This document shows positions 1 to 64,000 of a stretch of 64,000 bases of DNA, piece after piece. A model generated the notes under the pieces. The model searched no databases. It had not been told where the DNA came from and saw nothing but the letters and a program-made list of their open reading frames with translations. How positions within the stretch are numbered: position 1 is the first letter of the stretch; each line of letters starts with the position of its first letter. Source of the stretch: Myxococcota bacterium (lineage in GTDB: Bacteria; Myxococcota; JACRCW01); NCBI GenBank assembly GCA_040752415.1, contig JBFMGU010000013.1, positions 8,374-72,373 of the forward strand, given 5' to 3'. A program made the position numbers and the translations under genes.

Positions 1-903
1 GACACCGTTGGTGCAGAGCGTGACTGCTTCGCCCACGGTGTACGTGTCCCCATCCGCGTCGACGTAACCCGTCTGCGCGGCCCAGACCTGGTCATCGTCG
101 TCGTCGCAGTCCGGGCCAATGAGCTCCGACTGGTAGCCGACCGTCGTCACATCCTCGGTGCACAGCTCGGTGGCGGTGGCCTGCGTGTAGCTGTCGCCGT
201 CGGCGTCCAGGAATCCGGTGCGCAGCCGCCACGCGGTCCCGTCGGTGTCCTTGCAGTCATCGGTGGCGGAGCGCGTGGGTTGGTAGCCGGTGGGGAGGGT
301 GTTGCCCGCGCACAGCGTGACCGCCTCTCCCACGGTGTACGTGTCGCCGTCCGCGTCGACGAACGCCTCGTAGGCCCGCCACGCCAGTGGTGCGTTCTCG
401 TCGCAGTCGGGGCCGGCGAAGCAGCCCGGTCCGTGCAGGTCCCCGTCGAGGTCCACGCAGGTGGTCACCGCGCCGTCGACGACGCCCGCGTCCGATGCGC
501 CGCCGCCGCTGGTGCTGGTGCTCGACGAACCACCGCCCGACGACGACGAGGATGCGGCCGCGTTGGACGACGAGACCGCGGCGCCCGAGGAGCTGGCGCC
601 CGCTTCCCCGCTCGACGACGAGGACGAGGCCGCGAAGGAGGACGCCGCCCGGGATGACGACGTCTCCACCACACCGGAGGAACCGCCGTCCCCGGTCAGG
701 AGCACGCAGGTTCCGTCCTGGCACACCGCGCCCGTTTCGCATCCGCCGGTGCAGGTCCGCAGGCACTCCCCCTGCTGGCAGGAATATCCGGTGGTGCAGT
801 CCTCCGCGGACTCACAGCGGTACGTGGCGCCGACGAAGCAGCCCGTCCCCAGCAACGTCAGGCAGACCAGCAGGAACCTGGCGGTGGCGTGGCGCGGCGA
901 CAT
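1..903 (-). CDS. Cys-rich lipoprotein with Ser-rich linker and DxDGD-containing repeats (3' end outside window)
   Basis: Not in the ORF track because it has no stop in the window. ATG at 903 reads MSPRHATARFLLVCLTLLGTGC (lipobox-like), then a Cys-rich module, a poly-Ser linker and ~50-aa repeats (VDADGDTYTVGEAVTLC twice, LDADGDSYTQATATELC once). Confidence 0.75.
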   Translation of the reverse strand, partial: MSPRHATARFLLVCLTLLGTGCFVGATYRCESAEDCTTGYSCQQGECLRTCTGGCETGAVCQDGTCVLLTGDGGSSGVVETSSSRAASSFAASSSSSSGEAGASSSGAAVSSSNAAASSSSSGGGSSSTSTSGGGASDAGVVDGAVTTCVDLDGDLHGPGCFAGPDCDENAPLAWRAYEAFVDADGDTYTVGEAVTLCAGNTLPTGYQPTRSATDDCKDTDGTAWRLRTGFLDADGDSYTQATATELCTEDVTTVGYQSELIGPDCDDDDDQVWAAQTGYVDADGDTYTVGEAVTLCTNGV

Positions 904-998
904 GAGTTGGGGAGCATAGCAGGAGCACACGCCCCGCACGGCCCATCAGCGGGCGACATCTCCCCACCTTGTCGTCGCCACGGTGGGATGAATCGCGG

Positions 999-1967
999 TC
1001 AGCGGTCGCGCTCGACGGAGAACATGGCCAGCGCGCGCAGCACGTTGCTCCGCGCGCCAAACGGCTTGAGCGCCGCCACCGCACGCTCGGCCTGCTCCCG
1101 CGCGCGCTTGCGGGCACCCTCCAGGCCATAGAGCTTCACGTACGTGGTCTTGTCCATGCGCTCGTCGCGACCCACGCCCTTGCCGCCCTTGCCTTCGGTG
1201 TCGGTCACATCCAGCACGTCGTCGGCGATCTGGAACGCGAAGCCCAGCGCGGCGCCGTACTCGCGCAATGCGGCCAACTGTTTCTCATTGGCATCCGCGC
1301 TGAGCCCGCCCATCACCGCGGCAGCCACGAACAGGCGCCCCGTCTTCCGACGGTGGATGGCCGGGAGGTCCACGGTCTTGGGGTCGGCGCCCTCCGCCAT
1401 GACGTCGGCCATCTGGCCACCCACCATGCCAAAGCTGCCCGCGCCCATGGCCAGCTCCCGCACCTGCATCAGCGCACCGTGGCGCGCGCGGGAGACCACG
1501 TTGAACGCGTCGGTGAGCAGCGCGTCGCCGGCCAGGATGGCGGTGGCCTCGTCAAAGGCCTTGTGCACGGTGGGCTGGCCGCGCCGCATGTCGTCGTCAT
1601 CCATGGCGGGGAGGTCGTCGTGGATGAGGCTGTAGGTGTGCACCATCTCCAGCGCGCACGCCCCGGGCATGGCCTGCGGCGCCGTCCCGCCCGCCGCCAC
1701 GCACGCCTCAATGCAGATGATGGGCCGCAGCCGTTTCCCCCCGGCGAGCAGGCTGTGCGCCATGGCGGCCACGAGACGCTGCGGCGGCTTCACCGAGGCG
1801 TGCGCGGGCAGGTCCTTGAGGCTGGCCAGCGTGCGACCGAGCTCGCGGTCGACCTGCTTGGCGCGCCGGGCGATGAGTCCGTTGACGTCGACGGGCTTCT
1901 CGACGCGGGCGCGGGTGGGCTTGCTCTTGCGGGGTGCGGCTTTGGGACGCTTCTGCGTGGTGACCAT
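999..1967 (-). CDS. ispA: Polyprenyl (farnesyl/geranylgeranyl) diphosphate synthase
   Basis: GGKRLRP, HTYSLIHDDLPAMDDDDMRRG (FARM), GQxxD, KTG and FQIADDVLD (SARM); follows xseB. Confidence 0.93.
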   Translation of the reverse strand: MVTTQKRPKAAPRKSKPTRARVEKPVDVNGLIARRAKQVDRELGRTLASLKDLPAHASVKPPQRLVAAMAHSLLAGGKRLRPIICIEACVAAGGTAPQAMPGACALEMVHTYSLIHDDLPAMDDDDMRRGQPTVHKAFDEATAILAGDALLTDAFNVVSRARHGALMQVRELAMGAGSFGMVGGQMADVMAEGADPKTVDLPAIHRRKTGRLFVAAAVMGGLSADANEKQLAALREYGAALGFAFQIADDVLDVTDTEGKGGKGVGRDERMDKTTYVKLYGLEGARKRAREQAERAVAALKPFGARSNVLRALAMFSVERDR

Positions 1968-1994
1968 GGTTGTGCTTCCGTGACGGGTGGGGCT

Positions 1995-2288
1995 TCAGGG
2001 CTCGTTCATGGGACGGGTGGAGCCGTCGCGCATGAGCTGCTCCACGCGGCGTTCCATCTGTTCCAGTCGGGATTGTCCGGCGCGGACCAGGCCCACGCCC
2101 TCCTCGAAGGCGGTGAGCGCGTCCTCGAGCGGGAGGTCTCCGCGCTCCAGCGTGGCGACGATCTGCTCCAGCCGCCCGACGAGCTGATCAAAGCGCTCCG
2201 GCCTCTCCGGCGTACCGCGCTCGACGGGGGGCGGCAGCTCGCTCTCCTGGAAAAGGCCAGTTCCCTGCTCCGGTCGGTTCCGCGCCAC
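1995..2288 (-). CDS. xseB: Exodeoxyribonuclease VII small subunit
   Basis: FDQLVGRLEQIVATLERGDLPLEDALTAFEEGVGL; lies between xseA and ispA. Confidence 0.93.
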   Translation of the reverse strand: MARNRPEQGTGLFQESELPPPVERGTPERPERFDQLVGRLEQIVATLERGDLPLEDALTAFEEGVGLVRAGQSRLEQMERRVEQLMRDGSTRPMNEP

Positions 2289-2291
2289 GGC

Positions 2292-3890
2292 TCACCTCTC
2301 CTTGCGGCCGGTTGAAGGCCCCTGAGAAATCACATCCACCTGCCCTTGCGCCAGCCTGACCTGCAGCCGCTCACCTTGCGGCGCGTCGGCGGGGGCGCGC
2401 ACCACGGCGCCGTCCCGCTCCCGCGTCACCAGCGCGTAGCCGCGGGTCAGCACCGCCAGCGGCGAGAGCGCGTCCAGGCGCGCCGCGCCCTGCATCAAGC
2501 GCCCCTCCGCCCGACGCACGCTGGCCTCCACCGCGGCCTCCATGCGCGCCCGCGCGGAGAGCAACCGCGCCCGCCCCTGCTGCACCTGCGCCGCGGGCGA
2601 GAGCGCCATGAGCCTGCGCTCCAGTCCCTGCTGTCGTTGCTGCGCGCGCGCCAGCGTCTTCTTCAGCGCGCCCTGCAGTCCGTCGTGGGCGGCGGTCAGG
2701 CGTGCGCGCTGCTGGCGCACCCGCACGGCGGGATGGGCGGCGGAGAGGCGGGCCTGGGCCTGCTGGAGACGCTGCTCCTGCGCGCGCAACGCCTTCACCA
2801 ACCCATGACGCGCGCGCTCCTCGGCGTCGTCGAGACGCTGCTGCTGCCGACGGAGCGCCGCGCGCAGGTCGGGCAGCCGCTTCTCCCACTTGAGCAGGCG
2901 GAGCCGCGCCCCGTCGACGCGACCCTGCACCGCGCGCTCCAGCCGGGTGGCGAGCTGGCGCATGCGCTCACGAGCTTGTTGCCGGTCGGGGGCCACCAGC
3001 TCGGCGGCGGCGCTGGGCGTGGGTGCGCGCACGTCGGCAACCCAGTCGGTGATGGTGGTGTCCGTCTCATGGCCCACCGCGCTCACCACCGGCGTGCGAC
3101 ACTGCGCCACCACGCGCGCCAGGTTCTCGTCGTTGAAGGACCAGAGATCCTCGAGCGAGCCGCCGCCGCGTCCCAGGATGATCACGTCGACACGACCGCT
3201 CTGGTCCAACCGGCGCAGCGCATCCGCGATCTCCCAGGCCGCGCCCTGTCCCTGCACGCGCGCGGGGCTCACCACCACGTCCAGGTCGGGAGCACGTCGA
3301 CGGAGGACGGTGAGGATGTCCCGCAGAGCGGCGCCTTCCGGGCTGGTGACCACGCCCACCGCCCGCGGCCACGACGGGAGCGGCTTCTTGCGCGCGCGGT
3401 TGAACAGTCCCTCCGCCTCCAAGCGCGCCTTGAGCGCCTCGTACGCGGCGGCCAGCTCGCCCTCGCCCGTGAGCTGGAGGTGGCCCACCTGCATCTGGAA
3501 CGCGCCGCGCTGCTCATAGAGCGTGACGCGACCGCTGACGGTGAGCTGCATGCCGTCGCGCACCTCGAAGCGCACGAAGCGGTTCTCGGTGGCGAACATG
3601 ACGCAGTTGACGGAGGCGTAGGCGTCCTTGAGCTGGAAGTACCAGTGCCCGGAGCGCTGGGCCTTGAAGTCGCTGACCTCGCCCCTCACCTGCACGCGCG
3701 GGTAACGCCCCTCCAACAGCCCGCGCGCCTCACGACACAGCTCACTGACGCCGTAGATGCGCGGCGCGTTGGGCTGCGGGGCTCCCGTGACGACGGGCGG
3801 ACCGCTGGGCTGGGGTTGGCTGGTGGGCGTTGAGGGCGCAGGGCTGGCCGGCAGGTCGAACAGACTGAGGATGGACCGCGGGCCGGGCAC
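2292..3890 (-). CDS. xseA: Exodeoxyribonuclease VII large subunit
   Basis: GEVSDFK..SGHWYFQLKD OB fold, GVVTSPEGAALRDI, RGGGSLEDLWSFNDE, SAVGHETD, TPSAAAE and LSPLAVLTRGYA. Confidence 0.95.
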   Translation of the reverse strand: MPGPRSILSLFDLPASPAPSTPTSQPQPSGPPVVTGAPQPNAPRIYGVSELCREARGLLEGRYPRVQVRGEVSDFKAQRSGHWYFQLKDAYASVNCVMFATENRFVRFEVRDGMQLTVSGRVTLYEQRGAFQMQVGHLQLTGEGELAAAYEALKARLEAEGLFNRARKKPLPSWPRAVGVVTSPEGAALRDILTVLRRRAPDLDVVVSPARVQGQGAAWEIADALRRLDQSGRVDVIILGRGGGSLEDLWSFNDENLARVVAQCRTPVVSAVGHETDTTITDWVADVRAPTPSAAAELVAPDRQQARERMRQLATRLERAVQGRVDGARLRLLKWEKRLPDLRAALRRQQQRLDDAEERARHGLVKALRAQEQRLQQAQARLSAAHPAVRVRQQRARLTAAHDGLQGALKKTLARAQQRQQGLERRLMALSPAAQVQQGRARLLSARARMEAAVEASVRRAEGRLMQGAARLDALSPLAVLTRGYALVTRERDGAVVRAPADAPQGERLQVRLAQGQVDVISQGPSTGRKER

Positions 3891-3936
3891 GAGGCGACAT
3901 GTAGGAGCGCGGGCACGCCAAAGGCAACCGGCTCCT

Positions 3937-6567
3937 TCACCCGGGTGCGTGTCGACGTCGTCGGGTGGCCAGGAGCAGCAACGCCAGGCCCACCAGCGAC
4001 GGATCCGCCTGGGTGCATCCCGCGCATCCCATCACCGGCGCATCTCCGCCGCTCCCCGGCGCGCCGCCGCTGCTGGTGCTCGCGCCGCCGGAGCTGGCCC
4101 CGCCGGTCGACGACGAGGAGCTGCCCGGATCCACGCAGAGGGCCTTGAACTCCAGGCTCACCAGCCGCTCCGCGATCCGCCCCTGCGAGTCCTCCGCCAC
4201 CACCGCCAGGAAGTGGACACCCTCCTGCGCCTCCGTCCACGAGAAGTGCCGCTGCGTGCCCTCCTGCTCGACGACGCCGTCATTTCCGACGTCGTAGCGG
4301 ATGGTGAGCGTGGTGGTGTCGTGATCGTCGGTGGCGCCGCTGGTGTCGACGTCGACGCTGCTCCCCGCCTGCCCACAGGATGGCACGTCCACGGTGAGCT
4401 CGGGTGGCTCGTTGTTGGCGTCCTCGCCGAAGAGGAGGCGGTGCACATCCAGCCGACCACCACCCCAGGCGTCATTGGGGACCGCGCCGGTGTCGTCATC
4501 ACCCCGGGCGCTCTCCTTGACGCGGACACGCACCTCCGCCGGCGTGAGCCCGGGCTCCTTCTGCAGCAGCAGCGCCACGGCGCCCGCCACCTGCGGCAGC
4601 GCACCGCTGGTGCCATCAAAGACCTGGCAGTGCCCCGGGCCGTTCTGCCCGTCGGGGTAGGCGGCGTAGTGATCGGCGGGCGCGGAGACGGTGATGGTGC
4701 GCTGTCCGTCGATGCGCGGGCCCTTGCCGCTGTAGGAGCTGCGGATCCCCTCCGGCGCGCCGGGCGGCAGCGTGTTCACCTGGAATGCGCCCACCGCCAA
4801 CGCGCTGTCCGCGGTGGAGGGCCACGCCATGCTGCCGGTGTCGTCGTGCGACGGCAGGTCCAGCGCGGTGAAGAACGCGTACATGGTGTCATCCGAGACG
4901 TAGATGAAGACGTCCCGCGTCTCTTGCGAGGTGTTCTGCAGCTCGACCTGGTAGAGGCCCACCGGCACGTTGTCATACGCATTCTGCGCGGCGTTCACGT
5001 AGCCGTAGACGAACCACACCATGCCGGTGTCCCGCGATGAGACGGCGCGCGAGCCGAACATGGCGTGCCGGCCGGTGCCGCCCTCCTGCGTGGCGTCGAT
5101 GATGCTGCCATCCGGCGTCAGCAGCGAGACGTTGACGTCGGCACCGCCCTGCCAGCGCAGGCTCGCGTAGATGGCCTGCATGGTGTAGCCCACCGCGGCG
5201 TAGTCCAGCACATTCACGTCCAACGTCGTGGTCTGGCCGGGCGCGAGCTGGACCCGCGTGCGTCCCTGGTTGCCCGCGAAGTTGTGCGCGGCGGTGGCCT
5301 GCACGGCGCCCCGCGCGTCCAGCTCATCCAACATCTGCTCCCAGTCCCCGCTGCCGTCGGCGAACTCGCCCACCGGCGTCCCGTACTCGTGCACGAAGAT
5401 GTCCGTGCCCTGCTCTTCCGCCCACGCAAACGCAGCGAGCAGGTTCTGCTCATATTCCTCGCCGGTGGCCTCTCCGGGCCCGGAGTCCTGCACCACCATG
5501 AGGAGATCCGCGTCGGTTGCCAGCCCCTGCACCGCGGTGCGGTTGAACACGCCGCCGACGAGGATGCTGGCCACTCCGCTGCCATGGCTGGCGTCGGTGA
5601 TCACCGGCGTCTCGATGAGGTCGATGCCGCGCATGTACGGCACGCCCTCCGACGGACGGTACACGCCCTTGATCTTGCTGCTGCCCAGGCGGAGCAGTTG
5701 CTCACCCACATCCAGCTTTCCGTCGCCATCCACGTCGTCCACCACGAACAGCGGCTCACCGTAGGCGGGCGTGCTCTCGGTGAAACCCGCGCCAACGCCA
5801 TGGTCGCGCTCACCGTTGCCGTTGGTGTCGGCGTAGAGGAAGTGGCGCGCGGCGTTGAAACCGGAGAGCGGCGTCAGCTCGCCATACGCGTCGACGAGGC
5901 CACCGCCCAGCCGCTCCAGCGTCTCCTCCGGGTCGGCCACGCCGTCGCCATCCAGGTCCACCGCGTCGGTCTGCAGGCTGAGCTGCCCGTCGTCATTCAC
6001 GTCGAGCCACGGGTAGCGACCGGCGTCCGCGCGGAAGAAGAGCGGGTGGAACACATCCCCGGCCCCGTCGAGGTCACAGAGCGTGACGCCGGTTCCCTGG
6101 TAGCGGGCTCCCTCCGCGGTACGCTTCCACCACACCGGCGCAACCTGCGTCCAGTTGTGCACGTAGCCCAGCGGATTGTTCGACGGCAGCGGTCGCACCG
6201 TGCGCGGAATGCCGGAGATGCGCACCAGCTTGGGGTGCGAGAGGAGGTGCGGCAACGTCGTCACGTCCAGCCGCGCGCCGTAGAACGGGCCCACGTGCGC
6301 CACGCGACCTTCGAGCATGGCCCACGCCACCCCGGCACGCTGCAGCGCGCGCGTCTCTTCGTCGGTGAGCACCTCACGCATGCGCACCAGCACGGCGCGT
6401 GGCGGGAGATTCTCGTCGGACTTGGCGAGGTGCAGTGCGCGGTTCCACTCCACGCGCAACGTCTCCTGCAGGCGCGGGTGGGGTTTCACGCGGTGGTGTT
6501 GGGTTTCACCTCGAGCCGAGCCCGCAAGGAGGGCACAGGACAGGAGCAGGATGTGTGGCATGCGCAT
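3937..6567 (-). CDS. Secreted S8 (subtilisin-like) serine peptidase with C-terminal PKD-like domain and MYXO-CTERM-like tail
   Basis: Signal peptide; triad motifs GVTLCDLDG, HGSGVASIL and DGTSGALPQVAGAVALL; tail GCAGC...LALLLLATRRRR. Confidence 0.88.
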   Translation of the reverse strand: MRMPHILLLSCALLAGSARGETQHHRVKPHPRLQETLRVEWNRALHLAKSDENLPPRAVLVRMREVLTDEETRALQRAGVAWAMLEGRVAHVGPFYGARLDVTTLPHLLSHPKLVRISGIPRTVRPLPSNNPLGYVHNWTQVAPVWWKRTAEGARYQGTGVTLCDLDGAGDVFHPLFFRADAGRYPWLDVNDDGQLSLQTDAVDLDGDGVADPEETLERLGGGLVDAYGELTPLSGFNAARHFLYADTNGNGERDHGVGAGFTESTPAYGEPLFVVDDVDGDGKLDVGEQLLRLGSSKIKGVYRPSEGVPYMRGIDLIETPVITDASHGSGVASILVGGVFNRTAVQGLATDADLLMVVQDSGPGEATGEEYEQNLLAAFAWAEEQGTDIFVHEYGTPVGEFADGSGDWEQMLDELDARGAVQATAAHNFAGNQGRTRVQLAPGQTTTLDVNVLDYAAVGYTMQAIYASLRWQGGADVNVSLLTPDGSIIDATQEGGTGRHAMFGSRAVSSRDTGMVWFVYGYVNAAQNAYDNVPVGLYQVELQNTSQETRDVFIYVSDDTMYAFFTALDLPSHDDTGSMAWPSTADSALAVGAFQVNTLPPGAPEGIRSSYSGKGPRIDGQRTITVSAPADHYAAYPDGQNGPGHCQVFDGTSGALPQVAGAVALLLQKEPGLTPAEVRVRVKESARGDDDTGAVPNDAWGGGRLDVHRLLFGEDANNEPPELTVDVPSCGQAGSSVDVDTSGATDDHDTTTLTIRYDVGNDGVVEQEGTQRHFSWTEAQEGVHFLAVVAEDSQGRIAERLVSLEFKALCVDPGSSSSSTGGASSGGASTSSGGAPGSGGDAPVMGCAGCTQADPSLVGLALLLLATRRRRHAPG

Positions 6568-6729
6568 GGGGACCCCGGCGTTGGCGGAGCGGGAATCCTA
6601 CACCCACCACGGTTGGAACGACGCATGCCACACCGCGTGCGGGCGGTCCGTGGTTGCGACGCGCAGCGGAATCACCGGGACACCACGCGGCTTATAGCCC
6701 TCACGGGATCACCGTCTGCGGAGAGCGCC

Positions 6730-7203
6730 ATGCACGAGTCGGTTGGACGGTTCGTCGAGCTTGCGCGGATGTATTGCGCGTTCGTGGAGAAGGCCCACAC
6801 CGCTGCACCCGCGGCCCTGCTGCGTGACACGGCACGACACCTGGCCAGCCTCTACGCCGCGGCACTGCAGCTCCCGGACCTGGGCAGCAGCGACGACGCG
6901 GACCCACCCGACGTGCCCACCCCGCGCTGGCCCGGCTTCGCGGAGCACGAGACGTACTGGGAGATCTTCGACCCGGCCAAGGAGGACAAGGCCGTGGTGG
7001 GCTCGCTCACTGACGACGTCATGGACGTATACTCCGACGTGAAGAGCGGCCTGCTGCTGTTGGAGGACCGCAAGCCCTCGGCGGTGGCCAACGCGGTATG
7101 GCACTGGCGGTTCACGCTGGCCACGCACTGGGGTGATCACGCGGTGGACGCGCTGCGCGCGCTGCAACGCGCCCTGCACCGCGCCAGTCGACAACGCGCC
7201 TGA
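6730..7203 (+). CDS. DUF5063-like hypothetical protein
   Basis: 3' part of ORF 5065..7203 from ATG 6730 (GGAG upstream); YWEIFDP...GSLTDDVMDVYSDVK...AVWHWRF...HWGDHAV pattern. Confidence 0.7.
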   Translation: MHESVGRFVELARMYCAFVEKAHTAAPAALLRDTARHLASLYAAALQLPDLGSSDDADPPDVPTPRWPGFAEHETYWEIFDPAKEDKAVVGSLTDDVMDVYSDVKSGLLLLEDRKPSAVANAVWHWRFTLATHWGDHAVDALRALQRALHRASRQRA

Positions 7204-7205
7204 AG

Positions 7206-8384
7206 CTACACCTCGTCCAGCGCCTGCGCGCGCGAGAGGCAGCTCTCAAAGCGCACGTTCACGTTCTTGGCGTACCACGACGTGGAGCGCTCCTTGCTCA
7301 TCTTGGGGCTCTTGATCACCACCTCCGGCACCTGCGCGTAGGGCGCGGCCTTTCCCAGCGTCTTGCGGTACGCCTCCTTCACCACGCGCCACGTCTCGGT
7401 GGCCTCGAAGGACTCCTCCTTCTCGCGCTCCGCGTCCCGGCGCAGCTCCCGCGCGCTCAGCCCCGGCGCGTACTTCCGACGGAACGCATCCAGCGCCTGC
7501 ATGGTCTTCGTCTCGGCGTCGGTGGGGGACTCATTGCGGTCATAGGCCAGCAGGTCCCCGTCGGTGACGAGCTTGATGCCGGTCAGCTCGGAGACCTGCT
7601 TCTGCAGCGCGGCATTTCGTGACGCATAGACCCCCGCGTTGTAGTCGGCGAAGCGGTAGATGGGCTTCTCATACTGCGCGGGATACCCCATGAGGCGCGC
7701 GGTGCCGTAGGAGACGCCGCCCTTCCGCGTGTACAGCGCGTCGCGGATCTCGTCGGGACCACGGCCCCGCTGGCGCCCCACGCGCACCGCGTAGCGCACG
7801 CTCACCTGCATGGAGCCCGCGGTGGTGATGGGGTTCAGGTCCTCGATGTGCGTGGCGGTGAAGATGCCGCCGAGCAGGTTGGCCACCGCGAATGTCGTCG
7901 GAAACTCGTTCTCGTAGTACGCCACGATCTCGCGGAACAGCACGTCCAGGTCCTGCTCCGTCTTCACGTGCTTGAGCCGCTCATGGAAGGGCTGCTTGTG
8001 TCCCTTGGCTTTTCCGTCGAGAAGCGCGCGCAGCGCGGGCTGTCCCAGGGGACCCAGCTTGCTGGCATACGCATCCAGCCGCGCCTGGACGATCTTCGCC
8101 AGCCCGGGCACCACCGGATTGGCCTGGTAGCCCGACTCCTGCTCGATGATCGCCAGCACCGAGCACACGTTGGTGGGCACCGGGGCCAGGCCGTTCTCCT
8201 CCAGCGCGTGCAGCACGTCCTGCGCCCAGCCGCGCCGGTCCTTCACCTTCGGCGGGGTGAGCCGCGCCACCTGCTCGACGGAGAGGCGCTGCACTCCCGG
8301 CGGCACCGCCTCCATGCGACGCGTGGCGCGCGAGCTACACGCCGCCAGCGCAGCCAGCAAGAGCAGCACAAGGGTCCGGCGCAT
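7206..8384 (-). CDS. DUF1615/YaiW-like lipoprotein
   Basis: MRRTLVLLLLAALAAC lipobox; CSVLAIIEQESGYQANPVVPGL, NPITTAGSMQVS, YRFADYNAGVYASRNAA and SPK...STSWYA. Confidence 0.8.
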   Translation of the reverse strand: MRRTLVLLLLAALAACSSRATRRMEAVPPGVQRLSVEQVARLTPPKVKDRRGWAQDVLHALEENGLAPVPTNVCSVLAIIEQESGYQANPVVPGLAKIVQARLDAYASKLGPLGQPALRALLDGKAKGHKQPFHERLKHVKTEQDLDVLFREIVAYYENEFPTTFAVANLLGGIFTATHIEDLNPITTAGSMQVSVRYAVRVGRQRGRGPDEIRDALYTRKGGVSYGTARLMGYPAQYEKPIYRFADYNAGVYASRNAALQKQVSELTGIKLVTDGDLLAYDRNESPTDAETKTMQALDAFRRKYAPGLSARELRRDAEREKEESFEATETWRVVKEAYRKTLGKAAPYAQVPEVVIKSPKMSKERSTSWYAKNVNVRFESCLSRAQALDEV

Positions 8385-8385
8385 G

Positions 8386-9249
8386 TCAGAGAGCGGTGTA
8401 GCGCTGCGCCGCCACGTCCCAGACGCGACGCTGCACGGTGAAGGTCTTCCGGTCCGGGTCGACGTCATAGACGTGGTAGCCGCAACGCAGGTGCAGGTCC
8501 GTGGCGCTGCCGGCGCACACCATGGTGGTCCGCTCCGCCTTCACCACGTAGTGCTTGTGCGTGTGGCCGTGCAGCACCAGGTCGGCGTGACGGTCGCGGG
8601 AATCCAGGATGTCCAGCGCCTCGCGGTAGTCCTCCAGTCCGTGGCTGGTGGCGTCGGGGCGGCCGTTCTCCCGCAGGATGCCGTAGTGCAGCGCCACGAC
8701 GACGAAATCACTCTTCAGCGAGGGATCGGTGAGCATGGCCCGCAGCTCCGAACGCTGCCGTGCACCGAGCAGACCGGAGGAATCCAGCATGGACGTGGGG
8801 CGGTTGGGGTCCAGGCCAATCAGCGTGACGCCGGGCGCCAGCCGCTTGATGAACGGGAAGGTCCCCGTGCCCCCGGCCAGCGACGAGAAATGCGCCTCGA
8901 AGTACTTCTCCGAAGCCGCGCGCGGCGTGTAGCGGTCATGGTTTCCGGGCACCACGGTGTAGCGCTCCGGCTGTTGCATGCGCGCGCCAAAGATGGCCGC
9001 ACAACGTGCAAACTCCGCCACCGTGCTCATGGCGGTGATGTCGCCGGTGCACACGGCGTGGTCCACGCCCTGCGCGTCGACGTCCTCGAGCAGCGTGGCA
9101 ATACGCGCCTCCACGCCCTTGAAATGCCGCGAGCGCCCACCGACGTAGTAGTTGATGGTGCCGGCCATGCGCTTGCCCATCAGCTCGCTGGCCGCCTCGC
9201 TCAGCGGGCTCAACGTCACGTGGATGTCCGAGAAATGCGCCAGCCTCAT
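8386..9249 (-). CDS. Calcineurin-like metallophosphoesterase
   Basis: SDIH, TGDIT, PGNHD, LHY and LHGHTH motifs; start re-picked at MRLAHFSD. Confidence 0.88.
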   Translation of the reverse strand: MRLAHFSDIHVTLSPLSEAASELMGKRMAGTINYYVGGRSRHFKGVEARIATLLEDVDAQGVDHAVCTGDITAMSTVAEFARCAAIFGARMQQPERYTVVPGNHDRYTPRAASEKYFEAHFSSLAGGTGTFPFIKRLAPGVTLIGLDPNRPTSMLDSSGLLGARQRSELRAMLTDPSLKSDFVVVALHYGILRENGRPDATSHGLEDYREALDILDSRDRHADLVLHGHTHKHYVVKAERTTMVCAGSATDLHLRCGYHVYDVDPDRKTFTVQRRVWDVAAQRYTAL

Positions 9250-9550
9250 GCCGCTTCCGCTCTCCGCCGCGCCGCCCCGCAAGTGAGGCGTGACGTCGGA
9301 GAAACACCATAACCCGAAAGGACTGGGCCGCAACCATCGCTGGCGCCCGCGTCAACGCTCTTGCCGAGGCTCCAGCATGGGCGCCACGACGTGGCGGGGT
9401 GACTCGAGGATGGCGTGACGATGTCCTCGCCGGTGGGCGCGTTCTGGCCGCGGCATCCTCCCGTCGGCGGATCGGTCATCCAGCCTCCTCCCTCCGACGG
9501 GGGTCGGGTGACTGATGAGCGCCACGGGAGGGTCTCTCGATACACCATGT

Positions 9551-12500
9551 ATGAACCGGCCACTCCGAAACCTCGGCGCGCAGTTGATGGTGTTGGGCGT
9601 CACGGCGGCATGCAGTGAGACCGTGGAGCCCCAGGTGGCGCAGGGTGTGGCCCGCCTGACCATCCGGAACATTGGCGCCATCACCCAGCTCATCAATGAC
9701 GACGGCATCTGCGGCTTCCGCTCCCCGGACGCGGTGGGGAGCCTGGTGGTGGAGGGCGCGCCTGGCGCGCAGGGGACCGCCACCTGGTCGGTGGAGAACT
9801 GCCGCCTGGAGCTCGGGTCGATGGCGAGGGCCAAGGAGGACTGCCTGGGCACCCGGACGCGCGCGCTGGGCACCGTGACGGTGAGCGCCACCCGGACCCT
9901 CACCGGCATCGTCACCGGGGATCCCACGCGCCCCGTGCTGCCCACCGACGCCAACGCGGTCACCCTTCACGTCACCGCCATCCTGGAGGACTTCGCGGCC
10001 ACCCACAGCAACGACGAGAACGTCCTCACCGGCCTCTCCGGGAAGGTGTCCTTTGATGCCACGCCCCGGCTGGCCCGCAGCGCCACGCACGGCCTGTGCT
10101 CGGTGCCCACGCCCAACGTGATCTTCTCCAACGTGGTCTACGAGGACGCGCAGCTCCACCTCCACGCCGACGGCGCCGGGCCGCTGGCCACGCCGCTGGC
10201 ACTGGACGTCACGGTGGGCTCCTCCAACCTCTACGCCGTGGCCGGCCGCCATGGCGACGAGGAGAACCTGCTGCGCGGCACCCTGGAGCTGAGCGGCAAG
10301 CAGGTGCACATCCCCGTTCCCGACGAGAGCGCGCTGGATCCCAGCTACAACGCGGACCAGTACGTGGAGTCCTACGCGTGCACGCCGGATCTCACGTCGG
10401 TGGACGCGGAATGCGACAATCCCCAGGTGGCACTGGGCGAAGGCGCCGCGCGACTGAACGTGCGCAGCCTGGGCGCCGTCCTCGCCGCCATCCAGGATGA
10501 CGTCGGGTGTGGATTCTCCAGCGCCGCTGCCGCGGGCACCACGCAGCTGAGCGGCCCGGCGGGCTCCACCGGCACCGCCACCACCACGGTGCGTGACTGC
10601 GAAATCAACCTCGTCGAGAGCGTGGTGAGCACGGACTGCGCGGGAGTGGCCACGCGGGCCTCGGGGAGGATCCGTGTGAACGGCACGCGCTCCATCCGCG
10701 GCCTGCTCACCGGCGACGGGGCGCAGCCGGTGGTGCCGGATTCACCGGACGCCGTGGCGTTCAACCTGCAGGTCACCATGACCGACTTCACGGTGCGCGC
10801 GGACAACAACCCCGCCGTGCTCACCGTCAAGTCGGGCAGCGTGGCGTTTGAGGCGCAGCCGCTCCTGGCCACCAGCGCGTCCACGGGCGTGTGCTCCGTC
10901 CCGGTGCCGGTGGTGCGCTTCCCCGCCATCCGCCTCGGCCCCTCGCAGTTCCACGTCGTGGCGGAGCAGGGCGCGTTCGACCTTTCCGTCGAGAGCTCCA
11001 ACTACCAGGCGCAGGTGGGGCGGGGCCTGGGCGCGGAGAACGCGCTGGCGGGCACCATCCGCGTGGCCGGTCACGACGTCGATCTCAGCGGCCTGGTGCT
11101 GGACCCCGCCTACAACGCCGCCGCGTATGAGGGCACTTGGGCGTGCACCAACGACCTGGCCCAGCCCATCCGTCACGAGTGCGGCAACGTCACCAACCAG
11201 CTGGGCAACGGCGTGGCGCGCCTGACCATGCGCACCCTGGGCGCGGTGGCCAAGCTCGTCGAGGACGACGCGGCGTGCGGATTCGCCAGCAGCGCCGTCT
11301 CCGTGCAGGTGAGCGGCCAGCCTGGTGGTGAGGGCTCCGCGGTGTTCACCGTCGCCGACTGCGCGCTGAACCTCGACGACACCGTGGTGGAGACCGACTG
11401 CAACGGCGTGCGGACGGTGGCCAACGGGCAGGTCGTGGTGAGCGCCACGCGCACGGTTCGCGGCATGCTCGCCGGGCAGGGCTCCCAGCCGGTCATTCCC
11501 AACGCCTCCGACGTCGTCGACGTCGACCTGGACATCCGCTTCGTCGACTTCTCGGTGACGGTGGACGGCAGCCCGCACGTGCTCACGCTCCACGGCGGCA
11601 ACCTCTCCGCACACCTGCAACCCACGTTGGCGGTGAGCGCGGTGGAAGGTGTCTGCGCGGTTCCCCTGCCGCTGGTGAAGTTCTCCGCGGTCCGTTACGC
11701 CAACGCCCGCGCCACCGTGGTCACGCCCGACGCCACCGTGACGCTGGACCTCCCCGCGTCGGAGCTCGCGGCGGTGGCGGGTCGCTACGGCAACGAGGAG
11801 AACGCGCTGTCCGGCACCATCCGCATCTTCGGGCAGGACGTGGTGGCCGGCTCCGACGGGGACGGGCTGGATCCCAGCTACAACGCGAGCAGCTACGGCG
11901 CGTCGTACGCGTGCAATCCCAAGCTGACCAACCCCATCCGCACCGACTGCCCGGACCTCCGCCCCGTGCTGGCGCAGGGTGCGGCGCGGCTGGGCGTCAA
12001 GACCTACGCCACGGTGCTCAAGCTCCTGGACAAGGACACGCGCTGCGGCTTTGCCAGCGCCAGCGTGAAGCAGGGCGCCAGCGTGACGGGCGTGCTGGGA
12101 GAGGCGGGCGCCACCGCGGTGTCGACGTTGGGCAACTGCGTGCTGGAGTTCCCCGTGGAGCAGGCGGTGGAGACGGATTGCGCGGGCGTCAGCACCTTCG
12201 TGCAGGGGAAGGTCACGGTCAGCGGCACCCGCACGCTGCGCGGCATCCGCACCGGCAGCGTCGACACGCCGATTGTGCCCACGAGCTGGGAGCCGGTGGA
12301 TTTCAATCTGGACATGGTGATGGACCACTTCACGGTCCGTTCCTCCGACGTGGACAAGGCGCTCACGGTCAACGCCGGCCGCATCTCCGGGGCGTTCAAG
12401 CCGCGCACCGCGCTGGACTCCGCCACCGGTGCCTGCTCCATCCCCACCGCCAATGTGCAGTTCGGCAACGTGCAGTTCCACGACGCGGATCTGACCATCC

Positions 12501-13555
12501 ATGCCGGCGCGCACGCGCTGAGCATCACGGTGCCCACGGCCACGCTGCAGGGGCAGGCGGGAGTGCGTGACGACGTCGAGAACACGCTCACCGGCACGCT
12601 GAAGATGGGCGAGGAGCTGTTCACCATCCCGGTGGACCCGGCGGATGCGGGCCTGGTGCCAGGGTACGACGCGGAGGCGTTCGCACAGAGCTACCTGTGC
12701 ACGCCCAACCTGGTGATGCCCGTCGACAATGCACAGTGCTCCTTCATGGACAAGCTGGGCCAGGGTGCGGCGCGCCTCCTTGTCCGCGCGCTGGGTGAAA
12801 CCACGGAGCTGGTGAACGAGGACGACGACTGCGGCTTCATGGCCATGGACGTGCTGATGGACCCCGACCACGTCACCGGCGACCCGGGCGACCTGGGCTC
12901 CATGACGTTCAGCTTCAACAACTGCAGCCGCGGCGTCTCACCTTCCCATCCCAACGGCGACGCGCTGAATCGCCCGGTGGACTGCGTGGGCCGTCGCCGC
13001 GACGTGAGCGGCCGGGTGATCACCACCGCGCAGCGCACCGTGACCGGTCTGCGCGACACCCAGCTGTTCTTCTTTGACTCCATCATCCCGCGCTCCCGTG
13101 ACGCGGTGACCGTCAACATGCAGGAGGTGACGTTCGACGAGTACCGCAACGGTGGCATCACCCCCGACGGCACGCCGGAGCCCTACGCCATCCGCATCCA
13201 CAGCGGCAGCATCTCCGCCACCGCCAAGCCCGTCCTGGGTGAGAACCGCAACAACCCGGGCACCTTTGACGTGAAGACGCCGGTGGCGCGCGTGGAGAAC
13301 CTCCGCACCACCACGGGCCTGGAGGCCACGCTGGAGGCGCAGGGCATGGTGTTCCGGCTGCACATCACCGCGCTGGAGGTGGACGCGTTCAACGGCAGCT
13401 ACCAGGGCTCCACCAACGAGATCAGCGGCACCATCGTGGTCAACGGCGTGACGGTGAACCTGACCGGCCCGCTCGTCGAGAACTATGACCAGGACGCGTT
13501 TGACGACGCTTATGTGTGCACGCCCAACCTGCGCGCCGTGGTGCCGTCCCACTGA
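9551..13555 (+). CDS. Large lipoprotein of unknown function made of five ~260-aa Cys-containing repeats
   Basis: Lipobox VTAAC; repeats start at 9641, 10439, 11207, 11975 and 12761 (G-x-ARL...D-x2-CGF). Confidence 0.85.
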   Translation: MNRPLRNLGAQLMVLGVTAACSETVEPQVAQGVARLTIRNIGAITQLINDDGICGFRSPDAVGSLVVEGAPGAQGTATWSVENCRLELGSMARAKEDCLGTRTRALGTVTVSATRTLTGIVTGDPTRPVLPTDANAVTLHVTAILEDFAATHSNDENVLTGLSGKVSFDATPRLARSATHGLCSVPTPNVIFSNVVYEDAQLHLHADGAGPLATPLALDVTVGSSNLYAVAGRHGDEENLLRGTLELSGKQVHIPVPDESALDPSYNADQYVESYACTPDLTSVDAECDNPQVALGEGAARLNVRSLGAVLAAIQDDVGCGFSSAAAAGTTQLSGPAGSTGTATTTVRDCEINLVESVVSTDCAGVATRASGRIRVNGTRSIRGLLTGDGAQPVVPDSPDAVAFNLQVTMTDFTVRADNNPAVLTVKSGSVAFEAQPLLATSASTGVCSVPVPVVRFPAIRLGPSQFHVVAEQGAFDLSVESSNYQAQVGRGLGAENALAGTIRVAGHDVDLSGLVLDPAYNAAAYEGTWACTNDLAQPIRHECGNVTNQLGNGVARLTMRTLGAVAKLVEDDAACGFASSAVSVQVSGQPGGEGSAVFTVADCALNLDDTVVETDCNGVRTVANGQVVVSATRTVRGMLAGQGSQPVIPNASDVVDVDLDIRFVDFSVTVDGSPHVLTLHGGNLSAHLQPTLAVSAVEGVCAVPLPLVKFSAVRYANARATVVTPDATVTLDLPASELAAVAGRYGNEENALSGTIRIFGQDVVAGSDGDGLDPSYNASSYGASYACNPKLTNPIRTDCPDLRPVLAQGAARLGVKTYATVLKLLDKDTRCGFASASVKQGASVTGVLGEAGATAVSTLGNCVLEFPVEQAVETDCAGVSTFVQGKVTVSGTRTLRGIRTGSVDTPIVPTSWEPVDFNLDMVMDHFTVRSSDVDKALTVNAGRISGAFKPRTALDSATGACSIPTANVQFGNVQFHDADLTIHAGAHALSITVPTATLQGQAGVRDDVENTLTGTLKMGEELFTIPVDPADAGLVPGYDAEAFAQSYLCTPNLVMPVDNAQCSFMDKLGQGAARLLVRALGETTELVNEDDDCGFMAMDVLMDPDHVTGDPGDLGSMTFSFNNCSRGVSPSHPNGDALNRPVDCVGRRRDVSGRVITTAQRTVTGLRDTQLFFFDSIIPRSRDAVTVNMQEVTFDEYRNGGITPDGTPEPYAIRIHSGSISATAKPVLGENRNNPGTFDVKTPVARVENLRTTTGLEATLEAQGMVFRLHITALEVDAFNGSYQGSTNEISGTIVVNGVTVNLTGPLVENYDQDAFDDAYVCTPNLRAVVPSH

Positions 13556-13653
13556 GCGCCGCGGCGGTGGATCCACGCTCCTGGTTCACCACAATGAGAT
13601 TGGGTGCGGCTCATTTTGAAACGACGCGTGCCCGCAGGCGGGAGCACATCCGC

Positions 13654-14357
13654 AGGTGGCCGGCAATGGTCAGCCCCGGGGCGGCGCTGTCACGACGACG
13701 GAAAGCGGCAGGCGATACGACCGGACCGACCGATTCAGCCCGCTGGAGAACCGGCCTGCAATGTAGGGGCTGCCCGTTGCCGGCAACGCGTGAACGGTGA
13801 AGGTGGCCGGCAATGGTCAGCCCCGGGCGGCGCTGCCATGACGACAGGAATTGGTCTGCAACGTCGGTCCAGCGGTTCATGACGACGGAGAACCGGCCTG
13901 CAATGTAGGGGCTGCCCGTTGCCGGCAACGCGTGAACGGTGAAGGTGGCCGGCAATGGTCAGCCCCGGGCGGCGCTGTCACGACGACGGAAAACCGGTCC
14001 ACGACGACCGAGCCGGCCCCCACGCGTCCGGAGCTCACGGTTCACCCAGAACGCGCTCCGGCAGCCCGAACGATCCGGGCCTGTTCTCCGCTGACGAGAG
14101 CTAACTGCACCAGCGAATTGCGGGCCATTTTCCGTCGTCATGAACCGCTGGGCCCGGGGCTGACCATTGCCGGCCACCTTCACCGTTCACGCGTTACCGG
14201 CACGGGCGGCCCCTACATTGCAGGCCGGTTCTCCAGCGCGCTGAATCGGTCGGTCAGGTCGCGTGGCGTGTCGTTTTGCGTCGTCACCAGGGCGGCGAGG
14301 GCCCGCCGCACCCCAGGCCGTGGCCCGCTCACGACGTCTGCAAGCCCGAGTGGCAAC
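13654..14357. repeat. Composite REP/BIME-like cluster of direct and inverted ~100-bp repeats
   Basis: 13745-13845 repeats at 13887-13987; 13724-13828 is inverted at 14152-14255; AGGTGGCCGGCAATGGTCAGCCCCGGG occurs four times; 14287-14357 matches the reverse complement of 63725-63794. Confidence 0.9.
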
Positions 14358-14521
14358 CTCTTCGGACGCCCCCCCTTGCATCCTGTTCGTCTCATGGCGG
14401 CGCGACGCGCTTGCCCGCACGGTTGGGCTTCGCTCCAGCCGAAACCCGCGCAGCATCTGCGGCCTCCCGCCGCCATCGCGCAAAGAGGTTGCGTTTGCCG
14501 GGCCGCTCCCGGGGTGTGCCG

Positions 14522-14537
14522 TGGATCGGCGTTTGCA
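14522..14537 (+). promoter_or_regulatory. Candidate sigma-54 promoter
   Basis: TGGATCGGCGTTTGCA has GG-N10-GC spacing, ~30 nt before ATG 14570. Palindrome CGCAA-N5-TTGCG lies at 14479-14493. Confidence 0.4.
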
Positions 14538-14569
14538 GAATCGCCGGCAACCCTTGCGTGGGCACCAGA

Positions 14570-16345
14570 ATGCAGACGCGCTCCAACGAATGGCCCCGTC
14601 ATCCGGAAGGCCAGGTGCCCACTGGCACGCCACCGGCGCCCATCCTGGACTCGTGGCAGCGCAGCCGCGCGGCGGGCGTGGAGCGGCGTGGCGACGTCCC
14701 CGGCGTGAGCACCGGGGAGCTCGATGAACGGCTGACGCTGAACGGCGCGCTGTGCACCGCCGCACTCCCGCACCTGGACGGACTGGCCCGCGTGCTGCCC
14801 GGTGCCGCGGTCGCGGTGGCGGACCGGGAGGGCGTGGTGCTGCTGTCGCTCGCCGCCGACGGGGAGATGGTGGCACGCACCGGCCTCCGCCCCGGCATGC
14901 AGCGGGCGGAAAGCGCGGTGGGCACCACGGCCCTGGGCATCTGCCTGGCCACGGGAAGGCCCGCGTGGGTGGGTGCAGGTCACCATCACCGCGCCGACTG
15001 GCACCCCTACTCCGCGTGCGCCGCTCCCGTGCTGGACGAGGAGCAGACCGTGCTGGGCGTCGTCGAGCTGGTCTTCCGCGCCGACGGGGCGGAGGCGGAA
15101 CGGTTGGCATTGGCCTCCCAGGCGGCCTTTGCCGTCGGACGCGAGCTCCAGCAGTCGCAGCGCGGCCAGCGCCTGGCCCGTCCGGGTCCGGGCGCGTTGA
15201 CCCCGGCTGGCAGCGAGGCATGCCGGGATGACGCGGGCATGCGCATCCTCGTGGTCGACGATGACCCCGCCAGTCGCGAGCTGCTCACCGTGCTGCTCTC
15301 CCCGCGCTACCGGGTGCTCACCGCCGCCGACGGAGCGGGCGCGCTGGAGGTCCTCCAACGTGAGCCGGTGGACCTGGTGCTCAGCGACGTCATGATGCCG
15401 GGCATGAGCGGCTACGAGGTGTGTGAGCGCGTCAAGCAGCACGCCGGGAGCAGCTACCTGCCCGTCATCCTGCTCACCGCGCTGGGCGAACAGGACGACC
15501 GCAACCGCGGCCTGGGCGCCGGTGCCGACGAGTTCCTCACCAAGCCGGTGGACCGCGTGGAGCTCCTGCTGCGCGTGCGCTCGCTGCTGGCGGTACGCGC
15601 CCAGGACCACACCATCCGGCGCCAGCTCAGCGACCTGCAGAAGCTCAACGCCGTCAAGGATGACCTGGTCTCCCTGGTGGTCCATGACCTGCGCAACCCG
15701 CTCAACTCCCTGCAGTTCAACCTGGAGCTTGCCCGACGCCAGGCGGAGAGCACCGGCCGCGCCCCGCTGGTGGGCGCGCTGCAGAACATCCGCATGGCCA
15801 GCGCGCGCCTCAACGAGCTGCTCGACGACGTGTTGCAGGTGCGCCTGCTGGAGGAGGGCAAGCTGCCCATCCAGCGACAACCGCTGGCCATGCGCGGCCT
15901 GATGACCGCGGCGCTGGCCACGCTGGACGGGGTGGCGCGCCAGCTCAACGTCAGCGTGGTGCTGGAGTGTCCCGATCACGTGGTGGCGGTGGTGGACCGG
16001 CGCCTGGCGCGGCGCACCGTGGAGAACGTGCTGGTCAACGCGCTGACCCATTCCCCCGAGGGCAGCACCGTGGAGGTGGTGGTGGGCCAGCGCGGGACGG
16101 AGCTGCTGGTGGTGGACATCTGTGACCGCGGCCCCGGCGTGCCCGACGAGCTCAAGGCGCGCATCTTCGAGAAGTTCGGCACCGTGGAGGCGCGCCGCAG
16201 CGAGACCCGGCGCAGCCACGGCCTGGGCCTGTTCTTCGTCAACCTCGCCGTGAGCGCCCACGGCGGCAGCGTGGCGGTGCTGGACCGCGACGGCGGAGGC
16301 TCCGTCTTCCGTCTCACCTTCCCCCTGACCGGGAACCCGAGGTGA
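14570..16345 (+). CDS. Hybrid sensor kinase: AcoR-type GAF + receiver + HisKA + HATPase
   Basis: ILDSWQRS...AVGTTALG...CAAPV (GAF); RILVVDDD..DLVLSDVMMP..TKP (REC); VHDLRNPL, NVLVNA, DRGPGVP and GLGLF. Confidence 0.85.
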   Translation: MQTRSNEWPRHPEGQVPTGTPPAPILDSWQRSRAAGVERRGDVPGVSTGELDERLTLNGALCTAALPHLDGLARVLPGAAVAVADREGVVLLSLAADGEMVARTGLRPGMQRAESAVGTTALGICLATGRPAWVGAGHHHRADWHPYSACAAPVLDEEQTVLGVVELVFRADGAEAERLALASQAAFAVGRELQQSQRGQRLARPGPGALTPAGSEACRDDAGMRILVVDDDPASRELLTVLLSPRYRVLTAADGAGALEVLQREPVDLVLSDVMMPGMSGYEVCERVKQHAGSSYLPVILLTALGEQDDRNRGLGAGADEFLTKPVDRVELLLRVRSLLAVRAQDHTIRRQLSDLQKLNAVKDDLVSLVVHDLRNPLNSLQFNLELARRQAESTGRAPLVGALQNIRMASARLNELLDDVLQVRLLEEGKLPIQRQPLAMRGLMTAALATLDGVARQLNVSVVLECPDHVVAVVDRRLARRTVENVLVNALTHSPEGSTVEVVVGQRGTELLVVDICDRGPGVPDELKARIFEKFGTVEARRSETRRSHGLGLFFVNLAVSAHGGSVAVLDRDGGGSVFRLTFPLTGNPR

Positions 16346-17214
16346 CGGTGGCACGCGGCACGCCGGATGACGAGGTCCGGGAGCTTCCCCCCGAGACCCA
16401 GGAGGTGCTGCGCCACCTGGCGGAGGAGCACGGCGTGGACCTGCGCGAGTACCGGCCGGCCACCATCCAGCGACGCATGGAGCTGCGTTACGCCGCCACC
16501 GGTGCGCGCCACGCCGGGGAATACCTCCGCCGCCTGCGCGCCGACGCCGCCGAGACCGCGCGGCTGTTGAGCTGCCTGCTCATCCCGGTGACGTCGTTCT
16601 TCCGCGACCCGGCGGTGTTCCAGGCGCTGCGCGCCACCGTGCTCCCGGAGCTGGTGGCCCGCGCCGGGCCGCGCCGGCTGGTGCGCGCGTGGGTGGTGGG
16701 CTGCGCCACGGGTGAGGAGGCGTGGTCGCTGGCCATGCTCCTGACCGAGGCGTGCGCGCACGCCCGCGCCCCGGGCTTCCACGTGCTGGCCACCGACCTG
16801 GACGCCAACGTGCTGGCCACGGCGCGCGCCGGCCGTTACCCCGCGCTCTCCGGCCTCCCCGACGAGGAGCGCGCGCGCCACTTCCGGCCCCTTCCCGGTG
16901 GCTTCGAGGTGGCCGAGGCGCTGCGCTCCCGCGTGCAGTTCGCACAACATGACGTGCTGGGGCACGCGCTGGCGCCGCAGCAGGCCATCATTGCCAGCTT
17001 TGACCTGGTGATGTGCCGCAACGTGCTCATCTACTTCGCGCCCCGTCTGCAGCAGAAGGCGCTGGAGCGCATGGCGGCGGTGATGGAGCCGCGCGGCGCG
17101 CTGGTGCTGGGCCTGGCGGAGTCGGTGAAGCGGGGGACGGAGCGCCTGGTGCGTCCCCATCCCGCCGTGGATCCCGGGCTCAAGATCTTCCAACGCGTTG
17201 CGGAGGCGGGATGA
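16342..17214 (+). CDS. cheR: CheR-type protein-glutamate methyltransferase
   Basis: [41 protein letters not shown] and LVLGLAES; overlaps both neighbours by 4 nt. Confidence 0.9.
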
Positions 17215-20200
17215 CCGGCTGGGAATTCGGGAACTGGCCGCTGCGTCGCAAGCTGCTCACCCTGGTGCTGGTGGCCGCGGCGCTGCCGCTGGTGGCCGCG
17301 TTGGCGGTGGAGTTCCACCTGGCGCGGTCCGTCGTGGACGGCGACGCGGAGGCCCTGCTGCGCGCCCGCGCCGAGCAGGTGGCCGGGGACCTGGACCAGT
17401 TCAACCAGGGCTACCTGCGCACGGTGACCCACCTCTCCAAGCTGCCCACCGTGCGCCACCACCTCTCCGTCGACGAGACGCAGCGTGCCGCGCGGCGCGC
17501 CGAGCTGGACCAGGTGCTCACCGCCTACGTGGCCGGCGACCACACCATCCACCGCCTGGTCATCCTGGACCAGCACGGCCAGCAGGTGGCCAGCACCGGC
17601 GGCGGTGGGCTGAGCGGCCTGGAGCGCTCCCAGACCTTCCTCCAGGAAGCCCTCGGCGGTCGCGCCAGCATCTCCGGGATCTTCCTCTCCGCGCCGGAGC
17701 AGGGCTCGGCGGCGCTGCTGGCGTACGCCTCCCAGGTCCTGGGGCTGGACGGCCAGCCACGCGGCGTGGTGCTGCTGCTCAGCAACGCGCAGGCGTTCTG
17801 GGACGCGGTGCGCGCGGGCAACGGGGTGGCCGGGCCGGGCAGCTTCTCCATCCTCATTGACGAGCACGGCGTGCGCATTGCCCACAGCTTCCTGCGCGAG
17901 CTGGTGTTCAAGCCCGTGGGCGCCCTGGACCGGCCCACGCTGGAGCGCCTGGTGGCCGAGCGCCGCTACGGCGACCACACGCGGGAGCTGCTGGAGAAGC
18001 CGGTGCCGCTGGAGGGGAACGTGGACCTGGTGCAGCTGCGCACCGTGGCCAGCCAGGCCTACCGCATCTTCGCCCCCGGCAACGGGCGCATGAACCTGGC
18101 GGTGGTGCAGCCGCTGACCACCGCGCCCTGGCGCCTGCTCTACCTGGCGCCGGAGGACATGCTCTACGCGCCGGCGCAGAAGCTCATCACCACCACGCTG
18201 GCGGCCAGCTCCCTGCTCATCCTGCTGGCGTTGCTCTTGGGGCTGCTCTTGTCCGCGCGCATCACCCGTCCCATCCAGGAGCTGCTGGAGGCGGCGCGCA
18301 ACTACGGTCAGGGGCGCTACCACGCGCGGGTCCTGGCGCCCTTCCACGACGAGGTGGGCACGCTGGGCCGCACCTTCAACGAGATGGCCGAGGCCCTGGC
18401 GGTCAAACACGACGAGCTGGAGGCCCGCGTCCGGGAACGCACCGAGGCGCTGACCCGCGCCAACGAGGAGCTGGGCAGTCGCAACCGTGCGCTGGCGGAG
18501 AGTCGCGCGGAGGTGGAGCGGCACGTGACGCACGCGGTGACCTTCGGGCGCACCGTGGCCTCCTTTGCCGCGCAGGGAACGCTCCCGGAGGTGCTGGAGG
18601 CGGGCCTGCGCCACCTGGCTCCCCGCGTGGGGGCCGTGACCCTGGTGTGCTACCGCGTGAGCCGCAACCAGGAGCTGCTCCCGGTGGCCTCCTGGGGCGC
18701 CGGCGGCACGGCGCGGCCGGTGCGCCTGGGCGGGCTGGCGCAGGAGGCGTGGAGCTCCGGGCAGAGCCTCGTCGTGGATGACCTCCCTTCCGACGTGGAG
18801 CTGCACTTCGAGGCGGCCTTTGTCTCCACGCGGCCGCGCCACCTCGCGCTCACGCCGCTGGCGGTGGCCAGCCAACGCGTGGGCCTGCTGGCGGTGGGGA
18901 GCCTGGCGCCCTTCTCCCCGGAGGCCCGCAAGCTCCTGGACGAGGTGGCCGTCCCCCTGGCCCTCACCATCCACCGCCACGAGCTGGCCGAGCAGGGCGA
19001 GCGCTATGCCGAGGAGCTGGCCCGCCAGAACGAGGAGCTGCAGGCGCAGGCCGAGGAGCTGCACGCGCAGAGCGAGGAGCTGCGCAACCAGAGCGAGGAG
19101 CTGCTGGCCCACCAGGAGGAGCTGGAGAGCAAGAACCGGCAGGTGGCCCAGGCGGACCGCATGAAGAGCGAGTTCATCGCCAACATGTCCCATGAGCTGC
19201 GCACGCCGCTGAACACGGTGATCGGCTTCACGGACCTGCTGCTCGACGAGGCGCGCGAGGCACTGGTGGCGCGCCACATCAAGTACCTGGGAGACATCCG
19301 CGCCAGCGGCCGGCACCTGCTCAGCCTCATCAATGACATCCTGGATCTCTCCCGCATCGAGGCGGGGCACTCCATCCTCTCGCTGGGCACGGTGGACCCG
19401 CGCACGGTGGTGCAGGAGGCGCTGGCGGTGGTGAAGGTCCCCGCCGGGCGCAAGGACATCACGCTGCGCGAGGACCTGCGCGGCAGCCAGCCCATCCACG
19501 CCGACGCCAACAAGATCCGCCAGGTGCTCATCAACCTCCTGTCCAACGCGGTGAAGTTCAGCCCGCCGGGGGCCACCGTGCTGGTGCGCACCCACCACGA
19601 CGGCGCCACGCTGCGCTTTGACGTGCAGGACAACGGGCCGGGCATTGACCCCGCGCTCCAGGTGCGCCTCTTCGAGCCGTTCGTGCAGGGTGAGCACCCG
19701 TTGGTGAAGAAGCACGAAGGCACCGGGCTGGGCCTGGCCATCAGCAAGCGCCTCGTCGAGCAGCACGGCGGGCAGCTCACGGTGGAGAGTGAGGTGGGTC
19801 ACGGCGCCACCTTCTCCTTCGCGCTTCCCGTCGCGGAGCGGCGCGCGGGGAACGGGGAGCTGGAGCGTTCACCCGCGCGGGAGCCCACCGGTCCTGCGGC
19901 CCCGCCCGCCTCCGACGGCGCCGCCGTGCTGGTGGTGGCCAACGGGCAGGACACCGGCGGAATCCGACAGACGCTGCAGGGCGCCGGCTACCGCGTGCTG
20001 GAGGCGCAGGAGGCGCGGCGGGCGGTGGAGCTGGCGGTGGACCGCGACGTGGCCGCCGTGATCATCGGCCCCGGCTGGGACGACGGCGCGGGGCTGGCGG
20101 TGGTGGAGGCGCTGAAGGCGGACCCGCGCACGCGCCACCTGCCGGTGCTCTTCGAGTCCATGCTGGGCAGCGGGGCGCCGGGGAAGCTGCTGGGCGCCGC

Positions 20201-21038
20201 CGACTACGTGACCAAGCCCATCGACCACGCCGAGCTGCTCTCCCGCGTCTCCGAGCTGACGCCCACGACGCGCCCGGGACGCACCCCGCTCATCCTCACC
20301 ATCGACGACGATCCCGCGGTGGGACCGCTGCTGGCCGCGGCGCTGGAGCCCGCGGGCTACACGGTGATCACGGCACAGAGCGCGCGGGAGGGCCTGGAGC
20401 TGGCGTTCCGCGAGGAGCCGGACGTGGTCATCGTGGACCTGGTGTTGCCGGACCTCTCCGGCTTCGAGCTGGTGGAGCAGCTTGCCAACGACGAGCGCAC
20501 CCACCACATCCCGGTCCTGGTGCTGACCGCCCGCACGCTCACCGACGGGGACCGCAGCCGGCTCCGCCCGCACGTGGTGGCCCTGGCGGAGAAGGGCGAC
20601 TTCACCCGGGTGGCGTTGCTGGCGGCGTTGGAGCGCGCGGTGCGGGGCAGGCCGGGCGTGGCCGGGGGGGCGCGAACCATCCTGGTCGTCGACGATCACG
20701 ACCTCAACCGCGAGCTGGTGCGCAGCCTGCTGGAGCGGCGGGGCTGCCGGGTGGTGGAGGCGGAGGACGGAGAGTCGGGCATTGCCGCGGCGCGCCAGGT
20801 GCGTCCCGACCTGATCCTGATGGACCTGGCCATGCCGGGCATGGATGGTTTTGCCGCCACCCGTGAGCTGAAGGCCCATCCCGCCACCGCGCACATCCCG
20901 GTGGTGGCCCTCACCGCGCGCGCCATGAAGAGCGACGAGGAGCGCGCCCAGCGCGAGGGATTCTCCGGCTACGTCACCAAGCCGGTGGACGTGCACCTGC
21001 TCGAGCAGGCCATCACCCGCGCGCTGCGCGCCCCGTGA
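17211..21038 (+). CDS. Membrane hybrid histidine kinase: Cache-like sensor, HAMP, GAF, EEL coiled coil, HisKA, HATPase and three receivers
   Basis: Two TM segments; [19 protein letters not shown] (HAMP); [32 protein letters not shown] and GTGLGLAI; three REC-like domains. Confidence 0.92.
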
Positions 21039-21078
21039 CGCGCCCGTCGTCATGGCCCAAGGGGCGGTGACCTGGGCC

Positions 21079-22203
21079 TCACAACACGCCCAGCGACTCC
21101 ACCTGGAAGCGCAGCGCCTCCGCGTCGTCCTCGGGGAGCGTGTCGGAGGCCTGCATCATTCCGTCGTCAATCAGGGCGCTGAGCGCGGTCTCCATGGCGG
21201 ACAGTCCGCCGGAGATGAAGCGGGCGTGCGCCAGCACCGCGTCGGGCTCCAGCGGGTCGTCCAGGCTGATGCCGCTGAGCGCCTCCTCGTAGAACGGCGG
21301 GGGATTGGCCAGGAACTCACGCAGTGCGTCGCCCGCGCCAAAGCCCGCACCGTCCAGCGCCGTCATGATGGCGTTGATGCCGCGACACTGCTTGCGGATG
21401 CGCGCGGGCAGCTGCTCCTCCTCGGACTCCTTCACCGCCACGCGGAGGATTCCCTCGTCCAGCAGGCGACGCAGCGCGCGCATCCCGTGCAACCGTCCCA
21501 GCCCGGACCGCTGGATGAGCGCGCGCCCTCCCAGCCCCTCCCTCGACGACGCGGCCAGCTGCAGCAGCGCCTGCTCGCTCTCCCCGAGGTGAACGGCGGG
21601 GGAAGGCTGCAGCACCGCGCACGGCGTCTCCAGGTCCACCAGCTTGCCCTCCAGCGCGCGCACCTCCGTCACCTGCGCCACCGCGCGCTGCAGGATGGCC
21701 GCGGTGTCCATGCCAAAGTGCATGGGCTGGGGATGCTTCCGCTCGTCGTGGAAGACCATGTGACCGGAGAGCTGCGTGCACGCCGCGGAGAAGATCTCCA
21801 TGGCCTGGTCCACCAGCGCGCCGCGCACGTCGGTGGGAGAGATGTACCCCAGCTCCACGAGACAGCGGCCGAACTTGCGTCCCTCCCGCGCCATCTCCCC
21901 GGCAATCAGCACCTGGTCCAGGCTGAGCTTGCCCAGTCGCCACAACACCTCACCCAGCCGATCGGACAGGTGCGTGCTGGTGGCGCCGGTGTACTGGCCG
22001 GACTCCAGGTACAGCTCGCGCGTGCCCTGCCCGTCGGTGACCTGCAGGCAGCCGCTGCGCCGCGCGCGAACCAGCATCTCCACCACGTCGGAAACCGCCA
22101 GGGTCTCCAGGGAGCACGCCAACCAGCGCGCGCCACGACGTCCCTGCAACGTCAGCTCCGCGGTTTCAACCAGGGTCTCGAGCGGTTCGGTGGTGTTGGC
22201 CAT
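21079..22203 (-). CDS. DUF4388/PATAN-like domain protein
   Basis: SLETLAVSDVVEML..RRSGCL...S...DRLGEVLWRLGKL...FGRCLVELGYI pattern; start uncertain (22203 or 22212). Confidence 0.7.
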   Translation of the reverse strand: MANTTEPLETLVETAELTLQGRRGARWLACSLETLAVSDVVEMLVRARRSGCLQVTDGQGTRELYLESGQYTGATSTHLSDRLGEVLWRLGKLSLDQVLIAGEMAREGRKFGRCLVELGYISPTDVRGALVDQAMEIFSAACTQLSGHMVFHDERKHPQPMHFGMDTAAILQRAVAQVTEVRALEGKLVDLETPCAVLQPSPAVHLGESEQALLQLAASSREGLGGRALIQRSGLGRLHGMRALRRLLDEGILRVAVKESEEEQLPARIRKQCRGINAIMTALDGAGFGAGDALREFLANPPPFYEEALSGISLDDPLEPDAVLAHARFISGGLSAMETALSALIDDGMMQASDTLPEDDAEALRFQVESLGVL

Positions 22204-22345
22204 GAATCCCATGCCGTGCAGCCCAACGGGCACCGGGCGGTGGGATGGTGGACCAGGCACCGGGCCCCCCACAAGCGCCGGTTTTGCAGGCGTCGTCGTC
22301 GTGGCGGCTTGAAGGGATGTGGTCATCTGCCTACAAGCCACGCGC

Positions 22346-23317
22346 ATGGCGACGAAAAGGAAGAAGAAGACGGCGGGCGCTTCCGTGGGGCTCGGCGCGC
22401 GGGAGCTGGCGCAGGGACAACCCACCAAGGACGTGCAGGCGCTGGCCGAGCAGGTGCAGGCGGATGGCGGCGTGGTGTTGACGTCGTACCGCGAGCCGTA
22501 CGGCGGGCACTGGGTGATGTTGGTGCTGCTGCCCATAGACATGGTGCAGCCCACGCCCTACCAGCGCGAGCTCTCCAAGACGCACGCGGACCGGTTGACG
22601 TCGGTGATTCCCAAGGTGGGGCGCTTCCTGGACCCGGTGGTGGCCATCCGCCACGACGACATCTACTGGACGCCCAACGGCATGCACCGCCTGGCCGCGC
22701 TCAACGCGCTGGGGGCGAAAGCGGTGGTGGCACTGCTCATGCCCGAGAAGGAGCTGGCCTACCGCATCCTGGCGCTCAACACCGAGAAGGCGCACAACCT
22801 CAAGGACAAGGCACTGGAGGTGGTGCGCATGGCGCGCGGGCTGGCGGCGTCACCGGAGAGCGCCAAGCGTCCGGAGAGCGACTGGGCCTTCGAGTTCGAG
22901 GAGCCGGCCTACCTCACGCTGGGTCTCTGCTACGAGCTGCAGAAGCGCTTCGCCGGCGCGGTGTACCTCCCGGTGGTGAAGCGGTGCGAGGAGTTCTCCA
23001 GCCAGCCGCTCATCAAGTCGGTGGTGGCGCGCGCGGAGCGGGCCAAGCTCTTGCTGGAGCTGGATGACGTCGTCAATGACGTGGTGAAGCAGCTCAAGGA
23101 CAAGGGCTTCAAGAGCGCGTACCTCAAGCCCTACGTGGTGGCGCGCATCAACCCGCTGCGCTTCGTCCGCGCGGCCAAGCCCGGTCAGAAGGCGCCGCGC
23201 GCGGACTTCGACGCCACGCTGGAGAAGATGCTGAGCAGCGCGAAGAAGTTCGACGTGGGCAAGGTGAAGCAGCAGGACATTGCCATGGTGGGCGCCTACG
23301 CACCGGCGGAGGAGTGA
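22346..23317 (+). CDS. Orphan ParB/Sulfiredoxin N-terminal domain protein
   Basis: LPIDMVQPTPYQRELS...FLDPVVA...YWTPNGMHRLAAL; no parA nearby. Confidence 0.7.
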   Translation: MATKRKKKTAGASVGLGARELAQGQPTKDVQALAEQVQADGGVVLTSYREPYGGHWVMLVLLPIDMVQPTPYQRELSKTHADRLTSVIPKVGRFLDPVVAIRHDDIYWTPNGMHRLAALNALGAKAVVALLMPEKELAYRILALNTEKAHNLKDKALEVVRMARGLAASPESAKRPESDWAFEFEEPAYLTLGLCYELQKRFAGAVYLPVVKRCEEFSSQPLIKSVVARAERAKLLLELDDVVNDVVKQLKDKGFKSAYLKPYVVARINPLRFVRAAKPGQKAPRADFDATLEKMLSSAKKFDVGKVKQQDIAMVGAYAPAEE

Positions 23318-23432
23318 GGGCTGCCCCGGGGGCGCCGAAGCGTCGGTTGTCGTCGGGCGAACGGGGGAGGGCGAGGGGTTCTGCCGAGCCGGAGCCTTCC
23401 GGATCCTCCAGCAGCCGCGCCGCGCTCAACGA

Positions 23433-25142
23433 TCAACGAACCCCGAAATACACCTCCCAGTGTGGCGCTCCCGGCCCTCCAAGCACCGCGAACTCCCCGT
23501 CGGCGTACAGCGCGGTGACGACGAGATCCAGGAGCCCGTCGCCGTTGAGGTCCACGGTGGTCCAATCCTCGTCTCCCGGGTCGCTGGTCATGCCTGACAG
23601 GCGCACAAAGCCCTGCCCATTCCAGCCCCCGGCGGGGACGGGCCACGTGGTGGCAGTGGTGGCGAAGCCCGACTCAGTCCCCAGATGGACCTTCCAGTGC
23701 GGAGCGCTTCCGTGGCCCAGAACAGCGAATGCACCGTCCTGGTAGACCGCCGTGACAACGAGGTCCAAGACGCCGTCGCGGTTGAGGTCCACCGTCGTCC
23801 AATCCTCGTCTCCCGGGTCGTAGGCCTGGCCCGCGAGCCGGACGAATCCCTCCTGGCTCCAGCCTCCTGCGGGAACGGGCCAGGTGGTGGCGCCGGCGGC
23901 GAAGCCCGTGCCGGTCCCCAGGTACACCTTCCAGTGCGGTGAGATTCCCTGTCCCAGCACTGCGAACTCTCCGTCGGCGAACCGCGCGGTGACGACGAGA
24001 TCCAGGAGCCCGTCGCCGTTGAGGTCCACGGTGGTCCAATCCTCGTCTCCCGGGTCGCTGGTCATGCCTGACGGGCGCACAAAGCCCTGCCCATTCCAGC
24101 CCCCGGCGGGGACGGGCCACGTGGTGGCAGTGGTGGTGAAGCCCGACTCAGTCCCCAGATAGACCTTCCAGTGCGGAGCGCTTCCGTGGCCCAGAACAGC
24201 GAATGCACCGTCCTGGTAGACCGCCGTGACAACGAGGTCCAAGACGCCGTCGCCGTTGAGGTCCACCGTCGTCCAATCCTCGTCTCCCGGGTCGTAGGCC
24301 TGGCCCGCGAGCCGGACGAATCCCTCCTGGCTCCAGCCTCCTGCGGGAACGGGCCAGGTGGTGGCGCCGGTGGCGAAGCCCGTGCCGGTCCCCAGGTACA
24401 CCTTCCAGTGCGGTGAGATTCCCTGTCCCAGCACTGCGAACTCTCCGTCGGCGTACCGCGCGGTGACGACGAGATCCAGGAGCCCGTCGCCGTTGAGGTC
24501 CACGGTGGTCCAATCCTCGTCTCCCGGGTCGCTGGTCATGCCTGACAGGCGCACAAAGCCCTGCCCATTCCAGCCGCCCGCGGGGACGGGCCACGTGGTG
24601 GCATTGGTGGTGAAGCCCGACTCAGTCCCCAGATGGACCTTCCAGTGCGGAGCGCTTCCGTGGCCCAGAACAGCGAATGCACCGTCCTGGTAGACCGCCG
24701 TGACAACGAGATCCAGGACACCGTCGCCACTGAGGTCCACCGTCGTCCAATCCTCGTCTCCCGGGTCGTAGGCCTGGCCCGAGAGCCGGACGAATCCCTC
24801 CTGGCTCCAGCCCCCCATGGGCACGCCCCAGGACTCCGCGACCGCTGCGAATCCGGTTGCGCCACCCGAGGTGGAGGATTGACCCGAGCTGGAAACCGCA
24901 GCCGAGCTTGACGACGTGGCAGTTGTCGTGGAGGACGCGCTGCTCGCCGTGGAACTGGATGCCGCGCTGGACGTGCCGCTGGCTGACCCTCCCGTGGAAG
25001 TGGAAGCTCCGCTGGATGACGACGACGTTGCCGACGTGGAGCTGGACTGCCCCTGGGATGCCTCTGAAGCTCCGCCGCCGGACGTACATCCCGCCGCCAC
25101 GAGAAGCGCCAACGTCGCGCGTGGGAAGTGTTGAGTCATCAT
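23433..25142 (-). CDS. Lipoprotein with Ser/Thr linker and six 79-aa FG-GAP/VCBS-like repeats
   Basis: LALLVAAGC lipobox; six WTTVDL[NS][GR]DG[VL]LDLVVT units in ABABAB order. Confidence 0.88.
   Translation of the reverse strand: MMTQHFPRATLALLVAAGCTSGGGASEASQGQSSSTSATSSSSSGASTSTGGSASGTSSAASSSTASSASSTTTATSSSSAAVSSSGQSSTSGGATGFAAVAESWGVPMGGWSQEGFVRLSGQAYDPGDEDWTTVDLSGDGVLDLVVTAVYQDGAFAVLGHGSAPHWKVHLGTESGFTTNATTWPVPAGGWNGQGFVRLSGMTSDPGDEDWTTVDLNGDGLLDLVVTARYADGEFAVLGQGISPHWKVYLGTGTGFATGATTWPVPAGGWSQEGFVRLAGQAYDPGDEDWTTVDLNGDGVLDLVVTAVYQDGAFAVLGHGSAPHWKVYLGTESGFTTTATTWPVPAGGWNGQGFVRPSGMTSDPGDEDWTTVDLNGDGLLDLVVTARFADGEFAVLGQGISPHWKVYLGTGTGFAAGATTWPVPAGGWSQEGFVRLAGQAYDPGDEDWTTVDLNRDGVLDLVVTAVYQDGAFAVLGHGSAPHWKVHLGTESGFATTATTWPVPAGGWNGQGFVRLSGMTSDPGDEDWTTVDLNGDGLLDLVVTALYADGEFAVLGGPGAPHWEVYFGVR
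23436..24830. repeat. Near-identical intragenic tandem repeat, 474-bp period, three copies (each two diverged 237-bp halves)
   Basis: The GTCCCCAGA marker recurs at 23677, 24151 and 24625. Confidence 0.92.
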
Positions 25143-25254
25143 GTCGTTGTCACTCCAGTGCCGCAGGTTCCCATGACGATGACGCCTTCGCGGAACGGCC
25201 GATGACCAAGCGCCGACGATACCGCGATGACCGCGATAAGAGCACGCACCGCGG

Positions 25255-25361
25255 GCCAACGTGACCATGCCGCTGGGCGACCAGTTCTGGGCTGCTTTGG
25301 CATGCTCGCCGACCGCCACGGCATCCCGTGGATGCTGAACCACCACGCGTCGAGGAAGTAG
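25255..25361 (+). pseudogene. Frameshifted 3' remnant of a VOC/PhnB-family gene
   Basis: ANVTMPLGDQFW, then a frameshift at ~25291, then CFGMLADRHGIPWMLNHHASRK*. This matches the PhnB-family C-terminal pattern MPL...FWG..FG...D.FG..W. Confidence 0.7.
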
Positions 25362-25460
25362 GCTTGTTTAGGAGCGGTGTCGGAGCAGCCCACGGGGAAC
25401 GGTGTCGAGGGTTGAGGAGGAGCCGGCGTTGTCGTTGTGGTCACGGCGGCGAAGAGCCCT

Positions 25461-25575
25461 CCGTGCCCGTGCCCGTGCCCGTGCCCGGCTTGCAGGAGGC
25501 CGCTGCACAAAGGTTTGTCGTCGAGGAACCCCTTCGGTCGATGGTGCCCTCAAACCGGGCACGGGCAGGGGCAGG
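25461..25575. repeat. (CCGTGC)x4 microsatellite with inverted partner
   Basis: 25468-25492 is the reverse complement of 25551-25575 with 3 mismatches. Confidence 0.75.
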
Positions 25576-25582
25576 ACGGGGC

Positions 25583-27097
25583 TCACGTGCGTCGCCACGC
25601 CAGGCGCGGCCCCACGTCCTTGATCACCGCGTCCAGACACCGGCGCAGCCCCGGCATCACCTCCCGCTCCTGCTGGATGGCGCGCACACTGAGGAACGCC
25701 GCCCCCAACCGCGCCGACGACGAGAGCAGGAACAGCACGTGGATGTTGAAGACGTGCACGCCCTGCACGGTGAAGGAGGTGGGCAACGCCTCGGCAATGA
25801 CGCCGCCCAAGGCGGAGGCCAGCCCGTAGGCAATCCCGCCCGCCGTCGAGAAGCTGGCAAGGTAGAACGCCCGCCCCTCGCGCGGCGCCACCTCCAGCGG
25901 CAATTGGAACGCCGCCAGGCCGTGCCCGCTCCACAACGTCCCGACGAGCAGCGCGTCCAGCACCACCGGCCAGAGCATCTCCTCCGTCGGAAAGAGCCAC
26001 ATGAGCGGCACCAGGCAGATGCCAAAGGAGCAGAACACCAGCACGGTGCGCGGCCCCACCTGGTCCAACACGCGCCCCCAGACCCTCGTCGAGAGCACCC
26101 GCACCGCCGCCACCGCGGTGGCGTGCGCGGACATCATGGCAAAGCCCATCTTCAGGTTCATGAGCATGTGCATGGCCGCAAAGCTCCCGCACAGTCCCAC
26201 CGCGCCGTTCCACGCCACCTGGTAGGTGAGGAATGCCCGCGCGCGTGAATCCGAAAGCGGACGAAGCGCCATGCGCCAGTGCACGCTCTCCCGCGCGCCG
26301 CCGGGGGCGGGCTCATGCTGTCGCGCCATCAGCGCAATGCTGCACAACCCCGCCAGCTGTCCCACCACGCCCAGCCCCAACAGCGCGTGCGTGGCCACGC
26401 CGTGAGCCTTGGCGGTGTCCATCAGCAGTCCCGCCAGCAGCCCCGCCGACGTGCCCGCCACCGTGCACCACGCCGCGCGCTGCGCGAAGTAGCGCCCGCG
26501 CATCCGACGGGGAACCAGGTCCCCCATCCACGCCACCCAGGAATTGTTCCCCGTCACCCCCAGCACCGACGAGATGGCCACGCTGAAGAGCAGCACGGTC
26601 TGCTTCACGCTCATGGGCGCGGAGAGGAACGGCAGGAACAACACCGGCAGGAGCACCAGGCGCTGCAGGCACACCGCGGTGAGCGCCACACGTCGTCGTC
26701 CCAGGGTGGTGGAGACCCACGCCGCGGGCAGCTGGATGAACTGCGAAAGATACGGAATGGCGCCCAGGATGCCGAACAGGAAGGCGTTGCACTCCATCTC
26801 CAACGCCCACCCCGTCATGGCCGCGCCGTTGCAGCACGCAGTCACCACCTCCGCCGCCATCCCCTCCACGCTGGAGGTGGAGAGGGAGCGACGCAGCACG
26901 CCACGCACGTCACGCGAGGAGGGCTGGGTCTCGTCGACGGGACCGCTGAGGAAGGGCGCCGCCGCGCCGGGCACCGCGTTGCCGGGCCGCGCGGTGGGCA
27001 GGGCCCAGTGCGCCGAGGTGAGCTCCGCTTCGGGAGCGGGAGGTGGGGGATCCGGTTTTCGGGGTGGCGGAGGAATCAGCTTGATGAAGGCGACCAT
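25583..27097 (-). CDS. MFS transporter
   Basis: About 12 hydrophobic segments; WMGDLVPRRMRGRYF and WGRVLDQVGPR loop motifs; Pro-rich N-terminus, start uncertain. Confidence 0.85.
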   Translation of the reverse strand: MVAFIKLIPPPPRKPDPPPPAPEAELTSAHWALPTARPGNAVPGAAAPFLSGPVDETQPSSRDVRGVLRRSLSTSSVEGMAAEVVTACCNGAAMTGWALEMECNAFLFGILGAIPYLSQFIQLPAAWVSTTLGRRRVALTAVCLQRLVLLPVLFLPFLSAPMSVKQTVLLFSVAISSVLGVTGNNSWVAWMGDLVPRRMRGRYFAQRAAWCTVAGTSAGLLAGLLMDTAKAHGVATHALLGLGVVGQLAGLCSIALMARQHEPAPGGARESVHWRMALRPLSDSRARAFLTYQVAWNGAVGLCGSFAAMHMLMNLKMGFAMMSAHATAVAAVRVLSTRVWGRVLDQVGPRTVLVFCSFGICLVPLMWLFPTEEMLWPVVLDALLVGTLWSGHGLAAFQLPLEVAPREGRAFYLASFSTAGGIAYGLASALGGVIAEALPTSFTVQGVHVFNIHVLFLLSSSARLGAAFLSVRAIQQEREVMPGLRRCLDAVIKDVGPRLAWRRT

Positions 27098-27298
27098 GCG
27101 ACCTGCGCTGCAACGTTGGTGCGCGCGCGAGAATACTGGAGTTGGATCCACACGCGAGGAAAATCACCCGCGGTGACGACGTCACCACGCTCACGTCCGC
27201 GGCCACGGCGACCAATTTCAGGAGATGCTCGCGCCGCTGGACTACACTCATCCGCCACCCGCCCGTGAGCGGATGTGGGGGGATGGAAGTGGACGGAC

Positions 27299-28249
27299 AT
27301 GACGCAGCAAACCATTCCCGTGGTGAACCTGGAGGACTTCAAGAACGGCAACAACGCGCAGCGGCAGGGTTTTGCGCGCGCGGTGGGTGAAGCGCTGGAG
27401 GATACCGGCTTCTTCGCGGTGACCCACCACGGCGTGGACCCCGAGCTCATCCGACGCGCGTACCAGCAGGCGGAGGCGTTCTTCGCCCTCCCCGACGAGA
27501 AGAAGCTCCACTACGAGGACGTGAAGCTCAAGGGACAGCGCGGCTACACCAGCTTTGGTCGGGAGCACGCCAAGGACCATCCCGCGCCGGACCTCAAGGA
27601 GTTCTGGCACGTGGGCCAGGAGCTCCCGCCCGGGCACCGCCTGCTTCCCGTCTACGGTCCCAACCTCTGGCCCGCCGAGCTTCCGGAGTTCCAACCCGTC
27701 ATGCTCAAGCTCTTCGCGCAGCTGGAGGCAAGCGCCAAGCAGCTGTTGCGCGCGTGCGCCCTGCACCTGGGGGAGTCGGAGCAGTCCTTCAGCGAGATGG
27801 TCGACGACGGGGACACCATCCTGCGCGTGATCCACTACCCGCCCATCCCCCCGGGCGTTCACCCCGCCGCGGTGCGCGCCGCCGCACATGAGGACATCAA
27901 CCTCATCACGCTGCTCTGCGAGTCCACCGCGGAAGGCCTGGAGTTGCTCCAGCGCGACGGGCGGTGGCGCCCCATCCACGCGTTGCAGGGGCAGATCGTC
28001 GTCGACGCGGGCGACATGATGCAGCACCTCACCAACGGCGTGTTCAAGAGCACCACCCACCGCGTCACCAATCCCAGCAACGACCGGGAGCGCCGCTTCT
28101 CCATGCCCTTCTTCGTCCATCCGCGCGCGGAGGTGGACATCACGCCGCGGCCCGGCTGCGTGGCGCGTACCGGCGGCACGGCGAAATATCCGCGAAGGAC
28201 CGCGCGGCAGTACCTCGAGGAGCGCCTGCGGGAGATCGGCCTGGCTTGA
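27299..28249 (+). CDS. Isopenicillin N synthase-like 2OG-Fe(II) oxygenase
   Basis: GFFAVTHHGV, HEDINLITLL (HxD), STTHRV and RFSMPFF. Confidence 0.9.
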   Translation: MTQQTIPVVNLEDFKNGNNAQRQGFARAVGEALEDTGFFAVTHHGVDPELIRRAYQQAEAFFALPDEKKLHYEDVKLKGQRGYTSFGREHAKDHPAPDLKEFWHVGQELPPGHRLLPVYGPNLWPAELPEFQPVMLKLFAQLEASAKQLLRACALHLGESEQSFSEMVDDGDTILRVIHYPPIPPGVHPAAVRAAAHEDINLITLLCESTAEGLELLQRDGRWRPIHALQGQIVVDAGDMMQHLTNGVFKSTTHRVTNPSNDRERRFSMPFFVHPRAEVDITPRPGCVARTGGTAKYPRRTARQYLEERLREIGLA

Positions 28250-28281
28250 GGGGAAAGGCGCGGCGCGTTAAGCCTTGACGC

Positions 28282-28785
28282 ATGCGCAGGTTGCTCCCGG
28301 TGGTGCCATTGATGCTCGGTGGGATGCTGGCCCACGCCGCCGTCACGGGGTTTGAGCAGGTGGTCCACGCCTCCACGCTGATTGCGCGGGGCCACGTGGA
28401 GCGCGTGGGCGCCGGTGAAGGCGGGTGGGGCCAGAAGGGCGTGGTCACCATCAAGGAGGTCATCCACGGCCCGCAGGTGCAACAGCTGGACGCGCTGGCC
28501 CAGGACAACAGCTTCTCCGGCGTGGAGGTGGACCTGCTGCCCGGCAATGACCAGCTCCTGTTCCTGCGCCAGGAGAAGCTGGGCAACCGCGACGTGTGGG
28601 TGGTGCTGGAGGCGTTTGTCGTCGACGCCGGCGGCACGGTGCGCCTGGGCAGCGGGTCGACGACGTGGTGGGTGATGAAGCCCAAGAGCTACGCCGACGC
28701 GGTGGCGGGCATCCGCGCGGAACTGGCCCGGCCCGTGCCCGCGCCCCCGCCCCGGGATGCCACCAAGCGCGCGCCCCCGCCGTGA
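28282..28785 (+). CDS. Hypothetical secreted protein
   Basis: N-terminal signal-like peptide and GC-rich third codon positions; co-oriented with its neighbours. Confidence 0.65.
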   Translation: MRRLLPVVPLMLGGMLAHAAVTGFEQVVHASTLIARGHVERVGAGEGGWGQKGVVTIKEVIHGPQVQQLDALAQDNSFSGVEVDLLPGNDQLLFLRQEKLGNRDVWVVLEAFVVDAGGTVRLGSGSTTWWVMKPKSYADAVAGIRAELARPVPAPPPRDATKRAPPP

Positions 28786-28857
28786 CGCGCGACGCCATCC
28801 GTCAATCCAAGCATTGATTTCCCCCGGGATTCTCCCTATTGCCGCGACGTTCCCACC

Positions 28858-30129
28858 GTGAGGGTCGTCGTGAAGAAGCTGTCCCGCGTCGTCGTTGTTG
28901 TCTCCGCCGTCCTGACCGCCGCGTGCGGCAATCCCTCCACCCGCGTGGCCGCTGGCACCCCCGGCACCCACCAGCAGGCCATCATCAACGGCGAGCCGTG
29001 CGGGCGGGATGACTTCCCCAGCGCGGTGGCCCTGCTCACCGACGCCACCGTCGACCTGGGCGGCTTTGGCACGCAGCGCATCAAGACCGTGATGTGCACC
29101 GGCACGCTGATTGCCCCCGACGTGGTGTTGACCGCGGCGCACTGCCTGGATGCCTCGCTGCTGACGCTGGGCTTTGGCACGGTGCAGGAGCAGAAGATGT
29201 ACGTGAGCGCGGAGCCCGACCTCACCGCGCTGGCGCAGCAGAGCACCGAGGAGTTCCCCGACGACGCCGTGGAAGCGCACAGCTGGGCGCACCACCCGGA
29301 GTTCGACCCCGACGCGTTCAACAGCGTCAACGGCCCGGGCAACTTCCACGACGTGGGCCTGCTGTTCCTGAGCCGTCCCTTCCCGCGCACGCCCGCGTAC
29401 GTCATCACCGCCACGGAGTCGGCGGAGCTGGCGGAGGGGAAGGACCTGGACATCGTGGGTTGGGGACAGCAGACGGTGACCAACGGCCCGCTGGACCCGC
29501 CGCCGCCGGGCACGGTGGGACGGAAGGTGTGCGCGCAGAGCTTCCTCAATGAGCTGGGCACGCACGAGATGCAGGTGGGCGGTGACAACACCACGCAGCG
29601 CAAGTGCCACGGCGACAGCGGCGGCCCCAGCTACCTGCGCGTCACCGCCGACGGGGACAACCTGCGCCTGGTGGGCATCACCTCGCACGCGTATGACCAG
29701 GAGGACTGCAACAAGGGGGGCGTGGACACGCGCGCGGACGTGTGGCGCGACTGGATCGAGCAGGAGATGATGGGACGGTGCGGCGCCGCCGACGGGGGTC
29801 GCGTCTGGTGTGACGTCACCGGCATCCCCGAGCCGGGCTACGTGTTCCCGGTCTACGACGGTGGCTACGGTCCCGACGAGGAGGACGCGGGCACCACCCC
29901 GGAGAACGACGCGGGCACCAGCCCCGGGGCGGACGCGGGCAGCACCGGCGAGGTCGACGCGGGCACCACCGCGCCCCCCGGGAACAACGACGACACCGGC
30001 TCGGCGGGAGACAGCGCGCAGCCGTTTGCGATGCAGTGCGCGCACCACGGTCCTTCGGGCGGGGGGCCCGGCGTGGCGGGCGCGCTGGCGCTGTTGGCGT
30101 GGGTGGCGCGTCTCCGACGGAGGAAGTGA
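28858..30129 (+). CDS. Trypsin-like S1 serine protease, lipoprotein-like, with MYXO-CTERM-like tail
   Basis: IING, CTGTLIAPDVVLTAAHC, HDVGLL and CHGDSGGP; DAG linker; C...ALALLAWVARLRRRK tail. The start may be GTG at 28870. Confidence 0.9.
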   Translation: MRVVVKKLSRVVVVVSAVLTAACGNPSTRVAAGTPGTHQQAIINGEPCGRDDFPSAVALLTDATVDLGGFGTQRIKTVMCTGTLIAPDVVLTAAHCLDASLLTLGFGTVQEQKMYVSAEPDLTALAQQSTEEFPDDAVEAHSWAHHPEFDPDAFNSVNGPGNFHDVGLLFLSRPFPRTPAYVITATESAELAEGKDLDIVGWGQQTVTNGPLDPPPPGTVGRKVCAQSFLNELGTHEMQVGGDNTTQRKCHGDSGGPSYLRVTADGDNLRLVGITSHAYDQEDCNKGGVDTRADVWRDWIEQEMMGRCGAADGGRVWCDVTGIPEPGYVFPVYDGGYGPDEEDAGTTPENDAGTSPGADAGSTGEVDAGTTAPPGNNDDTGSAGDSAQPFAMQCAHHGPSGGGPGVAGALALLAWVARLRRRK

Positions 30130-30713
30130 TGGGAATGTTCTCCCCGACGCTGGAACGCGCGCTCGCGGTGGCGGCGCGGGCCCATGACGGACAGAAGCGG
30201 TCGGGGACGGAGGTGCCCTACTTCGCCCACCCGGTGCACGTGGCCATGCTGCTCATCAAGAGCGGAGCGCCGGAGCCGCTGGTGCTGGCGGGGGTGCTCC
30301 ACGACGTGGTGGAGGACACCGAGGTCACGTTGCAGGAGCTCCGCGCGCAGTTTGGCGACGAGGTGGCGGACCTGGTGGCCGAGGTGACGCAGCCCGCGCC
30401 GGGCGTGGCCACGGGCAGCTGGCGGGAGGTGCGGCAGAACGCGATTGCCCACCTGGAGCGCGCGCCCCAGCGCGTGGCGTGGCTCAAGAGTGCGGACACG
30501 CTGCACAACGTCAGCGCGCTGCTCATGGACGTGGAGACGCGGGGCCACGACGCGCTGACACGTTTCAAGCGCGCTCCGTCGGAACAGCTCTGGTACTACG
30601 GGGAGGTGGCGCGCGTGTGCCGGGAGCGGCTGGGCGCCGAGCACTCGCTGGCGGCGGAGTTGTGGGACACCATGGCGCGCCTGCGTGAACGGGTGGGCGC
30701 GCTGGGCCCCTGA
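30129..30713 (+). CDS. Stand-alone HD_4 hydrolase (Mesh1/small alarmone hydrolase-like)
   Basis: AARAHDGQKRSG..PYFAHPVHVA, LHDVVEDT, FGDEVADLV and KSADTLHN; TGATG overlap with the protease gene. Confidence 0.85.
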   Translation: MGMFSPTLERALAVAARAHDGQKRSGTEVPYFAHPVHVAMLLIKSGAPEPLVLAGVLHDVVEDTEVTLQELRAQFGDEVADLVAEVTQPAPGVATGSWREVRQNAIAHLERAPQRVAWLKSADTLHNVSALLMDVETRGHDALTRFKRAPSEQLWYYGEVARVCRERLGAEHSLAAELWDTMARLRERVGALGP

Positions 30714-30751
30714 CCGGGCATGGTGTGTTGGGTTGCACTTCCCATCGAGAA

Positions 30752-31276
30752 TCAGAACGGACCGCAGCGCGGGTCCAGTGTCTGCGTCAGCTTGAGCTGC
30801 TCACCGGTCACCGGCAGCGGGTCACAGCCGTGCCCGTCGCGACAGTTGAAGTCGAAGCGGCGCGCGCCCGCGTGGCACTCCAGGCAGGAGCCAAGGTCGT
30901 TCTTCACCTCGGCCTTGCCACGGGAGGTGATGGTCGCGCCTGACGGCGAGAGCCGCAGGTTGAAGTACTCCCAGTTGTTGTTGGTGGGATCAAAGTCCTT
31001 GCCGCGTTTCACCATGGCCTCGGTGGCGTTGAGCGAGATCATGGTGCCCAGCGGGTACTGCGCGTCCTCCTGGGGATTGCGCGCCAGGTCCACCGCAACG
31101 TCCTCCTGACCGCAGCGGTTGGTGATGCGGAGGTTCCCCACCTGGACCCAGTCACGGGAGCAGGTGAAGTCCGCCTCGGTGGCAACAAAGTCCCCGTTGC
31201 ACGGCCCGTCCTGGGGCGCGTCCGGAGTGCAGGCGAGAGACAGGCTCAACAGCAGGGAGGATGCAGGCAGGCGCAT
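30752..31276 (-). CDS. Lipoprotein with cytochrome P460-like c-type heme domain
   Basis: LSLSLAC lipobox; YPLGTMI, AMVKRGKDF..NNWEYF and a single CLECH. Confidence 0.65.
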   Translation of the reverse strand: MRLPASSLLLSLSLACTPDAPQDGPCNGDFVATEADFTCSRDWVQVGNLRITNRCGQEDVAVDLARNPQEDAQYPLGTMISLNATEAMVKRGKDFDPTNNNWEYFNLRLSPSGATITSRGKAEVKNDLGSCLECHAGARRFDFNCRDGHGCDPLPVTGEQLKLTQTLDPRCGPF

Positions 31277-31312
31277 GGGCGCAGGTTGGCTGACCCTCCG
31301 CGCCCTTGTCCA

Positions 31313-32341
31313 TCACAACACGCCGCGACGTTCCTGGTCGCGCTCGATGGAGCGGAACAGCGCCGAGAAGTTCCCCTCCCCGAAGGAGCGATGGTTCTTC
31401 CGTTGGATGAGCTCGATGAAGATGGGGCCCATCAAGTTGCGCGTGAAGATCTGCAGCAGGTAGCCGTCCTCGTCGCCGTCCACCAGCACCTGGTGCTTGT
31501 GGATGCGCGCGTGGTCCTCGCTCACGTTGGGCACGCGGTTGAACACGGTGGCGTAGTACTCGTCGTCAATGTCCAGCATGGGAATCTTGCCGTCCATGCG
31601 GTCCAGGCTGCTCAGCAGGTCCTGGGTCAGGAACGCCAGGTGCTGCACGCCGGGGCCGTGGTAGTCGCGCAAGTACTCCTCGATCTGCGACTTGGACTCC
31701 GTGCCCTCGTTGATGGGGATGCAGAACGTCTTGCACGGTGACTGCAACGCGAACGAGTACAGACCGGTGCGCTGACCGCGGATGTCGAACGTGCGCAACT
31801 CCGTGAAGCCGAAGATGCGCTTGTAGTAGTCCGCCCAGGTCTGCAGCGTGCCCTTGTGCACGTTGTTGGTCAGGTGGTCGATGCACAGGAAGCCCTTGTC
31901 CGCCACGCGCTCGGGCGCGGGATGGGCCACGAACTCCCTCTCCGGCCACCCCTCGTCGACGAAGTACATCAGCGCGTCGCCAATGCCGTACACCGCGGGC
32001 AGGTCCAACGCGCCGCGCGCCCCCTCCCGCGCCACGAACGGCCTGGCCCCACGACGCACCGCCTCCTCGTACGCCGCGCGCGCGTTGTCCACGCGGATGC
32101 CCAGGCCGCAGATGCAGGGGCCGTGCAGCGCCTGGAAGTGGTCGGCGAAGGTACCGGCGGCGCGGTTCACCAGCAGCTGGATGTCATGCTGCTCGTAGAG
32201 GTCCACCGCCAGGTTGCGGTGACGACGGGTCTTCGAGAAGCCGAAGGCCTTCCACAACGTGTCCAGCTCGTCGGGGTTGGGACCCGCGGTCTCCACGAAC
32301 GCCAAGCCGCGCATGCCCAGGGGATTGTCCGGTGTCATCAT
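31313..32341 (-). CDS. hppD: 4-hydroxyphenylpyruvate dioxygenase
   Basis: NPLG..G..FVE, IDHLTNNV, SQIEEYL...GPGVQHLAF and LLQIFT..GPIFIELIQRK...FGEGNF. Confidence 0.95.
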   Translation of the reverse strand: MMTPDNPLGMRGLAFVETAGPNPDELDTLWKAFGFSKTRRHRNLAVDLYEQHDIQLLVNRAAGTFADHFQALHGPCICGLGIRVDNARAAYEEAVRRGARPFVAREGARGALDLPAVYGIGDALMYFVDEGWPEREFVAHPAPERVADKGFLCIDHLTNNVHKGTLQTWADYYKRIFGFTELRTFDIRGQRTGLYSFALQSPCKTFCIPINEGTESKSQIEEYLRDYHGPGVQHLAFLTQDLLSSLDRMDGKIPMLDIDDEYYATVFNRVPNVSEDHARIHKHQVLVDGDEDGYLLQIFTRNLMGPIFIELIQRKNHRSFGEGNFSALFRSIERDQERRGVL

Positions 32342-32356
32342 CTTGCGACCTCTTCC

Positions 32357-33457
32357 TCAGCGACGCATCCAGCTGCGCCAGTAGTTGGGGTCCTGAGCGG
32401 CGGCGCCGGCCTCGGTCAGGTCCAGGGGATTGCGCGTGTCCACCATGACCGCCACCTCGTCGGTGCGCTCCCGCGTGTGGCTCTTCTCCACCGCCTGCGG
32501 CTGCGGCCCGTGGTGGATGCCCTGCGGATGGAACGTCACCATCCCGGCACGGATGCCGCTGCGGGAGAAGAAGTCTCCGTCGTGGTAGAAGAGCACTTCG
32601 TCGAAGTCGATGTTGGAGTGGTAGAACGGCACGCGCAGCGCACGCGGGTCTCCCGTCTCCAGCGGACGCGGCAGGAACGTGCACACCACCACGTTGCGCA
32701 TCAGGAACGTCACGTGCGCCGTGGGCGGCAGGTGGTAACGCTCACTGGCCACGGGGCGGATGTCCTTCACGTTGAGCTGCCACACCGTGAGGTCACCCTT
32801 CCAGCCCACCGTGTTCAGCGGGTGGAACGGGTAGGTGATGGTGGAGATGCGGTTGCGTCGCTGCACCTTCACCTGCCACGCGGTGCGGCCCGGTTCCTCG
32901 ACGGGAGCTTCCGGGGTGGGCACGTTGATGACGTCGGGATCGAAGAGCGCGTGACGGCCCAGGATGCCGCGGTCGGGCAGCTCCACCTCGTCCTTCGACT
33001 CGATCACCAGGAAGGTGGACGCATCCGTGGGAGCCACGCGGTAGACGGTGCCGCGCGGGATGACCAGGTAGTCGCCGCGTTGATAGCGCAGCGGGCCGAA
33101 GTCGGTTTCCAGTCGGCCGGTGCCGCCGTGGACGAAGAGGATCTCGTCGCCATCCGCGTTGCGGAAGAAGTACGGCATGGCCTCGCGCAGGCGCGCCATG
33201 TGCAGCGTGACGTCGGCGTTGCGCAGGAAGGGCACGCGCCCGGAGAGCCAGTCACCGCCGAGACCAGGTAGCTCGACGGCGTTGAGGCTGACCGGCTTGA
33301 GGTCGCCCTCCAGGTTGGTCCAGTTCACCGGCGGCGCGGTGCGGTACATGTGGCTCACGCGGCCGAAGAACCCTCGCCGGGCGAACTCCTCCTCAACCGT
33401 GCCTTCCGGGATGTCCACGTGCGCCTGCCGCGTCACGCGCCCCTTCACGTAGTGCAT
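32357..33457 (-). CDS. hmgA: Homogentisate 1,2-dioxygenase
   Basis: FFRNADGDEILFVH, GDYLVIPRG, HLPPTAH, PFYHSNIDFDEVLFY and HPQGIHHGP. Confidence 0.92.
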   Translation of the reverse strand: MHYVKGRVTRQAHVDIPEGTVEEEFARRGFFGRVSHMYRTAPPVNWTNLEGDLKPVSLNAVELPGLGGDWLSGRVPFLRNADVTLHMARLREAMPYFFRNADGDEILFVHGGTGRLETDFGPLRYQRGDYLVIPRGTVYRVAPTDASTFLVIESKDEVELPDRGILGRHALFDPDVINVPTPEAPVEEPGRTAWQVKVQRRNRISTITYPFHPLNTVGWKGDLTVWQLNVKDIRPVASERYHLPPTAHVTFLMRNVVVCTFLPRPLETGDPRALRVPFYHSNIDFDEVLFYHDGDFFSRSGIRAGMVTFHPQGIHHGPQPQAVEKSHTRERTDEVAVMVDTRNPLDLTEAGAAAQDPNYWRSWMRR

Positions 33458-33494
33458 CTCTCCGCCTCCTCACGCTGTCACGCGCGCGGCGGCC

Positions 33495-33510
33495 TGCACA
33501 ACTTGCGCCA
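33495..33510 (-). promoter_or_regulatory. Candidate sigma-54 promoter of hmgA-hppD
   Basis: Minus strand TGGCGCAAGTTGTGCA (GG-N10-GC), ~40 nt upstream of the hmgA ATG, with AGGAGG between them. Confidence 0.6.
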
Positions 33511-33649
33511 AAGCGCAGTCACGAGGAGAGCGCGCAATTCCGCGCAGGAGAAACGCGCAGGTTGTGCGGACGGCGCGAGAATGATGTGCGCGGAGCGAAA
33601 GGGGTGCGCGGACGCAGGCGGGAGCCGGGTGGGCCTTGGGGCTTGAGGG

Positions 33650-33791
33650 AAAGCGGTACTTCATACCGCAGTCCGAAAGTGCGGCGCGCTGGGACGCGCA
33701 GCGAGTTGGCCGCACAGGCTCTCTCGTGCCGGCCACGGTTCACCAAGCCGAACGGCCGGCACTTTCGGACTGCGGTATGAAGTACCGCTTT
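33650..33791. repeat. REP-like doublet: perfect 33-bp inverted repeat
   Basis: AAAGCGGTACTTCATACCGCAGTCCGAAAGTGC (33650-33682) has an exact reverse complement at 33759-33791, with a 76-nt spacer. Confidence 0.92.
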
Positions 33792-33803
33792 GACTCGGGA
33801 TGC

Positions 33804-34292
33804 TCAGCTTCCGAGAGGCAGCTGCGCTTCCACGTCGGCCTCCGGTCCCTCGCGCACGTCGTGGACCCGTAGCATCACGCCGCGCGTCACCTTCTGCTCA
33901 CCGGAGGTCACCACCGCGGCCTCGTCGCCACCGTCGCGCGTGACCACGAACTGCACGCTCTTGATGACGCCGGAATGCAGGCACTTCGCGCCCTTGGGAC
34001 ACGGCTGGTTCAGGTACGTCACCTGCTTCACCAGCACCTGCGCGCCCTTCAGCGAGAACACCTCCCCGCCCTTCACCGTCACCTTCCCCGTCGCGCGCGC
34101 TTCTTCCGTCGGCGCGGGTGCAGGCGTGGCGGCGGGCGGGGACGCGTCCGGCATCTCCGTCGACGTCACCGGCACGCCAGCATCCATCACCGCCACTTGC
34201 GCGTCAGGCGCCGGCGTCTTCCGCTGCTCCTCCTTGGACGAAGAGCACGCCAGCGCCACCACCGCCACCACTCCCATCACCACGCGCTTCAT
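33804..34292 (-). CDS. Hypothetical lipoprotein
   Basis: MKRVVMGVVAVVALAC; CPKGAKC motif; ATGA overlap with the M4 peptidase gene. Confidence 0.75.
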   Translation of the reverse strand: MKRVVMGVVAVVALACSSSKEEQRKTPAPDAQVAVMDAGVPVTSTEMPDASPPAATPAPAPTEEARATGKVTVKGGEVFSLKGAQVLVKQVTYLNQPCPKGAKCLHSGVIKSVQFVVTRDGGDEAAVVTSGEQKVTRGVMLRVHDVREGPEADVEAQLPLGS

Positions 34293-37090
34293 GCCCGCCT
34301 CCGCACCCTTGCCACGAACAACCCGAACAACAGCAAAGAGACCAACGTGTTCCCACCTTGCGGCACCGCGCACGTGCAGGTGATCTCCTCCGCGGAAGCA
34401 CAGCCGCCATCCGCGTCCGGCGTGCACTCTCCGCCGTCCACGCTTCCCGACGAGCTTCCCGTCTCCACGCAGCCATCCCCGTCGGGGTTGGGCTCGTAGC
34501 CCGCGTTGCAGTAGCAGGTGTCATCCTGCAGCGTGGAATTCTGCGGGCACGGGTAGCAGAACTCGTAGGTGTAGCCCTGGTACTCGAAGGTCCCGCAGCC
34601 GTAGTCCCCGCATTCCACCTCGCGGATGACACCCTCCTCGCAGTACTGCCCGGTGTTCCCGTTGCACTGCCCCGACGCCGGCACCGAGCCACAATTGTTC
34701 TGCGGCTCCACGCAGTTGTAGCCAATCTCTCCGTCGATGGCGCAGACGGTCCGCGTCTCCTGCTGGCTGCAATCCGCGTACTGCAGCACGGGGTTCTGCG
34801 GGTCGGTCTGGTCGTCGCAGTAGATGAGCAGGCTGCCCTCACAACGTCCCGCCCAGGTCTCGTTCCCGCAGTCGCCCACGACGAGACCACGGCACAGCGG
34901 CGTGCCCGGGTTGGTGCCGCCGCAGTCCGCGGAATCAAAGCCGCACTCGCTGGCGCAGTCGCAGGTGCCGTTGTTGGCAAAGCCGCACGGGTCGGATTCC
35001 TGGCAGCAGTAGACGCCGTAGTAGTCATACCCGCCCACGTTGACGACGTAATCCAGCGACGCCTCACCACACACCTCGGTCACGCCGGGAATGCACTGGC
35101 ATCCGCCGTTCTGTCCGCTCTCCAGGGGATCGGTGCAGACGCTGCAGCCGGGGATGGGGTCGCAGCCCAGGCCGTTGCCTTCCGGGTTGCCCTGGTAGCA
35201 CTCGTCGCAGACGCACACGCCGCCTTCCCGGTGGCTGTTGGAGGGGCACTCACCCTGCGTCTCCACCACGCACGCGCTCCCGTCGTCACTGGGCACGTAG
35301 CCGGTGTCGCAATAGCACTGGCCGTCAATGGGCTGGCTGTGCGCGGGGCATTGCACGGTCTCCACCGACTCACACCCGGTGCCCTCGCTGTTGGGACGGA
35401 ACCCGTCATTGCAGAAGCACTGCCCGTCCTGCTCCGACGAGTTGGGCGGACATCCCCCGCCGCCCGCCGCCGCGGCGAGCCCCACGCTCTGCCACGCGGT
35501 GGCAATCTGCGCGCAGTCGCCCGCGCCGAGGGTCAGCTCACTGCACGAGGTGGCGGTGCCCTGCACCATGTCCGCGAAGGAGCTGTTGGCACCCAGGTGA
35601 TGACGCACCGTCTGGAACCACACACGGCCCAGCTTCTGCGCCCCGATGGCGTCACGCGCCAGGCACGCGGCCTTGTTGGGAATGCCGCTGTTGGTGTGCA
35701 CGCCGCCCCAGTCACCCTCCTCGGTGTTGGGCAGGTCCTGGTAGTCGTTCATGTGTGCGGGCTGGGGCTGCGGGACGTTGCCGGGGTTGCACATGTCGCG
35801 CAGCGCGGGTTGCAGCTGGGGGCCCACGCAATCCTCACCAATGAGGTCATCCTCCTGGTCCATGAGCCAGCCGTACACGTCGGCCATGTGCTCATTCAGC
35901 GCGCCGGACTGGAACTGGTACACCAGCCCCGCCGTCCCCTCGACGACACCGTGCCCCAGCTCGTGACCGGTCACATCCAGGCAGCGCGCCAGGGGCACGA
36001 AGTACTGCCCGTCTCCGTCGCCAAAAGCCATGATGCCGGATGTGTAGCCATTGGAGGAGAGCGTGGTGAAGAACGCGTTGTTGAGCTGGTTGCCCTCGTG
36101 CACGCGCCCCGCGAGCAGACCACCGACACCGGCGGGCGACTGCGCGAAGTCCCAGTTCTGCCAGGAATGCGACGTGGCGTAGTAGTCCAGCGCCGCGCGC
36201 ACCTTGTCGGCCACGGTCACCGCGGTGCGGTCGTCGAACGGGGAGCTGGTGCTGTCGGTCTCGTACTGGGAGCCCTCGCGCGCCATGTCCACGGTGTAGA
36301 TCTCTCCGCCGTTGGGCAGCGTGACGATGTCTTTGAGCAGGATGCCCTGCGGGAACGAGGTGATGTTCAACGTGACGTTGTTGCCGCCCAGGTCGGTGGA
36401 GCCCATGGTCCCGGGCGTTCCCTCGGTGTAGATGCGCGGCACGTTCAGCAGGCGCACCCCGGTGGCGGCGTCGACGTAGACATCCTGCACCACCGGCAGC
36501 GCGCCCTTGCGCTCATAGGCCACGCGCACGCGCCAGGCCATGCGCACCCCGCGGATGCCGATGCTCTCCCCGACGATGACCGGCACCGTCTCCGCGGGCA
36601 CCAGCAGCGGTCCGCGGTAGCCGTCGCGGGCGATGTCCTCGGCGCGCCAGGGGCTGATGCGCGGTCCCTGGTGTGTGTAGCGCCGCAGCGCGCTGAGGTC
36701 CGCTTCCAACGTGCGCACCTGTCCGTCGGGACGGGCGTGCACGCGGAGCTCGTCGAACTCCACCGGCATTCCCGCCAGGTGACGACGCACACGGACGTGA
36801 CGGTTGCCCACCCCGTCGCGCACGTCCTCCACCACCACCAGCCGCTCGTCGCTGCGCAGGCCCAGGCCGGCGGAGCGCTCACGCAGGAAGGCCTCCACGT
36901 CGTTGGCGGAGGGGCCCAGGTATCCCAGCGCGCCTTCCGCGTGACGGATGAGTCCGTGCGCATTCCACTGCACCCGCGCGAATGCGTCCCCCAACTGGCT
37001 TGCCGTGGCCGGCACCGGAGCCACCGCCGGGCTCGACGGGGCGGTCATCCCCAGGGCAACCAACACCGAAGCGTGCGCTGCCAAGAACAT
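34289..37090 (-). CDS. M4 (thermolysin-family) metallopeptidase with EGF-like/Cys-rich C-terminus and MYXO-CTERM-like tail
   Basis: Propeptide region, NNAFF, DVTGHELGHG (HExxH), SGALNEHMAD, GGVHTNSGIPN, CPxNS..C.C repeats and CTC...LFVARVRRRA. Confidence 0.92.
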   Translation of the reverse strand: MFLAAHASVLVALGMTAPSSPAVAPVPATASQLGDAFARVQWNAHGLIRHAEGALGYLGPSANDVEAFLRERSAGLGLRSDERLVVVEDVRDGVGNRHVRVRRHLAGMPVEFDELRVHARPDGQVRTLEADLSALRRYTHQGPRISPWRAEDIARDGYRGPLLVPAETVPVIVGESIGIRGVRMAWRVRVAYERKGALPVVQDVYVDAATGVRLLNVPRIYTEGTPGTMGSTDLGGNNVTLNITSFPQGILLKDIVTLPNGGEIYTVDMAREGSQYETDSTSSPFDDRTAVTVADKVRAALDYYATSHSWQNWDFAQSPAGVGGLLAGRVHEGNQLNNAFFTTLSSNGYTSGIMAFGDGDGQYFVPLARCLDVTGHELGHGVVEGTAGLVYQFQSGALNEHMADVYGWLMDQEDDLIGEDCVGPQLQPALRDMCNPGNVPQPQPAHMNDYQDLPNTEEGDWGGVHTNSGIPNKAACLARDAIGAQKLGRVWFQTVRHHLGANSSFADMVQGTATSCSELTLGAGDCAQIATAWQSVGLAAAAGGGGCPPNSSEQDGQCFCNDGFRPNSEGTGCESVETVQCPAHSQPIDGQCYCDTGYVPSDDGSACVVETQGECPSNSHREGGVCVCDECYQGNPEGNGLGCDPIPGCSVCTDPLESGQNGGCQCIPGVTEVCGEASLDYVVNVGGYDYYGVYCCQESDPCGFANNGTCDCASECGFDSADCGGTNPGTPLCRGLVVGDCGNETWAGRCEGSLLIYCDDQTDPQNPVLQYADCSQQETRTVCAIDGEIGYNCVEPQNNCGSVPASGQCNGNTGQYCEEGVIREVECGDYGCGTFEYQGYTYEFCYPCPQNSTLQDDTCYCNAGYEPNPDGDGCVETGSSSGSVDGGECTPDADGGCASAEEITCTCAVPQGGNTLVSLLLFGLFVARVRRRA

Positions 37091-37201
37091 GTGTTCCTCC
37101 GCGTGTGGAAGTCGCGGAGAAGCTAGGAACCGCCGGAAGGCAGCGTCAAGATCGTCGACGTGTAGGTTGTGCTGCGCAGCAGTTTCGCCGTGTGCGTGCG
37201 G

Positions 37202-37963
37202 TCACGTGAAGCTGCCGTGACGACCCGCTCCCGCGGCGAAACGCTGGGCCCCGGCCACGCTCTCGGTCTGCAGCACGGTGACGCCGCGCTGGAACTCCTG
37301 GCGCAGCGCATCCTCGAGGGAGAGGTCATGCTGCACGTACGCGCTCATGCGGTCCGCCTTCATGCACTCCTGCGGGAACGCGGCGATCTCGCGCGCCAGG
37401 TCCTCCGCTGCGCTGCGCGCCGTGCCCTTGGGCACCACGCGATTCACGAGCCCCATGGCCAGCGCCTCCTGCGCCGACACGGGCCGCCCGGTGAGGATGA
37501 GGTCCAGCGCGCGGGACAGGCCCACCAGGCGCGGCAGGCGCACCGTGCCCCCGTCAATGAGCGGCACGCCCCAGCGACGGCAGAACACGCCCAGCACCGC
37601 GTCCTCCTCGACGACACGCAGGTCACACCACAACGCCAGCTCCAGTCCTCCCGCCACGGCATGACCGCTGATGGCCGCCACCACCGGCTTGCGCAGCAGC
37701 ATGCGGGAGGGACCCATGGGCCCATCTCCGTCGGGCTCCAGCCGGTTCATGCGGCCGCTGGCCACCGCCTTGAGGTCCGCACCGGCGCAGAACGTTCCGC
37801 CCTCACCGTGGAGCACGCCCACCCTGGCCTCGGTGTCGTCGTCAAACGCGCGGAACGCGTCGGCCAGCGCCTGCGCGGTGGGGCGGTCCACGGCGTTGCG
37901 CACGTCGGGGCGGTGCAGGATGACGGTGGTGACCGGGCCGTTCTTCTCGGTGGTGACGCTCAT
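37202..37963 (-). CDS. Enoyl-CoA hydratase/crotonase family protein
   Basis: RPDVRNAVD, FCAGADL, KPVVAAISGHAVAGGLELALWCDLR and LILTGRPV. Confidence 0.92.
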   Translation of the reverse strand: MSVTTEKNGPVTTVILHRPDVRNAVDRPTAQALADAFRAFDDDTEARVGVLHGEGGTFCAGADLKAVASGRMNRLEPDGDGPMGPSRMLLRKPVVAAISGHAVAGGLELALWCDLRVVEEDAVLGVFCRRWGVPLIDGGTVRLPRLVGLSRALDLILTGRPVSAQEALAMGLVNRVVPKGTARSAAEDLAREIAAFPQECMKADRMSAYVQHDLSLEDALRQEFQRGVTVLQTESVAGAQRFAAGAGRHGSFT

Positions 37964-37985
37964 GGCGGAGCGTTGTACCACGACG

Positions 37986-38918
37986 CTACTCCGACGCCGT
38001 CGACATCACGAAGGTGCTGGCGACCATGGCCACGCCCACCGCGCCCACCACCAGCGCCACCAGCCCGCTGGCCAGCCCCACGACGAGCCCCAGGGTCCCG
38101 CCGGTGCCCATGAGCCGGTAACGTTCGATCTCCGCCGCGGAGTGCCGTGTCGCCGACGGGGGATCCAGCACCGCGGGAATCTGGAAGTTGATGACGTACA
38201 CCAGCAACACGGTGCCCGCGCCGGTGATGACACCCAGCGAGGCCAGCGCCCCCACGACGGCAGCGAACACCCCGAAGCTGCCCGCGAGCCTCAGCGTGGT
38301 GGTGAAGGTCCGTCCCAGCACGCCCCCGCCGCCTTCCGCTTCCGCGGGGTCCCGGTTGGCGCCCACGCGCGCCGTCGCCGACGACGCACGGGAGATGCGG
38401 AAGCTCCTCAGCTCCTTGGCCTGGGGAAACAGCTCGGCCAGCGCGTCGGGGATGAGCGCGGAGATGGCTTCCTCGTCGGTGGCGTCAAACTGGCGCGCCA
38501 CGCTGCCAATGGCCTTGGCCTCCGCGGCCGCAATGCGCGTGATGGTGATGACGTAGCTGTCCCCCAGCCGGCCCAGCGTGGCGCGGAGGACCTCGGAGGC
38601 GTTGAGCGCGCCGGCAATCTCCGTGGCACAGCTCTCACTGGTGCAGCCCGCCACCATCTTGCGTTGCTCCTGCGTTAGCAGCTCCTCCACCTCGGCAAAC
38701 GTCATCACCGTGAGGCTGGGAGCCTTGCGCAGCGTGGTGGCGATCATCTCGGCGGTGACGTCGGCCAGGTGGGGCTGCACCTCACCCTGGGTGCGCACCG
38801 GGAGCACCAGCACGCTGCCCTTTTTCGCAGTTCCCTTGGCGCCCCCCAACGCTGTCACCGCCTGCTCAGGTGACTGGGCCAACACCACCGACAACACCAG
38901 CGAAGCAACCAGGGACAT
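37986..38918 (-). CDS. Hypothetical exported protein with TolB-N/CsgG-like alpha/beta domain and C-terminal hydrophobic helices
   Basis: Signal peptide; GCTSESCATEIAGALNA..G.LGDSY pattern seen in myxobacterial proteins; two to three TM segments. Confidence 0.65.
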   Translation of the reverse strand: MSLVASLVLSVVLAQSPEQAVTALGGAKGTAKKGSVLVLPVRTQGEVQPHLADVTAEMIATTLRKAPSLTVMTFAEVEELLTQEQRKMVAGCTSESCATEIAGALNASEVLRATLGRLGDSYVITITRIAAAEAKAIGSVARQFDATDEEAISALIPDALAELFPQAKELRSFRISRASSATARVGANRDPAEAEGGGGVLGRTFTTTLRLAGSFGVFAAVVGALASLGVITGAGTVLLVYVINFQIPAVLDPPSATRHSAAEIERYRLMGTGGTLGLVVGLASGLVALVVGAVGVAMVASTFVMSTASE

Positions 38919-39004
38919 GGCGAGGCAACAAACCAAGTCCACGCGTCAGGTGTCAATGGATTTTGCTGGCGCGCAACCGCCGCGGGCTCCGACGAGAGCG
39001 GCGC

Positions 39005-39649
39005 TCAACCGGGAATCAGGTGGTTCATGCGGTCGCGCTTGGCGGCAACGTATGCGTGGCTGAGCGGATTGAGCGCCACCAGCACCGGCACGCGGCCGCG
39101 CACCTCCACGCCCAGCTCCCGCAGCGCGTCCACCTTGCTGGGATTGTTGGTCATGAGCCGGATGCTGCGCACGCCCAGCTCACGGAGCACCGCTGCGGCC
39201 GCGTCGTAGCGACGGGCGTCGTCGGGGAGGCCCAGCACGCGGTTGGCATCCACGGTGTCCACGCCGCGCGCCTGCAGCGCGTACGCCCGCACCTTGTTGG
39301 CCAGCCCGATGCCCCGCCCCTCCTGGCGCAGGTAGATCACCGCGCCCCGCCCCTCCTGCGCCACCTGCTGCAACGCGCGCTCCAGCTGGTCGGCGCAGTC
39401 GCATTTCAAGGAGCCAAAGACCTCGCTGGTCATGCACTCGGAGTGCACGCGCACCAGCACGTCGTCACCGCGGAGGTCCCCCAGGGCCATCACCACCTGC
39501 TCCAGGTGCGGCTCCAGCACGTGGCGGAAGACGATCATGCGGAAGTTGCCGTGGCGCGTGGGCAGCGGGGCCTCGGCGGCAATCTCCACGTCGGAGGCCT
39601 CCGGCGTGACGTCGGGGACAATGCGGGGAACAGCGGTCATGGCAGGCAT
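39005..39649 (-). CDS. ribA: GTP cyclohydrolase II
   Basis: LPTRHG, LVRVHSEC..GSLKCDC, YLRQEGRGIGL.NK and LMTNNP.K; start 39649 or 39640. Confidence 0.93.
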   Translation of the reverse strand: MPAMTAVPRIVPDVTPEASDVEIAAEAPLPTRHGNFRMIVFRHVLEPHLEQVVMALGDLRGDDVLVRVHSECMTSEVFGSLKCDCADQLERALQQVAQEGRGAVIYLRQEGRGIGLANKVRAYALQARGVDTVDANRVLGLPDDARRYDAAAAVLRELGVRSIRLMTNNPSKVDALRELGVEVRGRVPVLVALNPLSHAYVAAKRDRMNHLIPG

Positions 39650-39808
39650 CCTTGATGCGGACGAGGTCACTGCGGCCGGCACGTCATGACGCATGCGGGG
39701 GACCCCACTCCGGTGAATCCGGACCACGCGACCATGGCCCGTGCGGCGTAAGGATGCCCGGCGCGGCAAAAGGGTTCGTGATCCGCACGCTCAAGCACCC
39801 GCTGCCGG

Positions 39809-40351
39809 TCAGGGCTGGCACTGGGAGCGCTGGAAGTCGCAGGTCAGGCCCTGGCAGCAGTCCCCGGTGCGGTCGCAGAAGCCGCCCTGCGTCACGCAGG
39901 TGGTCCCTTCCTGGCACTGCTGGGTGGTGGCGTTGCAGTTGCTGGAGCAGCAATCCAGCGGGTCCATGCAGAACGCGCCCTCCTCGCCGCACGTCGTGGG
40001 AGCGCAGGTGCCGTTCTGCTGGCAGTTTCCCGAGCAGCACTCGGTGTTGATGGTGCAGGAGCCCTGGTCGGCCACGCAGCCCGCGGGTGCGCACCGCTGG
40101 GACACGCAGTTCCCCGAGCAGCACGTCGCGGGTTGAGTGCACACGCTCCCCTGCGGTGCGCACGTGGGTGCCTCACAGTAATTGCCCAGGCATTCTCCGT
40201 CGCAACACTGCGCATCCTGCGTGCACGGCGCGCCCTCCTGGCGACACTGGGCCTGCGCCGCGTCGGAGCCGGTGCCGGCGTCGGTGCGAGCGCCTCCGTC
40301 GTCACTGCAGCCCAGCATGGCCAACGCAAGGAGGACGGGGATGGGCTTCAT
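39809..40351 (-). CDS. Cys-rich lipoprotein with five tandem knottin-like (C-C-CC-C-C) modules
   Basis: MKPIPVLLALAMLGC lipobox, followed by five six-Cys units. Confidence 0.8.
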   Translation of the reverse strand: MKPIPVLLALAMLGCSDDGGARTDAGTGSDAAQAQCRQEGAPCTQDAQCCDGECLGNYCEAPTCAPQGSVCTQPATCCSGNCVSQRCAPAGCVADQGSCTINTECCSGNCQQNGTCAPTTCGEEGAFCMDPLDCCSSNCNATTQQCQEGTTCVTQGGFCDRTGDCCQGLTCDFQRSQCQP

Positions 40352-40472
40352 GGGCTCCCTCTCGACGGAACGGGAGATTTCCCCAGCCGCCGTGTTCCCA
40401 CAAGCCCGCTGACGCACAGGCCCGCGCTGGGTCCACCTTTGCCGCCGCGCCGGGTTGTGGCACGAGTCCGCC

Positions 40473-41885
40473 ATGGCCATCAGCGTGTTCGACCTGTTCA
40501 AGATTGGCATTGGCCCCAGCAGCTCACACACCGTGGGCCCCATGCGCGCGGCGCGTTCGTTCGTCGTGGAGCTGGAGGGCGCGGGCCTGTTGCCGCGGAC
40601 CACCGCGGTGGAGGCGGAGCTGTTCGGCTCGCTGGGCGCCACCGGGCGCGGGCACGGGACGGACAAGGCCGTGGTGCTGGGCCTCATGGGTGAGACGCCC
40701 GACGGTGTCGACGTGGAATCCATTGAAGGCACCATGACCGCGCTGCGCCGCGACGCGCGTCTCAGGCTGCTGGGCCGTCACGAGGTGGCGTTCCATCCCG
40801 CCGAGCAGCTCTCCTTCCTGCGCAAGAGCCTGCCCTACCACCCCAACGGCATGCGCTTCACCGCGCGCTCCCACGACGGAACGGAGCCGCGCTCCCGGGT
40901 GTACTACTCGGTGGGCGGCGGCTTCGTTGTCGACGAGAACGCGGCCAGCGGTCAGTCCCCCATCATGCCCGACGCCACGCCCCTGCCCCACCCGTTCCGC
41001 TCCGCGGCGGAGTTGCTGGCGCTGTGCGCGCGGCATCGCCTGAGCATCAGCCAGGTGATGTTGGAGAACGAGCGGGCCTTCCGTCCCGAGGAGGAGACGC
41101 GCGCCGGGCTGCTGCGCACCTGGAACACCATGCGGGAGTGCATCCAGCGCGGCTATCGCACCGAGGGCGTGTTGCCCGGCGGGCTCAAGGTTCCACGACG
41201 TGCGCCAGCGCTGTACCGCAAGCTCATCGAGAACCCGGAGGCCGGCCTGCGTGACCCGCTCACGGCCATGGACTGGGTGAGCCTGTACGCGCTTGCCGTG
41301 AACGAGGAGAACGCGGCGGGCGGTCGCGTGGTGACGGCGCCCACCAACGGCGCGGCGGGAATCGTCCCCGCGGTGCTGCACTACTACCGGAAGTTCGTGT
41401 CCTCCGCGTCCGACGACGGCGTGGTCCGCTTCCTGCTCACCGCGGGCGCCATTGGCGTGCTCTACAAGGAGAACGCGTCCATCAGCGGCGCGGAGGTGGG
41501 CTGCCAGGGTGAGGTGGGCTCGGCGTGCTCCATGGCGGCGGGCGGATTGGCGGAGGTGCTGGGGGGAACGCCGGCGCAGGTGGAGAACGCGGCGGAGATT
41601 GCCATGGAGCACAACCTGGGACTCACCTGCGACCCCATTGGCGGGCTGGTGCAGGTCCCGTGCATCGAGCGCAACGCCATGGCCGCGGTGAAGGCCATCA
41701 ACGCCGCGCGCATGGCCCTGCATGGCGACGGACAGCACTTCGTCAGCCTGGACAAGGTCATCAAGACCATGCGCGACACCGGCGCGGACATGAAGGCCAA
41801 GTACAAGGAGACCGCGCGCGGTGGCCTGGCGCTGCACGTGCTGGAGGCGCCGCCGGATTTCAGCGTGAACCTGCCGGAGTGCTGA
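40473..41885 (+). CDS. sdaA: L-serine ammonia-lyase (Fe-S, single chain)
   Basis: [50 protein letters not shown] and [16 protein letters not shown]. Confidence 0.96.
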
Positions 41886-41919
41886 GGACCGGGCGGCCGC
41901 ATCGTCAGCCGCCCGATCC
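41886..41919. terminator. GC-rich hairpin between convergent genes
   Basis: CGGGCGGC (41890-41897) pairs with GCCGCCCG (41908-41915); no U-tract. Confidence 0.35.
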
Positions 41920-41924
41920 CTCCC

Positions 41925-44900
41925 TCACCGACGTCGTCGCCGCGTTCCCGCGAGCAGCACCGCCCCCAACAACGCGAGCAGCGGCGTCGGCCCGTTGCCC
42001 GCCTCCGCACAACGACACAATCCCGGCGTGCTTCCCGTGCCCGGTTCCTCGGGCGGAGTGCTCACCCCCGCGTCGGGTGACGTCTTGCCAGCATCGACGG
42101 TGACAGGCTCCCCCGCGTCGGGAGCGCCAGCGTCGGGCGTGACCGCGGCATCTGGTGTCACCGCGGCATCCGGTGTCACCGCGCCGTCCGGTGTCACCGC
42201 GGCATCCGGGGTCCCGGCATCCGCACCCGCATCCAGGATCTCACCCGCATCCTCCGGGCCAGCATCGAGCGCCACCGCCGCGTCCGTCGTCACGCCGGCG
42301 TCCTCCGCCACACCCGCGTCGGCGTCGGGCGCGTCGCACGCGTCACCCACGCCGTCGTCATCCGTGTCCGCCTGGTCGGCATTGGAGACGGTGCGACAGT
42401 TGTCGGCGCCATCGTCGTGGCCATCCGCATCGGAGTCGCGCTGGCGGAAGTCCGGCGTGCCGTTGTCATCGGTGTCCGCGGCGGGGGTGCCCAGGTCCGC
42501 GTCGCCGGCCTCATCCGCGTCGGACACACCGTCGCCGTCGGAGTCATCGTCCAGCGCGTCGATGGTGCTGTCGTTGTCCACGTTGCTGGGTGCCTGCGCG
42601 TCCACCAGCTCCACGAGGTCGTCCAGGCCGTCTCCGTCGGAGTCCGGGCTGCCGGCGTTGAGGGCCAGCTCGCCTTCGCGCGTGTCCGCCACGCCGTCGC
42701 GGTCCAGGTCGCGGAACGTCACCACCGCGGTGAGGACGCGGTGCGTCTCCTCGGTCCCGTCGGTGGCGTAGATGTCCAGCGTCACGGTGCCCGCCTGCGC
42801 GTAGGTGGGCCGCCACGAGAACAGGCCGATGTTGGGATCCACGACCGCACCCGCCGGGAGGTTCGTGCCGCCGTAGGTCACCGCGGTCCCGTCGGGATCC
42901 GTGGCCGCCACCAGGAATGAGAGCAGGTTTCCTTCGGACGCCGTCAACGTCACGTCGTCGGCGGGGGTGGGCTGAACCAGCACGGGCGGGTCATTGACGG
43001 GCGTGATGGTGACCTCCACCGTGGCCAGTCCGGAGTCCAGCTGACCGTCCCGCGCACGGAAAGTGAACACGTCCCGCCCGTTGAAGTTCGGCGCCGGGGT
43101 GTAGACCAGGTTCGGCCCCGTACCCGAGAGCGTGCCGTTCACCGGCGTCGTCACCACCTGGAAGGTGAGTGTGCTGCCCTCCGGGTCGGTGGCCAGCAGC
43201 GTGATGTTCAGCGACGTGTCCTCCGGCGTGCTGAATGACGCGTCAAACGCCACCGGCGCCGCATTCCCCTGCGCCACGGTCAGCTGCACCCGCGCGGCGG
43301 CGGACACCGCCACGCCGTCGCTGACGGTGAAGGTGAACTCGTCGGGGCCCAGGTAGCCCTGGTCCGGCGTGTACGCCAGGTTGGGAGGCGTGCCGCTGAG
43401 CTGTCCGTGGGTGGGAACCGTCAGCACCGCGTACTGCAGCGCATCCCCGTCCACGTCGCTGCCGGTCAGCGTGATACCCACGGTGGCATCCAACTGCGTG
43501 GTCACGGACCGACCGTCCGCCACCGGAGCGTCGTTCACCGACTGCACATCCAGCGTGATCGTTCCCGGGGCCGAGGTCGAGACACCGTCGTCGACCGTGA
43601 ACGTGAAGGTCTCCGTGCCGTGGAAGTCCGCCTCCGGCGTGTAGACCAGGTTGGGCGGGTCACCCGACAACGTTCCGCGCTCGGGAGGGTCCAGCACCGT
43701 GAACGTCAGCGGGTCGCCCTCGGCGTCAAAGCCCGTGAGCGTCACCGGAACGGCAGAATCCTCGTCCAGGGTGATGGTCTGCTCCTCCGCCACCGGCGCA
43801 TCCAGGCTCCCCACCACGTTGATGCTCACAGTGACCACGGCGGAATCGGCGCTGCCGTCGTTGGCCCGGAACGTGAAGCTGTCCACGCCGTTGTAGTTGA
43901 CGTCGGGCGTGTAGGTCAGGTCGGGTGCCGTGCCGGAGAGCGTCCCGTTCGTGGGGGCACCCACCACCGCGTAGCTGAGCGGGTCGCCGTCCACGTCGGT
44001 GGCCGAGAGCGTGATGCTCCGCGGCGTGTCCTCCACCACCGTCACGCTCTGGCCGTTGGCCACCGGGGCGTCGTTCACCGACGTCACGGTGATGCTCACG
44101 TTGGCCACCGCGGACGAGGCCGCGCCATCCGTGACGTGGAAGGTGAACGAGTCGGACCCGTTGAAGTTGCTTCCTGGCGAGTAGGTCAGGTTGGGCGCGG
44201 CGCCCGTCAGCGTCCCGTTGGCCGGCGGGCTGTCCAGCACGAAGGTCACCGTGTCCCCGTCGACGTCGCTCCCTGCCAGCACGACGTTGACCGGCTGGTC
44301 CTCGGGGGTGGCGGCACTGGCGTCACTTGCCAGCGGCGCGTCGTTGACCCCGGTCACGGTGACCGAGACCAAGGCGGTGGCCGTGCCCCCAGCCCCGTCG
44401 GCAACCACGTAGGTGAAGGAGTCCGAGCCCTGGAAGTCCAGGTCCGGCACGTAGGTCACCGTGCCATCCGCGTTCACCAGCACCACGCCGTTGCTGGCAC
44501 CCGTGGCGTCCACGACCTGGAGCGGGTCCCCGTCGGCATCACCGTCGTTGTCCAGCACGCTCACGTCGGTGGAGGAGTCCTCGGCCAGGGTCGCGGAGTC
44601 GCTGAGCGCCACCGGCGCGTCGTTCCGCGCGGTCACCGTCACCGAGACGGACCCGGTGGCCGTGCCTCCCTGCCCGTCGGAGACGGTGTAGCTGAAGGTG
44701 TCCGTGCCGTTGAAGTTGCTGGCGGGGGCGTAGTGGATGGTGCCGTTGGCGTTGACGGACGCCGTGCCGTTGCCGGGCGTTCCCAGCCCGGACACCGTCA
44801 GCGTGTCGGCGTCGGCGTCGGTGTCATTGTCCGTCGCCGGGATGTCCACTGCAACGTCCTCGTTGGTGGTCGCCACGTCGGCGTTGGCCACCGGGATGTC

Positions 44901-47900
44901 GTTCACGGGCGTGATGGTGACGTTGACCGTGGCGGTGGCGGTTCCGCCGTTGCCGTCGGAGATGGTGTAGGTGAAGGAATCGGAGCCGTTGGCGTTGGCA
45001 TTTGGCGCGTAACGCACCGTGTTGTCCGCGTTGATCGACGCGATGCCCCGGGCGCCATTGGTCACCGCCGTGACCGTCAAGGTGTCGCCATCAACATCGG
45101 AGTCGTTGGCCTTCACGTTGAGGCTGGCCGCCGCGTCCTCACTGGTGGTCACCGAGTCACCGTTGGCCACCGGGTTGTCATTGACCGCGGTGATGGTGAC
45201 GCCCACCGTGGCGGTGGCGGTCCCTCCGTTTCCATCGGAGATGGTGTACGTGAAGCTGTCGGTGCCGTTCTGGTTGGAATCCGGCGTATAGCGCACGGTG
45301 TTGTCGGCATTGATGGACACCGCACCCCTGGTCCCGTTGGTCACCGCCGTCACCGTCAACGCGTCCCCATCCACGTCGCTGTCATTGGCCTTGACGTTGA
45401 GGTCGGCGAACGCGTCCTCGTTGGTCGTCAGCGAATCGTCCAGGGCCACGGGAGCGTCGTTGACCGCGCTGACCGTGACGGACACGGTACCGGTCGCGGT
45501 GCCACCGTTGCCGTCCGAGATGGAGTAGGTGAAGGAATCCGTGCCGTTGAAGTGCAGTGCCGGCTGGTAGCGTATGGTCTGGTCGGCATTGAGCGTCAGC
45601 GCGCCATTCCCCGCGGCGCCAACCGCCGTCACGGTCAACACGTCGCCTTCCACGTCGCTGTCGTTGGCCCGCACATCCACGTTGACGGCGGCGTCCTCGT
45701 TGGTCGTGGCGCTGTCCGCCGTCGCCACCGGGGCGTCGTTGACCGCGGTGATGGTCACCGTCACGGACGCGGAGCTCGTCGCGTTGAAGATGTCGCGGAT
45801 GGTGTAGGTGAATGAGTCGGTTCCGGAGAAGTTGGGGTTGGGCGTGTAACGCACGGTGTTGCCTGCGTTGATGGACACCGTGCCGTTGCCGGCGGCCCCC
45901 ACGGCAATCACCGTCAACGCATCGTTCTCCGGGTCGGTATCGTTGGCCTTCACATCCACGTCGACGGCCACGTCCTCACTGGTCATCGCGGTGTCGTTGG
46001 CGGCCACCGGGGGGTCATTGCCCAAAGCAACCACCACGTTGACGACGCCCGTGGCCGCACCGCCGTTGCCGTCGGAGACCGTGTAGGTGAATGAGTCGGT
46101 CCCGTTGAAGTCCAGCGCCGGCGCGTAGCGCACCGTCTGGTCCGCATTCAGCGTCACCGTACCATTGGACGCCGTGCCCACGGCGGTCACCGTCAACGCG
46201 TCGCCATCAACATCCAGGTCGTTGGCCTTGACGTCCACGGTGACCGGGGTGTCCTCCGAGGTCCCCACCGAGTCCGTGCCGGCCACCGGGTCGTCATTGA
46301 CGGGGGTGATGGTGACGTTGACCGTGGCGGTTGCGGTCCCGCCGCTCCCGTCGGAGATCGTGTAAGTGAAAGTGTCGGCACCATTGGCGTTCGCATCCGG
46401 CGTGTACCGCACCGTGTTGTCCGCGTTGATCGCCACCGTGCCCCTGGCGCCGTTGCTCACCGCGGTCACCGTCAGCGGGTTGCCCTCCACGTCAGTGTCG
46501 TTGGCCTTCACGTCGATGTTGCCGGCCGCGTCCTCACTGGTGGTCAAGGCGTCGGCGTTGGCCACCGGGCTGTCGTTGATCGCGGTGATGGTCACGTTCA
46601 CCGTGGCGGTGGCCGTACCCCCGTTCCCGTCGGAGATGGTGTACGTGAAGCTGTCCGTGCCGCTCTCGTTGGGATTCGGCAGGTAGCGCACCGTGTTGTC
46701 GGCGTTGATGGATGCCGTGCCCTTGGCGCCGTTGGTCACCGTGGTGACGGTCAGCGCGCCGCCGTCCCCATCCGTGTCGTTGGCCTTCACGTCGATGTTC
46801 GCGGCGGTATCCTCGCTGGTCGTCAGCGTGTCGTTGCTCGCCGTGGGATTGTCATTGATCGGGTTGACGGTGACATTCACGGTGCCTGTGGCAGTGCCGC
46901 CGTTCCCGTCGGAGATGGTGTAGGTGAACGAGTCGGTGCCGCCGAAATTGGCCGCCGGCGTGAAGCTCACCGTGTTGCCGCCGTTGATGGAGACCGTACC
47001 GTTTGCTCCCTGGGTGACTGCGGTCACGGTGAGGGTGTCCCCGTCCGGGTCACTGTCGTTGGCCTTCACCGCAATGGTGATGCTGGTGTCCTCGTCGAGG
47101 CTGGCGGTGTCGTCGTTGGCCACGGGGGAGTCGTTGACCGGCGTGATGTTCACGTTCACCACACCCGTGGCCGTCCCGCCGTTACCGTCCGAGACGGTGT
47201 AGAAGAAGGAGTCCGAACCGTTGGCATTGGGGTTGGGCGCATAGCGGATGGTGTGGTCCGCGTTGACGGTGGTTGTGCCAAGCGTGCCGTCGGTCGCGGC
47301 AATCACGGAGAGCGAGTCGCCATCGACGTCGGTGTCATTGGCCCGCACGTCAATGACGAGGTCCGCATCCTCCGCGGTGGTGAGGTCATCCGGCGTTGCC
47401 ACCGGCGTGTCGTTCACGGCGCTGATGGTCACTGTCACCGTGCCAAACGAAGTTCCACCGTTCCCATCCGACACCGCGTAACTGAAGGTGTCCGTGCCAT
47501 TCGCGTTGGCGTTGGGCGTGTAACGTACCGTGTTGTCCGCATTGATGCTGGTGGTGCCCTTGGCGCCATCGGTGCTCACGGTGACCGTCAGCGTGTCGCC
47601 ATCCGCGTCGGTGTCGTTCGCCCGGACGTCCACGTCGACCGTGGTGTCCTCGCTGGTTGCTGGATTGTCGGCATTCGCAACCGGGTTGTCGTTGATCGCG
47701 GTGATGCTGACGTTGACGGAACCGGTGGCGGTACCGCCGTTCCCGTCGGAGATGGTGTACGTGAAGCTGTCCGTGCCGTTGGCATTCGCACTGGGCGTGT
47801 ACCGCACGGTGTTGTCTCCGTTGATCGACGCCGTGCCCCTGGCGCCATTGGTCACCGCGATGACCGTCAGCGCATCCCCGTCGGCGTCCGTGTCATTGGC

Positions 47901-50900
47901 CTTCACAACGACGTTGGCGGCCGTGTCCTCATCCGTTGTCAACGCGTCGACGTTTGCCACCGGGATGTCGTTGACGGCAGTGATGGTGACGTTCACCGTG
48001 CCGGTGGCGGTTCCGCCGTTTCCGTCGGAGATGGTGTAGGTGAATGAGTCCGCGCCGTTCTGGTTGAGGTTTGGCGTGTAGCGCACCGTGTTGTCGGCGT
48101 TGATCGATGCCGTACCCCTGGCGCCGTTGGTCACCGCAAGGACGGTCAGCGTGTCGCCATCGACGTCGGAATCGTTGGTCTTGACCTCGACGTTGGCCGG
48201 CGTGTCTTCGCTGGTTGTCAGGCTGTCGGGATTGGCTACTGGATTGTCGTTGACGGCGTTGATGGTGACGGTCGCCGTGCCGGTGGCGGTGCCGCCGTTT
48301 CCGTCGGAGATGGTGTAGGTGAATGAGTCGGCGCCGTTCTGGTTGAGGTTTGGCGTGTAGCGCACCGTGTTGTCGGCGTTGATGGACGCCGTGCCCCTGG
48401 CGCCATTGGTCACCGCGACGACGGTCAGCGTGTCGCCATCGACGTCGGAATCATTGGTCTTGACATTGATGTCGGCTGGCGTGTCCTCGCTGGTGGTCAG
48501 CGGGTCGGTGATGGCCACCGGGTTGTCGTTGACGGCGGTGATGGTGACATTCACCGTGCCGGTGGCGGTGCCGCCATTCCCGTCGGAGATGGTGTAGGTG
48601 AATGAGTCGGCGCCGTTCTGGTTGAGGTTCGGCGTGTAGCGCACCGTGTTGTCGGCGTTGATGGACGCCGTGCCCTTGGCGCCGTTGGTCACCGCGACGA
48701 CGGTCAGCGTGTCGCCATCGACATCGGAATCGTTGGTCTTGACCTCGACGTTGGCCGGCGTGTCCTCGCTGGTTGTCAGGGTGTCGGGATTGGCTACCGG
48801 ATTGTCGTTGACGGCGTTGATGGTGATGTTCACCGTACCGGTGGCGGTGCCGCCGTTCCCGTCGGAGATGGTGTAGGTGAATGAGTCGGCGCCGTTCTGG
48901 TTGAGGTTCGGCGTGTAGCGCACCGTGTTGTCGGCATTGATGGACGTGGTGCCCTTGGCGCCGTTGGTCACCGCGGTCACCGTCAGGGTGTCCCCGTCCG
49001 GGTCGGAGTCATTGGCCTTCACCGCAACGTTCACCGCGACGTCCTCACTGGTCGTGGCGGCGTCGGGGTTGGCCACCGGCGCTCCCTGCAGCGTCACGAC
49101 CGCCGATCCCGGCAGCGCGTTGCTCTGGACCCACAGCAGGTACTTGCCCACGGGCCAGCTCGGCAGCGTCACCTGCGCCTGGGTGGCGGAGAACTGCGTC
49201 GCGGTGAGGAATGCCAGCCGTTGCCCGCCCAGATCCTCGATGGCGGCAATCGGGACGTTGGAGGGTGAATCCGCCGTGTTGCTGGAGCTGGCGCTGGAGA
49301 CACCCCGGAATCCCGACCCCGTCACGGTGATGCTTGCCCCAGCCGTTGCCACCGAGGGACCCGTCACCACCGGCCGCCAGGCGTCCTGCGCACCCACGAC
49401 GCTGAGCAACTCCGCCGTCGCCGTGTACCCACCGAACCCGTTGGCTCCTCCCGCCGTCAGCACCTTGCCCGACGGAAGGAGTGTGGTGGTGGGGCCTTCG
49501 TGCTGGCTGCCGAGTGTTGCGCTGGTGGAGAAGGTGGCGGTGCCGGGGTCGTAGATCTCGGACTCCGTGGGGCTGATGCCGCGGCCCCCCGTCACCAACA
49601 CCAGCCCCGACGGGAGCCGCGTCAGCGTGTGCGCGCGCCGCGCGTATACCAACGAGCCCGTGGTGCTCCAGGTGTTGGTGGCGGGGTCATACAGCTCCGC
49701 CGACGACAGGTAGCTGCCGTTGTCGCCTCCCGCCACCAGGACCTTGCCCGACGTCAGGAGCGTCGCGGCAAAGTACTGGCGCAACGTCGACATGAACGCT
49801 GTCGTGCTCCAGGTTTCCGTTGCGGGGTCGTACACGTACCCCACGAGCGACCCGACGACGAGCACGCGGTCGGTCAGCAACAGGACCGCAACGCCGCCCC
49901 ACACCGCACCGGGCATGGCACTGGTGGAGGTCCACGTCTCGGTCGACGGGTCGTAGAGCTCCGCGGAAGCGAGGGAGCTGCCATTGTACCCCCCCGCCAC
50001 CAACACCTTGCCCGACGGGAGCAACGTCGCGGTGTGGTCGGAGCGGGCGGTGGCCAGTGAAGCGGTGAAGCTCCAGTTGCCCGTCGCGGGATCATAGATC
50101 TCCGCCGACGAGAGGTAGGCCGACCCGTTGTAGCCGCCCACCACCAGGACCTTGCCCGAGCGCAGCAACGTGGCGGTATGGCTGCGACGCGCGTTGCCCA
50201 GGGAGTTGGCGACACTCCACGCGCCGGTGGCGGGATCATAGAGCTCCGCGGACGCCAGGTAGCTGGAGTTGTAACCCCCCGCCACCAGGACCTTCCCCGA
50301 CGGCAGCAGCGTGGCGGTGTGCATGCCGCGCGCGCTGGTCAGGGAAGCGGTGGCGTTCCAGGTCCGGCCCCCCGGGTCGTACATGGTCGTCGTGGCGACG
50401 AAGCTCGTCCCGTCGTAGCCCCCCGTGATGAACGTCTTGCCGTTGGGGAGCAGCGTGGCGGTGTGACCCTCGCGCGCGCTGGCCATGGGCGTGACACCGC
50501 TCCAGGTGCCCGTGGTTGGGTCGTAGGACTCCACGGAGGCCAGGGTCGTCCCGCCCAGCCCGCCCACGACGAGCACGCTGCCGGAGGGCTGCAGCGTGGC
50601 GCGGTGTCGTCGCCGGGCTGTGGCCATGGAGCCGGTGGAGCTCCATCCGCCCGTACCGGGGTCGTACAATTCCGCGAAGGCAAGGGCGCTCCCGTTGAAG
50701 CCTCCCGCCACCAGCACCTTGCCCGACGGCAGCAGCGTGGCGGTGTGCAACTCCCGGTCCCGGGACATCGCGCCCGTCGAGCTCCAGCTCCCCGACGACG
50801 GGTCATACAGCTCGGCCGAGTACAGGTAGCTGCCGTTGTATCCGCCGACGACCAACACCTTGCTGTTGCCGAGCAACGTGGCGGTGTGGTTGATGCGCGA

Positions 50901-52190
50901 GGTGGCCATGGCTCCCGTCCCGCTCCAGGTGCCGGTGGTCGGGTCGTACAGCTCCGCCGAGCTCTGCGGGAAACCGTTGCTGTTGCCGCCCGCCACCAGC
51001 ACGCTGCCCGTCGCGAGGAGCGTGGCGGTGTGTTGGCTCCGCGGAATGAAGGGGGAGCCCGCGGGGCTCCACGTTCCCGTGCTGGGATCAAAGACCTCCG
51101 CGGTGGCAACGGTGGCGCTCCCGTTGTAGCCCCCCACCACCAGCACCTTTCCCGACGGGAGCAGGGTGGCGGTGTGGTCGTTCCGTGCGGCGGCCAGGGA
51201 GCCGGTGGCGCTCCACGTTCCCGTGAGCGGGTCGTACAGCTCGGCCGACGCGAGATAGCCCGGGTTGTAACCGCCCGCGACCAGGATCCTCCCGGAAGCG
51301 AGCAGCGTGGCGGTGTGGCGGGAACGCGCCGTGGCCATGGCGCTGGTGGCGCTCCACCCGGGGTCCACCACCACCGGCCCGTGCAAGCCCGTGAGATCAA
51401 CCCGCATGGCCAACGTCACCTGCCGCCCGAGCGGCCGGTACCTGCCAGCGCCCAACCCCTCCACCCCGTCCAACTGCAGCACGCCCGGCCGCGTCTCCCC
51501 GCGCTCGTCGCGCGCCACCATTCCGTGCGCGCGGAGCACGGGCATCTTCTCGTCGTTCCAGAACTCGAGGTACTCGCCGGCGTCCTTCAGGAGCCAACGC
51601 CCCGCGGGAAGCTCCACGACGTAGCGTTCCTCCATCATGCCCTCGCCACGGGGAAGGACCGCGTATTCCTCGACGCGTTGGGTCACCCAGTCCCCGTCGG
51701 ACGAGCTCCCCTCGGTGGGCACCCAGAAGCTTCGTGGACCGAAGAAGACGGCTCCGTTCCCCTGCGTCGTTTCCTGGCCATCAACCGCGGTCACCTTCCG
51801 GACCCGGAACGCATGCCCACGCGCCAGCAACTCCATCTCGCCGTCGGAGCGGCCGGGAATGCGCACGCGGAGCGCCGACTCAGGGTTGATGGGAGCGGCT
51901 GACGACGCGCCGTCACCCAACGGCCTGGCGAATTCCGGGAAGTACGCGCGCGCCAGGCCGAGCAGCGTTGCCTGGTTCTCCTCCCGACGGAACGCCTCCG
52001 CCGCGCTTGAACGCTGCTCCGCCCACGCGCGTTCGCGTTGATCCTCGCGCTCTCGCGTGCCCGACGGGACCGCACAGGACAGCCCGCCCGCCATCACCGC
52101 AAGCACCGCAATTCCCTTGATGCCCACCGGCGCGCGCACGGTGGAGACACCACCCAGCACCCTGAGCGCGCCGCTCGCCCAACGCTTCAT
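41925..52190 (-). CDS. Giant surface protein: 14 Kelch repeats, ~23 cadherin-like/Ig (tandem-95-type) repeats, TSP3-like Asp-rich region and MYXO-CTERM-like tail
   Basis: [15 protein letters not shown]...AELYDP repeats; PVA..D..TTSED...[13 protein letters not shown] repeats; DGADNC...[20 protein letters not shown]...[10 protein letters not shown]. Start re-picked at MKRW. Confidence 0.92.
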
Positions 52191-52410
52191 GTCACCGACT
52201 CCCCGGACGTGGCGAGATACGCTGACGTCCCCAAGAAGACCGCGCGCAGGAGACCACGTTGGAACAATCCGAGTCCAGACCCGCCGTGGCGCGACCATGT
52301 GTGCGCGCCTCGCACTTGACGCCCTGCCCCGCAGAAGGTGCGCGGCGTCACAGGTGGCGCCCTATGTTATGGACGTCGCGCCGCGGGCAACGACGCGCTC
52401 CAGGTGAACC

Positions 52411-53442
52411 ATGACCGAGGAACTCTCGCAGCTCTCCACCCGCATCGCGTCGGCGTTGACGCGTCACACCGGCGGCGCGGTCACGGTGCGCAACCTCAAA
52501 CCGCTGCACGGCGGTGCGTGCCAGGACAACTACCGCGTGGACCTCACGTTCTCGTCGGGACCGCTCCGCGGGGAGCGACGCCTGGCCCTGCGCAGCGACG
52601 CGAAACAGAGCCTCCCCGGCTCCATCAACCGACAGCGCGAGTTCGACGTGATTGCCGCCGCGGTGCAGGCCGGCGTGCGCACTCCGGCCGCGCATTTCTT
52701 CGAGCTGGGACTGGTGCGGGAAGGCGCGGGCGCCTACTTCCTGGACTGGATCGACGGGGAGGCCATTGGTCGACGCGTGGTGCGGAACCCGGAGCTGGCG
52801 CAAGCGCGCACGTCACTGCCCGACGAGCTGGGAGCGCAACTGGCCCGCATCCACTCCGTCACGCCGCAGAACACGCCGCGCCCGCTCTTTGGTGACGACG
52901 TGGCGTGGCGGCAGGGTGCGGCGCAGGCCTCGCTCGCCGCGCTGCGACGCATGACCGACGCGCTCCCGGAGGTCCATCCCGCCGTGGAGGTGGCGCTGCG
53001 CTGGCTGGAGGACCACGTGCCCGCGCGCAACGAGATCACGCTGGTGCACGGCGACTACCGCACCGGGAACTTCATGGTGACACCGCAGGGCCTCTCCGGC
53101 GTGCTGGACTGGGAGTTCGCCCACTGGGGCGACCCCATGGAGGACCTCGCGTGGATCAGCGTGCGCGACTGGCGCTTTGGTGTGCTGGATCAGCCGGTGG
53201 GCGGGTTTTCCCGTCGGGAACCGTTCTACGCGGCGTATGAGAAGGCCAGCGGTCGCACGGTGGACACGCGCGCGGTGCGCTACTGGGAAGTCATGGGGAA
53301 CGTGCGCTGGGCGGTGGGCAGCGTCTACCAGGGCGAGCGCTACCTGGGCGGACAGGAATCCGACCTGGAGCTCATCGCCATTGCCCGTCGCGCCGTCGAG
53401 ATGGAGCACGAAGCGCTGCGCCTCATCCGCAAGGGAGCCTGA
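52411..53442 (+). CDS. APH-family phosphotransferase (LvaA/ACAD10-11 kinase-like)
   Basis: LVHGDYRTGNF, GVLDWEFAHWGDPMEDLAW and WRFG. Confidence 0.88.
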   Translation: MTEELSQLSTRIASALTRHTGGAVTVRNLKPLHGGACQDNYRVDLTFSSGPLRGERRLALRSDAKQSLPGSINRQREFDVIAAAVQAGVRTPAAHFFELGLVREGAGAYFLDWIDGEAIGRRVVRNPELAQARTSLPDELGAQLARIHSVTPQNTPRPLFGDDVAWRQGAAQASLAALRRMTDALPEVHPAVEVALRWLEDHVPARNEITLVHGDYRTGNFMVTPQGLSGVLDWEFAHWGDPMEDLAWISVRDWRFGVLDQPVGGFSRREPFYAAYEKASGRTVDTRAVRYWEVMGNVRWAVGSVYQGERYLGGQESDLELIAIARRAVEMEHEALRLIRKGA

Positions 53443-53443
53443 C

Positions 53444-53857
53444 ATGCAACAGAGACCCGACCCGAGCACGCTCCTCGACGCCGTGTGCAGCTTCCTCCTG
53501 ACCGAGGTGGCGCCGAAGATCGACGACAAGGCGCTCAGCTTCCGCGTCATGATCGCCGCCAACCTGGCCAACATCGTCAGCCAGGAGCTGCGCACCGACG
53601 AGAAGCGTCTCTCCGACGAGCTCCAGCGCCTCCAGGCCATCCTCCCCGACGTCACCGGGGACGCCTCCCAGCTGCGCACCCGCGCGGAGCGCCTGGCCGC
53701 GCTGGACACGTTGAACCGCGCGCTGGCCAGGGGACTGCGGGAACGCCACTTCTCCGGCGCGCAGATGGACACCATCCTGGAGCACGTGCGGGTGACCACG
53801 CTGGAGACGCTGGCGGTCACCAACCCGCGCTTTGACGCTTCCGACGAGATCGAGTGA
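53444..53857 (+). CDS. Small helical protein (DUF6285/LvaB-like)
   Basis: MQQRPD...LLDAV..FL..EV.P...F...IAANL...L.V.NPRF; 1-nt gap after the kinase gene. Confidence 0.72.
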   Translation: MQQRPDPSTLLDAVCSFLLTEVAPKIDDKALSFRVMIAANLANIVSQELRTDEKRLSDELQRLQAILPDVTGDASQLRTRAERLAALDTLNRALARGLRERHFSGAQMDTILEHVRVTTLETLAVTNPRFDASDEIE

Positions 53858-53864
53858 GGCCCCC

Positions 53865-55058
53865 GTGGATTTCGAGCTGAGCCCCGAGCTCAAGGTCATG
53901 CGCGGCAAGGTGCGCGCTTTTGTCGACGAGCACATCATTCCCGCGGAGCAACGCATCCTGGCGGAGGACCGGGCCGGGTCGCGGGAGACGTTGAAGGGTC
54001 TGCAGGCACGCGCCCGCGCGGAAGGCCTGTGGACGCCGCACCTGCCCGGGGAGTTTGGCGGTCTGGGTCTCGGGCCCATGGGCATGTGCACGTTGTTCCG
54101 GGAGATGGGCCGCTCCTTCGTCGGTGCCAAGGTCTTCAACTGCGACGCGCCCGACCAGGGCAACATGGACCTGCTGCTGCAGTCCGCCAGCCCCGCCATC
54201 CGTGAACGCTGGCTCCGTCCGCTCTGCAACGGCGAGATCACCAGCGCGTTCTCCATGACCGAGCCCGCCCCCGGCGCCGGCGCCGACCCGGGCAACCTGC
54301 GCACCAGCGCCGTCAAGCGCGGTGACCGCTGGGTCATCAACGGACACAAGTGGTTCTCCACCGGTGGCGGAAAGGCGGCGTTCCTCATCGTCATGGCGCG
54401 CACCAGCGACGATCCCAAGCACGGCGCCACCATGTTCGTCGTTGACCGCAAGCAGGCCGGCGTGGAGCACGTGCGGGATGTGCCCACCATGGGACCGCCG
54501 CTGCTGGATCACCTGGAAGCGGAGCTCAAGTTCCACGACGTGGAGGTGGGCGAGGAGGCCCTCCTGGGCGGCGTGGGCCAGGGTTTCCGCTTGGCCCAGG
54601 CGCGCCTGGTGCCCGCGCGACTCACCCACTGCATGCGGTGGCTGGGGCTGGCGGAGCGCACGTTGCAGATGTGCAAGGCGTACATCACCACGCGTGAGAG
54701 CTTTGGAAAGGTGCTGGCGAGACACCAGGCCATCCAGGAGATGCTCGCGGTGTCGGCGACGGAGATCCACGCCGGGAACCTCATGACCTTCCACTGCGCG
54801 TGGATGCTGGAGCAGGGACTGGCGGTGCAGGCCAAGCCCTATTCCTCCATGGCCAAGAACCACGTGGCGCGCCTGCTCTGCGACGTGCTGGACCGCGCCA
54901 TCCAGATGCACGGCGCGCTGGGCATCAGCGAGGACCTTCCGTTCTCCACCTGGTACCGCTCCGCGCGCGCCGCTCGCATTGCCGACGGGCCCGAGGAGGT
55001 CCACCGCGCCGCCATTGCGCGCGACTTCCTGCTCGGCCGCTTCGAGCTGTTGGTGTGA
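53865..55058 (+). CDS. Acyl-CoA dehydrogenase (LvaC/ACAD10-11-like)
   Basis: FNCDAPDQGNM, SAFSMTEP, WVINGHKWF, AQARL..ARLTHCMR, AIQMHGALG and RIADGPEEVH. Confidence 0.92.
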   Translation: MDFELSPELKVMRGKVRAFVDEHIIPAEQRILAEDRAGSRETLKGLQARARAEGLWTPHLPGEFGGLGLGPMGMCTLFREMGRSFVGAKVFNCDAPDQGNMDLLLQSASPAIRERWLRPLCNGEITSAFSMTEPAPGAGADPGNLRTSAVKRGDRWVINGHKWFSTGGGKAAFLIVMARTSDDPKHGATMFVVDRKQAGVEHVRDVPTMGPPLLDHLEAELKFHDVEVGEEALLGGVGQGFRLAQARLVPARLTHCMRWLGLAERTLQMCKAYITTRESFGKVLARHQAIQEMLAVSATEIHAGNLMTFHCAWMLEQGLAVQAKPYSSMAKNHVARLLCDVLDRAIQMHGALGISEDLPFSTWYRSARAARIADGPEEVHRAAIARDFLLGRFELLV

Positions 55059-55180
55059 GGCCTCCCCCGCGCTGAACACGAAAACGCCGCGGCGACTCCG
55101 CCGTCATCCCTGGATGGTGTAGAAGCGGCATCCGCATGTCCCGCTTGACCGGCGTGGCCATGGACGGGAGCCTGGTCCCC

Positions 55181-55843
55181 ATGCCCAAGAAGTCGACGCC
55201 CAAGGCCACCAGCACGCGCGCCGCCCGCAGTCAGGAGCGCAAGCAGCGCATGCTGGAGCACACCCGAAGGGAAATCCTCGAGGCCGCGGTGCGGGCGCTG
55301 GCCAAGCACGGCCCCACGAGCACCACGGTGCATCACATCGCGTCGGAAGCGGGCTTCACCGCCGCCTCGCTCTACACCTACTTCCCCAGCCGCGACGCCA
55401 TCATCGAGGCCCTGGCCGAGTCCATGATCCAGCAGGCCATGGCGATCTACGAGCTCGCGCCGCCAGAAGGGCTTTCCTTCGAGCGTCGCCTGGAGTGGTT
55501 CATCCGGCAGCACCTGTCACTGGTGGACAGTCACCGTGAAGCTTTTGGCGTGTTCACGGCGCTGCTGATGTCCGGCGCCATTCCCGAGGGTATGCGACGT
55601 CGCTACCACGAGGAGCAGGACGTGGGATTCCTCATGCACGCCCGCATGACCAGGGAATGGCTCTCCCGCCATGCCAGCGCCCGTGACCTCGGAGGACGCG
55701 CGCCGGAGGACGTGGCGTTCATCCTCGTCGGAATCGGGGTTGCGTTCTTCGTGCGCTGGCGCGCGGGTCCGCCGGACGCGTCGCTGGTCGACAGGGCACC
55801 GGAGATTGTCCAGGTGGTGCTCCACGGCATCAAGGCGCGTTGA
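55181..55843 (+). CDS. TetR/AcrR family regulator
   Basis: EILEAA...TTVHHIASEAGFTAASLYTYFPSRDAI HTH. Confidence 0.9.
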   Translation: MPKKSTPKATSTRAARSQERKQRMLEHTRREILEAAVRALAKHGPTSTTVHHIASEAGFTAASLYTYFPSRDAIIEALAESMIQQAMAIYELAPPEGLSFERRLEWFIRQHLSLVDSHREAFGVFTALLMSGAIPEGMRRRYHEEQDVGFLMHARMTREWLSRHASARDLGGRAPEDVAFILVGIGVAFFVRWRAGPPDASLVDRAPEIVQVVLHGIKAR

Positions 55844-55853
55844 GCCCCGCGGT

Positions 55854-56372
55854 TCACACGAACACCGCCGCCAGGCCGCCCAGGAACACGGTCGCCCCGA
55901 CGATCAGGAACACCGCACACGCCCCCGCGGTGATCGCCGAGAGACTGCGCCGCGGATACTCGTCGGCCGCGGGCTTCTCGGGCCAGTTGGAGTACTCGAT
56001 CGCCGCGGTTGCCACGCCAGCCCCCACGCCCAGCGCGGACATCAATCCACCGACCACCGAGAGCGAAATACCGACGAGGCGACGCGTGGAGAGCACCGGT
56101 TCCTCCTCGCGCAACGGCACCGACGACGCGCGGCGCGCGGGCCGGTCCGTTGTTGCATGACGAACCTCCACGGCGCCCTCGCCCGCGGTGGCGTCTGCCG
56201 AGGGCGCGGGAGTGGCGGGCGCCGCGTTGGTCCCGGTGGCGTCGGAAGACTCGGACGGTGTTGCCGCGGGTTCGGGCTGCGCCGGTGCAACGGGTTCGGC
56301 GGGAGCGGTGGTGGCCGGTGACTCGGTCTGGGCCGTGGCGACGAGGAACAAGGACAAGAGGACGCTGTGCAT
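55854..56372 (-). CDS. Hypothetical membrane protein
   Basis: Signal peptide, Ala/Pro/Thr linker and a C-terminal hydrophobic hairpin. Confidence 0.6.
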   Translation of the reverse strand: MHSVLLSLFLVATAQTESPATTAPAEPVAPAQPEPAATPSESSDATGTNAAPATPAPSADATAGEGAVEVRHATTDRPARRASSVPLREEEPVLSTRRLVGISLSVVGGLMSALGVGAGVATAAIEYSNWPEKPAADEYPRRSLSAITAGACAVFLIVGATVFLGGLAAVFV

Positions 56373-56377
56373 GGGCT

Positions 56378-56806
56378 TCACTCCACCGGGACGAGCGCGC
56401 TGAGGAGCACACCCGCGCCAACCGCCAGCAACACCAACGAAAACGCCGCCGCGCCGAACGCGCCAATCACCACCAACGTGCTCACGCGGTAGGCCTCGGT
56501 CCACAAGAAGCGGTCCCGGTCGTCGTCGTATTTGACGGTGGTGTCGTAGGCGAGCACGCCGTCGTCGTCCGCATGATCGACGACAATGGCCGCCATCACG
56601 ACCCCGAACAGCGCGCCGGTGACCACCGAGGCCAACGTCCCGAGACCACCCGCGGCCAGCGTGGCAATCCCCACCACGAGCTTGCCGGCGCGTCCGGTCA
56701 AGGGATCGTCGTCACCCGCGGCCGTGGAGGAGGGTGCGGGTTGGGGGTCCGCGCCGGCGGTGGGCGCGGAGAACGCAAGGAGAAGGGCAAGGGCAGCGGC
56801 GTTCAT
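56378..56806 (-). CDS. Hypothetical membrane protein
   Basis: Signal peptide and two hydrophobic segments; ATGA overlap with the TolC gene. Confidence 0.65.
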   Translation of the reverse strand: MNAAALALLLAFSAPTAGADPQPAPSSTAAGDDDPLTGRAGKLVVGIATLAAGGLGTLASVVTGALFGVVMAAIVVDHADDDGVLAYDTTVKYDDDRDRFLWTEAYRVSTLVVIGAFGAAAFSLVLLAVGAGVLLSALVPVE

Positions 56807-58599
56807 CGGTCACCTCCGGAGCCGGCCGCGACGTCGTGACGGACCAGGTCCATGGCGGATGGTTGGAGCGGCAGGCTGGCGTTCCGCACCGCGGCGCGAC
56901 CCGGCGGCGCCAACGCCGGAACCCCGGAACCATCCCGCGCGGGCGACGACGCCATCACTGGACTCTCGTCGCCGCCGCGCTCGATGGCCGGATCGAACGA
57001 ACCCACGAGGTGCGCCAGCCCCAGCCGCGCCACCTGGATGTCCAGCTCCGCCTGCGCCAGGTCCAGCTCCGCGGAAAGCTCCAGCGTGGTGGCATCCAGC
57101 ACCTCCAGCTGCGTGGCCGTCCCCACCTGGAAGAACAGCTCAGCCTGCTTGCGCGTCTTCTGCGCCATCTCCAGCGACTCCCGGTAGGTCTGCAGGTTTT
57201 CCTTGCGGGTGTTGATCTCCCGCAGGTTGCCGACGATGGCGGAGTCCAGCCGGTCCCGCAGCGTGTCGTAGCTGATGCGCGCTTCACGCGCCTTGCTCTT
57301 CGCCTCGTCCCACGCAATGTAGCGCTCGCCACCGTCGTACAGCGGGATGGAGCCATTGAGCGTGACCGCGTAGGTCAGCGGCTCGCTCTGGAAGCCCGAC
57401 GTGTTGGTGGTGGCGCGGCCCTGGGCATTGAGCGAGACCGTGGGCAACCAGCGCGCCAGCGCATCAAGCTTGTCGCGGTCCGCCATGGTGATCGCGGAGC
57501 GCGCAGCCTGCACGTCGGGACGGTGCATGGCCATGTCCAGGAGCTGCTCCTCGCTGTACAGCTCATCGATGGCAGGCACCCTGGGCAGCTCACCAACGTC
57601 AAACGCCACCTTGCGGCCAATGGACATGCCCAGCGCGGCAATCGACGCCTCGTAGGCGTTGCGGCTGGTGCGCACGTTGGCGCGGGCGCGCAGCAGGTCG
57701 GCGCGTGCACGCTGCTCCGTCAACGACGTGGCCGTGCCCAGCTTCACGCGCAACGCCACGGTCTTGAGGTGCTCCTCCATGCGGGCCACCTGCTGCTGCG
57801 CAATCTTCTCGAGACGACGGGCGGCGTGCGCGTTGAAGTACGAGACCGCGGCCATGTAGAGCACCTGCATGCGCGAGCGGCTCATGTTGTTGCGCGTGGC
57901 CGCCACACCCTCGTACGCATTGAGGAGCAGCGGGATGGCGCGCCCGTTGAAGAGCACGAACTGGAAGTTGAGGCTTCCGTTTCCCTGGTGCATCGGGTTG
58001 ATCACGATCGGGTCCCCGGCCTTGCGCGCCTCCACGGCGCCACTCTGTCGACGGAGCTGCGCAGCGATCCCGCGGTTGAGCTGCTCCTCGGCAAGGTTGC
58101 CGTCAACGCGGTTGGCCTCGGCTTCTGCCTCGTAGGCGTCGGCCTGCGCATTGAGCTGGGCGCGCTGCGCGTCCGCCTGTGCGTCGTACTGCTCCTGCGT
58201 GACCAGCTCCAGCTTCGCTTCCGGCCAGCTGAACGTGTACCCGACGCCCGCGTTGAGACGAGGGAGGAAGTTCGCCCACGCCTTGCGGGTGAGCAGCTCG
58301 GCCTGGAAGAGACGCTCCTGGGCCACACGCAGGTCCGGGTTGTGCTTCAGCGCGGCCCCCATGGCCTCCTCGAACGCAATCACCTCGCGCGCGGTCTTCG
58401 GTGGTCGCAGGCCCAACGTGCTCTCGGGTCCGCCCATGGACGTCGACGTGCGCGCGCCGCTGGCCGCGGGAGCTGACGACGTGGGTGCGGCGCCCTGCTC
58501 GCCCTGCACCTGGGCCTCCGCCCCGACGGCGGAAAGGGTGAGCGCAACCGGGATGACAACACGCAAGATGGGTGGTGGAAGCTTGTGGTGCATGGTCAT
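56803..58599 (-). CDS. TolC-family outer membrane efflux protein
   Basis: AALKHNPDL, FLPRLN, PLYDGG and VGTATQLEVLDA; downstream of the RND gene. Confidence 0.88.
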   Translation of the reverse strand: MTMHHKLPPPILRVVIPVALTLSAVGAEAQVQGEQGAAPTSSAPAASGARTSTSMGGPESTLGLRPPKTAREVIAFEEAMGAALKHNPDLRVAQERLFQAELLTRKAWANFLPRLNAGVGYTFSWPEAKLELVTQEQYDAQADAQRAQLNAQADAYEAEAEANRVDGNLAEEQLNRGIAAQLRRQSGAVEARKAGDPIVINPMHQGNGSLNFQFVLFNGRAIPLLLNAYEGVAATRNNMSRSRMQVLYMAAVSYFNAHAARRLEKIAQQQVARMEEHLKTVALRVKLGTATSLTEQRARADLLRARANVRTSRNAYEASIAALGMSIGRKVAFDVGELPRVPAIDELYSEEQLLDMAMHRPDVQAARSAITMADRDKLDALARWLPTVSLNAQGRATTNTSGFQSEPLTYAVTLNGSIPLYDGGERYIAWDEAKSKAREARISYDTLRDRLDSAIVGNLREINTRKENLQTYRESLEMAQKTRKQAELFFQVGTATQLEVLDATTLELSAELDLAQAELDIQVARLGLAHLVGSFDPAIERGGDESPVMASSPARDGSGVPALAPPGRAAVRNASLPLQPSAMDLVRHDVAAGSGGDR

Positions 58600-58642
58600 T
58601 CCTGCCCCGCAAGGAGCAAACATGGTCTGGCAGAGGATGGAG

Positions 58643-61600
58643 TCAGGCCGCGGTGGCGTCGGAGACAACCTCGGACTCACGACGCGGAGGCTTCCCGTTG
58701 TGATGCGCCCGGTGCTTCTCCCGACGGTGGCGCAGGGTCAGCTTGTCGAACCAGATGTACACCACCGGTACCACCACCAGCGTCAACAACGTCGACGTCA
58801 CCACGCCGCCGATCACTGCCACGGACATGGGCTGGCGGAACTCACTGCCCTCCGAGTGGGACAACGCGGTGGGTAGCATGCCCAGCACCATGGCGGCCGA
58901 CGTCATGAGGATGGGACGGAGCCGCGTGGGACCGGCAATGCGCAGCGCCTCGATGATGCCGTGACCCTGGTCGCGGAGCTGGTTGGCGTAGTCGACGAGG
59001 AGGATTCCGTTCTTGGTCACCAGGCCCATCAGCAGGATGATGCCGATCATCGCGGGCATGCCGAGGGGGATGTCCAGGAGGAACAGGAACGCGAACGCCC
59101 CGACGATGGCCAGCGGCAACGAGAGCATGATGGTGAAGGGGTGGATGAATGACTCGAACTGCGAAGCGAGCACGAAGTAGATGAAGAGGACGGCCAGCAG
59201 CAGCGCAATGCCCAGGTTGCTGAAGGTCTCCTGCATCCGCTCCGCCTCGCCGCCGAACTTGAACGAGTAGCCGGAGGGCTTCTGGAGCCTGGCCAGGCCC
59301 TGGTTGATCTCCGCCACCACGTCGCCGAGGGAGCGGTTGGCCACGTTGGCGGTGACGGTGATGAGACGCTCGCGGTTGATGCGCTCGATGGTGGCGGGCG
59401 TGGCGGAGGGATGCAGCGTGGTCACCTCGCGCAGCGTGACCGGCGTTCCCCGACGGGTGGGCACGCCAATGGCCAGGATGTCGTCCACCGCGTCGCGATC
59501 CGCTTCCCGCAATTGCACGCGCACGTCGATGTTGCGGTCCCCGGCGCGGAACTTGGCCACCGGGTCGCCCTCCACCGCGGTGCGCAACGTGGACGCCGCC
59601 GCCGCAAAGCTCACGCCCAGGTCCGCCACCTTGGCGCGGTCGACGACGAGCTGCTGCTCGGGCGGGCCGGGCCGGTAGCTCATGGCGATGTCGCGGGTGC
59701 CGCGCGTGTTCTTCACGATCTGGTGGACCTCGTCGGCAATCCGGCGCAGCTCCACGTAATCACTGCCACGCACCTGCAGGGAGATGGGCGCGTTCATGGC
59801 GGATTCCTCGGCCTCACCGCCCAGGCCCGCTTCACGCAGGTAGTAGGTCAGTCCCGGGACGTCGCCGAGCTGGCCGCGCAGCTCATCCATGATCATGGTC
59901 AAGGAGCGGGTGCGCTGGTCTTTGGGCGTGGTCTTCACGCGGACGGTGGCCTTGCTGACCTCCTCGTTGGGACCCACCGTGGTGTTGATGTCAATGACCT
60001 CGGGGATCTTGCGGACCAGCGCTTCCACTTGGCGCGTGACGCGGTCGGTCTGCGTGAGCGAGGTGCCCGGCGCCAACTCGATCTGCACGGAGAACTGACC
60101 CTGGTCACCGCGACCAAAGCCCTCCGTGCCCATCAGTGAAGTCAGGCTGAGGCTCCCCACGAACGCGCCCCCCGCCAGGAGCACGACGAGGATGCGATGC
60201 CGCAGCGCGAAGTCCAGGATGCCCCGGTAGACGTTGTCCATCCCATCCAGCACCCAGAGGATGGGACCGTAGATGGGGTGCTTCTTCTGCTTCTCGTGGT
60301 GATGCGGGTCGATCTTCTGCGTGAGCCGCGCGCTCATCATGGGGTCCAGCGTGAACGACACGACGAGCGAGACCAGCACCGCCGCCGCCACGGTGAGGCC
60401 GAACTGGCGAAACATGCGGCCGATGATGCCGCCGGTGAACGCCACCGGGACGAACACCGCCACGACGGTGAAGGTGGTGGCCATGACCGCCAGCGCAATC
60501 TCGGTGGTGCCCCGGCGCGCCGCGGTGAGCGGGTCGGCGCCGCGTTCCATGTGCCGGAAGATGTTCTCGCGGACCACCACGCTGTCGTCGATGAGGAGGC
60601 CGATGGCGAGCGAGAGTCCAAGCATGGACATGATGTTGAGGGTGAAGCCCAGCTGCCAGATGACGAAGAACGTCGCCACGACGGAGGTGGGCAGCGCCAG
60701 CGCGGAGATGAAGGTGGACCGCCAATCCAGCATGAACAGGAAGATGACCAGGATGGCGAAGATGGCGCCTTCAATGAGCGCGTCCCAGAGCTGCTTGACG
60801 TTGCTGCGGATGAACCGCGAGGAGTCTCCCACCTTGGTGATCGTGATGTCCGGCGGCAGGGTCTTCTGCAGCCTGGCCATGGCGGCCTCCACGCCGTCGG
60901 CGGTGGCCACGGTGTTGGTGCCGGACTGCTTCTGGATCTGGAAGGTCACCGAGGGATTCCCGTTCACGCGGGTGAGCGTGCGCGCCTCCTTGACCCCGTC
61001 AATGACCGTCCCCACGTCACGCACCCGCACCTGGGTGCCGTTGGGCATGGCAATCAGCACCACGTCCTCCACCTCGCGCGGACTCTGGAAGCGCGCCACC
61101 GCCTTGAGGCTCAGCTCCCGCGTGCCCACGCTGACGCGGCCGCCGGGAATGTCCATGGACTCCGCGCCAATGGCCTGCGCCACCTGGGCCACGGTCAGCC
61201 GGTGTGCATCCAGCCGGTCCTGGTGGAGCTCGACGCGGATCTCCCGCACGTCGCCACCCAGGAGCGTCACGCTGCCCACGCCATCCACGCGCTCCAGCAC
61301 GGGACGCACGGTGTCGTCGATGAGCTCACGCGTCTGCATGGAGGGGCGCGTGGTGCTGGAGGCGGCGTAGATCAGCACCGGGACCGCGCCCGGGTCGATG
61401 CGGGAGATGACCGGGTCCAGCGCGTCACGCGGCAGCTTCCCGCGCGCCATGGCCACCCGGTCGCGCACGTCGCTGACCGCCTGCTTGACGTCGGTCTCCA
61501 TCTTGAAGGTGACAATCACCGTGCTCACCGAGTCACGGGAGATGCTGCGCACCTCGTCAATGCCGTTGATGCCGGAGACCGCCTCCTCCACCACGCGACT

Positions 61601-61789
61601 GACCTGCTGCTCCACCTCCTCCGGTCCCGCGCCGGGATAGGTGATGACCACGGAGGCCAGCGGAAAGGTGATGTCCGGGAAGAGGTCGATGCCCAGGCGT
61701 CCCAGCGCCAGGAAGCCCATGACGCTGATGGCCAACGTCACCATGGTGGTGAAGACCGGGCGATCGATCGAGACGTCGGTGATCTTCAT
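58643..61789 (-). CDS. RND efflux permease (AcrB/HAE1 type)
   Basis: SIDRPVF, YPGAGPEEVE, GLLIDDSVVVRENI, GLVTKNGILLVD and RLRPILMT. Confidence 0.95.
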   Translation of the reverse strand: MKITDVSIDRPVFTTMVTLAISVMGFLALGRLGIDLFPDITFPLASVVITYPGAGPEEVEQQVSRVVEEAVSGINGIDEVRSISRDSVSTVIVTFKMETDVKQAVSDVRDRVAMARGKLPRDALDPVISRIDPGAVPVLIYAASSTTRPSMQTRELIDDTVRPVLERVDGVGSVTLLGGDVREIRVELHQDRLDAHRLTVAQVAQAIGAESMDIPGGRVSVGTRELSLKAVARFQSPREVEDVVLIAMPNGTQVRVRDVGTVIDGVKEARTLTRVNGNPSVTFQIQKQSGTNTVATADGVEAAMARLQKTLPPDITITKVGDSSRFIRSNVKQLWDALIEGAIFAILVIFLFMLDWRSTFISALALPTSVVATFFVIWQLGFTLNIMSMLGLSLAIGLLIDDSVVVRENIFRHMERGADPLTAARRGTTEIALAVMATTFTVVAVFVPVAFTGGIIGRMFRQFGLTVAAAVLVSLVVSFTLDPMMSARLTQKIDPHHHEKQKKHPIYGPILWVLDGMDNVYRGILDFALRHRILVVLLAGGAFVGSLSLTSLMGTEGFGRGDQGQFSVQIELAPGTSLTQTDRVTRQVEALVRKIPEVIDINTTVGPNEEVSKATVRVKTTPKDQRTRSLTMIMDELRGQLGDVPGLTYYLREAGLGGEAEESAMNAPISLQVRGSDYVELRRIADEVHQIVKNTRGTRDIAMSYRPGPPEQQLVVDRAKVADLGVSFAAAASTLRTAVEGDPVAKFRAGDRNIDVRVQLREADRDAVDDILAIGVPTRRGTPVTLREVTTLHPSATPATIERINRERLITVTANVANRSLGDVVAEINQGLARLQKPSGYSFKFGGEAERMQETFSNLGIALLLAVLFIYFVLASQFESFIHPFTIMLSLPLAIVGAFAFLFLLDIPLGMPAMIGIILLMGLVTKNGILLVDYANQLRDQGHGIIEALRIAGPTRLRPILMTSAAMVLGMLPTALSHSEGSEFRQPMSVAVIGGVVTSTLLTLVVVPVVYIWFDKLTLRHRREKHRAHHNGKPPRRESEVVSDATAA

Positions 61790-61793
61790 CTGG

Positions 61794-62975
61794 TCACTCC
61801 GCCCGGTCCGCGATCTTGACGGGCGCGCCCGGGGAGAGCCCGGTCTGCCCGGTGACCACGACCATGTCCCTGTCGGTGAGCCCGCTGCGCACGGCCACGT
61901 AGGGACCCTCGGTGGGCTCCACCTGCGCGCGCACCGCCTCCGCCTTGCCGTCGCGCACCACGTAGACCACGGCACCCTGCGCGTCGGTGATCACGGCGTC
62001 CTGCGCCACGGACAACACGCCCTCGCGCCGGCCGATCTCGATGCTGCCGCGCGCGAACATGTTGGGCAGCAATCGGCCGTGCGGATTGGCGACGAGGATC
62101 TCCACCGCGGCGCGGCGCGTCTGCGCATCCAGGGACGGCGCGCGCACGGAGACCTTCCCCTCGAACACCTGGTCCGGCAGCTCGTCCACGACGATGCGCG
62201 CCTGCTGCCCCACGCTGAGCAGGTGGTACTCGGCGGCGGTGACGGAGCCCTCCAGCTTCATCTCCGCCACCTCCTGCACCTTGAAGAGCGGCGCGCCGGG
62301 AACGGCCATGCTGCCCAGCTGCACGTTGCGCGCGACGACGATGCCGTCGATGGGGCTGGTGATGCGGCTGTTGTCCAACGCAACCTGCGTCAATCCCGCC
62401 GCGGCGCGTGCCAGCTCGGCCTGCGCCTCCGCGGTCCGGACGCCGGCCTGCGCCGCCTTCAGTCCCATTTCCACGCGCTCAAGCTCGGCGGCGGGCAGCG
62501 CCCCCTCGACGGCGAGGCTCTTCATGCGGTCCAACTGGCGCTGCGCGGTCTCCGCGTTCACGCGCGCCTGCTCAACGGCGGCCTCCGCCACCTGGACCTG
62601 CGCGGCGGTTTGTCGGACCTGCCATTCCACCTCGCGGTGCTCCACCACGGCGAGGACCTGGCCCGTCCGGACACGGTCCCCGACCTTGACCTTCACGCTC
62701 TCCAGACGGCCGCCCATGCGCGCGGTGACATCCACCTCGCTGGTGGACCGCATGGTGCCGGTGATGCTCACCCGGTCGACGATCTCGCGACGCTCCGGCG
62801 GGGCCACGGCCACGGTGGGAATGGGCGCCGCCTGTGGGATGGACTGCTCCGCGCGAACCTTCTTGGCCTTGTCGATGCGGACGGCAAACACCGCTCCGAG
62901 CGCGCCGACGAGAACCAGCGCAATGAGGATGCCCTTGCCGCTGCTGCTGGCGGGCGGAGGCGGGAGGTCCGTCAT
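61794..62975 (-). CDS. RND efflux membrane fusion protein
   Basis: N-terminal TM; VKVGDRV..GQVL, ITSPIDGIV and LLPNMFA. Confidence 0.92.
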   Translation of the reverse strand: MTDLPPPPASSSGKGILIALVLVGALGAVFAVRIDKAKKVRAEQSIPQAAPIPTVAVAPPERREIVDRVSITGTMRSTSEVDVTARMGGRLESVKVKVGDRVRTGQVLAVVEHREVEWQVRQTAAQVQVAEAAVEQARVNAETAQRQLDRMKSLAVEGALPAAELERVEMGLKAAQAGVRTAEAQAELARAAAGLTQVALDNSRITSPIDGIVVARNVQLGSMAVPGAPLFKVQEVAEMKLEGSVTAAEYHLLSVGQQARIVVDELPDQVFEGKVSVRAPSLDAQTRRAAVEILVANPHGRLLPNMFARGSIEIGRREGVLSVAQDAVITDAQGAVVYVVRDGKAEAVRAQVEPTEGPYVAVRSGLTDRDMVVVTGQTGLSPGAPVKIADRAE

Positions 62976-63619
62976 GAGGTGCTCCTGGGAAGCGAAGGGA
63001 TGGGCTCCGTCGTGGGCGGGCCGGAAAGACCGTGGAGGAGGAGCTGCACAATGGTGCGTGCGCTGGCGGCCAGCGGCGCGGAGGACTGCTCGATTGCCCA
63101 GCGGATGAACGACATGTGCAGCGCGCTGAGGATGAACAGCGCGGCGGTCTCCACCGGGCAGCCGCGCAGGTCGCCCGGAGCGGCGTTGGCCTTCACCCAC
63201 GACGTCATGCGCGCCGCGAAGCTCAGGAAGCCCGCCCGCGCGCGCTCGTGTCGGGTGCGCGAAACCGCCATGGTCTGCGAAGCCACCAGGAAGACCGCCA
63301 GCTCCCCACGCCGCCGGTCAGCGAGGGAAAGCTGGGTCCGCACCAGGTGCTCCAGGCGTTGTCGGAATGCGGTTCCCGACGGGGCCGGCACTTCAAAGGT
63401 GGCCAGCATCTCGTGCGCGAGGTGCTCGAGCAGGCCGTCCACGATCTCCTGCTTGCCCGTGAAATAGGAATAGAGCGTGGCCGCGCCATAACCAGCCTCG
63501 GCGGCAATGTCCTGCACGGTGGTGGCGTCGAGCCCCTTGCTGGCAAACGCCCGCGCCGCCGCCTCGAGGATCTCGATCCGGTGACGGGCCTGCTTGCGCG
63601 CTCGACGGTCAGGATTCAT
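62972..63619 (-). CDS. TetR/AcrR family regulator heading the efflux operon
   Basis: ILEAAARAFASKG..ATTVQDIAAEAG....TLYSYF.GK; ATGA overlap with the MFP gene. Confidence 0.92.
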   Translation of the reverse strand: MNPDRRARKQARHRIEILEAAARAFASKGLDATTVQDIAAEAGYGAATLYSYFTGKQEIVDGLLEHLAHEMLATFEVPAPSGTAFRQRLEHLVRTQLSLADRRRGELAVFLVASQTMAVSRTRHERARAGFLSFAARMTSWVKANAAPGDLRGCPVETAALFILSALHMSFIRWAIEQSSAPLAASARTIVQLLLHGLSGPPTTEPIPSLPRSTS

Positions 63620-63654
63620 CCGCAGAACACCTGTTCTCCATTCCTAACGAGTGG

Positions 63655-63685
63655 TGACTTTGCCGAATGCATATTCGGAAGTCAA
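63655..63685 (-). promoter_or_regulatory. Sigma-70-like promoter containing a palindromic operator
   Basis: Minus strand TTGACT-17 nt-CAAAGT; the spacer holds CCGAAT-ATGC-ATTCGG; ~35 nt upstream of tetR. Confidence 0.7.
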
Positions 63686-63695
63686 GGACGGTGGT

Positions 63696-64000
63696 TCACG
63701 GATCCGGATCAGGGTCCAGAACAAGATGCCCAGCGGGATTGCGGACGTGTGAGCGGGCCACGACCTGGAGTGCGGCGGGCCCTCGCCGCTTTGGACAAGT
63801 GCTCCAAAAACCGTCCTGGCTGTCGGCCGAGGCGGGTCCCGGGTCCCTTGTCGTCGTTGGCCTGGCTTGGGCAACACCCTGGCCTGGGTCGTTGTTGTTG
63901 GGAGGCCGCGGCGGCGTCACATTGGGCACCTTGAACACGACCGTGACTCCTTCCGAGTCGACTTCGACCCGCGACACCAGGGTCTGGATCACAAGGCGTT
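63696..64000 (-). mobile_element. 3' end of a probable large serine recombinase gene (5' part outside window)
   Basis: Open frame from the window edge: RLVIQTLVSRVEVDSEGVTVVFKVP, a Pro-rich linker, then FWSTC. This resembles large serine recombinase C-termini; the catalytic domain is not visible. Confidence 0.55.
63725..63794. repeat. Dispersed REP-like element
   Basis: By-eye alignment gives 60/71 matches to the reverse complement of 14287-14357; core GGAGTGCGGCGGGCCCTCGCCGCTTTGG. Confidence 0.85.

Follow-up and report, generated by a model that had tools for sequence, protein, structure and literature searches.

A gene that runs without a stop codon out of one kind of DNA and into another raises the question of what it belongs to and how it came to lie where it does. 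This situation is found at the right edge of the stretch analysed here, a window of 64,000 nucleotides that comprises positions 8374-72373 of contig C35 (JBFMGU010000013.1) in the assembly GCA_040752415.1 of a Myxococcota bacterium, and whose base 64000 is at the same time the end of the contig. A preliminary description had quoted the residues of an open reading frame entering from this edge, and had proposed that it belongs to a serine-recombinase element with a multicopy REP hairpin as its attachment site. We find the frame on the minus strand with exactly the residues quoted (Table 1), and its GC3 is 0.75 versus 0.65 and 0.54 in the other two frames. With a corrected junction the proposed interpretation is supported by our analysis, and we consider it likely that the frame is part of an IS-like element of about 2 kb and one gene, whose large serine recombinase inserts the joined ends of the element into a REP-like hairpin at the dinucleotide GA.

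The genome bin holds 11.0 Mb in 520 contigs, with 4.3% contamination. Ten of the contig ends, that of the window included, share the sequence that leads inward from the hairpin and represent right ends of the element, all of them located where a contig breaks off. Ten other contig ends are left ends, in which a repeat arm, an interior of about 113 nt and the first half of a second hairpin are followed by a common sequence. Inside the element identity is 100% in 45 of 45 pairs (first 70 nt on the right, first 90 nt on the left), and a single synonymous difference at about 63873 distinguishes the window copy from the six other copies that reach this point. The element is thus present in at least 10 identical copies in this genome. 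The right flanks of the ten occupied sites show a mean pairwise identity of 0.75 (range 0.56-0.94) and the left flanks one of 0.65, which is the ordinary divergence between copies of the repeat. All ten right and all ten left ends lie in the hairpin that had been suggested as the attachment site, and neither the base of insertion nor the orientation varies among them. The left flanks stop with ...CCAGGGCGGCGA and the right flanks go on with GGGCCCGCCGCAC..., and when joined these form the 25-mer of the empty site, CCAGGGCGGCGAGGGCCCGCCGCAC, of which the genome contains 170 exact copies. The far flank hence continues the repeat, as the preliminary description had anticipated, and by consensus across loci the flanks rejoin to an intact target, as is the case in conservative insertion. 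Within this assembly no locus was seen in both the empty and the occupied state, and the predicted circle junction had no match; the left-junction sequence occurs 10 times in the genome.

The left end of the element begins with GCCGCTTTGGACA and the right end finishes with its exact reverse complement, so that both are bounded by perfect 13-nt inverted repeats. The terminal 12-mer has 21 occurrences, corresponding to 10 left ends, 10 right ends and one repeat variant, and GA/TC adjoins the element at 20 of 20 junctions (10 left, 10 right). The sequence common to both junctions and the empty site is GCGGCGA(G), 7-8 nt that occupy 63782-63789 in the window. A serine recombinase requires only 2 nt, and a core of this length would also be compatible with a tyrosine recombinase or with a short duplication of the target. 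In the right end on contig C389, located in a rare variant of the hairpin, the core reads GAC instead of GAG, but all 10 left junctions read GAG. Any duplication therefore ends at GA, and the next base is that of the element on the left and that of the target on the right. Inverted repeats are thus arranged around a central 2-nt GA that is also present in the target, where 2 nt represent a minimum in view of the shared core of 7-8 nt. We had also considered a 4-nt target duplication (CGAG) with 12-nt inverted repeats, of the IS1380 type, and rejected it because duplication of the fourth base is contradicted by the C389 variant; the possibility that the element is of the IS110 type or a group II intron was discarded because neither the end sequences nor the frame fit.

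The junction had originally been placed at 63794. The true boundary is at 63783-63785, about 10 nt further to the left, and the difference arises because the last 5 nt of the element together with GA (63783-63789) copy the target hairpin. The small inverted repeat TTTGGA-N7-TCCAAA that had been described as spanning the junction does exist; it lies wholly inside the element, and a 6-nt inverted repeat of this kind is not significant by itself.

Table 1. Features of the occupied and the unoccupied repeat in the window (window coordinates).
Feature	Position	Strand	Basis or detail
Unoccupied repeat arm, opposite orientation	14287..14367		Hairpin 14292-14309, GA 14297-14298
Open frame with recombinase-like C-terminus and proline-rich tail	63696..63998	-	Open from the contig end, stop at 63696-63698
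Target-derived flank, outer part of one repeat arm	63716..63782		Identity among occupied sites, blastn
Complete hairpin GCGGCG-N6-CGCCGC at the right junction	63772..63789		Last 5 nt supplied by the element
Putative crossover dinucleotide	63783..63784		TC on the + strand, GA on the coding strand of the element; C389 variant and spacing in relatives
Right end of the element, continuing past the contig end	63785..64000		Identity across 10 copies
Element-side half-site, right end	63785..63807		63785-63797 (GCCGCTTTGGACA) and the first 13 nt of the left end are perfect inverted repeats
Small inverted repeat TTTGGA-N7-TCCAAA	63790..63808		Internal to the right half-site of the element
42 residues (RLVIQTLVSRVEVDSEGVTVVFKVP...) aligned with the extreme C-terminus of large serine recombinases	63873..63998	-	phmmer, blastp, profile

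The target itself is a member of an abundant interspersed repeat, as evidenced by 226 blastn matches in the genome to positions 63716-63797 of the window. Its core is the hairpin GCGGCG-AGGGCC-CGCCGC, present in 191 exact copies. For a 20-nt version of this core we counted 179 copies in the genome versus 0 for a reversed control, such that chance does not account for the repeat, and 0 in 20 related genomes, among them the only other genome of the family (92% completeness). Most copies of the repeat are inverted doublets with arms of 46 nt and 82 nt around an interior of about 100 nt, reminiscent of a REPIN. The family thus combines a short GC-rich hairpin with many copies, mostly in inverted doublets, as REP and REPIN sequences do. 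Within the window, the repeat search paired 63749-63794 with 14287-14332 (46 nt, 91% complementary), and blastn extended the match to 77 nt at 84% identity with an E-value of 7e-15 against the whole genome. The 70-bp repeat of the preliminary description is therefore real and indeed inverted, and is more precisely one arm of a REPIN-like inverted doublet; its second copy, some 49 kb away at 14287-14367, carries an intact hairpin and no element sequence, in agreement with its designation as an empty site.

REP sequences of this kind were further examined for an association with RAYT-like genes. The bin contains two Y1_Tnp genes (RAYT/IS200-like) at C24:5840-6292 and C12:3-440. The former is flanked by a different palindrome, TTGCCTGCCAATCTCATTGGCAGG, and not by the REP-like repeat, and no REP-like copy was found in the 2.5 kb read next to the latter, which lies at the start of its contig with the upstream flank cut off. 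No RAYT flanked by the same repeat was thus found among these two genes. As the readable Y1_Tnp flanks carry another palindrome and the upstream flank on C12 is cut off, the term REP-like is used here descriptively only. The genome holds at least two unrelated REP-type systems.

Several further observations were made on the repeats. The empty REP arm in the window is directly adjoined, at 13694-14285, by nested inverted repeats of another family, with arms of 47-84 nt that are 85-98% complementary, and the same nested-repeat sequence is found beside REP arms on contigs C342 and C516. In one repeat copy on contig C61 (around 15721, minus strand) the 13-nt end of the element, GCCGCTTTGGACA, replaces the usual GCCGCCCTGGCCA and is followed by normal repeat interior; this variant might have arisen by conversion or represent a scar, or it may hint at an origin of the element ends from the repeat. 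When the 250-nt tips of the contigs were clustered across the genome, 60 families were obtained, 12 of them with 7-28 members, and the biggest, with 28 members, is the REP-like doublet itself. Multicopy elements that interrupt the assembly are therefore abundant in the bin.

The identity of the enzyme has to be read from the part of the gene that is assembled. In a phmmer search of 1.84 billion representative sequences the fragment returned a single match, P0001, with an E-value of 3.5e-4 and 43% identity. P0001 is a C-terminal fragment itself, with five full-length homologues at E-values from 1e-21 to 2e-39, and all five carry the Resolvase, Recombinase (PF07508) and Zn_ribbon_recom (PF13408) domains. 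Direct blastp comparison of the fragment to P0002 and P0004 gave 46-50% identity over 39-42 residues, with pairwise E-values of 8e-11 and 2e-11. The aligned segment is the last conserved one of these proteins (R.LIRTLVSRIEIDE.GATI.YRIP), and in both cases a proline-rich tail follows. A profile built from eight relatives, with the window left out, was run against 184,813 six-frame segments of the genome and retrieved only this frame, at an E-value of 2.1e-7, with the next match at 9.5. The C-terminus of the frame is hence homologous to that of the family members. Note that Pfam and NCBIfam gave no match in the 100-residue fragment, a word-indexed protein search retrieved no longer relatives of it, and the profile of C-termini had chance matches only among solved structures (best annexin XII, E 0.73), with the motif not being unique to recombinases. 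As a point against the assignment, about 42 residues and one match at an E-value of 3.5e-4 are the basis of the link to recombinases. Judging from this C-terminal homology, the enzyme of the element would be a large serine recombinase, with its catalytic domain predicted for the unassembled interior.

Searches for this interior were made by several routes. K-mers taken from the two contig tips had no second exact match in the assembly, the fragment retrieved only itself when compared with the genome by tblastn, and no catalytic or DNA-binding domain of a recombinase is found in the assembled part of the element. At the DNA level, a search of 40 relatives gave only a chance match of 29 nt. The one locus found in the metagenome scan, L019, was rejected as a 15-residue match inside an unrelated helicase-like frame, and the sole other locus with a Recombinase domain in the assembly, on contig C59, as a different protein in a different element. 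The latter (C59:24640-26044) is another large serine recombinase, a 434-residue open frame cut by the contig end that belongs to a contig-end family of four members, and it may represent a second multicopy recombinase element.

The recombinase-like frame has no stop inside the element in 10 of 10 copies and reads through the repeat, as had been noted for the window. It continues for 28 to more than 89 codons into the flanks and differs from copy to copy. The suggestion that the last codons are borrowed from the target is correct in this sense, but the borrowing is incidental; as the codons supplied by the flank vary in every copy, the read-through tail is probably without function. At the left end, the first 110 nt of which are available on contigs C79, C51 and C214, the recombinase frame would, if the ends were joined, be open across the junction and through all 110 nt. 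The relatives described below likewise have a largely open frame between left end and start codon. This distance is about 300-380 nt in the relatives, which explains why no recombinase N-terminus is seen within the known 110 nt of the left end.

Related elements provide the view of complete units. In another Myxococcota genome, locus L023 encodes a recombinase of 612 residues with all three domains, situated between 22-nt inverted repeats that are 2.0 kb apart; the unit is present there as a single copy, and the recombinase frame there likewise continues across the right repeat, where LQHCPTS stands in place of the WSTCPKR of the window element. A pattern scan of species-representative genomes yielded four more loci, L039, L040, L041 and L042. 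The two copies L039 and L040 lie in one contig of 2.7 Mb and share their flanks, such that they may go back to one insertion event. In two separate metagenome bins, at L041 (1600-3700) and L042 (1550-3700), a gene for a group II intron reverse transcriptase is interrupted at the same point by the recombinase unit, with positions 1-127 of RVT_1 upstream and positions 121-205 plus the maturase domain downstream; a mobile element here serves another as landing site. Resolvase (PF00239) was detected in P0002, L023, L041 and L042, and Recombinase (PF07508) and the zinc ribbon (PF13408) in L023, L041 and L042. The only domains in the relatives are Resolvase, Recombinase and Zn-ribbon, all relatives with readable ends are about 2 kb long with a single gene, and comparison of ORF ends with right-end positions showed that the frame is free of stops within the element in every relative. 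The relatives reach the threshold of no NCBIfam model. By homology to them, the window element would also be about 2 kb in size, with one gene.

All these elements have in common an end motif that reads TCGACAA at the left and TTGTCGA at the right end. The dinucleotide located 16 nt outside this motif is the same at both junctions, being GA in the window element, AA in L039 and L040, CT in L042 and TT in L023. The exception is L041, where the junction dinucleotides are GC and GT, one base apart, and the rule accordingly holds in four of the five related loci (L039, L040, L042, L023). Note that it was derived from the window element and L042, so that the independent tests are L039/L040 and L023. 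The layout is that predicted for a recombinase site about 50 nt long that has its 2-nt crossover at the center.

Units that were considered as close relatives in the Myxococcaceae genomes G395 and G367 were rejected, as the fragment has no match in their C-termini and their ends are located within other repeated DNA. In the complete genome G395 of about 13.8 Mb, this unit of 2108 nt with a recombinase of about 600 residues occurs three times (L025, L035, L038) at 94-99% identity, and by eye the flanks of the G395 and G367 (L024) units look like pieces of an IS91-type transposase gene.

In the mechanism that we favor, the recombinase encoded up to the right end of the element, and reading through it, would also be the enzyme that moves it. 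The element would pass through a circular intermediate, in which the joined ends form two perfect 13-nt inverted repeats around a central GA, and insertion would be a conservative site-specific recombination with a putative exact cut at this GA. The hairpin of the lineage-specific REP/REPIN-like repeat would serve as a multicopy attachment site, with the crossover at its own GA. As the genome offers some 170-180 equivalent sites, a site-specific integrase would here act like a transposase.

The same site-specific insertion would be seen if the contig ended in a larger island, a prophage or an integrative element with cargo that carries its serine integrase gene at the right end. The phage-like phiRv1 reportedly uses REP13E12 repeats as attachment sites. 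The interior of the window element is absent from the assembly, and large serine recombinases usually serve phages and large elements, according to PMC10083194 and PMC4058570. Ten copies that are identical over every assembled base would however be unusual for large elements, the relatives with readable ends are uniformly small single-gene units, and the other Recombinase-domain match in the assembly belongs to a different element; we regard a larger element as unlikely. Slightly less likely still is a different enzyme in the unassembled interior, with the serine-recombinase-like gene as a passenger or a resolvase. A DDE transposase might have left 13-nt terminal inverted repeats and a duplication of 2-3 nt, and perfect terminal inverted repeats with a short direct repeat formally match what a DDE insertion sequence leaves; a tyrosine recombinase might have acted through a 7-nt overlap, with the shared core of 7-8 nt fitting such enzymes, and REP-specific insertion is documented for IS110/IS1111 elements. 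Against these stand the recombinase-like nature of the very frame that adjoins the element end, the recombinase as the only gene between the ends in relatives, the junction dinucleotide at a fixed 16 nt from conserved end motifs while the targets differ, and an orientation that is the same in 10 of 10 insertions.

An assembly artefact, in which the shared contig ends are chimeric or collapsed repeat sequence, has to be weighed in a bin as fragmented as this one (520 contigs, 4.3% contamination), in which 12 or more repeat families with at least 7 members each are found at contig ends. Yet it would have to account for twenty independent contig ends with two sharp, complementary junctions at one base of a hairpin and with unrelated outer flanks, and the breaking of contigs at a multicopy element is what an assembler is expected to do. 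We consider this explanation highly improbable.

A small serine-recombinase element inserting into REP-like hairpins has counterparts among known systems in some of its aspects. Elements of the Tn5397/Tn4451 type range from 6 to 21 kb, with Tn4451 at the low end. Tn5397, at 21 kb, forms the upper end, and every target of its large serine recombinase TndX contains GA at the center (PMC4430133). A class of transposing or multi-targeting serine recombinases is recognised (PMC10083194, PMC4058570). With Tn5397 (TndX), Tn4451 (TnpX) and the multi-targeting recombinases described by Durrant et al. 2022 the window element would share a large serine recombinase as its transposase and many sites per genome. 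The Tn5397/Tn4451 elements, however, carry cargo on their 6-21 kb and are found in Firmicutes, whereas here we apparently observe a bare single-gene unit of about 2 kb in Myxococcota, with perfect 13-nt end repeats and a strict, sequence-defined multicopy target. Most proteins of the multi-targeting clade contain DUF4368, as described in PMC10083194, and unlike in that clade this domain was not found by Pfam in the relatives of the element.

Orientation-specific insertion into REP sequences, with a repeat family that provides many equivalent landing sites, is a feature shared with insertion sequences of the IS110/IS1111 group, for which REP-specific and orientation-specific insertion has been documented (e.g. 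IS621). IS1397 and ISKpn1 of the IS3 family also insert into REP sequences. These elements employ RNA-guided DEDD recombinases or DDE transposases, whereas the gene adjoining the junction here is serine-recombinase-like, and the joined ends of the window element would form a palindromic site of the protein-recognised type, in contrast to REP-targeting IS elements. Neither a DEDD recombinase nor a guide RNA was encountered: the frame that reaches the element end is serine-recombinase-like and the domains of its relatives are likewise, the interior of the element itself being outside the assembly.

Bibb and Hatfull are said to have described in 2002 that the phiRv1 serine integrase of Mycobacterium tuberculosis uses REP13E12 repeats, with several genomic sites being usable. 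phiRv1 is prophage-like, about 10 kb in size and present as a single copy per genome, and REP13E12 is a repeat of 1.4 kb in 7 copies. These repeats hold a putative prophage attachment site (PMC13061034). The likeness thus consists in a serine integrase with an attachment site in a repeated element; the differences are the roughly 10 copies of a small element and a target that is an 18-nt hairpin with about 180 copies. IS607 is an insertion sequence moved by a serine recombinase, TnpA, through a circle with a 2-nt overlap (PMC4058570), and the window element would resemble it in being mobilized by an enzyme of this type. IS607 TnpA is described with the reverse order of domains, an absence of terminal inverted repeats and little target specificity, whereas the window element possesses terminal inverted repeats and a strict target, and its relatives score 28-30 bits against the IS607 model of NCBIfam with its cut-off of 110.

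Serine recombinases that transpose, REP-specific insertion and a serine integrase acting on a repeat family are thus already known, and it is the targeting of a REP hairpin by a serine-recombinase element that appears to be undescribed. In the literature, as covered by listings, abstracts and passages of the main texts, no serine-recombinase element targeting REP hairpins or group II intron genes was found. As a tentative proposal, which may well turn out to be wrong, we suggest that the window element is the first to be recognised of a separate family of minimal insertion sequences with a single gene, for a large serine recombinase, which lacks a stop of its own and reads out of the right end. 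Multicopy DNA would serve such elements as attachment sites, in the form of REP hairpins for the window element and of a conserved position within group II intron reverse-transcriptase genes for relatives. The related elements would then represent members that were retargeted to different repeated sequences, and if the family is real, the natural pair of element site and target site of each member could be taken directly from genome sequences.

Serine integrases are prized for one-direction DNA insertion that does not depend on host factors, and normally have one site each. Here such an integrase appears to have been turned into a multicopy insertion sequence by adopting the genome's own repeat family as a landing pad, and this bears on how site-specific recombinases become transposases, on the exploitation of REP-type repeats by other mobile DNA, and on where fragmented assemblies break. 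As target and element site are both readable from the junctions, a complete copy would provide a ready pair of recombinase and site to test.

In the neighborhood of the insertion (62972-63716), the minus strand at 62972-63619 carries a gene that by eye resembles a TetR-family regulator and is followed by an efflux membrane-fusion-like gene. The frame of the element is directed at the TetR-like gene and has its stop 77 nt ahead of the gene start, and transcription reading out of the element could affect the TetR-like and efflux-like genes. Elsewhere in the window there are two coding tandem arrays, one at 44298-49136 with 17 copies of a 279-nt unit that are 61-83% identical and one at 23479-24830 with 5-6 copies of a 237-nt unit at 75-97% identity, and both probably encode repeated extracellular domains.
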